Assembly (NCBI GenBank): GCA_910589155.1
Contig: CAJURY010000004.1
Coordinates: 29,157 to 93,156 of the forward strand
Length of the DNA stretch: 64,000 nucleotides
DNA from: an uncultured Oscillospiraceae bacterium
GTDB taxonomy: Bacteria; Bacillota; Clostridia; Oscillospirales; Oscillospiraceae
Reading direction: 5' to 3'
Shown: piece after piece, positions 1-64,000 of the stretch
How the letters are laid out: the number at the start of each line of letters is the position of its first letter
Numbering within the stretch: position 1 is the stretch's first letter
Translations under genes and position numbers: made by a program
Notes under the pieces: model-generated
Told to the model about the DNA's origin: nothing
Seen by the model: only the letters and a program-made list of their open reading frames with translations
Database searches by the model: none

Positions 1-299
1 TCGTCCACGTTAATCAGCTCCACTCCCGCGCCGGCCAAGGCGCTGGAGCTGGGCAAAACGTCGCCAAATTTGGTTCGCACTACCAGCTTTTCCGCTTCCA
101 TGCCGTCGATAATTGCATGGTATATGGATTTTCCCTGCCGCTTTTCCACGCCCAAGCCGGACGTGGCGTTTGCCTGGGGGTCAAAGTCGCACAGCAGTAC
201 GCTTTTTCCCGCTTCCTTCAGGGCGGCGGTGAGATTGACGGCGGTGGTGGTTTTGCCCACGCCGCCTTTTTGATTGACAATTGCGATGATTTTTCCCAA
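1..299 (-). CDS. soj: ParA/Soj chromosome-partitioning ATPase, N-terminal part (gene runs off the window start)
   Basis: Reverse translation from TTG at 299 gives (M)GKIIAIVNQKGGVGKTTTAVNLTAALKEAGKSVLLCDFDPQANATSGLG..., with the deviant Walker A KGGVGKT. An AGGAGG RBS lies at 307-312 (rc). Not in the ORF track because it is open at the window edge. Confidence 0.85.
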   Translation of the reverse strand, partial: MGKIIAIVNQKGGVGKTTTAVNLTAALKEAGKSVLLCDFDPQANATSGLGVEKRQGKSIYHAIIDGMEAEKLVVRTKFGDVLPSSSALAGAGVELINVD

Positions 300-372
300 A
301 ACCACGCCTCCTTTTTGTTTCTATATCATTATATCACAGATTTATGATGTTGCAATATGGGATATTTCACTG

Positions 373-388
373 TGTTTCACGTGAAACA
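373..388. promoter_or_regulatory. parS centromere-like site (perfect TGTTTCACGTGAAACA)
   Basis: Exact match to the Firmicutes parS consensus TGTTNCACGTGAAACA, about 75 nt upstream of the parA start. Confidence 0.85.
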
Positions 389-411
389 TGCCGCAAATTC
401 TATGCGCTTAT

Positions 412-427
412 TGTTTCACGTGAAACA
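412..427. promoter_or_regulatory. parS centromere-like site (second perfect copy)
   Basis: Identical 16-mer TGTTTCACGTGAAACA, 39 nt from the first copy. Confidence 0.85.
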
Positions 428-430
428 ATC

Positions 431-808
431 TCAGGTTGCGGTGGGAATGCTGGAAGGCTCTGAGGCTTCCGGCGCAATGGTATTATAGTTTTTTCCAATT
501 TCAAATTCCGGTATTTTGGTAAAATTCTGCAAGATTGCCAGCGCTGCGAAAAGTACCGTGCTGGCAAACAAAATCCCAGCCAAAATACGCAAGTGCTTAA
601 TTTTCTGCTTCTGCCGGGCAAGCATTTCCTCCTGCCTGGCCTGGGGTCGGCTATGTCGGTAGGGCTTGGGATCAGCCTGCTGCTTGGGATGTACAGGCAA
701 AATAATAGGCGCGTCCTGCTGAACCGGATCATTTTGAATTGCAAGCTGGCATTCCTTGCAGAATGCTGCCGGCGCTTTGATTTCCATACCGCATTTTAAG
801 CAGTGCAT
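431..808 (-). CDS. Zinc-ribbon membrane protein (hypothetical)
   Basis: Start chosen at MHCLKCGMEIK... (ATG at 808, GGAGGA RBS 6 nt upstream). It has CxxC...CxxC followed by a hydrophobic segment ILAGILFASTVLFAALAIL. No family recognised. Confidence 0.55.
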   Translation of the reverse strand: MHCLKCGMEIKAPAAFCKECQLAIQNDPVQQDAPIILPVHPKQQADPKPYRHSRPQARQEEMLARQKQKIKHLRILAGILFASTVLFAALAILQNFTKIPEFEIGKNYNTIAPEASEPSSIPTAT

Positions 809-954
809 AGGCGTTCCTCCAACCAAAGGGGTTTCTGTTTTTCTCTATTGTACAGCAAAAAACCTGTTTCGTAAACAGAAAAATGCCGAATGCACAAAAA
901 ATTTAAAAATTGCTTTTCAAATTCCTTGGAAGCTGGGAAATAAATATGAAGCCA

Positions 955-1300
955 GCGGGCGCTCCCGTAACGCGTTGCCCACCAATCACAGCGTAGGGGC
1001 GCACCTATGTGTGCGCCCGTTGCAACCCGTCAAGTCTCCGGCGCAAAAGGCGCCTACCGGCGGGCGGACACGCAGGTTCGCCCCTAGGGCTCGCCTTGGT
1101 ATTTTGGCGTAGTTTAAGCCGATAGCCCCCCCAAGGGTGTGCCAAATCTGTAGTGGGGTGCGTAACGCATTGCCAGCGGGCGCTGCCCGTTTAGGGAGGG
1201 TTCAGTATTTTGGGCTAGTTCTTTTCGAGTGTCCCCCAAAAGGGTGCCAAATCTGTAGCGGCCTAGGTAACGCGCTGCCAGCGGGCGCTGCCCGCACGAT
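955..1300. repeat. Intergenic repeat mosaic: inverted REP-like pair plus two ~95-nt B units
   Basis: The REP pair is GTAGGGGCGCACCTATGTGTGCGCCC at 993-1018 and its reverse-orientation variant at 1062-1087. Two B units (core CCCCCAAGGGTGTGCCAAATCTGTAG...GCCAGCGGGCGCTGCCCG) lie at ~1100-1297. Confidence 0.85.
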
Positions 1301-1304
1301 GCAA

Positions 1305-1340
1305 ACAAAAAATTCCCGCAAACGGCGAACCGTTTGCGGG
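1305..1340 (-). terminator. Rho-independent terminator of gap
   Basis: Hairpin CCCGCAAACGG-CGAA-CCGTTTGCGGG (1315-1340) followed on the minus strand by AATTTTTTG. Confidence 0.8.
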
Positions 1341-1361
1341 AACCATAAATTTCTAAGAAAA

Positions 1362-2417
<1,056 letters not shown>

Positions 2418-2535
2418 TTAAAACATCCATAGTCAGATTATTTATCATCTAACCTTACCCATTATACAATAAGTTATACCCGCTGTAAAGTCCTGTTTTA
2501 CAAAACAATTGTAAAATTTTTTCGCAGCGGGGCTG

Positions 2536-3222
2536 CTATCTCTGAGAAACCGTACTCTGGCGGATCAGCTTGCCGTCCACCACCCGACAGGCCTCGTCCA
2601 GCCTGGGGAGAATATCCATATCGTGGGTGGCGATAATGACGCAGTATTTTTCCTCATGAGCCAATTGCACCAGAATGTCGATGATGCGGTCGCCGTTTTC
2701 CGTGTCCAGATTGCCGGTGGGCTCGTCCGCCAGCAAAAGCTTAGTGTCCATGCTGAGGGCTCTTGCAATGGCCACGCGCTGCTGTTCGCCGCCGGAGAGC
2801 ATACTGGGATAGCGGTTCAGGGCGGTTTCCGGCAGGTTTACCCGGCTGATCAGCTCTTTTGCCTTTTCTCTGGCGGCCTTGCCGCCGAAGCCCCGCAGCT
2901 CCATGGGATAGGTGACGTTTTCCTGGACGGTAAGCAGCGGAAACAGACGGAAGGACTGGTAAATGACCGCCGCCTTTTCCCGACGGTAGCGGTTTAATTC
3001 CATTTTCGCAGTGGGTACGCCCTCAAAGCGGATTTCCCCCTCCTGAGGCAGATCCAAGCCTGCAAGCAAGGACAAAAGCGTGGATTTGCCGGAGCCGGAT
3101 TTCCCAATGAGTCCATACACCTTCCCCTGTTCAAACTGATAGGTCACGCCCTTCAAAGCGTCCACCTGCTGATAACGGGAGCGGTAGCGGAAGCGCACGT
3201 TTTCTACTTCTAAAATGGACAT
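2536..3222 (-). CDS. ABC transporter ATP-binding protein (MacB/LolD/FtsE-like), no adjacent permease
   Basis: Walker [10 protein letters not shown], signature [15 protein letters not shown], Walker B LLLADEPT. Start at MSILEVENV (ATG 3222) behind GGAAGGAG. Confidence 0.9.
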
Positions 3223-3319
3223 ATAAAAAAACTCCTTCCTCTTGCGTTTTTTATAGTATAGCACACTTTTTCAGTACTGTGCAATACTTTCCGCCGGTTT
3301 TTTCACATTTCTTGAGAAT

Positions 3320-3347
3320 TTACAAATGCCAACGGCCATGTTATAAT
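3320..3347 (+). promoter_or_regulatory. Candidate extended -10 promoter upstream of the R-M operon
   Basis: TTACAA (3320-3325), 16-nt spacer ending TGT, then TATAAT (3342-3347). A GGAGAC/GTCTCC hairpin plus TTTT lies ~30 nt downstream. Confidence 0.4.
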
Positions 3348-3507
3348 GGATATAGAAAAAATGCTGAGAAGGGAGACGCTTCGTAAGGAAGAGTCTCCTT
3401 TTACCTATATTTCAAAACCTGTTAGCAAAGAATGATTTCCTGCTGCTTGTTTTTTATATTTCTGTGTGATATAATTATTTTGGCGTTTTTTACAGAAGAG
3501 GTGTAGT

Positions 3508-4440
3508 ATGTTGACTTGTGTTGAAATTTGTGCTGGCGCTGGCGGTCAGGCGCTTGGTTTACATTTAGCAGGGTTTAAACATTTGGCGCTCGTCGAATAT
3601 GAAACCGAGTATTGCGAGGTTCTCAAGCAAAATATTCCTGAATGGAATGTTATTTGTGCCGATGTTCACGATTTTGACGGAACACATTATCGGGGAATCG
3701 ACTTGTTTGCAGGAGGAGTTCCTTGTCCGCCGTTTTCTGTCGCCTCAAAGCAGTTAGGAGAAAACGACGAAAGAGACCTTTTTCCTGAAGCAATTCGACT
3801 AATCAGAGAAATCAAGCCCCGTGCAGTTATGCTTGAAAATGTGAGAGGTTTTTTGGATTCAAAATTCATAGAGTACAGAGAATATATTTTGAGATCAATT
3901 AGAAGCCTTGGCTACAAAGTATATATTAAATTGTTAAATGCCTGTGACTATGCTGTGCCACAATTACGCCCTCGAGTAATTATTGTCGGTATACGCGATG
4001 ATATAAAGACGGAATTCGAATATCCGAAAAAGTATGATAAAACAGTGCCTACAGTTGGAGAAACCTTAAAAGATTTAATGGGCGCTAATGGTTGGAGGGG
4101 ATTGGACAACTGGGTTGCCAATGCGAATAAAATTGCACCCACTATTGTTGGTGGGAGCAAAAAACATGGCGGTCCAGACCTTGGTCCTGTACGTTCAAGA
4201 AAAGCATGGGCAGAATTGGGAGTTGACGGTAATGGTGTTGCAAATGATGCTCCCTCTGCCGATTTTGAGGGCATGCCAAAACTGACAAAAGAAATGATTG
4301 CAAGAATACAGGGATTCCCACCGAAATGGAATTTTGGCAAGCGAAAAACTGCGGCTTGTCGAATGATTGGAAATGCATTTCCTCCTCCAGTAGCACAGGC
4401 GGTTGCTTTAGAGATAAAGAGGTGTTTGGAAAATGGATAA
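3508..4440 (+). CDS. DNA (cytosine-5) methyltransferase
   Basis: Motif I EICAGAGGQ, motif IV GGVPCPPFS, motif VI ENV, motif VIII QLRPRVIIVG, motif X GNAFPPPV. AT-rich codon usage unlike the flanking genes. Confidence 0.93.
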   Translation: MLTCVEICAGAGGQALGLHLAGFKHLALVEYETEYCEVLKQNIPEWNVICADVHDFDGTHYRGIDLFAGGVPCPPFSVASKQLGENDERDLFPEAIRLIREIKPRAVMLENVRGFLDSKFIEYREYILRSIRSLGYKVYIKLLNACDYAVPQLRPRVIIVGIRDDIKTEFEYPKKYDKTVPTVGETLKDLMGANGWRGLDNWVANANKIAPTIVGGSKKHGGPDLGPVRSRKAWAELGVDGNGVANDAPSADFEGMPKLTKEMIARIQGFPPKWNFGKRKTAACRMIGNAFPPPVAQAVALEIKRCLENG

Positions 4441-5302
4441 AGTTTTAATTTTGGAAGAAAGAAAAGCCTATCACAACCAACTTATTGAGAAAGGCGTCTT
4501 ATCCATTTCTGCGGATGGTGTTGCTTCTAATGCAGACGGCAGTAATCAACCGTCAAAAATAATTGCTCGCTTGGTTGCAGAAAAACTTGGTGCAAAAGTT
4601 GGACAAAAAGTAAAAGGGCAAACAGCGGGTACGCTGTTTGAACAAATTACTATGCAGTTCATCTCATCCACCTTTCCGAAATTGCAACATCTTCGTCCGG
4701 GGGATTGGACAGTATTAAGTCTTGGAAACCAAAGTTCTGTTAAAACTTTTGATTTTGCCCAATATGAGCATCTTGCGTATCTTTCCCAGTTAGTAGAACA
4801 AAATAAGCAGTTATCTACAATGTTAGGAAACGACTATATGGTTGCTCCTGATGTTGTCATCTATCGTGATCTATATGAAGATATTGAAATAAATCAAGGG
4901 CACCAGTACATAAACGATGATATATGCAAAATGGCAAGTTTGCGTAAAAAGAACGGAGGAAAACCAATCCTTCATGCATCTGTATCTGCAAAATGGACTA
5001 TGCGAAGCGATAGAGCGCAGAACAGCAGAACCGAAGCATTGAATCTAATTAGAAATCGCAAAGGACACTTGCCGCATATCATTGTTGTGACAGGAGAGCC
5101 TTTACCTTCGAGACTTGCTTCCCTTGCGTTGGGAACAGGTGATTTGGATTGTGTATATCACTTTGCATTATACGAATTGATAGATGCTGTTAAAGAATAC
5201 AGCCAAAACGGACGGGAAGACATTCTTGAAACATTAGAAAATCTTGTTGAAGGAAATCGTTTAAAGGATATTTCTGACCTTCCGCTTGATTTAAGTGTAT
5301 AA
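4433..5302 (+). CDS. Type II restriction endonuclease, NgoMIV/Cfr10I-like (CCGG-core recognition, probably GCCGGC)
   Basis: The start overlaps the MTase stop (ATGGATAA). It has APDVVIY ... SVSAKW (PD...SxK), an RSDR recognition motif (TMRSDRAQNSRTE) and the C-terminal RLKDISDLPLDLSV. These match my recollection of R.NgoMIV; the family call is from memory, not a search. Confidence 0.72.
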   Translation: MDKVLILEERKAYHNQLIEKGVLSISADGVASNADGSNQPSKIIARLVAEKLGAKVGQKVKGQTAGTLFEQITMQFISSTFPKLQHLRPGDWTVLSLGNQSSVKTFDFAQYEHLAYLSQLVEQNKQLSTMLGNDYMVAPDVVIYRDLYEDIEINQGHQYINDDICKMASLRKKNGGKPILHASVSAKWTMRSDRAQNSRTEALNLIRNRKGHLPHIIVVTGEPLPSRLASLALGTGDLDCVYHFALYELIDAVKEYSQNGREDILETLENLVEGNRLKDISDLPLDLSV

Positions 5303-5474
5303 TTAAGGTGTGGCTACGGTAAGAATTTTAAACAATAGCAGCTATGGGTTTTGGCGTCAAAATCCGATGCTCGTTAATTTTATTAATTTTTGGACATAAA
5401 AATCTTGCATGCCATTGTTTGGTATGCGAGATTTTTAGCTTCCCAACGGAGGGCCCCAAAAAGCGAGGTTTTCT

Positions 5475-5876
5475 ATGGAAATTCGAAACTATGAGGTTTA
5501 TAAAGAACCGGAAATTCTGAATTTGTACACCAGCGTGGGCTGGACGGCCTACACCTGCGACCCGGAGACGCTGAAAATGGGCTTCTCTCATTCTCTTCTG
5601 ATTCTGGCCGCCTATGAAGGGGAGAAGCTTTTGGGGCTTGTCCGGGTTGTGGGAGACGGCTTCACGGTTGTTTTGATACAAGACCTGCTGGTGCTGCCGG
5701 CCTATCAGCATAAGGGGATCGGCGGCAGGCTGGTGCAGGCTGTTTTAAAGCGGTTTTCCCATGTGCGACAGATCGAGCTGGCCACGGAAAACACCCCGAA
5801 AACCATTGGTTTCTATCGATCCCAGGGATTTTTGGAAATGTCCGAGCTGGGCTGCCTGGGATTTATGAAGCCGTAG
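5475..5876 (+). CDS. GNAT family N-acetyltransferase
   Basis: 133 aa with the acetyl-CoA motif A LPAYQHKGIGGRLV. Confidence 0.85.
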   Translation: MEIRNYEVYKEPEILNLYTSVGWTAYTCDPETLKMGFSHSLLILAAYEGEKLLGLVRVVGDGFTVVLIQDLLVLPAYQHKGIGGRLVQAVLKRFSHVRQIELATENTPKTIGFYRSQGFLEMSELGCLGFMKP

Positions 5877-5938
5877 TCGGTGTGAATGCGGACGCGCAAT
5901 CAATCGTATGCCCATCACGTTCAGAAAAGAGGTAACTT

Positions 5939-7276
5939 ATGCTGCCACAGGAATTCTTAGACCGCCTTCGCGGGCAATTGGGCGAGGCCTTCGACGCTTT
6001 TTTGCAGTCCTATGAAAAGCCAAGAGCCGTGGGTTTGCGGATCAACCCCTTAAAAGGAAAAGCGCCTCCCCTCCCCTTTTCCCTGGAGCCTGTGCCCTGG
6101 GAGCCAAACGGCTTTTACTACCAACCCGGAGAAAGACCCGGCCTGCATCCCTGGCACGAGGCGGGGGTTTACTATCTGCAAGAACCCAGCGCCATGGCGC
6201 CCGCGCCGCTTTTGGAGGCGCAGCCCGGGGAAATCGTACTGGATTTGTGCGCCGCGCCGGGGGGGAAAAGCACCCAGCTCGCCGCCGCCATGGATGGACG
6301 CGGATTGCTCGTCTGCAACGAATACAGCCCCAAGCGGGCGAAAATCCTCTCTCAAAACATGGAGCGTATGGGCGTCGCCAACGCCCTGGTGCTGAACGAA
6401 ACCCCCGCCGCCCTGGCCGCCCGTTTTCCGGGATGCTTTGACCGGATTTTGGTGGACGCGCCCTGCTCCGGGGAAGGGATGTTCCGCAAGGAAGCCGCGG
6501 CGCTGGAAGACTGGAGCCGGGAGAATATCCGGCAGTGCGCTCAGCGGCAGCTTGAAATTCTGCGCTGCGCCAGTACCATGCTGCGCCCCGGCGGACGGTT
6601 GGTATATTCCACCTGCACCTTCGCCCCGGAGGAGGACGAGGGTTTGATCAGCGCGTTTTTAAAGGAATCGCCGGCTTTTTCCCTTTTGAAAATGGACGCG
6701 CCGTGGTTTGCACAGGGAAGCAGCCGTCTTGTGGAAAATCCCGCGCCAGAGCTGGAGCGCTGCCTGCGGCTTTGGCCGCACCTTCTCCGAGGCGAAGGGC
6801 ATTTCGCCGCCGTTTTACAAAAAAACGACGGTTTCGCAGGAGAAATATCCGCCATGAAAGGGGAAAAGCTGCCGACGGCCTGGCAAGATTTTGCGTCGGC
6901 TTTTGGAATTGCTTTGCCAGAGGGAAAGGCTGTGGCATTTGGGCAAAATTTATTCTGGGCGCCAAAGGAGCTGCCGGATTTAAAAGGACTGCGGGCGCTG
7001 CGTCCCGGTCTTGCCCTGGGGGAACTGCGAAAGGATCGGCTGCTGCCCAGTCACGCCTTGGCGCTATGGCTGAAAACCGGCGCAAGCTGCGCAAACTTCC
7101 CGGCGGAAGGCCCGGAAATCGCCGCCTATCTGCAAGGAGAAACCCTGCCCTGCCCGGAAAAGGGCTGGACGCTGGTACAGGCCGGCGGCTTCAGCCTGGG
7201 CTGGGGAAAATGCTCCGGGGGACAATTGAAAAATCATTATCCCAAGGGGTTGCGCAGAAACGCCGCCAGCTTCTAG
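5939..7276 (+). CDS. rsmF: RsmB/RsmF-family rRNA (cytosine-C5) methyltransferase
   Basis: DLCAAPGGKSTQLA (SAM site), DAPCSGEGMFRK and YSTCTF catalytic cysteine motifs, and a C-terminal PUA-like extension. Confidence 0.85.
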   Translation: MLPQEFLDRLRGQLGEAFDAFLQSYEKPRAVGLRINPLKGKAPPLPFSLEPVPWEPNGFYYQPGERPGLHPWHEAGVYYLQEPSAMAPAPLLEAQPGEIVLDLCAAPGGKSTQLAAAMDGRGLLVCNEYSPKRAKILSQNMERMGVANALVLNETPAALAARFPGCFDRILVDAPCSGEGMFRKEAAALEDWSRENIRQCAQRQLEILRCASTMLRPGGRLVYSTCTFAPEEDEGLISAFLKESPAFSLLKMDAPWFAQGSSRLVENPAPELERCLRLWPHLLRGEGHFAAVLQKNDGFAGEISAMKGEKLPTAWQDFASAFGIALPEGKAVAFGQNLFWAPKELPDLKGLRALRPGLALGELRKDRLLPSHALALWLKTGASCANFPAEGPEIAAYLQGETLPCPEKGWTLVQAGGFSLGWGKCSGGQLKNHYPKGLRRNAASF

Positions 7277-7293
7277 GAAAAAGAACCGTAAAA

Positions 7294-7333
7294 AACAGCA
7301 CGTTTTCATCCAAGTACGAAAACGTGCTGTTTG
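7294..7333. terminator. Bidirectional terminator hairpin
   Basis: AACAGCACGTTTTC-N10-GAAAACGTGCTGTT, with an A-run on the left and T residues on the right. It sits between convergent genes. Confidence 0.7.
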
Positions 7334-7397
7334 CAGTTGTTATAGAATGTAACCGATATGGCAAGACTTTTTAGCGGGAAAAGATATTCTTAATGGA

Positions 7398-7613
7398 TTA
7401 TCCCTTAAACCTGTTGGAAAAATGTTCGCATTCATCATACGCCCGTGTATTTTTCGTGCGCTTACCCTGGATACAGTGCCCCATTTGCAGCGGCTCAAAC
7501 CTCTGATCCCGGCTGAAAATATAATGCTGCATAAAGTACTTGCAATTCACGCACAGCGGCGTTTCTTTTTCCAGATGATGCAGAAAAAGTAATCTTCTTT
7601 CTTTCGTTTCCAT
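7398..7613 (-). CDS. Small Cys/His-rich hypothetical protein (71 aa)
   Basis: METKERRLLFLHHLEKETPLCVNCKYF...MGHC...CEH. GGAGGA RBS before the ATG at 7613. Divergent from the XRE gene. No family recognised. Confidence 0.4.
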   Translation of the reverse strand: METKERRLLFLHHLEKETPLCVNCKYFMQHYIFSRDQRFEPLQMGHCIQGKRTKNTRAYDECEHFSNRFKG

Positions 7614-7717
7614 TTTTCCATCCTCCTGGGTATAATGTGCATTTCGCACACTATTTCGTACCGTTATTATAGTGTACGATAAGCACATTGTCAAGTATAA
7701 AAAGGAGAAAATGCGTC

Positions 7718-7939
7718 ATGACGTTTGGAAAAAGACTGAACACAGTAAGAAAAAGCCGGGGATACACCGCCCAGCAAATGGCGGACGTTTTGGGCGTGGC
7801 TTTGCGATCCTACCGATTTTACGAAAGCGATTACCGACAGCCGTCTTACGCCGTTTTGGTGCGTATCGCGGATACGCTGGACGTTTCCACGGACTATCTT
7901 CTTTGCAGGGACGCATTTTTAGCGCGGCACCAAACCTGA
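7718..7939 (+). CDS. XRE-family helix-turn-helix transcriptional regulator
   Basis: MTFGKRLNTVRKSRGYTAQQMADVLGVALRSYRFYESDYRQPSYAVLVRIADTLDVSTDYLL. AAGGAG RBS before the ATG at 7718. Confidence 0.75.
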   Translation: MTFGKRLNTVRKSRGYTAQQMADVLGVALRSYRFYESDYRQPSYAVLVRIADTLDVSTDYLLCRDAFLARHQT

Positions 7940-7942
7940 CGG

Positions 7943-8345
7943 GGCGGACAGCGTCCGCTGGCATCGCGTGACCTACGCCGCTGCTGATTTGACACCCCCT
8001 TGGGGGTCGCTCGACAGAAGCTGCCCCAAAATACCGCACCCTCTCTGGGCGGACAGCGTCCGCTGGCATTGCGTTTTGTACGCTGATACTGACTTGCCAC
8101 CCCCTTGGGGGGCGCTCGACAGAAGCTGCCCCAAAATACCGCACCCTCTCTGGGTGGACAGCGTCCGCTGGCATTGCGTTTTGTACGCTGATACTGACTT
8201 GTCACCCCCCTGGGGGTCACTCGACAAGAACTGCCCCAAAATACCGCACCCTCTCTGGGCGGACAGCGTCCGCTGGCATCGCGTGACCTACGCCGCTGCT
8301 GCTTTGACACCTCCTTGGGGGTCGCTCGACAGAAGCTGCCCCGGT
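7943..8345. repeat. Four tandem ~105-nt B units (reverse orientation), arranged A-B-B-A
   Basis: Units start at 7943, 8047, 8153 and 8257, each GGGCGGACAGCGTCCGCTGGCAT.... Units 1 and 4 share ...CGCGTGACCTACGCCGCTGCTG.... Units 2 and 3 share ...TGCGTTTTGTACGCTGATACTGACTTG.... Confidence 0.9.
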
Positions 8346-8449
8346 ATGCGTACATTTCCGCAGAGCATTGTAGGGCGCGGACATATCCGCGCTGGGTACT
8401 TGCAAATTTAGGATGCACATCAATTCTTGGTAAAGACCTTTTCAACACC

Positions 8450-8767
8450 GTAGGGGCGAACCTATGTGTGCGCCCGTTGCAGCCCGACAAGTTTCCGGGG
8501 CAATTTCGTAAGAACGCTGTCATTGCGGAAAGGCGGAGCCGACGCAGGCTTTCCATACAAAGCTGTTTCAGATTGCCACACCAGTGAAAGCGAACAACCA
8601 AACCGAAGCTCAGCGAAGTGGGTTCGGTTTGGAGAGGAGGGGCAACGAAATTCTGTATGTTCCGGCGCAAGCGCCGGAACATACGCATTGGAGTTTGCCC
8701 CGACGAGGTTCGCAATGACAAATTGGAAACTGCCTTCCGGAGGACGAATACATAGGGCCGACCCTAC
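8450..8767. repeat. ~320-bp composite (C) element bounded by inverted REP-like hairpins
   Basis: GTAG-hairpin at 8450-8475 and an inverted degenerate copy at 8742-8767. Internal 14-bp perfect hairpin GTATGTTCCGGCGC-AA-GCGCCGGAACATAC at 8655-8684. Near-full copies lie at 46614-46928 (inverted) and 50135-50462. Confidence 0.9.
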
Positions 8768-8909
8768 GGCGACGAATGGTATTTTCACAGGCAAATTTGC
8801 TTGCATCATGGGGCATTTGGTTGTATAATGAGGAAAAATGGAATTTTTGGGTCTGTACGATGAATCGCCCAAACCCAAGGGCTGCGTATACAGGCTTCTG
8901 GGAGGAAGT

Positions 8910-18354: not shown

Positions 18355-19668
18355 ATGTACTCATCCGCTTATGTATGGGCAAAAGTCCTGGCCCATATGG
18401 AAAACCGGCTGGGCGCGCCAGTTGTATCGGCCTGGTTTGACAATGCCGACGTCATTGCACTTAACGAGGAACAGCTTATTTTGCATACCGCCTCCCCTTT
18501 CTGCAAGGAAATCATTCAGCGTCGGTGCACGGAATACATCAAAGACGCCATGAAGGAGATTTTTAACTCCGACGTGGAGCTTGTGGTGCTGGGCGACGAG
18601 GAGCTGGAGCAATACAATTCCCGTGGCAAGGAATCCACTACCATGGATTTTAACCCCCAGTTTACCTTCGATTCCTTCGTAGTCGGCTCCAGTAACCGCT
18701 TTGCCCATGGGGCGGCGGTGGCGGTGGCCAAAAATCCGGGGCAATCCTACAATCCCCTTTTTATTTACGGTCCGCCCGGTATTGGCAAAACCCATTTGCT
18801 TTACGCCATCGCCAATGAAATTCGCCGGCAGCATCCCCTTTTTAAAATCGTATATATCAAAGGCGACCAGTTTACCAATGAAATGATCGCCGCCATTCAA
18901 AGCGGCAAAAACGTGGAATTTCGCAGCAAATACCGGGAAGCCGACTTGTTTCTCATTGATGATATTCAGTTCATTGCCGGTAAGGAAGGCACCCAGGAGG
19001 AGTTTTTCCATACCTTCAATAATTTATATGAAGCCCATAAGCAGATTGTCATGACCTCCGACCGGAAGCCCAGCGATATGCAGACATTGCAGGATCGTTT
19101 GAAAACCCGGTTTGAATGGGGCTTACTCGCGGACATTCAGCCCCCGGACTATGAAACCCGTATGGCGATTCTCAAAAACAAGGCCGTCTCCATGGGGCTG
19201 GATTTGCCCGACGACGTGTGCAACTACATCGCCAACAACATCACCAACAACGTGCGGCAGATTGAAGGTACCGTGAAAAAAATTCAGGCCTACCGGGACT
19301 TAAACAGTATGCCTCTGGATTTAGACCACATTTCCCGCGCCATCGACGACATGTTCAAGGCCGAAGGGAACGCTTTGCCCACGCCCGCTCTCATTATCAG
19401 CCAGGTGAGCAAATTTTATTCCATTGACGAAGCCGTAATTCGCGGCGTTTTGCGCAACCGCGGCGCGGCGGAAGCAAGGCAGGTGGCGATGTATCTCATC
19501 CGCCAGCTTACCAATATGTCGCTGCCGGACATTGGAAAGGAATTTGGAAGGGATCATACCACGGTGCTCCATTCCATCCGCAAAATCGAGCTTTCCCTCA
19601 AGGACAAAGGCTCCAATTTGCAGGATAATATCCGGGATATTACCGCCAATATCAACTCCTGCCTGTAG
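18355..19668 (+). CDS. dnaA: Chromosomal replication initiator DnaA
   Basis: MYSSAYVWAKVL...; Walker A GPPGIGKTHL; DDIQF; C-terminal DNA-binding HTTVLHSIRKI. Confidence 0.98.
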   Translation: MYSSAYVWAKVLAHMENRLGAPVVSAWFDNADVIALNEEQLILHTASPFCKEIIQRRCTEYIKDAMKEIFNSDVELVVLGDEELEQYNSRGKESTTMDFNPQFTFDSFVVGSSNRFAHGAAVAVAKNPGQSYNPLFIYGPPGIGKTHLLYAIANEIRRQHPLFKIVYIKGDQFTNEMIAAIQSGKNVEFRSKYREADLFLIDDIQFIAGKEGTQEEFFHTFNNLYEAHKQIVMTSDRKPSDMQTLQDRLKTRFEWGLLADIQPPDYETRMAILKNKAVSMGLDLPDDVCNYIANNITNNVRQIEGTVKKIQAYRDLNSMPLDLDHISRAIDDMFKAEGNALPTPALIISQVSKFYSIDEAVIRGVLRNRGAAEARQVAMYLIRQLTNMSLPDIGKEFGRDHTTVLHSIRKIELSLKDKGSNLQDNIRDITANINSCL

Positions 19669-19699
19669 CGGGCAGCGCTCCTATGACACGGCAGGAAGT

Positions 19700-19801
19700 T
19701 ACCGCGCAAAATAGGCGGCAGTTCTTGTCGAGTGACCCCCAAGGGTGTGTCAAGTCAGCAACCGCGCTCATAACGCATCGTCAGCGGACACCGTCCGCCG
19801 C
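19700..19801. repeat. Single B-unit repeat between the dnaA stop and the DnaA-box cluster
   Basis: GTCGAGTGACCCCCAAGGGTGTGTCAAGTCAGC...CAGCGGACACCGTCCGCC, the same family as 7943-8345. Confidence 0.8.
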
Positions 19802-19818
19802 TTTTTTGGCGCAAAAAT

Positions 19819-19973
19819 TTTTCCACAGGGGATGTGGAATGTGCAGAAACGCGCTGTGGAAAAAATTGCACAAATTTTTGAAAAATTTCGCCTGTGTACA
19901 AGCTGTGCTGAAATTCCACAGGGGTTGTGGACAAAAAACAACGGGATTGCGTGGCTTCTGCTTGTTTTCCACA
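19819..19973. promoter_or_regulatory. oriC DnaA-box cluster (six boxes)
   Basis: TTTTCCACA 19819-19827, TGTGGAATG 19833-19841, TGTGGAAAA 19855-19863, AATTCCACA 19912-19920, TGTGGACAA 19926-19934, TTTTCCACA 19965-19973. Each is 1-2 mismatches from TTATCCACA. An AT-rich stretch follows at ~20000-20050. Confidence 0.75.
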
Positions 19974-20059
19974 TAAGTTTTCCCTACTCCTGCAAAAACT
20001 AACAAATTCCTTTCTGTTTATACTATCATCTATATTTTTACAAGAAAGAAGGTTGCCGT

Positions 20060-21172
20060 ATGCGTTTTACCTGTGAAAAAAGCGAACTGGTTTACGCCAT
20101 CAGTATTGCCAGCCGAACCGTCTCCCAAAAAAGCACTCTGCAAGTGCTGGAAGGCATCTTATGCAAAGCCGGTCACGGTTTATACCTTTCCGGCTACAAT
20201 CTGGAAACTGGCATTACCGTCCATGTAGAGGCCGACGTGGTGGAAAGCGGTTCTTGCATCTTCCCTGCCCGGCTATTTTTCGACATCGTGCGTCGTTTGC
20301 CGGAAGGACAGGTGACGATTGTGGTAGATGAAAATTATAAGGTTTCCATCCGGGCAAGCTACGCCTCCTTTACCATTTCCGCCTCCGACCCGGAGGATTA
20401 CCCGGAGCTGCCCGACGTGGAGAGCAACAAGGGCGTGCATATCCCTCAGTGCAAGCTGCGGGAACTGATCTCCGGCACCTTATTCGCCGTGTCGGAAAAT
20501 CAGGGGCGACCCATTCACACGGGTTGTCTTTTTGAAGTAGAGGACGACGGCATTACCGTGGTGGCGGTAGACGGCTACCGTCTGGCTCGCCGTACCTGGC
20601 GCCCCGAAGAGCCCACAGGCAGAACCATGAAATTTGTGGTTCCCTCCCCTGCCTTGAAGGAAGTGGAAAAAATTCTGGCGGATACCCAGGAGGACGCTGT
20701 GTTTACCCTAGGCCCCAAGCATATTTTGTTCGAGGTAGGCGACGCGACTCTGGTCTGCCGCCTGCTGGAGGGCGAATTTTTAAACTGGCGGCAGGTGGTG
20801 CCCACAAACAGCCCCATAAAGCTTGTGGCAAAGGTGAGTCAGCTTGCGGCTTCCTTTGAGCGGGTGGGTCTTATCGTGTCGGAAAAGGTGAAAAGCCCGG
20901 TGCGCTGCACCTTTGGAGAAAACGAAGCCCACTTCCTCACCAATACCACCATCGGCAACGCGGAGGATCGCTGCTGTGTGGCGGGCAATGGCCAGGGACT
21001 GGAAATCGGCTTTAACTGCCGTTATATTCTAGACGCTTTGCGGGCGGTGCCCAATGAGGAGGTATGTCTGGAAATGCGGGACGGCCTCAGCCCCCTCGTC
21101 TTTACCCCTGTGGACGAAAAGGAAGATTACGCTTATATGGTATTGCCGGTGCGTCTGAAAGCCGGTTCATAA
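20060..21172 (+). CDS. dnaN: DNA polymerase III beta sliding clamp
   Basis: MRFTCEKSELVYAISIASRTVSQKSTLQVLEGIL...; 370 aa, in the canonical position after dnaA. Confidence 0.95.
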   Translation: MRFTCEKSELVYAISIASRTVSQKSTLQVLEGILCKAGHGLYLSGYNLETGITVHVEADVVESGSCIFPARLFFDIVRRLPEGQVTIVVDENYKVSIRASYASFTISASDPEDYPELPDVESNKGVHIPQCKLRELISGTLFAVSENQGRPIHTGCLFEVEDDGITVVAVDGYRLARRTWRPEEPTGRTMKFVVPSPALKEVEKILADTQEDAVFTLGPKHILFEVGDATLVCRLLEGEFLNWRQVVPTNSPIKLVAKVSQLAASFERVGLIVSEKVKSPVRCTFGENEAHFLTNTTIGNAEDRCCVAGNGQGLEIGFNCRYILDALRAVPNEEVCLEMRDGLSPLVFTPVDEKEDYAYMVLPVRLKAGS

Positions 21173-21187
21173 AAAGGAAGTTTTTCT

Positions 21188-21439
21188 ATGAAAGTAATCG
21201 TGAAACGCAAACGTCAAAATGCCGAAACCCCGGTGGTCATTCACACGGAGTTTATCAAGCTGGAAGCCGCCATGAAGCTGTGCGACGCGGTTCCCTCCGG
21301 GGGAATGGGAAAAAATCTCATTCAGGACGGGGAAATTACCGTCAACGGCGAAACCTGCACCATGCGGGGCAAAAAGCTCCGTCCGGGGGATAAGTTTTCC
21401 TGCCTTGGGGCGGATTATGTAATTTGCAATGAGAATTGA
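21188..21439 (+). CDS. yaaA: S4-domain RNA-binding protein YaaA-like
   Basis: 83 aa, ...GGMGKNLIQDGEITVNGETCTMRGKKLRPGD..., between dnaN and recF as in other Firmicutes. Confidence 0.8.
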   Translation: MKVIVKRKRQNAETPVVIHTEFIKLEAAMKLCDAVPSGGMGKNLIQDGEITVNGETCTMRGKKLRPGDKFSCLGADYVICNEN

Positions 21440-22556
21440 CCGGCTGGAGCTGGAAGGCTTTCGGAATTATGAAAATCTGGCGGTGGACTTCGACCCCGGA
21501 GTGAACCTCATCGTAGGAGACAACGCACAGGGAAAAACCAACCTGCTGGAAGCCATTACCTATCTTTCCATGGGGCGCTCCTTCCGCACCCGAAAAGAGC
21601 AGGAGCTGATTCGCTTTGGGGCGGACTTTGCCCAGCTTCAAGGATGCATCACAGGAAGCGTCCGGGAGCAGACGATAAAAGCCACGCTGTTTGCAAGTCG
21701 GCGACCCAGGCAACTATTTTTGAACGGGTTGAAGAAAAAAACCGCGGGGGAGCTGAGCGGCGTTTTGACGACAGTTTTGTTTTGCCCGGAAGATCTTCTG
21801 GTTTTAAAAGCCGGCGCCGCCGCCCGGCGGCGGCTCATGGACGGCGCACTGGTGCAGCTTCGCCCCAATTACGACAGCGCGCTGTCCGTCTATGGCAGAT
21901 TGTACGAGCAAAAAAGCAGAATTTTAAAGGAGCGGTTTGAAAATCCCTCTTTGTTGGAGGTATTGCCGGAATATAACGCCCAAATGTGCCAGGTGGGAGC
22001 GCTGCTCATTTCTTACCGCGCCAGATTTTTAAAGGCGTTGGGAGAAGCCGCCACCGCATTTCACCGGGATTTTTCCGGGGGAAAGGAAAGTCTTGCGCTG
22101 GAATACCGGACGGTTTCCAGTGTGACGGACGTATTCGCGCCGGTGCAGGAGCTGCAGGCGCAATTGGCCGGCCACATGGAAAGCCATAAAAGAGCGGAGC
22201 TGGAAGCGGGGCAGTGTCTGTCTGGCCCTCACAAGGATGATTTTGATGTGCTGCTGGACGGGCTGAGCCTGAAAAGCTTCGGCTCTCAGGGGCAGGTGCG
22301 ATCAGCCGCCATCAGTCTGAAATTAGCCCAGCGGGCGCTGTTTTTGAAAGAAACCGGAGAAGAGCCGGCGCTGCTGCTGGACGACGTATTGTCCGAACTG
22401 GACGCCGGGCGGCAGGATTTTATTTTGAATCATATCCGCACCGGGCAGGTGTTCATCACCTGCTGCGAAAAAACGAAGCTTACGGGGCTGGGGCAGATTT
22501 TGCAGATTGAAAAGGGAAGGCTTTTGCATAGCCTCCCGGCGGACAGGCTGCCGTGA
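21429..22556 (+). CDS. recF: DNA replication and repair protein RecF
   Basis: MRIDRLELEGFRNYENL...GDNAQGKTNLLEAI (Walker A)...LLLDDVLSELD. Confidence 0.95.
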   Translation: MRIDRLELEGFRNYENLAVDFDPGVNLIVGDNAQGKTNLLEAITYLSMGRSFRTRKEQELIRFGADFAQLQGCITGSVREQTIKATLFASRRPRQLFLNGLKKKTAGELSGVLTTVLFCPEDLLVLKAGAAARRRLMDGALVQLRPNYDSALSVYGRLYEQKSRILKERFENPSLLEVLPEYNAQMCQVGALLISYRARFLKALGEAATAFHRDFSGGKESLALEYRTVSSVTDVFAPVQELQAQLAGHMESHKRAELEAGQCLSGPHKDDFDVLLDGLSLKSFGSQGQVRSAAISLKLAQRALFLKETGEEPALLLDDVLSELDAGRQDFILNHIRTGQVFITCCEKTKLTGLGQILQIEKGRLLHSLPADRLP

Positions 22557-22639
22557 CGCGCTACAAGCGGTTGTATTTATTTGACACGCTGTGGCGCGGG
22601 AGCGCCAAAGCCTCCCTTGTGTAAAGGGAGGTGGCACGG

Positions 22640-22860
22640 CGCAGCCGTGACGGAGGGATTGTCGTGCAAACGAAGTATAATAAGCAGTTTGCGCCGGAAA
22701 CTTGCCGGGCTGCGCCGGGCGCACACATCGGTGCGCCCCTACGGCATAGCAGGAAAATGCCGCGCAAATTGAGACGGCAGCCGCTGTCGAGCGACCCCCA
22801 AGGGTGTGCCAAATCTGCAGCGGGGTTCGTGACGCATTGCCAGTGGGCGCTGCCCGCCTC
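22640..22860. repeat. Repeat mosaic (truncated C element, inverted REP, one B unit) between recF and gyrB
   Basis: REP (rc) at 22717-22742. B unit ~22765-22858 (GTCGAGCGACCCCCAAGGGTGTGCCAAATCTGCAG...GCCAGTGGGCGCTGCCCGC). Confidence 0.8.
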
Positions 22861-22982
22861 TATGGCATATGTTTGGATTGTCCGCTGATATGCAATGTTT
22901 CTTCTGTTTTTTATTATGATTGAAAATAAGCCAAATATTTGGCTTTTCAAATAAATTTTCGCATTTTCTCAAATTTCTTTGA

Positions 22983-24932
<1,950 letters not shown>

Positions 24933-24958
24933 TTGTTTTAAGCATGAAATGCAGTGAA

Positions 24959-24990
24959 CTGTAGGGCGGGGTCATGACCCCGCCGGGCAC
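24959..24990. repeat. Left flanking REP-like hairpin of the RayT remnant
   Basis: CTGTAGGGCGGGGTCATGACCCCGCCGGGCAC. GTAG is followed by the GGCGGGGTCATGACCCCGCC palindrome. Confidence 0.8.
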
Positions 24991-25026
24991 TGATTCATGC
25001 AGCATCCATCGCTTTTTTATTTATAT

Positions 25027-25330
25027 GAAAGATGAGTTTGAGCGCCTGTTCTATCCCAAAAGAAAAAATCCCCGGCTGAAAAATGGATTGTTATGCCAAG
25101 TCACATTCATATGATTCTTGTACTGCAAGAACAAGCTGCTCCTTTGCCTGCTTTAGTCGGTCAATATAAATCCTATGTTACAAGAAAAATTCATGAAATG
25201 TATCCCATTTTGAATGTTTGGCAAAGGCATTTCATGAGCATGTAATACGAAATCAGGCAGGTTATGAAAAAAATTTGGAATTACATTGATGAAAATCCCA
25301 TGAAGTGGAGGACGATTGCTTTTTCATTAG
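25027..25330 (+). pseudogene. Frameshifted, N-terminally truncated IS200/IS605-type HUH (Y1) transposase, RayT-like
   Basis: One frame gives WIVMPSHIHMILVLQEQAAPLPALVGQYKSYVTRKIHEMYPILNVWQR (HUH = HIH at 25102-25110). Other frames give FHEHVIRNQAGYEK and KIWNYIDENPMKW (catalytic-Tyr motif YIxxNP). At least three frame changes, AT-rich. Not in the ORF track. Confidence 0.7.
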
Positions 25331-25425
25331 GGAATAGCGTTATAAATGCAGAAATGCTGTCAATATAAAATGAAAGGCAAAGTTATTTTGCAGAAGCGTA
25401 TTTGCCATCATAATTGAATTTTTAA

Positions 25426-25457
25426 CTGCCCGGCGGAGTCATGACTTCGCCCTACAG
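25426..25457. repeat. Right flanking REP-like hairpin (inverted copy of 24959-24990)
   Basis: CTGCCCGGCGGAGTCATGACTTCGCCCTACAG is the reverse complement of the left repeat with 3 substitutions. Two of them sit at paired stem positions but do not restore pairing. Confidence 0.8.
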
Positions 25458-25567
25458 CGCGTCATGATAGCTGCACCTGAATTTTATAGCATAAAAATGT
25501 AACGTGTATACAAGCGTATGATTGCAGGATCTCAGGAGAGCGGCACCACAAAAAGGAGGCGTTTTTA

Positions 25568-28087
25568 TTGGCGCAGCACAAAAAAGACTACAAGCCGGAG
25601 GACATTATGTACCCCGATCAGTCCATTGTGACCTCCGAGCTTGTCCATGAAATGAAAAACAGCTACATCGAGTACGCCATGTCCGTTATTGTCGGCCGTG
25701 CGCTGCCCGACGTGCGGGACGGCCTGAAGCCGGTACACCGGCGGATCTTGTACGCGATGTATGAGGATAATCTTACTTCCGACCGCCCCTTCCGCAAGTC
25801 CGCCACCTGCGTGGGCGACGTTTTGGGTCGGTATCATCCCCATGGCGACGGTTCCGTATACGACGCCCTGGTGCGCTTGGCGCAGGATTTTTCCATGCGC
25901 TATATGCTGGTGGATGGTCACGGCAACTTCGGTTCCGTAGACGGCGACCCCCCGGCGGCTTACCGTTATACGGAAGCCAGAATGTCCAAAATTTCCAATG
26001 AAATGCTCCGGGACATTGAAAAGGATACGGTAAACTGGGATCCCAACTTTGACGAGACCCGGAAAGAGCCGCGGGTTTTGCCCAGCCGCTTCCCCAATCT
26101 GTTGGTAAACGGTTCTTCCGGCATCGCCGTGGGTATGGCCACCAACATCCCGCCCCACAATTTAACGGAGGTCATCAACGCCTGTATCTGCGTGCTGGAC
26201 GACCCGGAAGCGACCCTGGCCGACCTCATGGAGCACGTCACAGGCCCTGATTTTCCCACCAAGGGCATCATTTTGGGCAGAGCGGGTATCCGCGCCGCCT
26301 ACGCCACGGGCAAAGGCCGCTTAACCCTTCGGGCAAGGACGCATTTTGAAGAATTTGGCCAAAACCGCACGAGAATTATTGTGACGGAAATCCCCTATCA
26401 GGTCAACAAGCGGATGCTCATCAAAAATATGGCCGATCAGGTGAACGATAAGCGTCTGGACGGCATTTCCGACATTCGGGACGAATCCGACCGGAACGGT
26501 ATGCGCATTGTCATTGAGCTAAAAAGGGAAGCCAACGCCCAGGTGGTTTTAAACCGGCTGTTTGCTCAGACCCAACTGCAAACGACCTTCGCCATCAATA
26601 TGCTGGCGCTGGTGAAAAATCAGTCTCAGCCCAAGGTTTTATCCCTACGGGAAATTCTGGACGAATATCTGGCCTTCCAGGAGGAGGTCATCATCCGGCG
26701 CACCCGGTTCGACCTGAAAAAAGCCCAGGATCGCGCCCATTTGCTGGAGGGTCTGCTCATTGCCCAGGACAATATCGATGAAGTGATTCGGATTATCCGT
26801 ACCTCCTATGATAACGCCAAGGATAATCTGATGGAAAAGTTCGGACTTTCCGACGTGCAGGCTCAGGCAATTTTGGATATGCAGCTCAAGCGTCTGCAAG
26901 GTCTGGAACGGGACAAGCTTCTGGCCGAGTACAAGGAGCTGGAAGAGCGGATCGCCTACTACCAGCAGGTTTTGGGAGACATTAATCTGGTAAAATCCAT
27001 TTTGAAGGATGAGCTGATCGCCATCCGGGACAAGTTTGGCGACGGCCGCCTGACGGAAATCCAGGATGTGGAGGACGAAATCGATATTGAGGATCTCATC
27101 GAGGAGGAGGACTGCTGCTTTACCCTGTCCAACTGCGGTTACATGAAGCGGATGCCCGTGGACACCTACCGCACCCAGGGCAGAGGCGGCCGGGGCGTCA
27201 ACGCCCAGAACCTCAAGGATGAGGATTTTGTCAAGAATATTACCATAGCGTCCACCCACGACCATATGCTGTTTTTCACCGATTTGGGACGGGTACACCA
27301 CCGCAAGGGCTATCAGATTCCCGAAGCCGGGCGCACCGCCAGAGGCACGGCCATTGTCAACGTGCTGCCCTTGGAGCCGGGAGAAGCCGTTACCGCCATG
27401 GTTGTGACCCATGATTTCCATGAGGACGAATATTTGGTCATGGTGACAAGAAACGGAACGGTGAAGCGCATCGCCTTTACAACCATCGCCACCAACCGAA
27501 AAACCGGGATACGGGCGCTGACATTGGAGGAGGACGACCACCTGATTTCTGTGATGCGCACCAACGGCAACGACAATATCGTGATTGCCACCGCCGGGGG
27601 GATGGCGATTTGCTTCAACGAGCAGGATGTGCGACCCATGGGGCGGGAGGCCGCCGGCGTACGGGGCATTTCCCTCAGCGACGGAGACTATGTCATCGGC
27701 GCGGAAAAGGCGGAGGAGGGCAAGACCTTGCTCACCGTCACGGAAAACGGCTACGGCAAGCGCACGGAGCTTTCCGAGTATCTGCGCCTTGGGCCAAACG
27801 GCGAGCGAATCGCCCAGGGTCGCGGCGGCAAGGGTCTCAAAAACTATAATATTACGGCGAAAACCGGCAATGTGGCCGGCTGCCGTGTGGTAGATGAAAC
27901 CGACGATGTAATTCTCATCGAGTCCGGCGGCGTGATTATCCGCATTCCTGCTGCCAGCATCAACGTGTACAAGCGGGACACCCAAGGCGTTATCGTCATG
28001 CGGGTGGAGGAAGGCAACCGGGTCATCGGCGTGGAGCGCATCACCCCGGAAGTGGAAAGTGAAGAACAGGCCGAAGAAGGCGTCTAA
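25568..28087 (+). CDS. gyrA: DNA gyrase subunit A
   Basis: TTG start 8 nt after AGGAGG. ...[30 protein letters not shown]...[17 protein letters not shown]... Confidence 0.98.
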
Positions 28088-28093
28088 AGGTTC

Positions 28094-28131
28094 AAACAGG
28101 AAAGCCAGAATTCTGGCTTTCCTGTTTTTTT
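28094..28131 (+). terminator. Rho-independent terminator of gyrA
   Basis: AAACAGGAAAGCCAGAA/TTCTGGCTTTCCTGTTT followed by a T-run. Confidence 0.85.
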
Positions 28132-28285
28132 ATATGAACTGGGGCGCAGTTTCAAGAATGCGTCATATGCCTGCAAAATTTGAAACATATTCCAATTCTT
28201 TGCAAGAACCAATTTTCGCCGCAAGGGCGCAACTGCGTGTTCGCCTGTTTCCACCCGGCTTTCGGCGCAAGCCCAATAAAAGATC

Positions 28286-28413
28286 GTAGTATGTGTGCGC
28301 CCGTTTCCAACTTTTCGTGAGAACGCTGTCATTGCGCGAAAGCATAGTCAACGCGGCAATCTCTCGAATCTGTCATTGCCTCCCAACGGGCGAACACACA
28401 GGTTCGCCCCTAC
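28286..28413. repeat. Short (~130 bp) C-type element with REP ends
   Basis: Truncated GTAG end at 28286-28302. Internal ...GAGAACGCTGTCATTGCG.... Inverted REP at 28388-28413 (GGGCGAAC/GTTCGCCC stem). Confidence 0.75.
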
Positions 28414-28667
28414 GGCAACGACTGCTACCATGGCAGCGCCTTTGCGTCGTATATGCAACTGCGACGCAAAATAGGACAAGAGCACTGTGAGAAAAGAAGG
28501 AGATTGATCCCCGCACCAGGCCAGTTGCCCGCAGCAGTGCAACAAACGCCCTTTTTTTCGCAAGAATTGAGAAGGAAGGTTTATCCAATGGAGCCTTCCA
28601 CAAACAGTTGAAAAAATTGCCGTTGCCTTTCGTCTTGGCAATGGCCGCGAAAAAGGGAGGAAACAGC

Positions 28668-30353
28668 TTGAAAACAACACAGAAAATCAGCATGGATTTG
28701 ATTCGGCGGGATTTTATGCCCCGGGTTACAGTCAAGCAGGGGGATACGAATTCCAGACAGGTGGAGCTGGCGCTTTTTGAAGGGGGCGTAGCCTGGGTGA
28801 TCCCGGCAGAAGCAATGGTCATTGTCCGCTACCGAAAGGCCGACGGCACTGCCGGACTGTACGATACTTTGCCGGACGGTACCGCGGCGGCGTCCGCGTC
28901 GGAAAACGTACTGACGATCAACCTTGCGCCGCAAATGCTCACGTATGCGGGTACGGTCTGCGCAGACGTAGTACTGGTACAGGAGGATAAGCGGCTTGCC
29001 ACGTTTAATTTTATCATCCATGTGGAAATCGCGCCCACCAGCGGGGCGGCTCTGGAATCTCAGGACTATTACAAGGTCGTCACATTGGATCAGATCAACG
29101 CCGCTTTGGCCGAACGGGTGAAAACCGTCAATTACATCGGGCCGGACGAAAACGGCAATGTAAACGTGGACGCGGTGCCGGTTTCCGGGGGTACGTTTAC
29201 GGGACCTGTGTACATTGGCCAAAACGGCGCGCTGTATTTGAACGGACCCAACGGCATGAAGGTGCAGCTCAAAGGAGAACAGACAGCGCAGGGGGATATG
29301 GCGGTGCGGCTTGTGCAGAATCCGAGCCGCAAGGACGCGTGCCTTCGGGGGATCGCGGAACCAAGGCAAGAGAACGACGCGGCAAACAAAGCTTATGTGG
29401 ATGCTGGAGACAAGGTAAAATCGGTGAACGGCCTGATTGGCGCGGTGCGTTTGGGGGCGTTGGACGTGGGGGCGCTGCCCAAGGACGGCGGTCTGGTAGA
29501 AGGCGCGCTGGCCGTGCAGGACTGGCTGGATTTTCCCATAGGTAAGAATCTGGGTGTGCATATCATGGCGGAAACCGGGCAAGACGGCTCCAAAATTCCT
29601 TCGCTGGCATTTTACGGAGATAACAGCGATGAGGCGGTGCGTCTGCGCAATGTGGCGGAGCCAACGGAGGCGGGAGACGCGGTTTCCAAGGGCTATCTGG
29701 AGAGACTACTTTCTAAAATCGGCAATTTTTTGGAGGGCGTACAGATTGGCAGCGGGGATACGGGCTTTGTCATTGTATCGGAGAGTAATGTTCCCACTGC
29801 GCCGGCCATGGCGCTGTATGGACAAAACGGCGACGAGCCAGTACGGATTCAGGGAGTGGCCGCCCCTCAGGGAAATGGGGACGCGGCGAATAAAAAATAT
29901 GTAGACGACGCCGTTGCCGCAGGGCAGGTCAGCGCGGGAGTGGCTGCAATCAACGGGCAAAGCGGCAGGGTTACATTGCCTGTTTCCGGCTTTGGACTGT
30001 GCGAAACCCCGGCGGACACGGTGGTAAAGGAGATCGCCGGGCTGACTTCCGGGTTCGTGGCTACAGACGGCGCAATCCTGGCTGTAAAATTTACACAGGT
30101 AAACAGCGCGTCGATTCCCAAGCTGAAGGTGGGGAATGAAACCGCGCCGATATATCACTGGCGGACCAATTATAATGCAAAACAGGGAGATATGGGAAGC
30201 TGCACCCATCTTTTCCTCTATTATGCCGGGGTTTGGCTGCTTTTGAATCCCCTGAGCGACACGCCGAAAAAGGGTGTGGATTACTGGACGGCGGAGGATG
30301 TGGCGCAGATCAAAAGCTATTTGGAAGAAGCGGTGCTGGGAGGCGCGTGGTAA
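28668..30353 (+). CDS. Phage tail fibre / receptor-binding protein with BppU-like N-terminal domain
   Basis: TTG start 7 nt after GGGAGG. N-terminus ...VTVKQGDTNSRQVELALFEGG...QMLTYAGTVCADVVLV...FNFIIHVEIAP fits the BppU_N pattern. Three collar-like repeats: AEPRQENDAANKAYVD, AEPTEAGDAVSKGYLE, AAPQGNGDAANKKYVD. Confidence 0.7.
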   Translation: MKTTQKISMDLIRRDFMPRVTVKQGDTNSRQVELALFEGGVAWVIPAEAMVIVRYRKADGTAGLYDTLPDGTAAASASENVLTINLAPQMLTYAGTVCADVVLVQEDKRLATFNFIIHVEIAPTSGAALESQDYYKVVTLDQINAALAERVKTVNYIGPDENGNVNVDAVPVSGGTFTGPVYIGQNGALYLNGPNGMKVQLKGEQTAQGDMAVRLVQNPSRKDACLRGIAEPRQENDAANKAYVDAGDKVKSVNGLIGAVRLGALDVGALPKDGGLVEGALAVQDWLDFPIGKNLGVHIMAETGQDGSKIPSLAFYGDNSDEAVRLRNVAEPTEAGDAVSKGYLERLLSKIGNFLEGVQIGSGDTGFVIVSESNVPTAPAMALYGQNGDEPVRIQGVAAPQGNGDAANKKYVDDAVAAGQVSAGVAAINGQSGRVTLPVSGFGLCETPADTVVKEIAGLTSGFVATDGAILAVKFTQVNSASIPKLKVGNETAPIYHWRTNYNAKQGDMGSCTHLFLYYAGVWLLLNPLSDTPKKGVDYWTAEDVAQIKSYLEEAVLGGAW

Positions 30354-31321
30354 TGAGCGTTCGCAGCGAAATGACGGCTTTGGCCGAGCAAGTGCGGCGG
30401 CTTACCGGCGGCGCGGCGCAGCTTCGCGCAGGGGAAATGGCGCAGGCGCTGCATAAAATTGACCAACAGGAAAAAACGATTCTCGTACCGGAAAAGTTTG
30501 GCGGCGCAATGGCCGCCTTGGCCGGGCAGGTGCGCCGGCTCACTGGGAAAACGGGCGCCCTTGGTATTGTGGAGATGACCCAGGCGCTGTCTGAAGTGGC
30601 GGTTCCCGTGCGTCTGGCGGACGCTGAATCTGGGATCATTCTGGGCTACGCCAGCCGGGATCGGGATATTGTTGCCATCGCCCCCAAAATCGCCTATTTT
30701 GGGGAAACCATGGCGTTGGAGGATTTACGCAAATACAATTTAACTGTGAACACAATACAAACCTTTGCCGGATGGTTTGCAAGCGCCACGCCCCTGACCG
30801 CCGCCGGAGCGGAGACGGACAAGGTCACGGATTTAACCACCGCGCCGGAAACAATCTATGCCCACTGGATCGACGCGGGCTATCTCAAAACTACAATCGC
30901 CTATACCAGCGGCGCCGCGACGGCCTCCAAAACCTATACCATTTCCACAGTCCCAGACGATTTGTTCAGCCTTTATGGCTTCGTCATGTCCACCAAGGCG
31001 GTAAGCAGCCAGGAGCAGCTTGTCATCGGCGGCACGGTGGAAGGAACAAAGGTAGGCAATTTCAGCAAAACCACCGTATTTACCAACATCAGCGTAGCGC
31101 CCTTCAGTCCCTCTGATCCCAAAATGGCCAATGATTTCAATGGAAATCTAGGGGGCGCGAATCAAGGAAACGGTTATATTACCTATGCGCTGGCCGCCAA
31201 TTTGCCTGTTGGAAAGACCTTATCCGTCCGCGCATACTACAAAACCAAGGATGGGACTGTGGTGTACGGTCCCATGACGCAAAAGCTCCTGGCTGCCAAT
31301 GCCAGCGATATGGGAATTTGA
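30353..31321 (+). CDS. Hypothetical phage-associated protein (322 aa) with an internal N-terminal duplication
   Basis: ATG overlaps the upstream TAA. MTALAEQVRRLTGGAAQLRAGEMAQALHKI and MAALAGQVRRLTGKTGALGIVEMTQALSEV are tandem repeats. Lies between the tail fibre and the holin. Confidence 0.55.
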   Translation: MSVRSEMTALAEQVRRLTGGAAQLRAGEMAQALHKIDQQEKTILVPEKFGGAMAALAGQVRRLTGKTGALGIVEMTQALSEVAVPVRLADAESGIILGYASRDRDIVAIAPKIAYFGETMALEDLRKYNLTVNTIQTFAGWFASATPLTAAGAETDKVTDLTTAPETIYAHWIDAGYLKTTIAYTSGAATASKTYTISTVPDDLFSLYGFVMSTKAVSSQEQLVIGGTVEGTKVGNFSKTTVFTNISVAPFSPSDPKMANDFNGNLGGANQGNGYITYALAANLPVGKTLSVRAYYKTKDGTVVYGPMTQKLLAANASDMGI

Positions 31322-31337
31322 GGAAAGAAGGAATATT

Positions 31338-31760
31338 GTGGAGGCAAGAGGCATTTTCTGCGCCGGCATTGGCGCATTGGGCAGCGCCATAGCAGCGGCG
31401 TTGGGCGGCTGGGACGCGCCGCTTCTGACGCTTATCATCTGCATGGCGGCGGACTATGCAACGGGACTTTTGGTGGCGGGTATTTTTCACGCTTCCAAAA
31501 AATCCACCGGCGGCGGGCTGGAGTCCGCCGCCGGATGGAAGGGGTTATCCCGGAAGGCAGCGACGCTTCTGTTGGTTCTGGTCGCGCACTTTACCGATAC
31601 CTTGCTGGGAACGGACTGTGTAAGAAATGCCGTTGTCATAGGCTTTTGTACCAATGAGATACTATCCATTGTGGAAAACGCCGGTTTGATGGGACTTCCC
31701 ATCCCGGCGGCTCTGGCAAAAGCCATTGACGTGCTAAAAAACCAGTCGGAAGCGCAGTAA
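31338..31760 (+). CDS. Phage holin, Holin_4_1 (TcdE/phiLC3-like) family
   Basis: GTG start after AGGAAAGAAGG. ...GGWDAPLLTLIICMAADYATGLLVAG...VVIGFCTNEILSIVENAGLMGLPIPAAL... matches the family pattern from memory. Confidence 0.75.
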   Translation: MEARGIFCAGIGALGSAIAAALGGWDAPLLTLIICMAADYATGLLVAGIFHASKKSTGGGLESAAGWKGLSRKAATLLLVLVAHFTDTLLGTDCVRNAVVIGFCTNEILSIVENAGLMGLPIPAALAKAIDVLKNQSEAQ

Positions 31761-31877
31761 TACGGTAGAGTTGCAAAAAATTATTTCAAAACTTTAATGA
31801 ATATTGGGACCATGTAAAAGAGGGAAAAAAGAAGATTTCTATGTTTTCGACAAATTATACAGATAGAGAATGTAGCC

Positions 31878-31925
31878 GCAGGCAAGTTGTAAAAGGTTAT
31901 TTTACAACTTGCCTGCGCTTTTTTG
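31878..31925 (+). terminator. Rho-independent terminator after the phage remnant
   Basis: GCAGGCAAGTTGTAAAA-GGTTA-TTTTACAACTTGCCTGC then GCTTTTTTG. Confidence 0.75.
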
Positions 31926-32209
31926 TCGGAATGCTTTGCAGAGCATATAGGCATATGTCACTATTTTACGCTGTTCAATTTGTATATATTGACTAAAACA
32001 GGAAGGAGGGAAAATGGGATGAACTTGGCAATTTCATGGAAAAATTTTGGCGAAACCTGCGAAAATTATTTTTTTAGCGCTATCTTTTTAAAAAAAGTAT
32101 CTTCTACATACTACAAAGTGACATTTTAACACTTTCGCAACAACTTGGAAGAAATTATAATATTCGTAGTTACACAGTTGCTCTTTTTGTGTAAAATAGC
32201 AACTGCAAT

Positions 32210-33211
32210 ATGAAGGGAATGAGTGAGAGTATGCGCGACAAAAAAACACAAAAAAACGCGGCGTTAAAACCCGTCAGGCGGAAACGCAGCCGTTGGTCGC
32301 AAGATGACACCGAACTCACGTTGCTGGCTCTGCCAACGACAATTTGGTATGCGCTTTTCAGCTACCTGCCAATGTTCGGCCTGATTCTGGCGTTCAAGGA
32401 CTTCAAAATTTCCGCTGGTAAAAGCTTTATCACCAGTTTGCTGCAAAGCGATTGGGTAGGTTTCAAAAATTTTGAGTTCTTTGTAAAATCCAACCAGTTT
32501 TCAGTCATTCTCCGCAATACTATTTTGTATAATGTAGTATTTATTATTCTTGGCATTATTCTCCCTGTAGCGTGCGCCATTATGATCGACCAGATTTACA
32601 GCAAGCGCGCTTCAAAAACCTATCAGACTATGATGTTCCTGCCTCACTTCATGAGCTGGGTCGTCATCTCCTACTTTGTATACGCGTTCCTCAGCCCCAG
32701 CCAGGGTCTTTTGAATGTTATTTTGAAGGGTCTCGGTCAGGATCCCATTAAGTGGTATCAGGAATCCAAATATTGGCCGTTTATCCTAACGTTTATGAAT
32801 ACCTGGAAGACGCTGGGATACAGTATGGTCGTGTACCTGGCAAGTATCACCGGCATCGACACCAGCTTGTACGAAGCGGCGGTGCTGGACGGCGCTTCCA
32901 AGACACAGCAGGCGCGGTACATAACGCTCCCCTCCCTGCGTCCCATGATTATTCTGATGTTCATTATGAACGTCGGACGTATCTTCTCTTCTGATTTCGG
33001 TCTGTTCTATCAAATTCCCAGAGGCGTAACCAACTCTTTGTGGAAGGTAACGGAAACCTTTGACGTGTACATTTACAATATGTTGCAGACCAATATTCCC
33101 ATTGGCAGAACTGCTGCCGCGTCCTTCTTCCAGTCGATTGCCGGTTGTATCACCATTTTGATTGCCAACGGCATCGTACGTAAGATCGACAGCGACAGCG
33201 CACTGATTTGA
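32210..33211 (+). CDS. Sugar ABC transporter permease (LplB/CUT1-type)
   Basis: Multi-TM protein with the EAA-like loop LYEAAVLDGASKTQQARYITLPSLRP. Start uncertain (32210, 32219 or 32231). Confidence 0.88.
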   Translation: MKGMSESMRDKKTQKNAALKPVRRKRSRWSQDDTELTLLALPTTIWYALFSYLPMFGLILAFKDFKISAGKSFITSLLQSDWVGFKNFEFFVKSNQFSVILRNTILYNVVFIILGIILPVACAIMIDQIYSKRASKTYQTMMFLPHFMSWVVISYFVYAFLSPSQGLLNVILKGLGQDPIKWYQESKYWPFILTFMNTWKTLGYSMVVYLASITGIDTSLYEAAVLDGASKTQQARYITLPSLRPMIILMFIMNVGRIFSSDFGLFYQIPRGVTNSLWKVTETFDVYIYNMLQTNIPIGRTAAASFFQSIAGCITILIANGIVRKIDSDSALI

Positions 33212-33225
33212 CGGAGGTGGCGAAA

Positions 33226-34146
33226 ATGAGTAAACAGAATGAAAGCGCCATGAATCGTCTGAACCGCATTAAGCCCGGCACCAATATCCTTTTCAATGTT
33301 ATTTTCATTATTCTGGGCTTATCCTGCGTGGTTCCTATTTTGTACATTTTCATGATCTCCATTTCTTCGGAGGCGTCCATTAGAGATTATGGTTATCAGT
33401 TTATCCCCAAGGAATTTTCCAATGCAGCGTACATGTTCTTGTGGAATGAAAGAAAAACAATTCTTCACGCTTTGTGGATTTCCATTGAAGTTACTGCAAT
33501 CGGTACGGTAATCGGCGTAGCCCTGACTACCCTCATGGGCTATGTGCTCTCCCGTCCCGGCTACAAGCTCAAGGGCTTCTACACCATCGTGGTGTTCATC
33601 CCCATGATTTTCAGCGGCGGCATGATCGCAAGCTATGTTGTCAACAGCCAGATGCTGAAGCTCTCCGATACGATTTGGGCGCTGGTTCTGCCCCTTTGCG
33701 TATCCTCCTTCAACGTTACCATCAGCCGTACCTTCTTCCGGCAGACCATTCCCGATTCCATTGTAGAATCCGCCAAGATTGACGGCGCTTCCCAGCTTAC
33801 CATCTTTACAAGAATTGTACTTCCCATCTCCAAGCCCGTTCTGGCTACCATCGGTCTGTTTCTGGCCTTTGGCTACTGGAACGACTGGTTCCAGTCCTCT
33901 TTGTACATCAGAGACGATAATCTGTGGTCCTTGCAGGCTCTGCTGAACAACATGCAGAAGAATATTGAGTACCTCACCAAGAACCCCACCATTGGTCTTA
34001 CCTTGCAGGACTATAAGAAGGCTATGCCTTCTGAAGGCGTTCGTATGGCTATCGCGTTCGTGGTCGCTGTGCCTATCGCCTGTATCTATCCCTTCTTCCA
34101 GAAATACTTTATTTCCGGTCTGACCGTTGGCGCGGTCAAGGGATAA
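33226..34146 (+). CDS. Carbohydrate ABC transporter permease (LplC-type)
   Basis: IVESAKIDGASQLTIFTRIVLPISKP EAA loop. ATG 33226 behind GGAGGTGG. Confidence 0.9.
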   Translation: MSKQNESAMNRLNRIKPGTNILFNVIFIILGLSCVVPILYIFMISISSEASIRDYGYQFIPKEFSNAAYMFLWNERKTILHALWISIEVTAIGTVIGVALTTLMGYVLSRPGYKLKGFYTIVVFIPMIFSGGMIASYVVNSQMLKLSDTIWALVLPLCVSSFNVTISRTFFRQTIPDSIVESAKIDGASQLTIFTRIVLPISKPVLATIGLFLAFGYWNDWFQSSLYIRDDNLWSLQALLNNMQKNIEYLTKNPTIGLTLQDYKKAMPSEGVRMAIAFVVAVPIACIYPFFQKYFISGLTVGAVKG

Positions 34147-34230
34147 ATCCCATTTTGGTTCCGAAGGGAAGCGGCCTCGCCGCTCCCCTTGGAATAAATA
34201 TCAAACCCCAAAAATTTAGGAGGCAAAAAA

Positions 34231-35721
34231 ATGAAGAAAATCATCGCACTGCTGCTGGCTGTCGTGATGGTCGCCGCTCTGTTTGCTGGCTGTACCGACG
34301 ACAAAAAGCCCACTGACCCCGCAACTGACGCACCCACCGAAGCACCCACCGAAGCTCCTACCGACGAAGCTACCGAACCCGGCGAAATCGTTGAACTGCA
34401 CTGGTACATGGTCGGCAACAAGCAGCCCGACAACTACGACGCATGGAAAGCAAACCTGGACAAGTATCTGGAAGAGAAGATCGGCGTGCATCTGGACGTG
34501 CACATCATTGGCTGGGACGCTTGGGACAACACTCGTTCCACTATGATCAACACCAACGAGCCTTTTGACATCATGTTCACCAACATGGGCACCTTTGCCA
34601 GCGATGTTCGCACCGGCGCTTTTGCTACCATCGACGAGCTGGCTGAAGTAGCTCCCGAACTGTACAACTTCATCCCCGCTGATTACTGGGATGCATGTAA
34701 GATCAACGGCAGCCTGTACGCTGTTCCCACCTACAAGGATTCCTCCATCACCGAGTACTTCGTATACGACAAGGCTCTGGTTGAGGAAGTTTACCCCGAC
34801 TATGCCAATGTGCATGATCTGGCTGGCGTGACTGAAATCCTGAAGGCTATGAAGGAAAAGACCGGTTCCGCTCCCTTCATCCTGAACAACAACGGTCTGG
34901 ACGCAATCATGGGCAACAAGTACGACGGCATCGGCGCTGGCCTGCCCGCTCTGGGTGTGAGCTACTTCGGCGACGAAGCTAAGGTTGTTTCCGTGTTCGA
35001 GCAGGAAGACGTTATGAACGAACTGAAGATCGTCTACCAGTGGATGCAGGACGGCCTCATCAACGAGGACGCCGCAATCCTGGGCGAAGCTCCCAACTAC
35101 CGTCCCGCTTTCGTAGCGCAGGGCTGGTCCTACGCCGCCGTTTCCACCTGGGGTCCCAACATGGGCGTTGACGCTGTTGCTGTTCAGTTCGGCGATACCG
35201 TTCTGTCCAACGACTCCGTTCAGGGTTCCATGAACTGCATCTCCGCTTCCTCCGAGCATAAGGTTGAAGCTCTGAAGCTCCTGGAGCTGGTGAACACCGA
35301 CTCCTATGTACGTGACGCTCTGTACTTCGGTCTGGAAGGCGACAACTTCGAATACACCGCAGAAGGCAGAGTTCATAAGAACACTGAAAAGACTTGGGAT
35401 ATGGCTGGCTATACCCAGGGCTCCTTCTTCACCGTTACCATGCTGGACACTGAAGAAGTCAACCAGTGGGACGAAGTTAAGGCTCTGAACGCTGCCGCTA
35501 CCGGCTCCCCCGCTCTGGGCTTCGTATTCGACACCACCAATGTAACCGACCAGTTGGCCAACTGCACCGAAATCTGGAAGCGTTACAAGTCTGAACTGCT
35601 CACCGGCACCATTGAGCCTGAAGCTGCTGTTGCTGAAATGATGGAAGAAATGCGCGCTGCTGGCTTCGACGAAATCGTAACCGAAGCTCAGACTCAGATT
35701 GACGCTTGGAAGAACGCCTAA
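34231..35721 (+). CDS. Extracellular solute-binding lipoprotein (LplA-like, ~500 aa)
   Basis: Signal peptide plus lipobox MKKIIALLLAVVMVAALFAGC, then a Thr/Pro/Ala/Glu/Asp-rich linker. Size and position are typical of CUT1 SBPs. Confidence 0.9.
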   Translation: MKKIIALLLAVVMVAALFAGCTDDKKPTDPATDAPTEAPTEAPTDEATEPGEIVELHWYMVGNKQPDNYDAWKANLDKYLEEKIGVHLDVHIIGWDAWDNTRSTMINTNEPFDIMFTNMGTFASDVRTGAFATIDELAEVAPELYNFIPADYWDACKINGSLYAVPTYKDSSITEYFVYDKALVEEVYPDYANVHDLAGVTEILKAMKEKTGSAPFILNNNGLDAIMGNKYDGIGAGLPALGVSYFGDEAKVVSVFEQEDVMNELKIVYQWMQDGLINEDAAILGEAPNYRPAFVAQGWSYAAVSTWGPNMGVDAVAVQFGDTVLSNDSVQGSMNCISASSEHKVEALKLLELVNTDSYVRDALYFGLEGDNFEYTAEGRVHKNTEKTWDMAGYTQGSFFTVTMLDTEEVNQWDEVKALNAAATGSPALGFVFDTTNVTDQLANCTEIWKRYKSELLTGTIEPEAAVAEMMEEMRAAGFDEIVTEAQTQIDAWKNA

Positions 35722-35764
35722 TTTTTGAAAATTAGACACTCCGAACATAGCTAGTTAAATAGCG

Positions 35765-35808
35765 TGGGGCTGCTGCAGGCCGTATGTTTTGCGGCAGCCC
35801 CATTTTTT
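35765..35808 (+). terminator. Rho-independent terminator after the SBP gene
   Basis: GGGGCTGCTGC...GCGGCAGCCCCA followed by TTTTTT. Confidence 0.75.
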
Positions 35809-36089
35809 AAAAGATTTTCCACATTGCAATACAATTTCCACTGTTGACAAACGCGGAAGAATGTGGGAAAATGCGGAAGGAAAGCAGGCAGTGTCAGTTT
35901 GCGCAGGAGCCGGATTTTCTGAAAATTCCCTGGGATATGGGAACACTATATTTGGAGAATCCGGCCCCTGCGCAAAAGCGCCGCTGTGTCAGGCCATGGA
36001 AAAAGGAGGCTTTTCCCTGCCAAATGGCGCCGGACGCGGAGGGACAATGTCAATTTTCGCCCGATTTTTACAATCAGATAGGAGCAGCT

Positions 36090-37076
36090 ATGAGCAAGAT
36101 TATTGGTAATGAATTGAAAAATATTCCCTGGGAGGAAAAGCCGGAAGGCTACAAAATGCCTGTCTGGCGGTTCAGCGGCAACCCCATCATTGGCCGCCAC
36201 GCAACCAAGCGTTCCAACAGCGTATTTAACAGCGCGGTCGTTCCCTTTGGCGACGGCTTTGCGGGCGTTTTCCGCTGCGATAGCCGTTCTGTCAGTATGG
36301 ACATTTTTGTTGGCTTCAGCAAGGACGGTATCAACTGGGAAATTCAGGACGATCCCATCCAGTTTGAGGGCGATCCTGTTGTGACCAAGCGGGAATACCG
36401 CTATGATCCCCGGGTATGCTATATGGATGGCAAGTACTATATTACCTGGTGCAACGGCTATCACGGTCCCACCATCGGCATCGGCTATACCGAAGATTTC
36501 AAAACCTTCCATCAGTTGGAAAACGCCTTTTTGCCCTACAACCGCAACGGCGTTTTGTTTCCCCGGAAGATTAATGGCAATTATATGATGCTCAGCCGTC
36601 CCAGCGACACCGGCCATACCCCCTTTGGCGATATTTTTGTCAGCCAAAGCCCTGACCTCACCTTCTGGGGTCGCCATCGTCATGTCATGAGCACCATCAA
36701 GGGCGACGAGTCCGCCTGGCAGTCCACCAAGGTTGGCCCCGGTCCCATTCCCATTGAAACGGACGAAGGCTGGCTGATGATTTATCATGGCGTTATCACC
36801 ACCTGCAACGGCTTTGTGTACCGTATGGGCTGCGCCCTTCTGGATAAGGACGAGCCTTGGAAGGTGCTGTACCGCTCCAAGGATTATATCCTTGCGCCCT
36901 ATGAGCTGTACGAGTGCATGGGCGACGTGCCCAACGTCACCTTCCCCTGCGCCACCCTCACCGACGCTGCCACCGGCCGTATCGCCATTTACTATGGCTG
37001 CGCTGATACCGTCACTGGTATCGCCTTTACCACGGTGGACGAGCTGCTTGCCTACACCAAGGAAAACAGCCTGTAA
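36090..37076 (+). CDS. GH130 family beta-mannoside phosphorylase
   Basis: [37 protein letters not shown]...[18 protein letters not shown]...[36 protein letters not shown] before ATG 36090. The track's longer 35844 start was rejected. Confidence 0.85.
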
Positions 37077-37088
37077 GGAGTAAAGCCT

Positions 37089-40000
37089 ATGTATTTTATT
37101 GACAAACGAATTGAGGTTATCGCGAACCAGCTAAAGCTGCTGCGGATCCGTGACAGCCGGGAAATCACCGATTGGGTCTACAAAAAGGGACTTTTCTTCC
37201 GCCCGGAGGAGGCGGACGCAGATGGACGCGCCTGGGAGAAGTTCGACTGCAAGACCATGCGCTGGTACGCCACCTATGACGGCAGCGATAAGCCTGAGGG
37301 CGCGTTCGAGGGCTATCAGGGGGACTGCAAGGGCTTGCAGGGCGAGCACTACTGGTTCCGGGGCGATATTACCATCCCCAAGGAAATGGCGGACAAGTGC
37401 GTCTGGATGAAAATTCGCACCCAGATTGACGAGTGGGACGACGGCAAAAATCCCCAGTTTTTGGTGTTTATCAACGGAAAAGTGACCCAGGGCGCGGATA
37501 TGAACCACCGGGACGTGCGCCTGTTCGACAGCGCCGTGGCCGGGGAAACCATTACCGTAGACGTGCAGGCCTACACCGGCACTTTGCACAGCGAGTTTAA
37601 TTACCTTGTGGATTTGTACGTGCTGGACGAGGAAATCAACCGCCTGTACTATGACATTCTGGTGCCCTTGCAGGCGTTCCCCCGGATGGACGCGGACAGC
37701 AAAATCCGTCTGGATTTGCAGACCGTGCTGAACGAAACCATTAATTTCCTGGATTTGCGTACCCCCTACTCTGAAGCCTTTTATGCCTCCATCCGCAAGG
37801 CGCAATCCTATATTACTGAAAACCTTTATGAGAAAATGGGCGGTCATGATGAAGTGATTGCCACCTGCATCGGCCATACCCACATCGACGTGGCATGGTG
37901 GTGGACGGTTGCCCAGACCAGAGAAAAGGTCGTGCGCAGCTTCGCTACCGTCCTGAAGCTCATGGATGAGTACCCGAACTATAAATTTATGTCCAGCCAG
38001 CCGGTTCTCTATCAGTTCCTCAAGGAACGCTACCCTGAAATGTTTGAGAAAATCAAGGAGCGTGTGAAGGAAGGCCGCTGGGAGCCGGAAGGCGGCATGT
38101 GGCTGGAAGCCGATACCAACCTCACCTCCGGCGAGTCTCTGGTGCGGCAGTTTGTCCACGGCAAGCGTTTCTTCCAGGACGAATTTGGTCTGGATAACCG
38201 CATTTTGTGGCTGCCCGATGTGTTCGGCTACTCCGGCGCTCTGCCCCAGATCATGAAAAGAAGCGGCATCGACTATTTCATGACCACAAAGCTGGCCTGG
38301 AATCAGACGAATAAGATACCCAACGATACGTTTGTCTGGCGCGGCATTGACGGCAGCGAGGTTCTGGCGCACTTTATCACCACCTTGGGCATCGATCAGG
38401 ACCCCAAGCAGAATTTCTTCACCACGTATAACGGTATGCTTCACCCCGGCGCGCTGATGGGCGGCTGGGAGCGCTACCAGAATAAGGAAATCAATAACGA
38501 TATTCTCATTGCCTACGGCTACGGCGACGGCGGCGGCGGCCCCACCCGCCCCATGCTGGAAACCTCCATGCGTATGGAAAAGGGCGTGAAGGGCATTCCC
38601 ACCGTCCGGCAGGCATTTGCCCGCACCTATTTCGATGAACTGAAGGAGCGCGTGGCGGATAACCGCCGGCTGGAAACCTGGGAAGGCGAATTTTACTTTG
38701 AGTACCATCGCGGCACCTACACTTCCATGGCGCGGAATAAGCGTTCCAATCGGAAGAGCGAGCTGATGCTCATGGATTTGGAACTGCTGGCAACTTTGGC
38801 GAAGAATCAGGCGGATTACCCCGCAGAAGCCTTGGATCGTCTGTGGAAGGTGATTTTGCTCAACCAGTTCCACGATATTCTCCCCGGCAGCTCCATTCAT
38901 GAGGTCTATGAAGTCACCAAGCGGGAGTATGCCGAGCTGGCAGCGGAAGCCGGCGCAATGATCAAGGAGCGGCTGGGTCTTCTCTCCGGCGAGGGAGACG
39001 GCGTGACCGTGTTCAATACCCTGGGCTTTGACCGCAGCGATGTAATTGCCCTGCCCAGCGTGGACGCAACCGCTCTGGCGGACGAAAGCGGCAAGCTGTA
39101 CCCTGTGCAGAAAACTGCCGACGGCGCGTTGGTTTACCTGGAAAACCTCCCCGCCAAGGGCTACAAGACCTTCCACAAGGCGACCATTGAGGTGGAATCT
39201 CCCTTCGCCCGGAAGGACAATTTCCATCTGGAAACCCCCTTCTATGCCATTACTCTGGATGCAAACGGTCATTTTGTTTCCATTTTCGACAAGGAAAACG
39301 ACCGGGAAGTCATTCAGTCAGGCAAGGCTGGTAACCTCATGCGGATGTTTGAGGACAAGCCCATGTACTATGACAACTGGGACATCGATATGTTCTACAC
39401 AGAAAAGTCCTGGCCTGTGGATAACCTCGTGAATCTGGCCTGGACGGAGGACGGCGCGGTACGCACCACCTTGACCCTGGAATATGAAGCCAGCAAGTCC
39501 AAAGTGTGGCAGAAGGTGCATTTCTACGCAAACAGCCGCCGCATTGACTTTGAGACCCAGGTGGACTGGAAGGAGCATCAGCATCTTCTCAAGGTGGAAT
39601 TCCCGGTGGATGTGCACAGTGATGAAGCGACCTTTGATATTCAGTTCGGCAGCGTTATCCGGAAGGTGCACACCAATACAAGCTGGGACAAGGCGCGGTT
39701 TGAAAGCTGCGGCCAGAAGTGGGTGGACTTCTCCGAAGGCCATTACGGCGTGAGCCTGCTCAACGACTGCAAGTATGGTCACAGCCTGAAAGACGGCGTG
39801 ATTTCCCTGACCCTCATCAAGTCCGGTGTGGAGCCGAACCCCGTAACCGATCAGGAAATGCACTACTTCACCTACTCCCTGTATCCCCATGCCGAAACCT
39901 GGCGGCAGGCGAACACCGTGCAGGAGGGCTATAAGCTGAATCAGTCCGCTTACGCGGTTCTGGGCGGCAAGCCCGGCGCGGCCTACAGCTTCGCTGCTGT

Positions 40001-40241
40001 GGAGCAGAAGAACGTGATTTTGGAGACGGTGAAGCAGGCGGAAAACGGCGAGGGCACTGTGCTGCGTCTGTTTGAGTCCGAGAACGCCAGAACCAAGACG
40101 ACTTTGCGTCTGCCAGCAGGGGTGAAGGCGGCTTATAGCTGCAATTTGCTGGAGGAGATCGAGGAAGAATTGCCCATCGTAGACGGCAAGGCGACCTTTG
40201 TCATCAAGCCCTTCGAAATCAAGACCATTTTGTTGAAATAA
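37089..40241 (+). CDS. GH38 family alpha-mannosidase
   Basis: 1050 aa with the metal-site motif CIGHTHIDVAWWW, plus ...WLPDVFGYS... and ...NQFHDILPGSSI.... Confidence 0.9.
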   Translation: MYFIDKRIEVIANQLKLLRIRDSREITDWVYKKGLFFRPEEADADGRAWEKFDCKTMRWYATYDGSDKPEGAFEGYQGDCKGLQGEHYWFRGDITIPKEMADKCVWMKIRTQIDEWDDGKNPQFLVFINGKVTQGADMNHRDVRLFDSAVAGETITVDVQAYTGTLHSEFNYLVDLYVLDEEINRLYYDILVPLQAFPRMDADSKIRLDLQTVLNETINFLDLRTPYSEAFYASIRKAQSYITENLYEKMGGHDEVIATCIGHTHIDVAWWWTVAQTREKVVRSFATVLKLMDEYPNYKFMSSQPVLYQFLKERYPEMFEKIKERVKEGRWEPEGGMWLEADTNLTSGESLVRQFVHGKRFFQDEFGLDNRILWLPDVFGYSGALPQIMKRSGIDYFMTTKLAWNQTNKIPNDTFVWRGIDGSEVLAHFITTLGIDQDPKQNFFTTYNGMLHPGALMGGWERYQNKEINNDILIAYGYGDGGGGPTRPMLETSMRMEKGVKGIPTVRQAFARTYFDELKERVADNRRLETWEGEFYFEYHRGTYTSMARNKRSNRKSELMLMDLELLATLAKNQADYPAEALDRLWKVILLNQFHDILPGSSIHEVYEVTKREYAELAAEAGAMIKERLGLLSGEGDGVTVFNTLGFDRSDVIALPSVDATALADESGKLYPVQKTADGALVYLENLPAKGYKTFHKATIEVESPFARKDNFHLETPFYAITLDANGHFVSIFDKENDREVIQSGKAGNLMRMFEDKPMYYDNWDIDMFYTEKSWPVDNLVNLAWTEDGAVRTTLTLEYEASKSKVWQKVHFYANSRRIDFETQVDWKEHQHLLKVEFPVDVHSDEATFDIQFGSVIRKVHTNTSWDKARFESCGQKWVDFSEGHYGVSLLNDCKYGHSLKDGVISLTLIKSGVEPNPVTDQEMHYFTYSLYPHAETWRQANTVQEGYKLNQSAYAVLGGKPGAAYSFAAVEQKNVILETVKQAENGEGTVLRLFESENARTKTTLRLPAGVKAAYSCNLLEEIEEELPIVDGKATFVIKPFEIKTILLK

Positions 40242-40649
40242 AAAGCGTAGTTTGGCGCGGCAGGCTTTGCCTGCCGCGCTCAGTCTGTGAAAAAGGTGAT
40301 TTACCGGAAATGAAATTGCAGAATGAATAACACTGTCTTGCAAAAAAGTACAATTCTATATTCTTTCTTTGGCAGTCAGTGGCGGCATTTGCAGGCAGCT
40401 ATTAAAATGCAGCTACTGCCAAATTTTGCAAGGTAACGGTCGCTCGGCGGACGCGCCGTGGGGAACGATTTGCTTTGCGTGAGACGGCGCGTAACGAGTT
40501 ACCGCTTTGTAAAGCGATTCAAAAGCACTTGCTGCCCAACCCCATGGGTTCCGGGCCGCAGCCCGGCGGCTTTTGGTGACTTTTTGCCGGAGAAAAGTCA
40601 CCCCGGAGGGTACAGCACGAAAATAAGGAATCATCTGCGATATAAAAGC

Positions 40650-40686
40650 AAAATGCAGGATTTGTTTTCCCATCCTGCATTTTTGC
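40650..40686. terminator. Terminator hairpin downstream of thrS (bidirectional)
   Basis: AAATGCAGGAT-N10-ATCCTGCATTT flanked by A/T runs. Confidence 0.7.
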
Positions 40687-40765
40687 AATGTATATTTAGG
40701 TTTTTTGACAATCTGAATCCCCATGCCGCCCGGCAGGGGGATTTTGCTTGCTGAACCGCGAATGC

Positions 40766-42559
40766 TTACACCCGCTTGGATTTGGTTGCGTTTTCCATAA
40801 GGCACTGGGCAAGGAAGGCTTCAAAGGCCACAACGCCCTCGTCCCCGCCGGCGCGGGTACGCACAGCGACCGTGCCGTTTTCCGCTTCCTGGTCGCCCAC
40901 CACCAGCATATAGGGGATCTTTTCCTTCTGGGCTTCCCGAATCTTGTAGCCCAGCTTTTCAGAGCGGAAATCGCCCTCCGCCCGGATGCCTGCATCCTTC
41001 AGCTTCCCGACGATCTCCTCGGTGTAGGCGTGGGCGCGATCCGTGATGGGCAGCACCTTCACCTGGGTGGGCGACATCCACAAGGGCAGCGCGCCGGCAT
41101 ATTTTTCAATGAGGTAGGCTAGCGTCCGCTCGTAGCAGCCAAGGCTGGTGCGGTGAATGATATAGGGACGCTTTTTCTGGCCGTCCGCGTCGGTGTATTC
41201 CATGTCGAACTGCTCCGCCAGAAGCTGATCCACTTGAATGGTGACGATGGTATCCTCCTTGCCGAATACGTTCTTGTACTGAATGTCCAGCTTGGGACCA
41301 TAGAAAGCCGCTTCGTCAATGCCGATGGTGTACTCAACGCCCAGATCGTCCAGAATTTTGCCCATAATGCCTTGGGCTTCCTCCCACTGCTCCGGGGTAC
41401 CGATATATTTTTCCGTGTTGTTGGGATCCCACTGGGAGAAGCGGAAGGTGCAGTCCTCCAGCATCCCCACGGTTTCCAGGCAGTACTTGGCAAGCTCCAG
41501 GCAGCCCCGGAACTCGTCTTCCAGCTGCTCCGGGCGGAGAATCAGGTGACCTTCGGAAATGGTGAATTGGCGCACCCGGATAAGGCCGTGCATTTCCCCG
41601 GAGTCCTCGTTGCGGAACAGCGTGGAGGTCTCTCCCAAGCGCATGGGCAAGTCCCGGTAGGAACGGGCGCGGTTCAAAAAGACCTGATACTGAAAGGGGC
41701 AGGTCATGGGGCGCAAAGCAAAGCATTCCTTGGTTTCGTCCTGGGGATCGCCCAGCACGAACATACCGTCCAGATAGTGATCCCAGTGGCCGGAAATCTT
41801 ATACAGCTCCCGCTTTGCCATGAGGGGGGTCTTGGTGAGCAGGTAGCCGCGCTTTTGCTCCTCGTCCTCTACCCAGCGCTGCAAAAGCTGAATGACCCGC
41901 GCGCCCTTGGGAAGCAAAATTGGCAAGCCCTGGCCGATGACGTCCACGGTGGTAAAGTACTCCAGCTCACGCCCCAGCTTGTTGTGATCGCGTTTTCTGG
42001 CCTCCTCCTGCTTTTGCAAGAAGGCGTCCAGTTCTTCCTTCTTGGGGAAAGCGATACCGTAAATTCTTTGCAGCATTTTCCGCTTGCTGTCTCCCCGCCA
42101 GTACGCGCCGCAGGAGCTGGTAAGCTTAAAGGCGTTGCCCTTGATGCGGCCGGTGGAATCCAGATGAGGGCCGGCGCAAAGATCGGTAAATTCCCCCTGG
42201 GTGTAGAAGGAAATTACCGCGTCCTCCGGCAGATCGTGGATAAGTTCTACCTTGTAGGGTTCGTCCTTTTCCTCCATATAGGCGATGGCTTCGGCGCGGG
42301 GCTTTTCCGTGCGCTCCAAATGCAGCCGCTCCTTGCAGATTTTCTTCATTTCGGCTTCGATTTTGGCAAGATGCTCCGGGGTAAAGGTAAAGGGCGCGTC
42401 AAAATCGTAGTACCAGCCTTCTTCAATGGCGGGACCAATGGCCAGCTTCGCCTCAGGGTACAGCCGCTTTACCGCCTGCGCCATGACGTGGGAGCAGGTG
42501 TGCCAGTAGGTTTTGCGATATTCGGGATTTTCAAAGGTGTAGATGGTTTCTTCAGACAT
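40766..42559 (-). CDS. thrS: Threonine--tRNA ligase (short form without N-terminal TGS domain)
   Basis: Start at MSEETIYTFENPEYRKTYWHTCSHVMAQAV... (ATG 42559, AAAGGAG RBS). Class II motifs and the anticodon-binding C-terminus are present. The 61-codon upstream extension in the track covers the T-box leader and was rejected. Confidence 0.95.
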   Translation of the reverse strand: MSEETIYTFENPEYRKTYWHTCSHVMAQAVKRLYPEAKLAIGPAIEEGWYYDFDAPFTFTPEHLAKIEAEMKKICKERLHLERTEKPRAEAIAYMEEKDEPYKVELIHDLPEDAVISFYTQGEFTDLCAGPHLDSTGRIKGNAFKLTSSCGAYWRGDSKRKMLQRIYGIAFPKKEELDAFLQKQEEARKRDHNKLGRELEYFTTVDVIGQGLPILLPKGARVIQLLQRWVEDEEQKRGYLLTKTPLMAKRELYKISGHWDHYLDGMFVLGDPQDETKECFALRPMTCPFQYQVFLNRARSYRDLPMRLGETSTLFRNEDSGEMHGLIRVRQFTISEGHLILRPEQLEDEFRGCLELAKYCLETVGMLEDCTFRFSQWDPNNTEKYIGTPEQWEEAQGIMGKILDDLGVEYTIGIDEAAFYGPKLDIQYKNVFGKEDTIVTIQVDQLLAEQFDMEYTDADGQKKRPYIIHRTSLGCYERTLAYLIEKYAGALPLWMSPTQVKVLPITDRAHAYTEEIVGKLKDAGIRAEGDFRSEKLGYKIREAQKEKIPYMLVVGDQEAENGTVAVRTRAGGDEGVVAFEAFLAQCLMENATKSKRV

Positions 42560-42613
42560 AAAAATTGCTCCTTTCCTGCAACCTTGGAGAATGCTGCGTA
42601 CCCATGGAGCGCC

Positions 42614-42639
42614 TGAGGGGCGAACCTGTATGTCCGCCC
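42614..42639. repeat. REP-like hairpin inside the thrS 5' UTR
   Basis: TGAGGGGCGAACCTGTATGTCCGCCC, between the T-box terminator and the thrS start codon. Confidence 0.7.
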
Positions 42640-42690
42640 GGCAATCCCATTTTGACACAGCCTCCAGCCGTCGGTTGCGTTTGTATCTTC

Positions 42691-42954
42691 GGGGCAAAAC
42701 AAAACGCCTCACCCCTGAAACTTTCAGGGGTGAGGCGATCAACGCTCCACGGTTCCACCCTGCTTACGGCAAAATTTGCCGTCGCTTGTGATCGCTGTAA
42801 CGGGCGAACCCGTCCCGCCATACTTGCAGCTTCCCGCTTTCCGCCGGGCGGCTCAGAAGTGGTGCAACGCCAAAAAATTTCGCAGAGCCTTTCCAGCGCC
42901 CGGCTCCTCTCTGTGCGCATTTTTGACGTCAGGTCTTCCTCACAGCCTATTTTC
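42691..42954 (-). promoter_or_regulatory. T-box riboswitch leader (Thr, ACC specifier) with its promoter just upstream
   Basis: On the minus strand: promoter TTGACA (42984-42989), 17 nt, TATAGT (42961-42966). Stem I has an AGAGAGGAG motif. The specifier is GTTGCACCACTTC, with ACC at 42861-42863. T-box sequence AGGGTGGAACCGTGG at ~42747-42763. Terminator CGCCTCACCCCTGAAAGTTTCAGGGGTGAGGCG plus TTTTGTTTT at 42691-42737. Confidence 0.85.
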
Positions 42955-43151
42955 ATTCACACTATACCACGCTTTCTCCTTTCTGTCAACTGGATTCTTT
43001 TGGAAAAACAATTTTTTGCAAAATGTTTGTAATTTTTGGTATTCGACGGAAAACCATTGACTTTTTGGCTGTAACAGTTATAATAGCAAAATAATCTCAA
43101 AGCGGTAACAAATTTACCGTAAAGATTTCATTTTGTAAGAAAGGGGCTTTT

Positions 43152-44201
43152 GTGATGAAAAAACAGTTACAATTGCAGCTCATTCGTATGACCGCAGCCT
43201 GCGCAGCCGCGGCTGCCCTAACCTTTGCGCTTTCTCAGGCGGCCTTTGCCGAGAACATTTATCTCATCCGGGACGGCGAGGAGGTGCTGGTGCATACCAC
43301 CAAGCTCACCGACCCGGAGGCGGTTTTGGCGGACGCAGGGGTGAGTCTTGCGGAAGCGGACAGCTATGAGGTAACGGAGTCCGGCGGCGCCATTGACGTA
43401 ACCGTGCAACGCTGCCAAGCAGTCGCCTTGCAAGATGGTACAGAAAAATCCACCCTCAGCACATATTGCCAGACAGTTGGGGAACTTTTGGATCAGCAGG
43501 GTATTGTTTTGGGAGCCATGGACACGGTGACCCCTGGGCGAAGCAGCGCGGTGACAGAGGGCATGACCATTCAAATCAACCGCGTCTGGCAGGAAGAAGC
43601 CTTGGAAGAAGGAAAGCTTCCCTTTGAAACCCTGCGCTATGAGGACGATTCCCTGCCTGCCGGGGAGGAACGGGTGCTGTCTGAAGGAGAAAAAGGAACC
43701 GTCCGGCGGACGGTTACCAAAACCTATAAAAACGGCTATCTGGTAGACAGCCAGGTGACCCAGGAAACCGTTTTGCAAGAGCCGGTTGCCCAGGTGGTGC
43801 TTTGCGGCACCAAGGAAGCGCCAGCGCCCCGCAAGTCCTCCTCCGGCACAGTGCAGGCGGACGAAAACGGCAAAACCATTACGACCGCTTCAGGGGACGT
43901 CATATCCTACAGCCGCAAAATGTCCGTCACAGCCACGGCCTATAGCTGCGAGGGCTACACTGGCACCACCGCCACCGGCACCACCGCCCGGTATGGAGCG
44001 ATTGCGGTGGATCCTACGGTAATTCCCTATGGAACAAGAATGTATATTGTATCCGACGACGGGGCTTATATCTACGGCTACGCCACGGCGGAGGACTGCG
44101 GCGGCGCGATTAAAGGCAATATCATTGACTTATATTTTGATACCATCGCAGAGTGCTACGAATTTGGCCGCAGAAGCTGCACAGTGTACATTTTGGACTA
44201 A
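43152..44201 (+). CDS. YabE-like cell-wall protein (DUF348 repeats, G5 domain, C-terminal 3D/RlpA-like domain)
   Basis: Signal peptide. G5-like segment ...LPFETLRYEDDSLPAGEERVLSEGEKGTVRRTVTKTYKNGYLV.... 3D-domain end ...TATGTTARYGAIAVDPTVIPYGTRMYI.... Promoter TTGACT (43057-43062), 16 nt, TATAAT (43079-43084). Confidence 0.8.
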   Translation: MMKKQLQLQLIRMTAACAAAAALTFALSQAAFAENIYLIRDGEEVLVHTTKLTDPEAVLADAGVSLAEADSYEVTESGGAIDVTVQRCQAVALQDGTEKSTLSTYCQTVGELLDQQGIVLGAMDTVTPGRSSAVTEGMTIQINRVWQEEALEEGKLPFETLRYEDDSLPAGEERVLSEGEKGTVRRTVTKTYKNGYLVDSQVTQETVLQEPVAQVVLCGTKEAPAPRKSSSGTVQADENGKTITTASGDVISYSRKMSVTATAYSCEGYTGTTATGTTARYGAIAVDPTVIPYGTRMYIVSDDGAYIYGYATAEDCGGAIKGNIIDLYFDTIAECYEFGRRSCTVYILD

Positions 44202-44274
44202 CTTGTAAATCATGAAACAGGCTCCTGCTTCCCGTATTGCATAGGAAGCAGGAGCCTGCTTTGCAGCACGCCCA

Positions 44275-44500
44275 CGCATCCTACCATATGCCGTTGGGCG
44301 GGCGGCGCCCGCTGGCGTCGCGTTACCTGCGCCGCTGCTGACTTGCCACACCTTTTGGGGACGCTCGACAAGCACTGCCGTAAAATGCTGTTGTAGGGGC
44401 GAACCTATGTGTCCGCTCGTTTCTGTCCAATTTTCGGCGCAATTTCGTTAGAACGCTGTCATTGCCAGAGGGCGAAGCCGGCGCGGCAATCTTCTGGATA
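44275..44500. repeat. Repeat mosaic (B unit reversed plus truncated C element) between convergent genes
   Basis: B unit at ~44275-44378. REP GTAGGGGCGAACCTATGTGTCCGCTC at 44393-44418, followed by ...CAATTTCGTTAGAACGCTGTCATTGC.... Confidence 0.8.
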
Positions 44501-44531
44501 GGTTCGCATATTGTTGCTGCGCCTGTATCTT

Positions 44532-45698
44532 TTAAGGATGGATGCTTTTGGCGTACTGGGAGGGGGTAATGCCAAACTTTTCCTTAAACTGTCTGGAAAA
44601 ATGGTGCACGGTGGAATACTGTAAAAGCTGCGCAATTTGGGTAAAATTCATACTGCCCTCCCGAATCAGGCGGCGGCTTTCCTCCAGCTTCATGCGCCGG
44701 ATGCATTCCCCCGGCGAAATCTGCATGTTTTTGCGAAACAGCGCGGTAAGATAGGAAGGACTCACCCCCGCTTCCCTGGCGACAACGGGAACGCTGAGCT
44801 TTTCGTACAGGTGCTTGCCGATATACTGCATCGCGTGGCCGATGACCTCGTTTTCGCTGCATAGGGCGTTGGCTGTCTGCAAGGCGGCTTTGGGTTTTTC
44901 CAGCCCCTTGCGGAGCAGGGTCAAAAGCAGGGTTTCCAGCAGACAGATGAGCATATCCTCAGCATAGGGCTTTTGCTCTTTCCATTCCCGGAGCATTTGC
45001 CGCAAAAGCGCCGCGGCGGCCTGATCCGCCTTGCCCTTCAGGTTCAGCAGCGGCGTAAGCTCCCCTGCCGCCAGCTCGAAGGTAATGGTAATATAGCTTG
45101 CCACGCAGTTTGCGTCGGTGTACTGCATATGCCACTGGTTGGAGCCGTAAATGGTAAACTCTCCTTGCGCCAGGGTCATTTCGTGGCCGCCGGAAACCGA
45201 ATGAATGTGACCGCTGTCCACATAGGTCAATTCCAGCATAGGGTGTTTTTCCCCTGGGAAGAAAAATCCCTGCTCCTTTTCCTGATAGAAAAAGGTAAAA
45301 ATACTGCTGACAGCCAGCTTTCTGGTAAGCTGCAAGCTATGCAGAGGCTCCGGCAGATCCGCCGCCTCCGGCCACTGGCCGACTTGAGCCGCCATGCGCA
45401 CGGTAGACGCTTCCGTAAAGGGCAGCAGCGCAAATTTGACCCCCGGCGCAATGGTAACGGGCTTGTCCAGATAAAAAAGCTGAAACGCTCCCGCCAAGCG
45501 CACCGCCAGTACTGTCATGCCAGAAGCGTAGTCCAAATGCACAGGCAGTTGGGAGCAGAACAGACTTTTCTGATACTGCGCCGTGTCCAGCAGGCGAATC
45601 TGCCAGCTATCCTCCTGGGGCATTCGCGCCTCCGCCGGACGCTCCGGGCGGATGCTGCCAAATTTTGCAAAAGACAGCGTATTTAAATTTTCAACCAA
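44532..45698 (-). CDS. AraC-family transcriptional regulator
   Basis: C-terminal dual HTH ...SPSYLTALFRKNMQISPGECIRRMKLEESRRLI...FTQIAQLLQYSTVHHFSRQFKEKFGITPSQY. TTG start 45698 behind GAGGAGGG. Confidence 0.85.
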   Translation of the reverse strand: MVENLNTLSFAKFGSIRPERPAEARMPQEDSWQIRLLDTAQYQKSLFCSQLPVHLDYASGMTVLAVRLAGAFQLFYLDKPVTIAPGVKFALLPFTEASTVRMAAQVGQWPEAADLPEPLHSLQLTRKLAVSSIFTFFYQEKEQGFFFPGEKHPMLELTYVDSGHIHSVSGGHEMTLAQGEFTIYGSNQWHMQYTDANCVASYITITFELAAGELTPLLNLKGKADQAAAALLRQMLREWKEQKPYAEDMLICLLETLLLTLLRKGLEKPKAALQTANALCSENEVIGHAMQYIGKHLYEKLSVPVVAREAGVSPSYLTALFRKNMQISPGECIRRMKLEESRRLIREGSMNFTQIAQLLQYSTVHHFSRQFKEKFGITPSQYAKSIHP

Positions 45699-45865
45699 GC
45701 CGGTTCCCTCCTCTTTTCCTTTGTTTTTGTTATTATATTGTTTTTCGAGACAAAATGCAATCTGCTTCCGCAAACAAAACTGAGTTTGATTTTTTGAAAA
45801 CGGTATAAATCCGCTTTTTTGACAAACACTAGCAAGGCAAAAAGCAAACAAGGAGAGAAATATAT

Positions 45866-46408
45866 ATGAAAGCAACCGGCATTGTTCGTCGCATTGACGA
45901 TCTTGGAAGAATCGTAATCCCAAAGGAGATTCGGCGCACGCTGCGCATTCGGGAAGGCGATCCTCTTGAAATTTATACGGAAAAAGACGGCGGGGTGATT
46001 TTCCGCAAGTATTCTCCCATTGGGGACTTGCAGGATTTTGCCGCGCAGATCTGCGAGTCCATGGGGAAAAATACCGACGCCATCGCGGCGGTAGCGGATC
46101 GCGATGCGATTATCGCCCTTTCCGGGGCGCCCAAGCGGGATTTGGTGGACAAGCGCAACAGCGCGGAGCTGGAAGCGCTTATGGAGCAGAGAAAACCCTA
46201 TCGTTATATCCCAGGCGAGACGCCTGTGCGGGCTTCCGAGGCTTCTGAGAAGTATTACGTGGGCGTGGCCGCGCCGATTGTTTCTCAGGGGGATATTATG
46301 GGCTGCGTGCTGCTTTTGTCCGACGATAAGAGCCAGGCGGTGTCTGAGGCGGATCAGAAGGTTGCCCAGACCATGGCGGGCTTTCTTGGTACGCAAATTG
46401 AAAGCTGA
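45866..46408 (+). CDS. spoVT: Stage V sporulation protein T (AbrB-family regulator)
   Basis: MKATGIVRRIDDLGRIVIPKEIRRTLRIREGDPLEIYT... SpoVT/AbrB swapped-hairpin N-terminus plus a GAF-like C-terminal domain; 180 aa. Confidence 0.9.
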   Translation: MKATGIVRRIDDLGRIVIPKEIRRTLRIREGDPLEIYTEKDGGVIFRKYSPIGDLQDFAAQICESMGKNTDAIAAVADRDAIIALSGAPKRDLVDKRNSAELEALMEQRKPYRYIPGETPVRASEASEKYYVGVAAPIVSQGDIMGCVLLLSDDKSQAVSEADQKVAQTMAGFLGTQIES

Positions 46409-46447
46409 GAAGGCCGACGGGACGGCCGCAAGACAGTTTCAGGAAAA

Positions 46448-46488
46448 GCATGTAGGGCGGCATTTGGATGCCGCCCTACATGCTTTTT
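46448..46488 (+). terminator. spoVT terminator built on a GTAGGGCGGC-type stem
   Basis: GCATGTAGGGCGGCAT-TTGG-ATGCCGCCCTACATGC followed by TTTTT. Confidence 0.8.
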
Positions 46489-46613
46489 ATCCTGTAAAAA
46501 TGTCCCCCGTCATAGCCGGGGGCAATGCCCACGCAGAAATCCAGCAATACCCATCCGGGCATTTGTAAATTTGCGCGGCAGATGGTTTTCCCCGTATAAC
46601 CGAACGGTATCCC

Positions 46614-47022
46614 GTAGGGGCGCGCCTGCGTGTTCGCCCCGCCGGAAGGCAGTTTCCAATTTGTCATTGCGAACCTCGTCGGGGCAAACTCCAATGCGTA
46701 TGTTCCGGCGCTTGCGCCGGAACATACAGAATTTCGTTGCCCCTCCTCTCCAAACCGAACCCACTTCGCTGAGCTTCGGTTTGGTTGTTCGCTTTCACTG
46801 GTGTGGCAATCTGAAACAGCTTTGTGTGGAAAGCCTACGTCGGCTGCGCCTTTCCGCAATGACGGCGCTTTTACGGAATTGCGCCCAAAATTGGACAGAA
46901 ATGGGCGGACACATAGGTCTGCCCCTGCGCCAATATTTCAGGGCAGTTCCTGTCGAGTGTCCCCCAAGGGGGTGGCAGGTTTGCAGCGGTGTTCATAACG
47001 AATTGCCCACGGATGCTGCCCG
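46614..47022. repeat. Full C element (inverted relative to 8450-8767) plus one B unit
   Basis: REP ends at 46614-46640 and 46903-46928. B unit at 46932-47022, ending 5 nt from the CBS gene stop codon. Confidence 0.9.
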
Positions 47023-47026
47023 TATT

Positions 47027-47455
47027 TTAGCGTCTCGCTACATTAGAGCAGATTTCCGAAAAGGCCTCCGCCGCTTCCATGGAAAACTTCTCCGTACACG
47101 CCAGGTCGCCCAGAGATACCATGCCGCAGAGCTTCCCGTTTTCCTCTACCGGTAACCGCCGTACCTGCTCGCGGCTCATACGCTCTGCCGCTTCCTCCAG
47201 GCACATGTCCGCCCCCACGGTCACTACATGGCCGGTCATGACCTGCCGCACGGGGGTGCGCTCCGGGTTATGCTCCGCCGCCACACAACGCAGCACAATG
47301 TCCCGGTCCGTCACCATGCCCTGAATTTTCCCCGCCCCGTCGCAAACCGGCAGCGCTCCCAGATTATACCGCGACAGCATTCTTGCCGCTACCCCAATAG
47401 ACTCTTCCGGGCTGATGCGAATGACGCGCTTTGTCATAACGTCCCGAACCTTCAT
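47027..47455 (-). CDS. CBS domain pair protein
   Basis: MKVRDVMTKRVIRISPEESI...GMVTDRDIVLRCV...MTGHVVTV...LPVEENGKLCGMVSLGDL: two CBS repeats. Confidence 0.8.
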   Translation of the reverse strand: MKVRDVMTKRVIRISPEESIGVAARMLSRYNLGALPVCDGAGKIQGMVTDRDIVLRCVAAEHNPERTPVRQVMTGHVVTVGADMCLEEAAERMSREQVRRLPVEENGKLCGMVSLGDLACTEKFSMEAAEAFSEICSNVARR

Positions 47456-47612
47456 AAAAATTCCTCCTGTAAAAAATTATTTCTAAAAAATCATACCCGC
47501 TGCAAAGCCTTTCCATACATCGCCCGTTTTTTTGTTCTTGACAATCGATGGTCTGGATCGTATAATCAAAAACAATAGTTTTAAAACATAAGTTTTAGAA
47601 AGAAGGAATGTT

Positions 47613-48206
47613 ATGCCGCCCTCAGCCAAATTTACAAAAGAGGAAGTCATTGCCGCCGCGCTGGGCGTTGTACGGGAATCAGGTTTCGACGCTTTAACCG
47701 CCAGAGCCTTAGGCGCAGCGCTTGGCAGTTCCCCCCGGCCAATTTTCACTGTGTTTCAAAGTATGGAGCAGGTGCAGCAGGCAGTTGTGCAAGCCGCCAG
47801 AGATCGATACAACGGTTACATCGCCAAGGCCTTGGCGCCGGACAGAGCGTACCGGCAGAGGTTTAAATCCGTGGGCGCCCAGTATATTCGCTTCGCTACA
47901 GAAGAACCCAAGCTTTTTCAGCTTCTTTTTATGCGAACCCAGGAAGCCGTCCCCGCCTTTTCTCAGGTTTTGGGGCTGATTGAAGAAAACTACAGCGCAA
48001 TTCTTGCCTCGATTCAGGAGGAATACGGACTGCGCCCGGAGGAGGCGAAAGGACTTTACCGGCATCTTTGGATATACAGTCACGGGATCGCATCCCTATG
48101 CGCCACAAAAATGTGCCGTTTCACCGAAGGGGAAATTGGCGCAATGATGACGGAAGTCTGCGTTAGCTTGCTGCGCAGCGGGAAAGGCGGGGAAAAACAT
48201 GATTGA
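47613..48206 (+). CDS. TetR/AcrR-family transcriptional regulator
   Basis: N-terminal HTH FTKEEVIAAALGVVRESGFDALTARALGAALGSSPRPIFTVF. Overlaps the downstream ABC ATPase start. Confidence 0.85.
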   Translation: MPPSAKFTKEEVIAAALGVVRESGFDALTARALGAALGSSPRPIFTVFQSMEQVQQAVVQAARDRYNGYIAKALAPDRAYRQRFKSVGAQYIRFATEEPKLFQLLFMRTQEAVPAFSQVLGLIEENYSAILASIQEEYGLRPEEAKGLYRHLWIYSHGIASLCATKMCRFTEGEIGAMMTEVCVSLLRSGKGGEKHD

Positions 48207-48891
48207 GATAAAAAATCTGCAAAAAAGCTATGGGGCGGGGGAAAGCCGCTGCCATGTGCTGAAGGGACTGGATTTTACCATTCAAACCGGAGACTTTGCC
48301 GTGATTCTAGGGGCTTCCGGCTCTGGTAAATCCACACTTTTGCATATATTGTCGGGATTAGAGTCCCCGGATTGCGGCGAAGTGCGCTATGACGGGGAAA
48401 ATATCGCGTCTTTTTCCGACAAGGAGCTGACAAAATTCCGCAAGGACAACGTGGGCTTTATTTTTCAGCAGTATTTTCTTTTGCCCAACCTGAATGTGGA
48501 GAAAAATGTAAAAATGGGAGCGGAGCTGGCGGACAACCGGGCGTTTCGGGATACCATCGCCGCCGTGGGTCTTGGGGAAAAGCTGGGCAAATACCCTCAT
48601 GAGCTTTCCGGCGGCGAGCAGCAGCGAGTCTGCATTGCAAGGGCGCTGGCGAAAAAACCGAAGGTGCTGTTTTTAGATGAGCCAACCGGCGCGCTGGACG
48701 AGGAGACCGGCCGGCAGGTTCTGCATTACATCAGCCAATTGCAGCGGGAAAACCGGTTTACCATGCTGATGGTGACCCACAATCAGAATATCGCGGAAAT
48801 GGCCAACACAGTGATTTTGATGAACAGCGGAAAAATTTCTGAAATCCGCGCAAACCCGGCGGTGAAAACCGCTTGGGAGATTGGGTGGTGA
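48199..48891 (+). CDS. ABC transporter ATP-binding protein (MacB/FtsE-like)
   Basis: [38 protein letters not shown]. Confidence 0.9.
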
Positions 48892-48895
48892 CGGT

Positions 48896-50035
48896 ATGCT
48901 GGTCAGTTTGAAAGACGGGGCGAAGCTTGCTGGCGTTTTTCTTGTGGTTTGCTGTGCAGCGCTGATTTGCACCATGTTTTTGAGCTTCTACTTGGACGTT
49001 CTTGCAATCCACAGAGCCATTGTCACAGAAGGGGCGGAATCGTTTTATCAGGCGCAGGTATCTACTGCAAAAGTCGTGATCTTTGTCACCGGCGGGTGTC
49101 TGCTCGTTACCAGCTTGGTGATGCTCCTGTTTTACATCCGGCATTACATTGACGTCCACAAAAAAGAGCTGGGTATTTTGAAGGCCATGGGGTGCGGGGC
49201 GTGGAAAATCGCCGGGCATTTTTGGGTGTTTGGATGCAGCGTATTTTTCGGCGGGGCTGTGGGGTTCGCCGGGGCGCATTTGCTGATCCCACAGTTTTAC
49301 CGGCTGCAAAACAAGGATCATATTCTGCCGGAAATCGTGTTTCATTTCCGCCCTCTGCTTTTTGTGTATCTGGCGGCGATTCCCGCCGCGCTTTTCGCGT
49401 TTGGCTCCGTATGCTACGCCCGCCGGAAGCTGCAAAGCTCCGCCCTTTCTCTTTTGCGGGAGCAGGAATTGGCAGTTGGAAAAAGGCCTCGGCAAGTCGG
49501 CAAAAAAAGTAGGATATTTTTAGCGGATTTGCAAAAAAGCACTGTACGAAGCAAAAAAATTCTTGTGTTTTTCGTTTGGTTTGCGGCGTTTTGCTTCGCC
49601 TCCATGACCCAGATGGCCTTTAGCATGAAAGATCTCGCCAGCGAAATGATGGGCGTTATGATTTTGCTCATCGGTATGCTGCTGGCCTGCACCACGCTTT
49701 TGCTGGCCGTTACCACGGTAGTGCGGGGCAATGCCAAAACCATTGCTATGATGCGCGCTTTTGGCTATTCGGACAGACAATGCAGCCAGGGACTTTTAGG
49801 CGGCTACCGGTGGATTGGGTATTTTGGTTTTCTTCTTGGCACGGCCTATCAATACGGATTGCTGAAGCTCATGGTATACGTGGTTTTTCGGGAAATTTCC
49901 ACGCCGGATTACGGCTTTGACCTGCCAAATTGTCTGCTTTCCTTGGCGGCCTACGCCGTGTTTTATGAAGGGGCGATGTATGTGTATGCCCGGCGTATGA
50001 AAAAGCTATCCGTGAAGGAAATTATGCTTACATAG
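48896..50035 (+). CDS. ABC transporter permease, FtsX-like
   Basis: Multi-TM protein with the KKELGILKAMG FtsX-type motif. ATG 48896 after GGGTGGTGA. Confidence 0.8.
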   Translation: MLVSLKDGAKLAGVFLVVCCAALICTMFLSFYLDVLAIHRAIVTEGAESFYQAQVSTAKVVIFVTGGCLLVTSLVMLLFYIRHYIDVHKKELGILKAMGCGAWKIAGHFWVFGCSVFFGGAVGFAGAHLLIPQFYRLQNKDHILPEIVFHFRPLLFVYLAAIPAALFAFGSVCYARRKLQSSALSLLREQELAVGKRPRQVGKKSRIFLADLQKSTVRSKKILVFFVWFAAFCFASMTQMAFSMKDLASEMMGVMILLIGMLLACTTLLLAVTTVVRGNAKTIAMMRAFGYSDRQCSQGLLGGYRWIGYFGFLLGTAYQYGLLKLMVYVVFREISTPDYGFDLPNCLLSLAAYAVFYEGAMYVYARRMKKLSVKEIMLT

Positions 50036-50462
50036 CGGGCGGGCAAGCGCCCACGGGCATCGCGTTACGTACGCTGATACTGATTTGACACACCCTTGGG
50101 GGACACTCGACAGGAACTGCCCTAAAATGCTGTCGTAGGGGCGGATCTGTGTGTCCGCCCGTTTTTCCCAAAATTCCGGCGCAATTTCGTTAGAACGCCT
50201 GTCATTGCGGAAAGGCGCAGCCGACGTGGCAATCCTTATGGGCTTTCCGCAAAAAGCTGATTTTAGATTGCAACACCCGTGAAAGTGAACAACCAAACCG
50301 AAGCCCAGGGAAGCGGGTTCGGTTTGGAGAGGTGGGGCAACGAAATTCTGTATGTTCCGGCGCTTGCGCCGGAACATACGCATTGGAGTTTGCCCCGACG
50401 AGGTTCGCAACGACAAATTTGAAACTGCCTTCCGCCGGGCGCACACATAGGTGCGCCCCTAC
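50036..50462. repeat. B unit (reversed) plus full C element between convergent genes
   Basis: The B unit begins at the nucleotide after the FtsX-like stop codon. REP ends at 50135-50160 and 50437-50462. Confidence 0.9.
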
Positions 50463-50522
50463 GGCGAAAAATGGATTTTGCCCAAATGGAAGCCCGGCGC
50501 AGTCCATTGCGCCGGGTTTCCT

Positions 50523-52043
50523 TTATGTTTTTGCGTCGGAAAGCTGGCGGCTGTTGCTGGTATGGAATACATTGTCAAGCCCCGGCAGCAAATTGGACAC
50601 GACGCCTCTGGTGGCGTACACCGCGTAGGTGCGCAGTAGCAGCGGACAAAGCTGGCCGCTGTCCATGACGGCTTTGTGCAGCTCATAGTAGTTGCCGCTG
50701 TTTTCCAGGGCAGCAAGGCATAGTGCATAGGTTGTACTGTTGGCCATGGAGCCGTAATTCGCTGCGCCGCCCTCCTCGAAGAACGGCGAAAGATCGAAAT
50801 TGGGCGAAAGGCGAATCTGTCCCAGATACAGGTCAAACTGCCCCTGTTCCAGGGCGGTTTTGTAGCTTTCTCCCGTCCGGACGTCCACCGTAGCCAGCAG
50901 ACCGCATTCGTTTAAATCCGCCGCAATTGCCTCTGCGGCCTTGACTCTGGCGGGGTCGTCCCCGTCCACCAGCAAAATTGCGGAGGTGTTTTTCAGTCCG
51001 GCGTTGGCAAGGGCGTCTGAAAAAATGCCGGGGTCATAGCCGTACTGGGATGCCAGCGTTTCCTCGTAAAAGCTGGAAGCGGGAGAGGCGGGCAAATAGG
51101 CTGCTTCCGCAAAGCCGCTGTAACAGCCAATGAGGCTTTCCCGCTTCACGCCATGGGTTAAGGCGCTGCGCACCGCGCCGTTGGAGAAAGGCCCCGCCCC
51201 GCGATTACAGCCCAAATACAGCAAAATGCCTGTGGCGCAGTCCCAAAGCTCATAGTCGCACCGGAAGGGCACATAGGTCTTGGCGCTGGGATCGGCGCAG
51301 ACAAGATCCGTATTGCCGAACTCAAATTCGTTGCGCACCTCGGAAGGCGACGCGGCGGCATTTAGATACAGCGTATCAAAATCAATGGCGGAAGGATAGT
51401 CGCTCCACCAGTTTTGCACCTGCTCCAAACGTAAGGTCTCCCCTCCTGCAATCAGACGATAAGGACCTGTGCCATGGGGCTGGGATTCTTCCGTCTCGTC
51501 GGCTGGGACAATGGGAATGTCTAAAAGCAGGGGCAGATTTTCATATGGGGTATCCAAGGTCAAAACCAGCGTTCCGTCCTCCTGCGGGGAAATCCCCGCT
51601 ACGTGCTTCAGCCGGTCGCCGTAAACGGCGCTGTTCCGGGCAGCTCGGAGACTGGCGGCAACGTCGGCGGCAGTCAGGGCAATCCCGCTGGAAAAGCGGG
51701 CGTTTTCCAGGGTGAAGGTATAGGTTTTCAGGTCTTGAGAAACGGAAAAAGTTTTACAAAGCACCGGCTCGGCCTGATAGCTGGAGGTAATGGAAAAAAG
51801 CCCCTGATACAGAAGAGACATTACCGAGCGGTTAATGAGGGTGGTGCAGCGATAAGGATTGAACCCCGCCATGGGATCGTAGGCAAGGCCGAAGGTTTCT
51901 GCCCGATTCGGGGCGGTTGGCTGCGTCTCGGTAGGCTGCGTCACGTCCGGCTCGGTGGGTGCAGCCGACTTTTGCCCGCAGGCGGACAACAGTAGAGCAA
52001 TGCCGAGAAAAATGGATAAAACGCCTGTTTTTTTCAAGAACAT
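50523..52043 (-). CDS. ABC transporter substrate-binding lipoprotein, family 5 (peptide/nickel type), no cognate permease nearby
   Basis: Signal plus lipobox LGIALLLSAC. About 500 aa with SBP_bac_5-like composition. Confidence 0.8.
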   Translation of the reverse strand: MFLKKTGVLSIFLGIALLLSACGQKSAAPTEPDVTQPTETQPTAPNRAETFGLAYDPMAGFNPYRCTTLINRSVMSLLYQGLFSITSSYQAEPVLCKTFSVSQDLKTYTFTLENARFSSGIALTAADVAASLRAARNSAVYGDRLKHVAGISPQEDGTLVLTLDTPYENLPLLLDIPIVPADETEESQPHGTGPYRLIAGGETLRLEQVQNWWSDYPSAIDFDTLYLNAAASPSEVRNEFEFGNTDLVCADPSAKTYVPFRCDYELWDCATGILLYLGCNRGAGPFSNGAVRSALTHGVKRESLIGCYSGFAEAAYLPASPASSFYEETLASQYGYDPGIFSDALANAGLKNTSAILLVDGDDPARVKAAEAIAADLNECGLLATVDVRTGESYKTALEQGQFDLYLGQIRLSPNFDLSPFFEEGGAANYGSMANSTTYALCLAALENSGNYYELHKAVMDSGQLCPLLLRTYAVYATRGVVSNLLPGLDNVFHTSNSRQLSDAKT

Positions 52044-52046
52044 CCC

Positions 52047-52839
52047 TCATTTCAGCATGATAATTGCCGCCTGAGAACCCCGCTCCCCGTGGGTCACGCG
52101 ATGGGACCAGTATTTTTCCGGCAGGCAGGCGGTGCAGTCTCCGCTTGTGAAAATCTGCGAAACCCCGGCGCGTTCCAGCCAGATCTTCGCAAGTTTCTTT
52201 AAGTCCACATGGTACTTCTCGCCTTTTTGGGTAATTGCGCGGGCAGCCTCTTCTCCCAAGGATTCCAGCATGGCGCGCGGCACATCCTCGCTTGTTTCAA
52301 AGCAGCAGCTTCCAATGCAAGGGCCGATGGCGGCAAAGATGTTTTCCGGCTTGCAGCCGTATTCTCGCTCCATGGCCTGCACGGTTTTTGCGGGAATCCC
52401 CTTGGCCATCCCCCGCCAGCCGGCGTGGCAGCCGCCCACAGCCCGGCGCACCGGGTCATAAAACAGCACAGGGGTGCAGTCCGCGCTGAAAATTGCCAGG
52501 GCAACCCCCGGTTCGTCGGTGACAAGGCCGTCCCGCTCCGGCAAAACCGGGCGAAACAAGCCCTCTCCCCGGTTGCTTTTTCCCACCCGCTCCACAAGAT
52601 CCGTATGGGTCTGCCGGGTGAAAACCAAATCCTCCACGGAAAAGCCCAAGGCGTTTCCCAGAATTTCATAGTTTCGCAGGACATTTTCCCGGCTGTCTCC
52701 CCGGTTCAGCCCCAGATTGAGGCTTGCAAGATACCCCTGGCTCACCCCGCCGTAGCGGGTGGTGAAGCAGTGGATTGCGCCTGCCGGGAAGCCCCGGCAG
52801 ATCTCATATTCCAAGCTGTCTTTCTTTCTGTCTGCGAAA

Positions 52840-52847
<8 letters not shown>
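52047..52847 (-). CDS. pgeF: Peptidoglycan editing factor PgeF / YfiH (DUF152, laccase-domain) protein
   Basis: ...[20 protein letters not shown]...QTHTDLV...[11 protein letters not shown]...HAGWRG... Confidence 0.85.
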
Positions 52848-55593
<2,746 letters not shown>

Positions 55594-55750
55594 TATAAAA
55601 AATCCTTTCTGGATGAAATTGGCGTAACGCCAGATAATTCTATTTTCCTCGATTTTACCATTATAGCATAGCTGTCAACAAAAAAACAGATGGAAAAGGA
55701 AATATTTCTGTTAGAAAGTGGAAATTTACCGGCGCGCGCAGCAAATTGCC

Positions 55751-55778
55751 GGCGGGCGCTGCATACGCAGCGCCCGCC
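55751..55778. repeat. Perfect 12-bp-stem hairpin
   Basis: GGCGGGCGCTGC-ATAC-GCAGCGCCCGCC. Confidence 0.7.
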
Positions 55779-55843
55779 TCCGCCTGTCTAAGAATGTCAT
55801 GAGCGCGCAGCCCGCCTACAGGGAAACTGTAATTCGCGGCATC

Positions 55844-55893
55844 GTTAAAACGCTGTAGGACAGCGGTTTGCCTCTGTCCTACAGCGTTTTAAC
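55844..55893. repeat. Perfect 20-bp inverted repeat
   Basis: GTTAAAACGCTGTAGGACAG-N10-CTGTCCTACAGCGTTTTAAC, between the secA upstream region and the 3' end of the AlkZ-like gene. It contains a GTAG. Confidence 0.75.
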
Positions 55894-55944
55894 AAGCGCG
55901 CGCCGGGCTTTCGCTTCCCCAACCGCTCCTTGGCGGGCAGGGCG

Positions 55945-56985
55945 TTATTCCACAAAGGAAACGGATTCCAGGTCTTTCCACAGAGCCGCCGCTTTCGCCT
56001 CGATCCCCTTGCGATCCGCCAGGCTGACCGACGCAAAAAGCGTGACTTCCAGCTTCCTGTTTTTCTTTTTCCATTTGCCCACGATTTGTCCGCGCAGCAG
56101 CACCGTGGGCATGACGATTCCCGCCAGATTGAAAACCCTGCGCAAATGCGCCGGCTGCAAAAACAGGCTTTCTTTTTTCTCATAGCCCAGAAGCAGGGGA
56201 TCAAAGCCCGCCAGAAACAGGCATTTTGGCATGTGCCCAGAGAAATCCCTGCCGTTTTCGACCCAGTAATAGGCGCGGCCGTCTAAGACGGCTTCTTGCA
56301 CCGGCAGCCTTTGCAGCCAGCTTTTGACCGCTTTGGCCGGGGCGTGAAAAAAGTACATCGCGTCGTGGATGGTGGCGGGACCGTAGTGTTCAAAATACCG
56401 CCGCGCCAGAATCAGCCTGGCTTCTTCCTCTGGGACGGGCGTAAAAGGGGGCGTTAGGCAAAATATCTTTTCCTCCCGCACCGCGTAATGCGCAAGCCCT
56501 TTTTCGCATAGCTCCCGTATGCCGCCGCCCCAGGGATGAAACATGCTGTTTTCCTCCGGCTCCGTCATGCCGTTTTCCCGGCAAAGCGCCTTCAGCTCCT
56601 CCCGGGAGCGGGGCTTTTCCCCAAGGGCGCGGAGCATAACCGAGGAAAAATACCCTTGCCGTTCCGGGCTGAGGCTCCAGTCTGCCCGCTGATTCCACCA
56701 GGACGGTCTGTCCCAGCGGTTCTCCCGGTCTGCGCCATGGAGAAACAGGGGCAAATCCTTTTCCGCGAATACATGTATGGTTCCCCGAAGGGTCCAGTTT
56801 TTCACCAGACCGTCTTGCAGCGCGTCCATCTCCAAATTCTCGCAGCGGATTTTCAGGGCGTGTACGGCGTTGGACAAAAACTGCGCCTGCAACCCGCAAA
56901 GGGTCTGCGCCACGGTGATTTTGTCCGCCGGCTGGAGCAGGTGCTGGTTGGTAAGCCGCCTGATTTTCAGTTCCTCTAAAGTCAT
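55945..56985 (-). CDS. Winged-helix DNA glycosylase, AlkZ/YcaQ family (DUF1006)
   Basis: 346 aa. N-terminal ...RRLTNQHLL...LCGLQAQFLSNA carries the Q-x-Q motif I associate with this family. Assigned from memory. Confidence 0.55.
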   Translation of the reverse strand: MTLEELKIRRLTNQHLLQPADKITVAQTLCGLQAQFLSNAVHALKIRCENLEMDALQDGLVKNWTLRGTIHVFAEKDLPLFLHGADRENRWDRPSWWNQRADWSLSPERQGYFSSVMLRALGEKPRSREELKALCRENGMTEPEENSMFHPWGGGIRELCEKGLAHYAVREEKIFCLTPPFTPVPEEEARLILARRYFEHYGPATIHDAMYFFHAPAKAVKSWLQRLPVQEAVLDGRAYYWVENGRDFSGHMPKCLFLAGFDPLLLGYEKKESLFLQPAHLRRVFNLAGIVMPTVLLRGQIVGKWKKKNRKLEVTLFASVSLADRKGIEAKAAALWKDLESVSFVE

Positions 56986-57185
56986 GCCGCGCCTCCTTTT
57001 TTCTCAGAGCCTGTATGTATTCTTATAGTATAGCATGGGCTACAGGGCTTTTCCAGAGGAAAAATAACTGCCGGCTCAGGTTGTAAATACCAAAGATTTA
57101 TGGTATGATAAAAATAAGTTTCAATTATTTTCAGTCCAGCCTCCGGCGCAGCCGGTGAATTTTTATGATTGCGGAGATCTAAAAT

Positions 57186-58274
57186 ATGTACGAATTGATT
57201 ACAAAGGAAACCCTTGCTGAATATGAGTCCTTTCTTGCGGGGCATCCCAAGGGACATTTCGCCCAGTCCTCCCTCTGGGGGAAGCAAAAATCCGCCTGGA
57301 TCTGGCGGGCGGTGGCCGTCCGGGGCGCAGACGGTAAAATCAAAGGTTCCATGGCCTTTTTGATTCGTAAAATGCCCCTGTTTGGGGCGAGTATGCTGTA
57401 CGCCTGCCGGGGTCCTGTGTGCGATCTCGACGACCGGGCGACTTTTGCCCAGCTTCTGGAGGGCGCGAAAGCGTTGGCAAAGCAGTACCATGGCTATGTC
57501 ATTAAGGTTGATCCCGATGTGCCCTGCCAGAATACCGGGTTTGCGGAAATGATGCAGTCTTTCGGCTTCCGGGTGATGCAGACCGGCAAGAATTTTGAAG
57601 GCGTTCAGCCCAAATTCGTGTTCCGCCTGAACGTGGAGGGGAAAACGGAGGAGGAACTCATGGCCTCTTTTGCCCAGAAGCACCGCTACAACATCCGCCT
57701 TGCCGGGCGCAAGGGTGTGGAAGTGCGCCTTTGCGGGCAGGAAATGGTGCCGGATTTCACCCGTATCATGGTGGAAACCGGCGTGCGGGATAATTTTGTC
57801 ACCCGGAACGAAGCCTATTTTTCCAAAATGCTGGAAAATCTGGGAGAGCACGCCCGGCTGTACATGGCGTTTTATGAGGGGCAGCCCATTGCGGGCACCC
57901 TTGCCATTTGGTTCGGCGACAAGGTGTGGTACCTTTACGGCGCGTCCTCCAACGCCCACCGGAACCTTATGCCCAACTATCTGCTCCAGTGGAATATGAT
58001 CCAGTGGGCGGTGGAAAAGGGCTGTCGGATCTATGACTTCCGGGGGGTTTCCGGAGATCTTTCCGAGGATAATCCCCTGTACGGCCTGTATAAGTTTAAG
58101 AAGGGCTTCAACGGCGATTTTACGGAATTCGTCGGAGAAATGGATTTGATTTTGAACAAGTTTATGTATACCGCCATCGCCAAGGCCACCAAGGCCTATA
58201 AGGGATGGAACATGTTTGTTTATATGCGCAAAAATAAGAAAAAGGAAGAACCGGCGGCCAAGGCGGAAAGCTAA
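57186..58274 (+). CDS. FemAB-family peptidoglycan interpeptide-bridge aminoacyltransferase
   Basis: ...FLAGHPKGHFAQSSLWGKQK...YACRGPVCD...HRYNIRLAGRKGVEV...YLYGASSNAHRNLMPNYLLQWNMIQWA... is typical of FemX/FemAB. Confidence 0.8.
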   Translation: MYELITKETLAEYESFLAGHPKGHFAQSSLWGKQKSAWIWRAVAVRGADGKIKGSMAFLIRKMPLFGASMLYACRGPVCDLDDRATFAQLLEGAKALAKQYHGYVIKVDPDVPCQNTGFAEMMQSFGFRVMQTGKNFEGVQPKFVFRLNVEGKTEEELMASFAQKHRYNIRLAGRKGVEVRLCGQEMVPDFTRIMVETGVRDNFVTRNEAYFSKMLENLGEHARLYMAFYEGQPIAGTLAIWFGDKVWYLYGASSNAHRNLMPNYLLQWNMIQWAVEKGCRIYDFRGVSGDLSEDNPLYGLYKFKKGFNGDFTEFVGEMDLILNKFMYTAIAKATKAYKGWNMFVYMRKNKKKEEPAAKAES

Positions 58275-58630
58275 AGTGGGTGGCGCCCACGGGCAACGCG
58301 TTACGAACCCCGCTACAGGCTTGACGCACCATTGGGGGTCGCTGGACAAGAATTGCCGCCTAATTTTGCGAGGCACTTCCTGCCAAGCCGTAGGGGCGCT
58401 ACCACTTGTGCGCCCACTGGTAGGCAGCTTCAAATTTGCAACTGCAAACTACGTTGCGGCAATGCAGCAAGTTTGTTACTGGTGCGGCAATCTAAAAAAG
58501 TTACAATACGCAAAATCTTACCAAAAGAATGCCACGCCAGCGTACGCGCTGGCTCGCAATGACAGTTCTAACGAAACTGCGCCGGAAATATTGCCGGTTG
58601 CAACAGGCGGACACGCAGATTCGCCCCTAC
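58272..58630. repeat. B unit (reversed) plus ~240-bp C-type element variant
   Basis: The B unit overlaps the FemAB stop codon. REP ends at 58390-58415 and 58605-58630. Confidence 0.85.
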
Positions 58631-58698
58631 GGTGGCAATTGTAGCGGCAATCATCCGGCAAAGGCCGGGGGTGAAATATAGAAAAGGAGGCGCGCTTC

Positions 58699-59787
58699 AT
58701 GAATGCCTATGTTGTAGAGAAGCAGGCGTTGCTGAAAAACATTGAAATTTTGCGAAAAAGAATGGGAAATACCCTGATCTGGGGCGTTTTAAAAGGCGAC
58801 GGCTATGGAATCGGCGCTGTAGAATTGGCGCAGCTTCTGTATGCCCAGGGGATCGACCATTTCGCCGTGTGCGACTTGCAAGAGGCCAGAGCCCTGCGGG
58901 ACGCGGGCTTTGACGAGGCCGCCATTTTCATGATGCGCTGCACCGCCGACCCGACTGAAATTGACGAACTGCTGGATCTGCGGGTGATTCTTTCCGTTGG
59001 CTCCGCCGCCGACGCCAAGCGCATTGACGCCCTCGCCGCCCAGCGATCCTGCGTGGCGGAGGCGCATCTGAAAATCGACACCGGTATGGGACGTTTTGGT
59101 TTTTTGCCTGATGAAACCGGCCAGATGATTTCCGTTTACGCAAACTACAAGCATCTCGCTGTAACCGGGGTATACACCCATTTTCATTCCGCCCACAACC
59201 CCAAGCGCACGGAAGCCCAGTTTGTCCAGTTCCAAAACGCCCTGGAGGTCATTCGCGCCGCCGGCTACGAGCCGGGGATGGCGCACTGCTGCAATTCCAC
59301 CGCCGCCTGGCGGTATGGCGCCATGCGCTGCGACGGCGTGCGTATCGGTTCGGCGCTTCTTGGCCGGGTGGGCTGGGCGGCGAGAGCCGGGCTGACGCCC
59401 ATCGGCTACTGCGAGGCATCCATCGAAGCTCTGCGTACCCTCCCTGCCGGGCATACCGTGGGCTATGCCTGCGGCTATAAGGCAAAGGAGGATACGCCCA
59501 TCGCCGTGGTGGGAGTGGGCTGGTGCAACGGATTTGGGGTTGACCGGGGCTTTGACCTCTGGCGACCCAAGGACTGCCTGCGGGGCGTGGGGCGCTATTT
59601 GAAGGCGCTGCTGCAAAAAAAAGCCCTGTATGTGACCATTGGCGGCAAGCCCTGCAAGGTTTTGGGGCATGTGGGCATGGTAAATATGGTGGTGGACGTA
59701 TCCGGCCTGCGGTGCAAGCTGGGCGATCCGGTGGTTGTGCCCATCAATCCAGTGCTGCAAAAGAATCTGGAAATTGTCTATCGCTGA
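58699..59787 (+). CDS. alr: Alanine racemase family PLP enzyme
   Basis: PLP-lysine region WGVLKGDGYGIG, and C-terminal ...HTVGYACGY...IAVVGVGWCNGFG...GHVGMVNMVVDV. Divergent from canonical Alr motifs. Confidence 0.7.
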   Translation: MNAYVVEKQALLKNIEILRKRMGNTLIWGVLKGDGYGIGAVELAQLLYAQGIDHFAVCDLQEARALRDAGFDEAAIFMMRCTADPTEIDELLDLRVILSVGSAADAKRIDALAAQRSCVAEAHLKIDTGMGRFGFLPDETGQMISVYANYKHLAVTGVYTHFHSAHNPKRTEAQFVQFQNALEVIRAAGYEPGMAHCCNSTAAWRYGAMRCDGVRIGSALLGRVGWAARAGLTPIGYCEASIEALRTLPAGHTVGYACGYKAKEDTPIAVVGVGWCNGFGVDRGFDLWRPKDCLRGVGRYLKALLQKKALYVTIGGKPCKVLGHVGMVNMVVDVSGLRCKLGDPVVVPINPVLQKNLEIVYR

Positions 59788-59803
59788 TGAAATGGAGGCT
59801 ATT

Positions 59804-61525
59804 ATGAAAAAATGCAAACTTTTAGCCCCGATCCTGGCCGCATCGCTTCTTTTATCAGGTTGCAGCGCGGAAAGCTTTTCGGATTGGGTTGACCAGGCCA
59901 GAAGCAAGTTTTTTCACACTTTGGGGAGCCTCTCCCAGGAGGCGGCGGATGAAACGTCGCCTACAGAAGCCACCGTGGCTGCGGAGCCAGTGGAAAACGA
60001 GGAAGGCGATTACCCTGCGGAGGTGGATTTTCAGTCGATTGTCTATACTCGCCCGGATGCTGAGGATTTCACCGCTCTGGTGGAGGCGTGCGCCCAGGCG
60101 CTGGATGGAAAAGATCGTTCCGCCGCGGTGGAAAAATGCCGGGAGGTTTTGGCGGCCTACGATCACTTTTATGATATGTCCACCTATGCGTACATTCAAT
60201 TCTGCAAGGATTTAAGCGATTCCAAGTGGCAGGAGGAATATGCCTGGTGCACCGCCAATACCACCGCCGTCCGGCAGGCGATGGATCGGTATTATGAAGC
60301 CTACGATGGCAGCAAAATTCCCGGTTTGGGCGTTGCGGACTATGACGGGCATTTTACCGCCACCGGCACAAGTATTTCCATGACGGACGAGCTGGCTTCC
60401 CTCTTCGACCAGGAAGCCGCGCTGGTGAACCGGTATTATGACCTGCTTGCCGCCGGCTCCGAGAAGGACTTTTATGAAAACTATAATGAGGAAATTGCTG
60501 AGCTGTACATCGAACTCATCCAGCTTCGCAAGCAGATTGCCGAGGAAGCGGGTTATGAATCCTATGAGCTTTTCGCCAATCACTATTACCATGATCAGGA
60601 TTACACCAAGGAAGAATTGGAAACTTACATCGAAGGCGTAAAAAAATTCGTGTCTCCGGTGCTTAGTATGTGGTATCATCATGCGGACGGCGAAGTTTAT
60701 AAAAAAGACGCTGCGACCCAGGATTGCAAGGACTATCTGTCCTCCGCCGTTTCCAATATGGGCGGGGCGTTGCAAGACGCCTGGGACTATATGATCAAGT
60801 ACAATTTGTACGACGTCGCCGCTGGCGACAGCAGATACGCAGGCTCCTACGAGACCTATTTTATGGGGCTGGACATTCCCTTCCTGTTTATGTCCTCTGA
60901 GGAAAATCCCATGGATTTTTTGACCTTTGCCCATGAATTCGGTCACTTTTTCAACGATTTTGCCGCCCATGGCAGCAATGCCACCACAAATGTCGCCGAG
61001 TTTTACTCTCAGGCTATGGAGTATTTGTCGCTGTGCTATGCCGATGCGCCGGACGCTGCGCTGATTCGGCAGCTTCGTCAGGAAAAAATGGCGGACAGCC
61101 TGCAAACCTATGTAACCCAAGCGGTGATTTACCGCTTTGAGCAGCTTGCCTACGCGCTGCCGGAGGAAAAGCTTACGGTGGAAGAACTCAATTTGCAGTA
61201 TGGCAATGTGGCGAGAGAATTTAACTATCAGGTGTTCGACTGGGATACCAGAGAGTGGATCGGCATTACCCATCTGTTTGAATATCCTTTTTATACCATC
61301 AGCTACGTTCTGTCCAATGACGCGGCGATTCAAATTTATCAGATGGAGCTGGAGGAGCCGGGCAGCGGCCTTGCGCTGTACTGCGATTTGGCGAAAAGAT
61401 GGAAAGCCCAGTCTCTCCAGTCTTTCGTAGAGCAAAGCGGACTGGAGCAGCCCCTTTCCGAGGAGCGGCTGCGCTCTGTGGCGCGGCTCATGCGAGACGC
61501 GATTACCGCCAGCCCGGAGGAATGA
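59804..61525 (+). CDS. M3-family zinc oligoendopeptidase-like lipoprotein
   Basis: Lipobox LLLSGCS and the HEFGH zinc motif (FAHEFGHFFNDF). ATG 59804 behind GGAGG. Confidence 0.72.
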   Translation: MKKCKLLAPILAASLLLSGCSAESFSDWVDQARSKFFHTLGSLSQEAADETSPTEATVAAEPVENEEGDYPAEVDFQSIVYTRPDAEDFTALVEACAQALDGKDRSAAVEKCREVLAAYDHFYDMSTYAYIQFCKDLSDSKWQEEYAWCTANTTAVRQAMDRYYEAYDGSKIPGLGVADYDGHFTATGTSISMTDELASLFDQEAALVNRYYDLLAAGSEKDFYENYNEEIAELYIELIQLRKQIAEEAGYESYELFANHYYHDQDYTKEELETYIEGVKKFVSPVLSMWYHHADGEVYKKDAATQDCKDYLSSAVSNMGGALQDAWDYMIKYNLYDVAAGDSRYAGSYETYFMGLDIPFLFMSSEENPMDFLTFAHEFGHFFNDFAAHGSNATTNVAEFYSQAMEYLSLCYADAPDAALIRQLRQEKMADSLQTYVTQAVIYRFEQLAYALPEEKLTVEELNLQYGNVAREFNYQVFDWDTREWIGITHLFEYPFYTISYVLSNDAAIQIYQMELEEPGSGLALYCDLAKRWKAQSLQSFVEQSGLEQPLSEERLRSVARLMRDAITASPEE

Positions 61526-61527
61526 AT

Positions 61528-62085
61528 ATGGATAAAAAGACCCTGCGCGGGTTTGTCCGGGAGAAAAAACGAAGGCTGTCCCCAAGAGAAATTGCAAAAG
61601 CCAGCGAAATTCTGGGCGATATGCTGCGCCAGACCCCGGTTTACCGGCAAGCCCGCGCCATTTACGGCTACCTGCCCTACAATCAGGAGGTCAACACTCT
61701 GCCCATTTTGCGCCGGGCGCTGCAAGACGGGAAACGGGTGGCCGTGCCCAAGGTGTACGGCGGGGAAATGCGCTTTTTGTGGATTGCGGATTTGGAGCGG
61801 GTCGCCCCCGGCTATTGCGGCATCCCGGAACCCATTGCCGATGAACCATTGGCGGACGATCCCACTGCGTTGGTGCTGACCCCCGGCCTGGCCTTTGACG
61901 CTTCCGGTGGACGAATCGGCTACGGCGGCGGCTTTTACGACAAATTTTTCGCCCTGGAGCCTGGGCATCCCACCGTCGCCCTATGCTATGATTTTCAGCT
62001 TTTCGACACGCTGCCGGTAGAACGGTTCGACGTGCCTGTTGATCTGGTGCTTCATGCCGGGGGCGAGGCGCATTGTACTACATAA
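61528..62085 (+). CDS. 5-formyltetrahydrofolate cyclo-ligase
   Basis: ...IYGYLPYNQEVNTLPIL...GKRVAVPKV...PGLAFDASGGRIGYGGGFYDKF... Confidence 0.85.
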   Translation: MDKKTLRGFVREKKRRLSPREIAKASEILGDMLRQTPVYRQARAIYGYLPYNQEVNTLPILRRALQDGKRVAVPKVYGGEMRFLWIADLERVAPGYCGIPEPIADEPLADDPTALVLTPGLAFDASGGRIGYGGGFYDKFFALEPGHPTVALCYDFQLFDTLPVERFDVPVDLVLHAGGEAHCTT

Positions 62086-62104
62086 AAAGGAGAACCGCAA
62101 AATC

Positions 62105-62689
62105 ATGAACTGGTTTACACTGCTTGCCACCGTCGCTTTGACCTTCGGCGTGCTTTTTCTCATTGACAAGGGCTTTTCCCGGCTGTTTCGCAATCGCGTC
62201 CAGCACAAAACTGGCAAAAGCGTTCACCTGGCCAAAGCTTACGCCTTGGGCGGCTTGCTGCTTTCGGTGCTGAGTTTGCTGGGCGGCGTTTCCGTTTTGT
62301 CGGCGGAAAAGAAGGATTTTTTCCTGCTTGCGGCTTGCGGCGTGGTGTTGTGCCTTGGGGCGGGACTGCTCACAGCGTACTTGTCCTTCGGGGTATACTA
62401 CGACGAGGAAACCTTCCTTTGCTCCTCCTTCGGCAAAAAATCCGTGGCTTATCGTTTCGAGCAGATTGTCTCTCAGCAGCTTTATAATATCCGAGGCGGG
62501 ATCTGCATCAACCTTTTGCTGTCCGATGGCCGGGAGCTGGCGCTTTATGCTAATATGCAGGGCGTATATCCGTTTTTGGATCAGGCGTTTCTGGGCTATT
62601 GCCGGCAAAAGGGAATCGACCCGGAGACGGCTTCTTTCCACGACCCGGAGAACTCTTTGTGGTTTCCCAGCGCGGAAAAGGAGGCGTAA
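62105..62689 (+). CDS. Hypothetical membrane protein
   Basis: MNWFTLLATVALTFGVLFLI... with three predicted TM segments. AAGGAG RBS. Confidence 0.5.
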   Translation: MNWFTLLATVALTFGVLFLIDKGFSRLFRNRVQHKTGKSVHLAKAYALGGLLLSVLSLLGGVSVLSAEKKDFFLLAACGVVLCLGAGLLTAYLSFGVYYDEETFLCSSFGKKSVAYRFEQIVSQQLYNIRGGICINLLLSDGRELALYANMQGVYPFLDQAFLGYCRQKGIDPETASFHDPENSLWFPSAEKEA

Positions 62690-62691
62690 AG

Positions 62692-63312
62692 ATGCATATT
62701 CCATCTGGAGATACCAATACTTTGCTTTTGCAGCCTTTTTCCAGCGCGCTAGAAAGCGCTTTGCTGCCTTGCTTGGAATATGATGTGGAAAAGTGGCTGT
62801 ATGTGCCCAATACCTACGAAGAATACCGGTATATTTTAGGTACCAGAGGGAAAAACCCCTTAATCGGGATTGGGATTAACCCTTCTACGGCGCGGCCGGA
62901 CGCCTTGGACAACACCTTGAAATCCGTCCAGCGCATTGCCCTTGGCAACGGCTTTGACAGTTTTATCATGTTCAACGTCTACGCCCAGCGGGCGACGGAT
63001 CCGGACGCCATGGAGCGCCGGTGCAACCTCACGCTGCACAGGGAAAACATGGAGGCGTTCCGATACGTTTTGTCTCTCGGGGAAAAGCCCGCCATCTGGG
63101 CGGCCTGGGGGGCAATTATCGAAAAAAGAGATTACCTTGCCGATTGCCTGGAGGACATGATTGCCATTGGCGAGGCGTATGGCGCACGCTGGTTTACAGC
63201 CGGAGCGATTTCAAAAAAAGGGCATCCCCATCACCCGCTGTATTTGCGGAAGGACGCGGGGTTGGATCCTTTTGACGCGGCTGGGTATGTAAAAACCGTT
63301 TTGCGTACATAA
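62692..63312 (+). CDS. DUF1643 domain protein
   Basis: ...IGINPSTARPDALDNTLKSV...FIMFNVYAQRATDP...AAWGAII...GHPHHPLYL fits my recollection of DUF1643. Confidence 0.6.
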   Translation: MHIPSGDTNTLLLQPFSSALESALLPCLEYDVEKWLYVPNTYEEYRYILGTRGKNPLIGIGINPSTARPDALDNTLKSVQRIALGNGFDSFIMFNVYAQRATDPDAMERRCNLTLHRENMEAFRYVLSLGEKPAIWAAWGAIIEKRDYLADCLEDMIAIGEAYGARWFTAGAISKKGHPHHPLYLRKDAGLDPFDAAGYVKTVLRT

Positions 63313-63390
63313 TCCCCACATTTGTTCAAAAACTACTCCTGCGTCGGCAGCCGCGCCTTGGCTGCTAGTAACAGCAAAGGAGAATGGAGT

Positions 63391-63522
63391 ATGAAGCAAG
63401 AACCGATCCGACAGGAACCGGCCAGAACGCCCCAACCTTGGGAGGCGGTCGATCCGCAGCCTCCCGTGATTCACAGCAGCGTTCCCGGCGATCGCGGGGA
63501 AGCCCACCGCCGGGCAGATTGA
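63391..63522 (+). CDS. Possible 43-aa Pro-rich ORF
   Basis: AAAGGAGAATGG RBS before ATG 63391. Peptide MKQEPIRQEPARTPQPWEAVDPQPPVIHSSVPGDRGEAHRRAD. Followed by a 22-bp-stem hairpin. Confidence 0.25.
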   Translation: MKQEPIRQEPARTPQPWEAVDPQPPVIHSSVPGDRGEAHRRAD

Positions 63523-63529
63523 ATTCGTT

Positions 63530-64000: not shown

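Follow-up and report, generated by a model that had tools for sequence, protein, structure and literature searches.

GTAG-footed REP hairpins arranged as doublets and BIME-like mosaics in an uncultured Oscillospiraceae bacterium

In a 64,000-nt stretch of contig CAJURY010000004.1 from an uncultured Oscillospiraceae bacterium, hereafter the window, a short hairpin headed by GTAG recurs at many intergenic sites. This observation raises the question of what kind of repeat it is and how it came to occupy these sites. The first-pass annotation of this DNA had likened it to the REPs on which RAYT transposases act. To our knowledge, nearly all work on REP/RAYT systems has concerned Proteobacteria. 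We consider it probable, with good confidence, that the repeats are GTAG-class REPs organised as REPIN-like doublets and BIME-like mosaics, which were spread by a RAYT, now seem to be decaying and have been joined to modules of the lineage. The repeat is thus of a known kind, a GTAG REP, in a new host lineage.

The predominant form, termed type-1, is a 26-nt hairpin composed of GTAG followed by GGGCGNAC / CTRTGT / GTNCGCCC, with a GTAG foot, an 8-bp stem and a 6-nt loop, and is present in at least 15 copies. Identical 26-mers (GTAGGGGCGCACCTATGTGTGCGCCC) are located at 993–1018, 63789–63814 and, on the opposite strand, 50437–50462; the first two had already been noticed as exact copies, and the third is identical to them. 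The total in the 64-kb window is 15–18 type-1 copies at 12 separate intergenic sites, all of them between long ORFs or called genes, and further type-1 sites of the same species are seen on metagenome contigs. A covariance model trained solely on the copies of other genomes gave 15 window matches at a cut-off of E < 0.05, each at a site that the first-pass annotation had named. All the sites listed there hold the motif or a variant of it; the reverse-strand copy at 8742–8767 is strongly degenerate and was missed by the covariance model, that at 42614–42639 has TGAG instead of GTAG as its head, and that at 63984–64000 is cut by the window end. Two copies come in addition to that list, a degenerate one at 28221–28246 (+) and a left-arm fragment at 63646–63669. 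With a 25-mer one G short of the motif and up to 3 mismatches allowed, 3 matches were found in the window versus 0.00 in shuffles; a chance origin of the repeated hairpins is excluded. Among the 4-mers that stand before perfect hairpins of ≥7 bp in the window, GTAG is the joint commonest (9 of 250), level with the one-base-shifted TAGG. Rfam gave no match on the repeats at gathering thresholds, and at E ≤ 1 its matches were a T-box at 42723–42952 and a chance-level snoRNA (E 0.1) at 42869–43065, with none on the repeats.

The hairpins had been described as mostly inverted pairs, and seven head-out doublets are indeed present, at 993–1087, 8450–8767, 28221–28413, 46614–46928, 50135–50462, 58390–58630 and from 63789 to beyond 64000, with sizes of 95–328 bp in the window. 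In the short, REPIN-like doublet at 993–1087, type-1 hairpins at 993–1018 (+) and 1062–1087 (−) are separated by a 43-nt spacer, and the single-stranded DNA folds as a single long hairpin (dG −32.2, z −4.25). The long doublet of 318 bp at 8450–8767, in which hairpins at 8450–8475 (+) and 8742–8767 (−, the degenerate copy) surround a conserved core of ~260 nt, reaches a dG of −77 and a z of −5.74 when folded in the same form. Downstream of gyrA, the degenerate copy at 28221–28246 (+) is paired with an intact A:T-variant at 28388–28413 (−). Solo hairpins and double-foot forms occur beside the doublets: a solo degenerate type-1 hairpin at 42614–42639 (+), the one with the TGAG head, separates the T-box leader from the start of thrS; a double-foot type-1 REP (GTAG...CTAC), matched by the covariance model, lies at 18029–18058 upstream of dnaA; and a GTAG hairpin of separate type is found at 8370–8392 (+) (GTAGGGCGCGGACATATCCGCGC). 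The termini of the elements are always exactly at the GTAG foot, the ends reading C/GTAG...CTAC/G, where the slash marks the boundary.

Two longer modules accompany the hairpins. The B unit is 105 nt long and has 12 copies in the window, in tandem arrays of varying length: two tandem units of ~105 nt each at 1098–1299 (−) (1098–1193 and 1202–1299; nhmmer E 3e-22 and 1e-25), four at 7938–8348 (+) with a 105-nt period (nhmmer), and a solo unit at 19707–19803 (−) in the dnaA–dnaN spacer. Between recF and gyrB, at 22717–22863 (−), a type-1 hairpin (22717–22742, −) adjoins a B unit (22764–22863, −). The core is the second module, and module copies are found at several intergenic sites with 85–96% identity. 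At 46614–47026, between the convergent spoVT and CBS genes, the long doublet 46614–46928 has its core reversed and is followed by a B unit at 46931–47026 (−). At 50038–50462, between the convergent FtsX and SBP genes, a B unit (50038–50133) precedes the long doublet 50135–50462; the FtsX ORF starts at 48896. The element at 58273–58630, between the FemAB and alanine racemase genes, consists of a B unit (58273–58369) and a doublet of 241 bp (58390–58630). A truncated element at 44294–44486 (+), between convergent genes, retains, besides a B unit (44294–44391) and a type-1 hairpin (44393–44418), the core's initial 67 nt. Finally, a mosaic at 63646–64000 contains the left-arm REP fragment 63646–63669, a core segment and the doublet formed by 63789–63814 (+) and the cut copy 63984–64000 (−). 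With the core as reference, the B unit always lies to one and the same side of the left REP, and sub-modules of the core reappear in differing combinations. Together the REPs, B units and core form a mosaic that is BIME-like, by a likeness in architecture only. The B unit was also considered as a structured RNA and rejected, its single-sequence fold being no better than shuffles (z −0.38) and its alignment fold containing just one helix with real covariation.

The scan pattern GTAGGGGCGNACCTNTGTGTNCGCCC, with 23 fixed bases and, by our own calculation, ~0.02 chance matches expected in 596 Gb, was matched exactly at no fewer than 120 loci in at least 15 phyla. Hosts among the matches listed include Oscillospiraceae, Bacteroidota, Chloroflexota, Nitrospirota, Desulfobacterota, Acidobacteriota, Pseudomonadota, Verrucomicrobiota, Planctomycetota and others, and the hairpins of other genomes in these listed matches are mostly head-out doublets, 5–60 nt apart. 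The type-1 hairpin is a pan-bacterial REP type and is not Clostridia-specific. Compared by megablast with the 120 listed loci, which do not include the source genome, the window gave no match. The B unit and the core are confined to the source species and its close relatives (nhmmer, related contigs), and none turned up in any of the other hairpin-bearing genomes searched.

The copies from other genomes also bear on the stem. The first-pass annotation had pointed to compensatory stem changes within the window and had argued from them for selection on structure. The three perfectly paired variants quoted there exist, but just 9 of the 18 window copies are paired at the variable position, 10–21. 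Among 192 unique copies from other genomes, pair 10–21 is paired in 189 and pair 9–22 in 188, with at least three pair types at each; both pairs covary very strongly, and controls in which the partner was slid by one column are paired far less often. In the alignment of these other genomes, 99.7% of the cells are paired and 34 cells show double changes versus 5.4 in shuffles. At the free stem position of the listed loci, 140 of 142 are paired versus 78 expected (A:T 55, G:C 60, C:G 23). The stem is kept by compensatory change, convincingly so only with the copies of other genomes and weakly within the window; selection on structure is borne out by the former.

The enzymes found with the hairpin in other phyla were then compared with known families. 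A Y1_Tnp gene is present in 8 of the 120 listed loci (PF01797 above the cut-off, NCBIfam REP_Tyr_transpos E ~1e-15), the type-1 hairpin being inside or beside this Y1 HUH transposase gene in all eight. The genes score far higher on REP_Tyr_transpos than on transpos_IS200, and in most of the eight loci the hairpin doublet is in-frame and separates the HUH motif from the Y motif. Five of the proteins (L004, L013, L023, L093 and L101) possess MPNH[IFLV]H, LWQRNY and YIxNNP (YIEENP in L093, YILDNP in L023); in four of them the hairpin doublet codes for an insert, VGADLRVCP...GEHIGSPL, of which L101 retains only a degenerate trace. The published hallmarks of TnpAREP subclass 2.4 are NH[IFV]H, WQ, YIxNNP, a length of ~190 aa and in-frame REPs between HuH and Y (PMC6006769), and, judged by sequence, the hairpin-linked Y1 genes match this subclass. 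Subclass 2.4 is suggested to be roughly RAYT Group 4 (PMC5581495) by the parenthesised numbers in Table 1 of PMC6006769. The REPs of this subclass have a 5′ GT[AG]G foot, a 'long' hairpin, three G–C pairs at the bottom of the stem and 'double-foot' variants (Quentin et al. 2018, PMC6006769). The type-1 hairpin fits this published long REP cognate to subclass 2.4 (PMC6006769): it shares the GT[AG]G foot and the three-G–C stem foot, double-foot forms are present here at 18029–18058 and 46448–46483, an identical hairpin lies in-frame within Y1 genes of other phyla, and the distribution over many phyla is patchy. Unlike the published cases, the host here is a Clostridial MAG (the available part of PMC6006769 names no Firmicutes or Clostridia hosts for the subclass), the copies are unusually degenerate and fused to lineage-specific modules, and the 64-kb window yielded no subclass-2.4 gene that has type-1 REPs.

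These data allow one alternative to be weighed, in which the elements are classical MITEs, that is, deletion derivatives of an IS with a DDE transposase, whose 26-bp terminal inverted repeats are palindromic by coincidence. We regard it as highly improbable. The 26-nt inverted ends, the conserved interior and the presence at several intergenic sites with 85–96% identity are what such elements would show. However, a search for target-site duplications at the six complete doublets found no flanking direct repeats, each end forms a hairpin of its own, GTAG-footed and covarying in its stem, solo and double-foot hairpins occur, and the interior modules are missing in all other hairpin-bearing genomes. 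Moreover, the genes that accompany or contain the hairpin in the various phyla are of the Y1 HUH and not of the DDE kind; a DDE-type MITE is matched in its inverted ends but not in its target-site duplication or its linked enzyme. The IS200/IS605 transposons and PATEs, their non-autonomous derivatives, are similar in having enzymes of the HUH-Y1 family, subterminal hairpins recognised on single-stranded DNA and no target-site duplication; in contrast to IS200/IS605, both ends here are the same hairpin inverted instead of distinct left and right ends, and no tnpB or omega-RNA is present.

Typical REPINs are ~70–110 bp overall. The REPINs and BIMEs of Pseudomonas and E. coli (PMC3116915, PMC2817692) resemble the repeats of the window in having inverted doublets that form a long hairpin, in being extragenic, in their mosaics with conserved linkers and in a REP-flanked single-copy RAYT, represented in the window by a relic. 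They differ in that the spacers here are up to ~260 nt long and conserved, B units form 105-nt tandem arrays and the host is Gram-positive; the window REPs also have no sequence homology to enterobacterial or pseudomonad REPs or to E. coli BIME motifs. The GTAG-tagged REPs of Di Nocera et al. 2013 (PMC3733652) are likewise short GC-rich stem-loops with GTAG at one end and complementary stem changes, mostly in close inverted pairs, with occasional copies within genes, including those of RAYT type. The GTAG hosts listed there are Proteobacteria, Cyanobacteria, Chloroflexi and the PVC group; neither 'Firmicutes' nor 'Clostrid' appears in the paper (PMC3733652). The first-pass reading of a REP/BIME-like, RAYT-linked system is upheld by the GTAG foot with its palindrome, the inverted doublets free of target-site duplications, the Y1 genes in 8 of the 120 listed loci and the relic in the window.

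This relic, the remnant of a 'REPtron', occupies 24961–25455 (+) between gyrB and gyrA, a region with a GC content of 0.36. A Y1 transposase pseudogene at ~25020–25330, frameshifted and truncated at the N-terminus, retains MPSHIHMIL..., WQ... and YIDENPMKW; its stitched translation reaches 67 bits (E 1.6e-18) on the REP_Tyr_transpos profile (NF047646; cut-off 80) and covers profile positions 43–134 only. It is flanked by inverted GTAG hairpins of a second type, type-2, at 24961–24984 (+) and 25432–25455 (−), and not of type-1. The relic is a pseudogene, and the search for an intact RAYT in the 64-kb window found none. Intact homologues of the relic exist (P0122–P0136), of which P0123 and P0130 exceed the REP_Tyr_transpos cut-off with 80.4 and 81.2 bits. 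Five of the six homologue clusters, in related gut Clostridia, are located between gyrB and gyrA or directly after gyrA. All five homologue loci examined have their own flanking GTAG REP, which recurs elsewhere in four of them, and none of the Clostridial loci examined contains a RAYT that carries or is flanked by type-1 hairpins. Both GTAG REPs and RAYTs are frequent among the related gut Clostridia. The earlier statement that such a system is not characterised in Clostridia holds as a gap in the literature and not as a biological rarity; a literature search for RAYTs or REPINs in Clostridia or Oscillospiraceae returned nothing relevant, and Clostridial names are absent from the accessible portion of the PMC6006769 supplements.

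The type-1 stems of the window are far less intact than those elsewhere. Perfect stems make up 6 of 18 copies in the window versus 205 of 227 in other genomes, and position 10–21 is paired in the 9 of 18 given above versus 224 of 227 (Fisher p ~1e-8 to 1e-9); the loci of other genomes were chosen by exact pattern match, which inflates their integrity. When only non-exact copies are counted, which avoids this bias, the figures are 84 of 85 in other genomes versus 5 of 13 in the window. Given that the RAYT is a pseudogene and two thirds of the type-1 stems are imperfect, the REP population here looks like a decaying one, or at least one under relaxed selection. On the other hand, the interior of 8450–8767 is 96% complementary to 46639–46890 over 252 nt, which implies fairly recent copying and is not easily squared with a system that is fully dead. 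Alternatively, this duplication of a long copy could have arisen by recombination or gene conversion.

A comparison of intergenic sites among related strains, as the first-pass annotation had recommended, did reveal differences. In contigs ~98–99% identical to the window, the right half of the 50135–50462 element is rearranged (strains L126 and L129), the dnaA–dnaN spacer has 120 bp extra bearing a type-2 REP (L142), a 700-bp extra segment lies near gyrB, and the B array at 7938–8348 has 2 units (L158) versus 4 in the window. Directly past the window end, after 63984–64000, another contig (L157) has three B units. A MAG contig (L122) ends at 46642, within the 46614–46928 doublet, and another (L155) is a chimera of two loci joined via a common B+REP. 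The 167 bp that seem to be inserted at 55756 in L125–L129 were dismissed as poly-G/poly-C assembly junk at a strong hairpin and are no polymorphism. Present strain variation consists mainly of recombination, deletion and copy-number change.

Such variation would suit a second alternative, that the mobile unit is the composite B + REP + core + REP, propagated by homologous recombination, gene conversion or slippage without any RAYT, the REPs being passive ends. It gains from the restriction of B and core to the species and close relatives, the varying array (4 versus 2 units), the direct repeats or duplicated segments that border strain differences, the L155 chimera joined through B+REP and the failure to find an intact RAYT in the 64-kb window. 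Recombination alone, however, cannot seed new intergenic sites without prior homology, and would not account for termini that are always precisely the GTAG foot. Furthermore, the REP doublet that a sister lineage (L124) has at this spoVT–CBS site lacks both B and core, which implies that the REPs came first and that the modules were acquired later. We thus consider this alternative unlikely.

It is also conceivable, though with little probability, that the hairpins are primarily cis-regulatory devices of the host, serving as terminators, 3′-end stabilisers or protein-binding sites, and are kept by local selection instead of being spread by a transposase. Several copies are directly downstream of genes, and regulatory roles have been ascribed to REPs in published work (PMC6006769). 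The stretch 50139–50160 is followed by a T-run and was flagged as terminator-like by a terminator scan. The hairpin downstream of spoVT, at 46448–46483, is as the first-pass annotation described it. It is of the double-foot GTAG form with a perfect stem of 16 bp, lies 40 nt past the stop of spoVT and has a T-tail; by direct reading it is terminator-like, and the terminator scan of the window did not flag it. Against a regulatory origin, the hairpins occur in both orientations, in inverted doublets and also at upstream sites (18029 before dnaA, 42614 in the thrS leader), T-tails are absent from most copies and the window stems are degenerate. Local regulatory selection is insufficient for near-identical 26-mers in at least 15 phyla and inside RAYT ORFs. 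A regulatory role is compatible with the REP explanation as a secondary function, not as an origin, and such a function, in termination or 3′-end stabilisation, is probable for some copies.

Returning to the preferred reading, RAYT-spread REPs joined to lineage modules, we propose a sequence of steps, the first two of which are drawn from what is known of the enzyme family. An HUH-Y1 tyrosine transposase (RAYT/TnpAREP) would recognise the folded hairpin together with its 5′ GTAG on single-stranded DNA, and would cleave and rejoin at the hairpin, such that REP doublets spread in trans without target-site duplication; cleavage and rejoining of REPs by E. coli TnpAREP is cited in PMC6006769. The REP ends would later have become joined to the lineage-specific B unit and core, and the modules would then have been copied to several intergenic sites. 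The position between gyrB and gyrA would be the ancestral one of the decayed RAYT pseudogene.

A more far-reaching scenario can be offered only tentatively, and we rate it as rather doubtful. The gut Clostridia of this clade would have a single-copy, vertically inherited RAYT at the origin-proximal gyrB–gyrA position, with its own REP type in each lineage; in the present species the RAYT would be dead, the REPs, with type-1 derived from a pan-bacterial subclass-2.4 pool, would be decaying, and the survivors would be undergoing reshaping into composite repeats particular to the lineage. Since the ORFs of subclass-2.4 RAYTs contain a REP doublet, each horizontal transfer would bring a 'seed' REPIN together with the enzyme. 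If true, seed-REPIN transfer would account for the identical type-1 26-mer in at least 15 phyla.

The accepted picture of what REPs are is left unchanged by these findings. In practical terms, the repeats end MAG contigs and give rise to chimeric contigs and spurious ORFs. What is extended is the known range, with GTAG REPs and RAYTs with lineage-specific REPs in gut Clostridia, and one 26-nt REP conserved across many phyla. A dead RAYT beside degenerate REPs also provides a natural test of the idea that REPINs last only while their RAYT does.

Every site at which the first-pass annotation had placed the type-1 hairpin, the 26-nt GTAG-footed repetitive extragenic palindrome (REP) of the window, holds that motif or a variant of it when the sequence is read directly. 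The identical 26-mer GTAGGGGCGCACCTATGTGTGCGCCC is found at 993–1018, 63789–63814 and, reverse-complemented, 50437–50462, and the remaining annotated sites are variants of GTAG + GGGCGNAC + CTRTGT + GTNCGCCC. Poor copies among them are 8742–8767, which is heavily mutated, and 42614–42639, in which the head is TGAG; the copy at 18029–18058, upstream of dnaA, is a ‘double-foot’ form. Two further copies had been missed, one at 28221–28246 and a fragment at 63646–63669. Shuffles of the window gave no match to the motif, and GTAG was the joint top 4-mer before perfect hairpins of 7 bp or longer (9/250, level with TAGG, its one-base shift). With other genomes as the sole source of training copies, a covariance model recovered 15 window sites at E<0.05, every one of them an annotated site. 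Chance is therefore no explanation for the repeats, and the elements are real.

Head-out inverted doublets are the majority arrangement of the window hairpins (993–1087, 8450–8767, 28221–28413, 46614–46928, 50135–50462, 58390–58630, and 63789 to beyond 64000), in agreement with the earlier description of mostly inverted pairs. By self-comparison, a dozen intergenic sites together hold ~3.4 kb of mutually related repeat sequence, ~5% of the window. Three doublets enclose a core of ~260 nt with between-site identity of up to 96%. A second module of ~105 nt, the B unit, has 12 copies and keeps to a constant side of the left hairpin relative to the core; tandem arrays are located at 7938–8348 (four units) and 1098–1299 (two units). 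As single strands, whole doublets fold into long hairpins with a stability well beyond that of shuffled sequences (z −5.7 and −4.3). The B unit folds no better than its shuffled controls, and its alignment contains a single small helix with a real compensatory change. No Rfam family matches the hairpin, B or core modules. The six complete doublets have ends of the form C/GTAG...CTAC/G (slashes marking the element boundaries), with no target-site duplication in any of them. The reading of the elements as DDE-type MITEs fits less well, being contradicted by this lack of duplications and by the association with Y1 transposases described below. The anatomy of the window elements is the one that defines GTAG REPs and REPINs, the inverted REP doublets.

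A scan with the pattern GTAGGGGCGNACCTNTGTGTNCGCCC (23 fixed bases) over one genome per species, for which we calculate ~0.02 chance matches in 596 Gb, gave at least 120 matching loci. Judged by record title, the hosts among the matches listed include Oscillospiraceae, other Clostridia, Bacteroidota, Chloroflexota, Nitrospirota, Desulfobacterota, Acidobacteriota, Pseudomonadota, Verrucomicrobiota, Planctomycetota, Omnitrophota and others. The hairpins in these loci are chiefly head-out doublets, 5–60 nt apart. Unlike these usual doublets, same-orientation arrays of type-1 hairpins were seen in a Syntrophobacterales MAG (L050 1676–1983; six hairpins, spacing 33–81 nt) and an Anaerolineae MAG (L107 1591–1829; five hairpins, spacing 53–54 nt). 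B and core are absent from the at least 120 other-genome loci, and all ten metagenome matches to them come from the window's species or close relatives; among the loci searched, the two modules were found only in that group.

The pattern leaves one stem position open; there, 140 of 142 copies form a base pair where 78 would be expected to (A:T 55, G:C 60, C:G 23). In the set of 192 unique copies, each of the eight stem pairs is formed in 96% or more, and at least three kinds of pair occur at both 9-22 and 10-21. When partners were slid by one column as a control, pairing collapsed outside the GGG/CCC foot run, both covarying pairs included. In alignment A3, which was hand-picked for diversity, 99.7% of cells are paired, the unbiased figures being those from the 192 unique copies and from the window/other-genome comparison. 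The hairpin family covaries in its stem, and the first-pass argument from compensatory stem changes therefore holds for the family, as shown on copies from other genomes.

ORF clustering over the at least 120 loci revealed one family, present in eight of them, that overlaps the hairpins themselves. Full-length genes of ~180–250 aa with the doublet inside occur in L004, L013, L023 and L093; the L101 gene has a degenerate hairpin trace inside and hairpins directly upstream, and the copies in L061, L115 and L120 are cut, degenerate and frameshifted, respectively. In most of these genes the doublet lies in frame within the ORF, between the HUH motif (MPNHxHxII) and a downstream VVQWFKTMTTNEYIRG helix, and encodes VGADLRVCP...GEHIGSPL. 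The three proteins submitted to Pfam (L093, L004, L101) all exceed the Y1_Tnp cut-off, and the REP-associated tyrosine transposase is the best NCBIfam model for both of those submitted there (L093, L101). Subclass 2.4 of TnpAREP, the REP-tied Y1 transposases also called RAYTs, is characterised by the motifs NH[IFV]H, WQ and YIxNNP, by long REPs in which three G-C pairs form the foot of the stem, ‘double-foot’ forms and in-frame insertions in the gene, and by a patchy distribution over many phyla (Quentin et al. 2018, PMC6006769). The hairpin-linked Y1 genes of other phyla match this description exactly, so the window's type-1 hairpin agrees with a REP class already described. In other phyla there is a physical linkage between this hairpin and RAYT genes of the subclass-2.4 type; that the hairpins are purely regulatory fits less well. 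The REP/RAYT-type architecture proposed at first pass is thus borne out in the GTAG-REP anatomy and in the hairpin's presence inside Y1 genes elsewhere.

A profile of the hairpin-linked Y1 proteins gave two weak matches in the window, both in the gyrB–gyrA spacer. An AT-rich insert (24961–25455, GC 0.36) is bounded there by inverted hairpins of a second GTAG kind, type 2 (GTAGGGCGGGGTCATGACCCCGCC), and encloses a Y1 gene that is frameshifted and truncated at its N-terminus (MPSHIHMIL..., VWQ..., YIDENPMKW); stitched together, its translation reaches 67 bits (E 1.6e-18) with REP_Tyr_transpos, short of the cut-off of 80. This is a RAYT relic in the window, accompanied by REPs of its own. A database search returned intact homologues of 134–173 aa, one of them named RayT by JGI and two above the NCBIfam REP_Tyr_transpos cut-off; one, P0123, is homologous to subclass-2.4-type proteins (31% identity, E 5e-30). 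Among related gut Clostridia, comparison of L131, L133–L136, L139, L145–L148 and window 24961–25455 places P0122, P0123 and P0129 between gyrB and gyrA, P0130 and P0127 directly after gyrA-rnhA, and P0125, the sole cluster elsewhere, between prfA and tsaE. The gene's origin-proximal location is conserved, and the window RAYT, between gyrB and gyrA, is a decayed copy of that gene. A lineage-specific GTAG hairpin flanks all five homologues examined and recurs elsewhere in four of those loci; in L136, GTAGGGGCCGGATATATCCGGCCC is present eight times, all perfect, within 6.6 kb. Since the homologues examined each have their own GTAG hairpins, and many Clostridial loci hold type-1 hairpins together with other GTAG types, REP/RAYT systems are widespread in this part of Clostridia. 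In every lineage checked the RAYT genes are AT-rich, with GC 0.30–0.39 inside loci of GC 0.48–0.57 (L131 10001–10447, L133 10001–10462, L136 6001–6468, L139 5889–6410, window 24985–25433); the relic's low GC is therefore characteristic of the family and does not point to recent transfer.

The stems of the window copies are eroded. A perfect 8-bp stem is retained by 6 of 18 window hairpins, in contrast to 205 of 227 in other genomes, and position 10-21 is paired in 9/18 versus 224/227 of all copies and in 5/13 versus 84/85 of the non-exact ones (Fisher p ~1e-7 to 1e-9). The defect seen most often is A.C, where the G of a G:C pair has become A, at a position that is A or G depending on the strain of the species.

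Part of MAG GCA_949048195.1 is 100% identical to the window, and FtsX amino-acid identity is 83% to the nearest other lineage and at most 60% to the next. Related strains, to which the first-pass annotation had pointed for comparison, differ in the presence, arrangement and copy number of intergenic REP/B segments. Between strains ~98–99% identical, differences include a rearranged right half of the 50135–50462 element. Strain L142 (~98% identical) has an additional 120-bp segment in the dnaA–dnaN spacer, with a type-2 REP and bounded by 13-bp direct repeats, and ~700 bp more between recF and gyrB, comprising a DUF559 gene, a degenerate REP and a B unit. The window retains just the first ~30 nt of this endonuclease-like gene (22557–22997, compared with L142 8857–10000); L133 too has a DUF559 gene, between gyrB and gyrA. 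The B array at 7938–8348 has four units versus two in strain L158 (985–1181), and three B units lie directly past the right end of the window (beyond 64000; L157 996–1337). In the sister lineage, a REP doublet stands at the spoVT–CBS site with neither B nor core, and a plain terminator follows ftsX where the window genome has B and REP. We infer that a RAYT working on single-stranded hairpins spread the type-1 copies within this lineage, and that these copies gained B and core as lineage-specific passengers; the system would now be decaying, with recombination probably driving present-day variation. Spread through recombination alone fits less well.

The dnaA-dnaN-recF-gyrB-gyrA cluster lies inside the window. 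Its dnaA–dnaN spacer (19669–20060) has several DnaA-box-like motifs (TTTTCCACA, TGTGGAAAA, TGTGGACAA) and is therefore probably oriC; a B unit lies inside this spacer, and the double-foot REP is upstream of dnaA (region 17990–18328). A T-box leader upstream of thrS (42723–42952, minus strand) scores 90.2 bits, slightly below the Rfam gathering score of 93, with the degenerate REP 42614–42639 between it and the thrS start codon. A local duplication of ~390 bp with 433-bp spacing (13949–14343 and 14382–14770), ~73% identical overall, has no relation to the REP system; the 81-nt start of each copy is 96% identical, with a near-consensus promoter (TTGACG ... TATAAT). Contigs L122 (start at window 46642) and L124 begin inside REP elements, and L155 is chimeric, its ftsX and araC-side loci being joined via a shared B and REP; the REP/B repeats degrade MAG and metagenome assemblies of this species. 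The secA–alkZ spacer holds a strong GC hairpin, GCCGGCGGGCGCTGCATACGCAGCGCCCGCC, at 55731–55790; an apparent insertion there in the contig ends of several public metagenome assemblies (L125–L129) was rejected as an assembly artefact, being poly-G/poly-C junk exactly at the hairpin.

No Firmicutes are listed among the GTAG-REP hosts of Di Nocera et al. 2013 (PMC3733652), and Group 1 RAYTs in Clostridia are mentioned by Bertels et al. 2017 (PMC5581495). Since the system is of a known kind and our literature search brought up no description of REP families from Clostridia, the window represents a new host lineage for a known REP/RAYT system. Three points are of modest interest: the RAYT synteny at gyrB/gyrA, a REP whose sequence is exactly conserved in many phyla, and what appears to be a natural example of REPs decaying next to a dead RAYT.

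Follow-up and report, generated by a model that had tools for sequence, protein, structure and literature searches.

The spacer between gyrB and gyrA in the window (the whole 64-kb stretch of DNA analysed here) raised the question of what kind of mobile element had been left there, whether it arrived recently or belongs to an old lineage of residents, and whether its enzyme could have spread the REP sequences that are abundant in the same window. The locus is very probably a fossil REPtron, in which a RayT gene and two cognate inverted REP hairpins would have formed an old resident of the spacer that died recently. REPtrons with their RAYT (TnpA_REP) enzymes have reportedly been described from E. 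coli and Pseudomonas, in work attributed to Nunvar in 2010, to Bertels and Rainey in 2011, and to Ton-Hoang and Messing in 2012, the last with PDB 4ER8.

Table 1. Features of the gyrB-gyrA region, with positions in the window
Feature	Position	Strand	Remarks
gyrB (644 aa)	22998..24932	+	Upstream neighbour, co-oriented with the pseudogene; from ORF list and ortholog match
Left REP arm	24959..24989	+	GTAG 24961-24964, 10+10 stem 24965-24984, GGGCA tail; hairpin intact
Pseudogene, N-terminal 19 codons, MKDEFERLFYPKRKNPRLK	25025..25081	+	Frame 3, from ATG 25025
Junction of 160-nt internal deletion	25078..25082		Relative to sister lineage L098; CTGAAA/CCGAAA microhomology; from DNA alignment
Pseudogene segment EKWIVMPSHIHMILV...YKSYVTRKIHEMYPILNVWQR	25078..25227	+	Frame 2; HUH motif H-I-H 25102-25110
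Pseudogene segment AFHEHVIRNQAGYEK	25227..25271	+	Frame 1; ends in 7-A run 25267-25273
Pseudogene segment IWNYIDENPMKW	25273..25308	+	Frame 2; Tyr codon 25282-25284, Asn 25294-25296
Pseudogene C-terminal segment EDDCFFIRE	25308..25337	+	Frame 1; stop 25335-25337
Right REP arm	25427..25457	-	Inverted copy; GTAG on - strand 25455-25452; 3 substitutions relative to left arm
gyrA	25568..28087	+	TTG start, AGGAGG 10 nt upstream; downstream neighbour, co-oriented with the pseudogene

Identity of the remnant

The spacer measured 635 nt from the gyrB stop (24932) to the gyrA start (25568), and the whole RayT pseudogene spanned 25025-25337 (Table 1). GC content of the remnant was 34-38% (over the 437 nt between the arms), against 53-62% in gyrB and gyrA. 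GyrB Pfam domains were present in the orthologous loci, to whose gyrB genes the window gyrB ORF was 81-99.5% identical (tblastn). The ORF list contained no ORF of tnpB size within the 635-nt spacer, and the promoter-like matches found there by the promoter/terminator scan (5, with 2.1 expected) were uninformative. An Rfam search of the entire 64-kb window at gathering thresholds gave 0 matches, so neither of the two REP types described below corresponds to a curated RNA family.

Three-frame translation recovered all the peptide pieces that the original prediction had quoted, in the frame order 3, 2, 1, 2, 1. The frame-2 peptide after the AFHEHVIRNQAGYEK piece reads KIWNYIDENPMKW, and the C-terminal segment fits the family C-terminus WEDDCF[FY]. 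At the other end, the N-terminal YPKRKNPRLK aligned with residues 6-15 of the homolog P0002 (YPQRKHPRLK; tblastn), and the retained N-terminus was 90% identical to residues 1-20 of P0020, the protein of sister lineage L098. The Pfam profile Y1_Tnp (PF01797), which had been named beforehand as the check on the remnant, gave 24.5 bits on the longest single-frame piece (frame 2) and 28.3 bits on the pieced protein, both above the cut-off of 23. The NCBIfam profile REP_Tyr_transpos (NF047646) scored 67 bits on the remnant, below its cut-off of 80, a value that the intact orthologs themselves straddled (78.4-84.2 bits). The NCBIfam IS200 profile (NF033573, cut-off 55) reached 19.8 bits on the remnant, with IS200 scores of at most 28 bits.

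A total of 21 relatives were found by database search, the intact ones being about 150 aa long and 50-62% identical. When the family profile was compared with solved structures, the best match was E. coli TnpA_REP (4ER8, E = 7.8e-10), ahead of the IS200-type transposases. In the profile alignment, the family motif W-x-Y-I-x-x-N-P placed its Tyr on Y115 and its Asn on N119 of 4ER8; Y115 is the catalytic tyrosine of E. coli TnpA_REP, and the role of N119 has likewise been described (PMC3479197). The spacer remnant is, as judged from sequence comparison, very probably a decayed RayT-type HUH/Y1 transposase gene, as had been proposed; on it REP_Tyr_transpos scored much higher than the IS200 profile, although below its own cut-off, and 4ER8 ranked first for the family profile. 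No second RayT was detected in the 64-kb window by tblastn with all RayT homologs.

Lesions and time of decay

The earlier statement that about 40 N-terminal residues were missing had to be revised, for the first 19 codons are kept and the loss is internal. Relative to L098, a deletion of 160 nt removed about 53 codons (DYDY...YYFVTICT...VYA) and shifted the frame; in the protein alignment the absent segment corresponds approximately to residues 20-72 of the intact proteins, where the nearly invariant YF.T.C block lies. The order in L098 (P0020) is MKNEFERLFYPKRKNPRLK and, immediately after it, DYDYTNYNYYFVTICT...VYAEKWIVMPNHVH. DNA alignment with L098 also revealed three 1-nt indels, namely a deletion near 25226-25228 which closes frame 2, one additional A in the A-run at 25267-25273, and a deletion after 25308, which together with the large deletion produce the 4 frame switches of the remnant. 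Both the H-I-H and the Tyr codons survive, in frames that are no longer joined. No intact reading frame for an active enzyme was found, and the window copy is a pseudogene. Programmed frameshifting and a truncated active protein were both ruled out by the loss of the invariant block.

The same lesions were observed in L001 and L002, near-identical strains whose GyrB is 99.5-100% identical. Their copy holds one more A in an A-run, through which the gene caller produced a 90-aa ORF (P0001, MTPPGTDS...) that begins inside the hairpin. The L098 copy is full length and carries a TGG to TGA change at an invariant Trp codon, a lesion that arose independently of the window's. Between the window and L098, the differences were distributed over codon positions 1:2:3 as 17:8:29, so most of this divergence accumulated under purifying selection, and, measured against the age of the split between the two lineages, both deaths would be recent. 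The order in which the lesions arose is one that we infer.

Flanking hairpins

The remnant lies within an inverted repeat of 31 nt, whose arms are 28/31 (90%) complementary. Each arm is composed of CT-GTAG-GG, a 10+10 palindrome (GGCGGGGTCA/TGACCCCGCC) and a GGGCA tail, and the likeness of the two arms extends past the stem (CTGTAGGG...GGGCA); the tails after the arms are GGGCACTGATTC and CTACAGCGCG. Folded as ssDNA, the left arm gave -10.5 kcal/mol (z -3.1), and the right arm only -6.0 kcal/mol (z -0.5) with one A.C mismatch in its stem. When up to 3 mismatches were allowed, a 24-mer from the arm matched just these two sites in 64 kb (shuffles expect 0.00), and no further dispersed copy of the GGCGGGGTCATGACCCCGCC-type hairpin was found in the window at the same tolerance.

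Genomic contexts were retrieved for eleven homologs and for L018, a GTDB locus that belongs to the ortholog group. In 15/15 distinct ortholog loci the gene lies between two outward-facing GTAGGG hairpins, one upstream on the + strand and one downstream on the - strand, as in the window; the intact proteins among them are about 150 aa long and 54-62% identical. The stems differ between lineages (GGCGGGG.., GGGAGGG.., GGGGCCGG..) and are still paired. Among 17 distinct hairpins, stem positions 3, 4, 5, 6, 8 and 9 vary on both sides, which is covariation, and 149/153 cells at stem positions 1-9 are Watson-Crick; the pairs were counted from the stem ends, since the MAFFT alignment pushed the length difference to the 3' end and was unusable for this purpose. 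Mismatches at stem positions 1-7 occurred only in the right arms of the window and of L098, both of which are RayT-dead; this fits a loss of constraint, the numbers being small. In the wider family, GTAG hairpins within 450 nt were identified in 60/97 loci by a strict detector (80 of the loci being GTDB loci from many phyla). In the ortholog locus L012/L013 the flanking hairpin type recurs as doublets between recF and gyrB.

The pairing of hairpins in all 15 ortholog loci, with stems that differ and yet pair, supports the proposal that the inverted GTAG hairpins are the cognate REPs of the RayT gene in a REPtron arrangement, as the original prediction held.

The hairpins and the AT-rich spacer might also have been kept after the death of the enzyme to tune gyrB/gyrA expression or local supercoiling. 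Such exaptation would agree with the left arm, which shows no change among the window, L001 and L098 (and is near-identical in L100 and L227), with a right-arm change that is compensatory (G-C to A-T), and with the conservation against L098 of the region 3' of the right arm and of the gyrA ribosome-binding region. However, the right arm has lost stability, deletions of 30-78 nt relative to L098 have struck the leader and the tail, and conservation of the left arm over so short a divergence needs no selection, so exaptation is considered unlikely and simple decay of a REPtron is preferred.

Genomic slots and history

Orthologs of the RayT gene were found in four slots. Slot A, gyrB-[RayT]-gyrA, is occupied by dead copies in the window, L001 and L098 and by intact ones in L003, L012 and L016, whose GyrB is 81-88% identical to that of the window (tblastn). 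Slot B, gyrA-rnhA-[RayT]-remA-like, is represented by L005, L008, L102, L104 and L056 (Faecousia sp.), slot C, prfA-[RayT]-tsaE, by L018 (uncultured Oscillospiraceae) and L100, and slot D, upstream of a Cu-oxidase_4 gene, by L227. The gene was always co-oriented with its housekeeping neighbours in the ortholog loci. In a neighbour-joining tree, crude with its approximately 150 columns, the slot-A copies clustered and those of slots B and C mostly did so too.

The original prediction had described the element as inserted between gyrB and gyrA. Its place in the spacer is confirmed, but a local event is not indicated: since intact orthologs hold the same slot in three other lineages, occupancy of the slot would be old and only the decay recent, and the window copy would be a descendant of an old slot-A resident. 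Strictly vertical descent at one site is not the whole story either, because the orthologs sit in at least four slots; there is one copy in the 64-kb window and the slots are roughly monophyletic. On the simplest history, the REP-RayT-REP unit would have relocated as a whole a few times long ago and then have descended vertically.

Comparison of the gyrB-gyrA spacer among relatives showed RayT in L003, L012 and L016, and it showed as well that other content is possible. In L226, of a slot-B lineage, the spacer is occupied instead by a small DUF559 gene, which is bounded by terminal inverted repeats of its own, and in L016 a hydrolase gene lies alongside RayT, so the gyrB-gyrA spacer is a tolerant landing place. 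Among the 80 wider-family GTDB loci, adjacency to gyrase was detected by tblastn with GyrB and GyrA in one only (L056, by gyrA), which limits the association with gyrase to the close ortholog group rather than the whole family.

A recent, lineage-specific insertion of an IS200/IS605-like element into the spacer, followed by decay, could explain why the unit lies 15-20 GC points below its surroundings, often a mark of foreign DNA, and the occurrence of the unit in several slots indicates that it has moved at times. This reading is very unlikely. In ten intact or near-intact ortholog loci the gene had 30-51% GC and the flanks 52-61%, and low GC, being common to the orthologs of every lineage and slot, characterises the family and does not point to a recent arrival. 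The slot is shared with intact orthologs of other lineages, and the slot-A copies cluster in the tree. The IS200 profile score is far below its cut-off, tnpB is lacking, and the ends are inverted identical GTAG hairpins instead of distinct left and right ends. An old REPtron that decayed in place accounts better for these data.

The least credible explanation takes the hairpins as generic gene-end structures (a gyrB terminator or mRNA stabiliser, or a gyrA regulator) unrelated to the remnant, for although the left hairpin begins only 27 nt past the gyrB stop and E. coli REPs have been reported as 3'-end RNA elements and gyrase targets (PMC3733652), neither arm looks like an intrinsic terminator (a G+C-rich hairpin with a direct T run), neither being followed by a T-run or called in a terminator scan of 24800-25700, the GTAGGG-led pair accompanies the RayT gene in four genomic contexts, the arms copy each other past the stem, and the confinement of mismatches at stem positions 1-7 to two RayT-dead lineages suggests that the constraint came from the enzyme. 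The generic terminators that had been named beforehand as a possible refutation were thus not encountered.

Proposed working and death of the REPtron

A REPtron of this kind would present the GTAG ends of its two REP hairpins facing outward around the RayT gene. In living relatives, by analogy with E. coli TnpA_REP, the enzyme would bind GTAG and the hairpin on ssDNA and would cleave beside the hairpin by means of an HUH-bound metal and the catalytic tyrosine, and this cleavage would mobilise REP/REPIN copies. In E. coli the binding of GTAG is base-specific, and cleavage depends on this motif (PMC3479197). The unit would have resided in the gyrB-gyrA spacer since before the split from the relatives in slot A with intact copies, and its gene, being co-oriented with gyrase, was probably expressed by read-through. 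In this lineage the gene is dead: the 160-nt deletion takes the first core strand region, and the three single-base indels scatter the rest over alternating frames. The leader is partly lost as well, and the right hairpin is at the beginning of its decay. With no protein possible, the locus is inert as a transposase, and its hairpins are at most passive RNA or DNA structures. The abundant REPs of the genome would belong to another REP family, served by a RayT subfamily of its own.

The abundant REP family

The main REP of the window was found at 13 exact GTAGGGGCG sites, against 0.44 expected. About 16 places in the window match GTAGGGGCGCACCTATGTGTGCGCCC within six mismatches, often as parts of longer shared elements, and one REPIN-like doublet is located at 993-1087. 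In a metagenome contig scan, GTAGGGGCGMACCTRTGTGTKCGCCC was detected in at least 120 contigs, one of them named as marine sediment. Among the contigs listed, 15 include a RayT-like gene from a different subfamily (...MPNHFHGI...QWFKTMTT...), and in 10 of those 15 the ORF itself contains the REP, once or several times, within the loop that follows the HUH motif. Translated in frame, the REP gives VGADLCVRP (sense) or GEHTGSPL/GAHTGAPL (antisense). In L220, L192 and L213, REPs of the main type with slightly varying stems also flank the RayT gene.

Because the main REP flanks or lies within this other RayT subfamily in the metagenome contigs, a different enzyme is indicated for it, which supports the earlier suggestion that the dead RayT of the gyrase spacer would not be the enzyme of the main family (GTAGGGGCGCACCTATGTGTGCGCCC) of the window. 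Genomes with several GTAG families are reported to have family-specific REPtrons (PMC3733652).

A broader reading would make the ortholog group a domesticated RayT of the origin-proximal gyrase cluster (between gyrB and gyrA or after gyrA-rnhA) in Oscillospiraceae-like Clostridia. Expression would occur by read-through only, with the GC content of the gene kept some 20 points under that of the genome as a brake on expression, and the gene would be tied in function to gyrase and replication, REPs being known gyrase targets in E. coli. The independent deaths in the window and in L098 would mark its replacement by the second REP/RayT system, the REP of which is identical across many phyla and even lies in frame within RayT genes of its own. 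This reading is unlikely as a whole. Should the repeated gyrB/gyrA placement and the persistent AT-richness prove to be functional rather than historical, the locus would matter more than it does as an old REPtron that has died.

Comparison with known systems

The kind of element is ordinary and already described, and in this lineage it is dead. As in the IS200/IS605 group (TnpA_IS200), the protein belongs to the PF01797 family with its ssDNA HUH/Y1 chemistry, and terminal hairpins act as recognition elements. Elements of that group have distinct subterminal left and right hairpins, often carry tnpB and are multicopy. The present element differs in its low NF033573 score and in having inverted copies of one GTAG hairpin at its ends; it is without tnpB, its orthologs are single and syntenic instead of multicopy, and the window has no second copy.

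With the REPtron of E. coli and Pseudomonas the locus shares an HUH/Y1 domain in which the HUH motif and a Tyr matching Y115 can be recognised, a gene between inverted REP hairpins each led by GTAG, the occurrence of a single copy in the stretch analysed, and an orientation that agrees with that of the housekeeping neighbours. Unlike the E. coli REPtron, the window copy is a pseudogene, although REPtron loss and decay have already been reported in E. coli strains (PMC3733652). The family proteins also differ from the E. coli enzyme in being short (about 150 aa), in their WEDDCF[FY] C-terminus and in scoring only around the NCBIfam cut-off (78-84 bits, with the cut-off at 80). E. coli TnpA_REP needs a bulge in the stem (PMC3479197), whereas the stems here are perfect palindromes without a bulge. 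A further difference is that the 64 kb contain no dispersed copies of the flanking REP type.

The hairpins resemble the REP families tagged by GTAG that Di Nocera et al. described in 2013, which have a GTAG(GG) lead and then a G+C-rich stem of 6-10 bp (PMC3733652). According to the same paper, one genome can contain several REP families with a separate REPtron for each; in the window there are likewise two REP types, and the dead RayT is flanked by just one of them. Clostridia and Firmicutes are unmentioned in the main text of that paper (PMC3733652), while the host here, as judged from the nearest named loci L018 and L056, would be an uncultured Clostridia/Oscillospiraceae-like bacterium.

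The locus adds one more REPtron, whose transposase has only lately died, in a little-studied group of gut Clostridia. It also offers a dated case of RayT loss, in which two sister lineages bear separate lesions and hairpin decay has just set in, and a pointer that the abundant REPs of the genome probably belong to a different RayT subfamily. For annotation, gene callers were seen to begin ORFs inside the hairpin, as with the MTPP... starts of P0001 and P0014.

Second REP family in the window

The window also carries a second family of GTAG-led hairpins (REPs), GTAGGGGCGCACCTATGTGTGCGCCC, which is abundant and distinct from the arms of the dead RayT; sites that match GTAGGGGCG exactly number 13, where 0.44 would be expected. 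Many of the copies form the ends of longer elements shared within the window: about 130 nt is common to the copies at 8767(-), 46614(+) and 50462(-), and another module is common to those at 8450, 44393, 46928 and 50135. The pair 993/1087 is inverted and forms a REPIN-like doublet. The recF-gyrB spacer holds one copy (22742), and another lies directly 3' of gyrA (28413).

GTAG-led hairpins with other stems were also observed in the window. Two of them, GTAGGGCGGCATTTGGATGCCGCCCTAC and GTAGGACAGCGGTTTGCCTCTGTCCTAC, are perfect GTAGG...CCTAC palindromes, in which a GTAG hairpin is read on either strand, and one GTAGGGCGCGGACATATCCGCGC was found besides.

Second REP within RayT genes of another subfamily

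Among the matches listed (at least 120 metagenome contigs matched), the same 26-nt second REP occurs within RayT ORFs of another subfamily, in the loop separating MPNHFHGI from QWFKTMTT, where its in-frame translation is VGADLCVRP in the sense orientation or GEHTGSPL/GAHTGAPL in the antisense. The number of embedded copies per gene ranges from one to at least four. The RayT of contig L220 has an additional insertion close to the N-terminus, and the RayT genes of L220, L192 and L213 are also flanked by second-type REPs.

RayT orthologs in relatives

The GC content of the RayT orthologs was 30-51%, against 52-61% in the housekeeping genes around them. This deficit holds for every lineage and slot, namely gyrB-gyrA (L003, L012, L016, L098), after gyrA-rnhA (L005, L008, L102, L104) and prfA-tsaE (L018, L100), so the low GC of RayT is maintained despite an apparently long residence.

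In the sister lineage L098 the RayT gene is full-length, and its sole visible defect is a TGA where VWQ has its invariant Trp codon. The TGA was present in two runs that, judging by their accessions, probably belong to one project. Either this copy is a pseudogene that arose independently, or it is a variant. Its right flank has an extra 38-nt segment duplicating GCCCTACA.

The right arms in the prfA-tsaE slot (L100/L101) are GGCGGAGTCATGACTCCGCC, with a G-C to A-T pair change relative to their left arm, and the identical change is present in the right arm of the window. The left/right asymmetry could be old and carried between slots with the whole unit, or the shared change could be a coincidence of transitions.

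The gyrB-gyrA spacer of relatives carries other small cargo besides RayT, including a DUF559 gene (Vsr-like endonuclease domain) bracketed by its own inverted repeats of about 45 nt (CCCTTCCCCCGGGGGGAAGGTGGCC...) and an alpha/beta-hydrolase gene.

Several RayT ORFs were stretched into REP hairpins by gene callers, with starts called at a hairpin-loop ATG (ATGACCCCGCC, giving MTPP...) or within ATGTATGTAGGG, and one called C-terminus reading through a REP (..VGEGFYPS). Extensions of this kind are a typical annotation artefact in REP-flanked genes.

Coordinates of REPs, RayT genes and spacer cargo in the window and in related loci
Feature	Locus	Position
Second-REP copies	window	993, 1087, 8450, 8767, 18029/18058, 22742, 28413, 42614, 44393, 46614, 46928, 50135, 50462, 58390, 58630, 63789/63818
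GTAG hairpins, other stems	window	46452-46479, 55855-55882, 8370-8392
Right arm of dead RayT	window	25427-25457
RayT with embedded second REP	L169	5173-5811
RayT with embedded second REP	L165	1547-2203
RayT with embedded second REP	L155	172-801
RayT with embedded second REP, further loci	L184, L204, L211, L220, L192, L213, L146	
RayT, sister lineage	L098	144-617
TGA in RayT	L098	498-500
gyrB-gyrA spacer holding the DUF559 gene (103 aa), in a relative with RayT after gyrA-rnhA	L226	5437-5998
Alpha/beta-hydrolase gene, 293 aa, upstream of RayT	L016	2119-3000
Stretched ORF P0001	L001 (near-identical strain)	4001-4273
Stretched ORF P0013	L016	3001-
Stretched ORF P0014		
Stretched ORF P0012	L008	3460-3486
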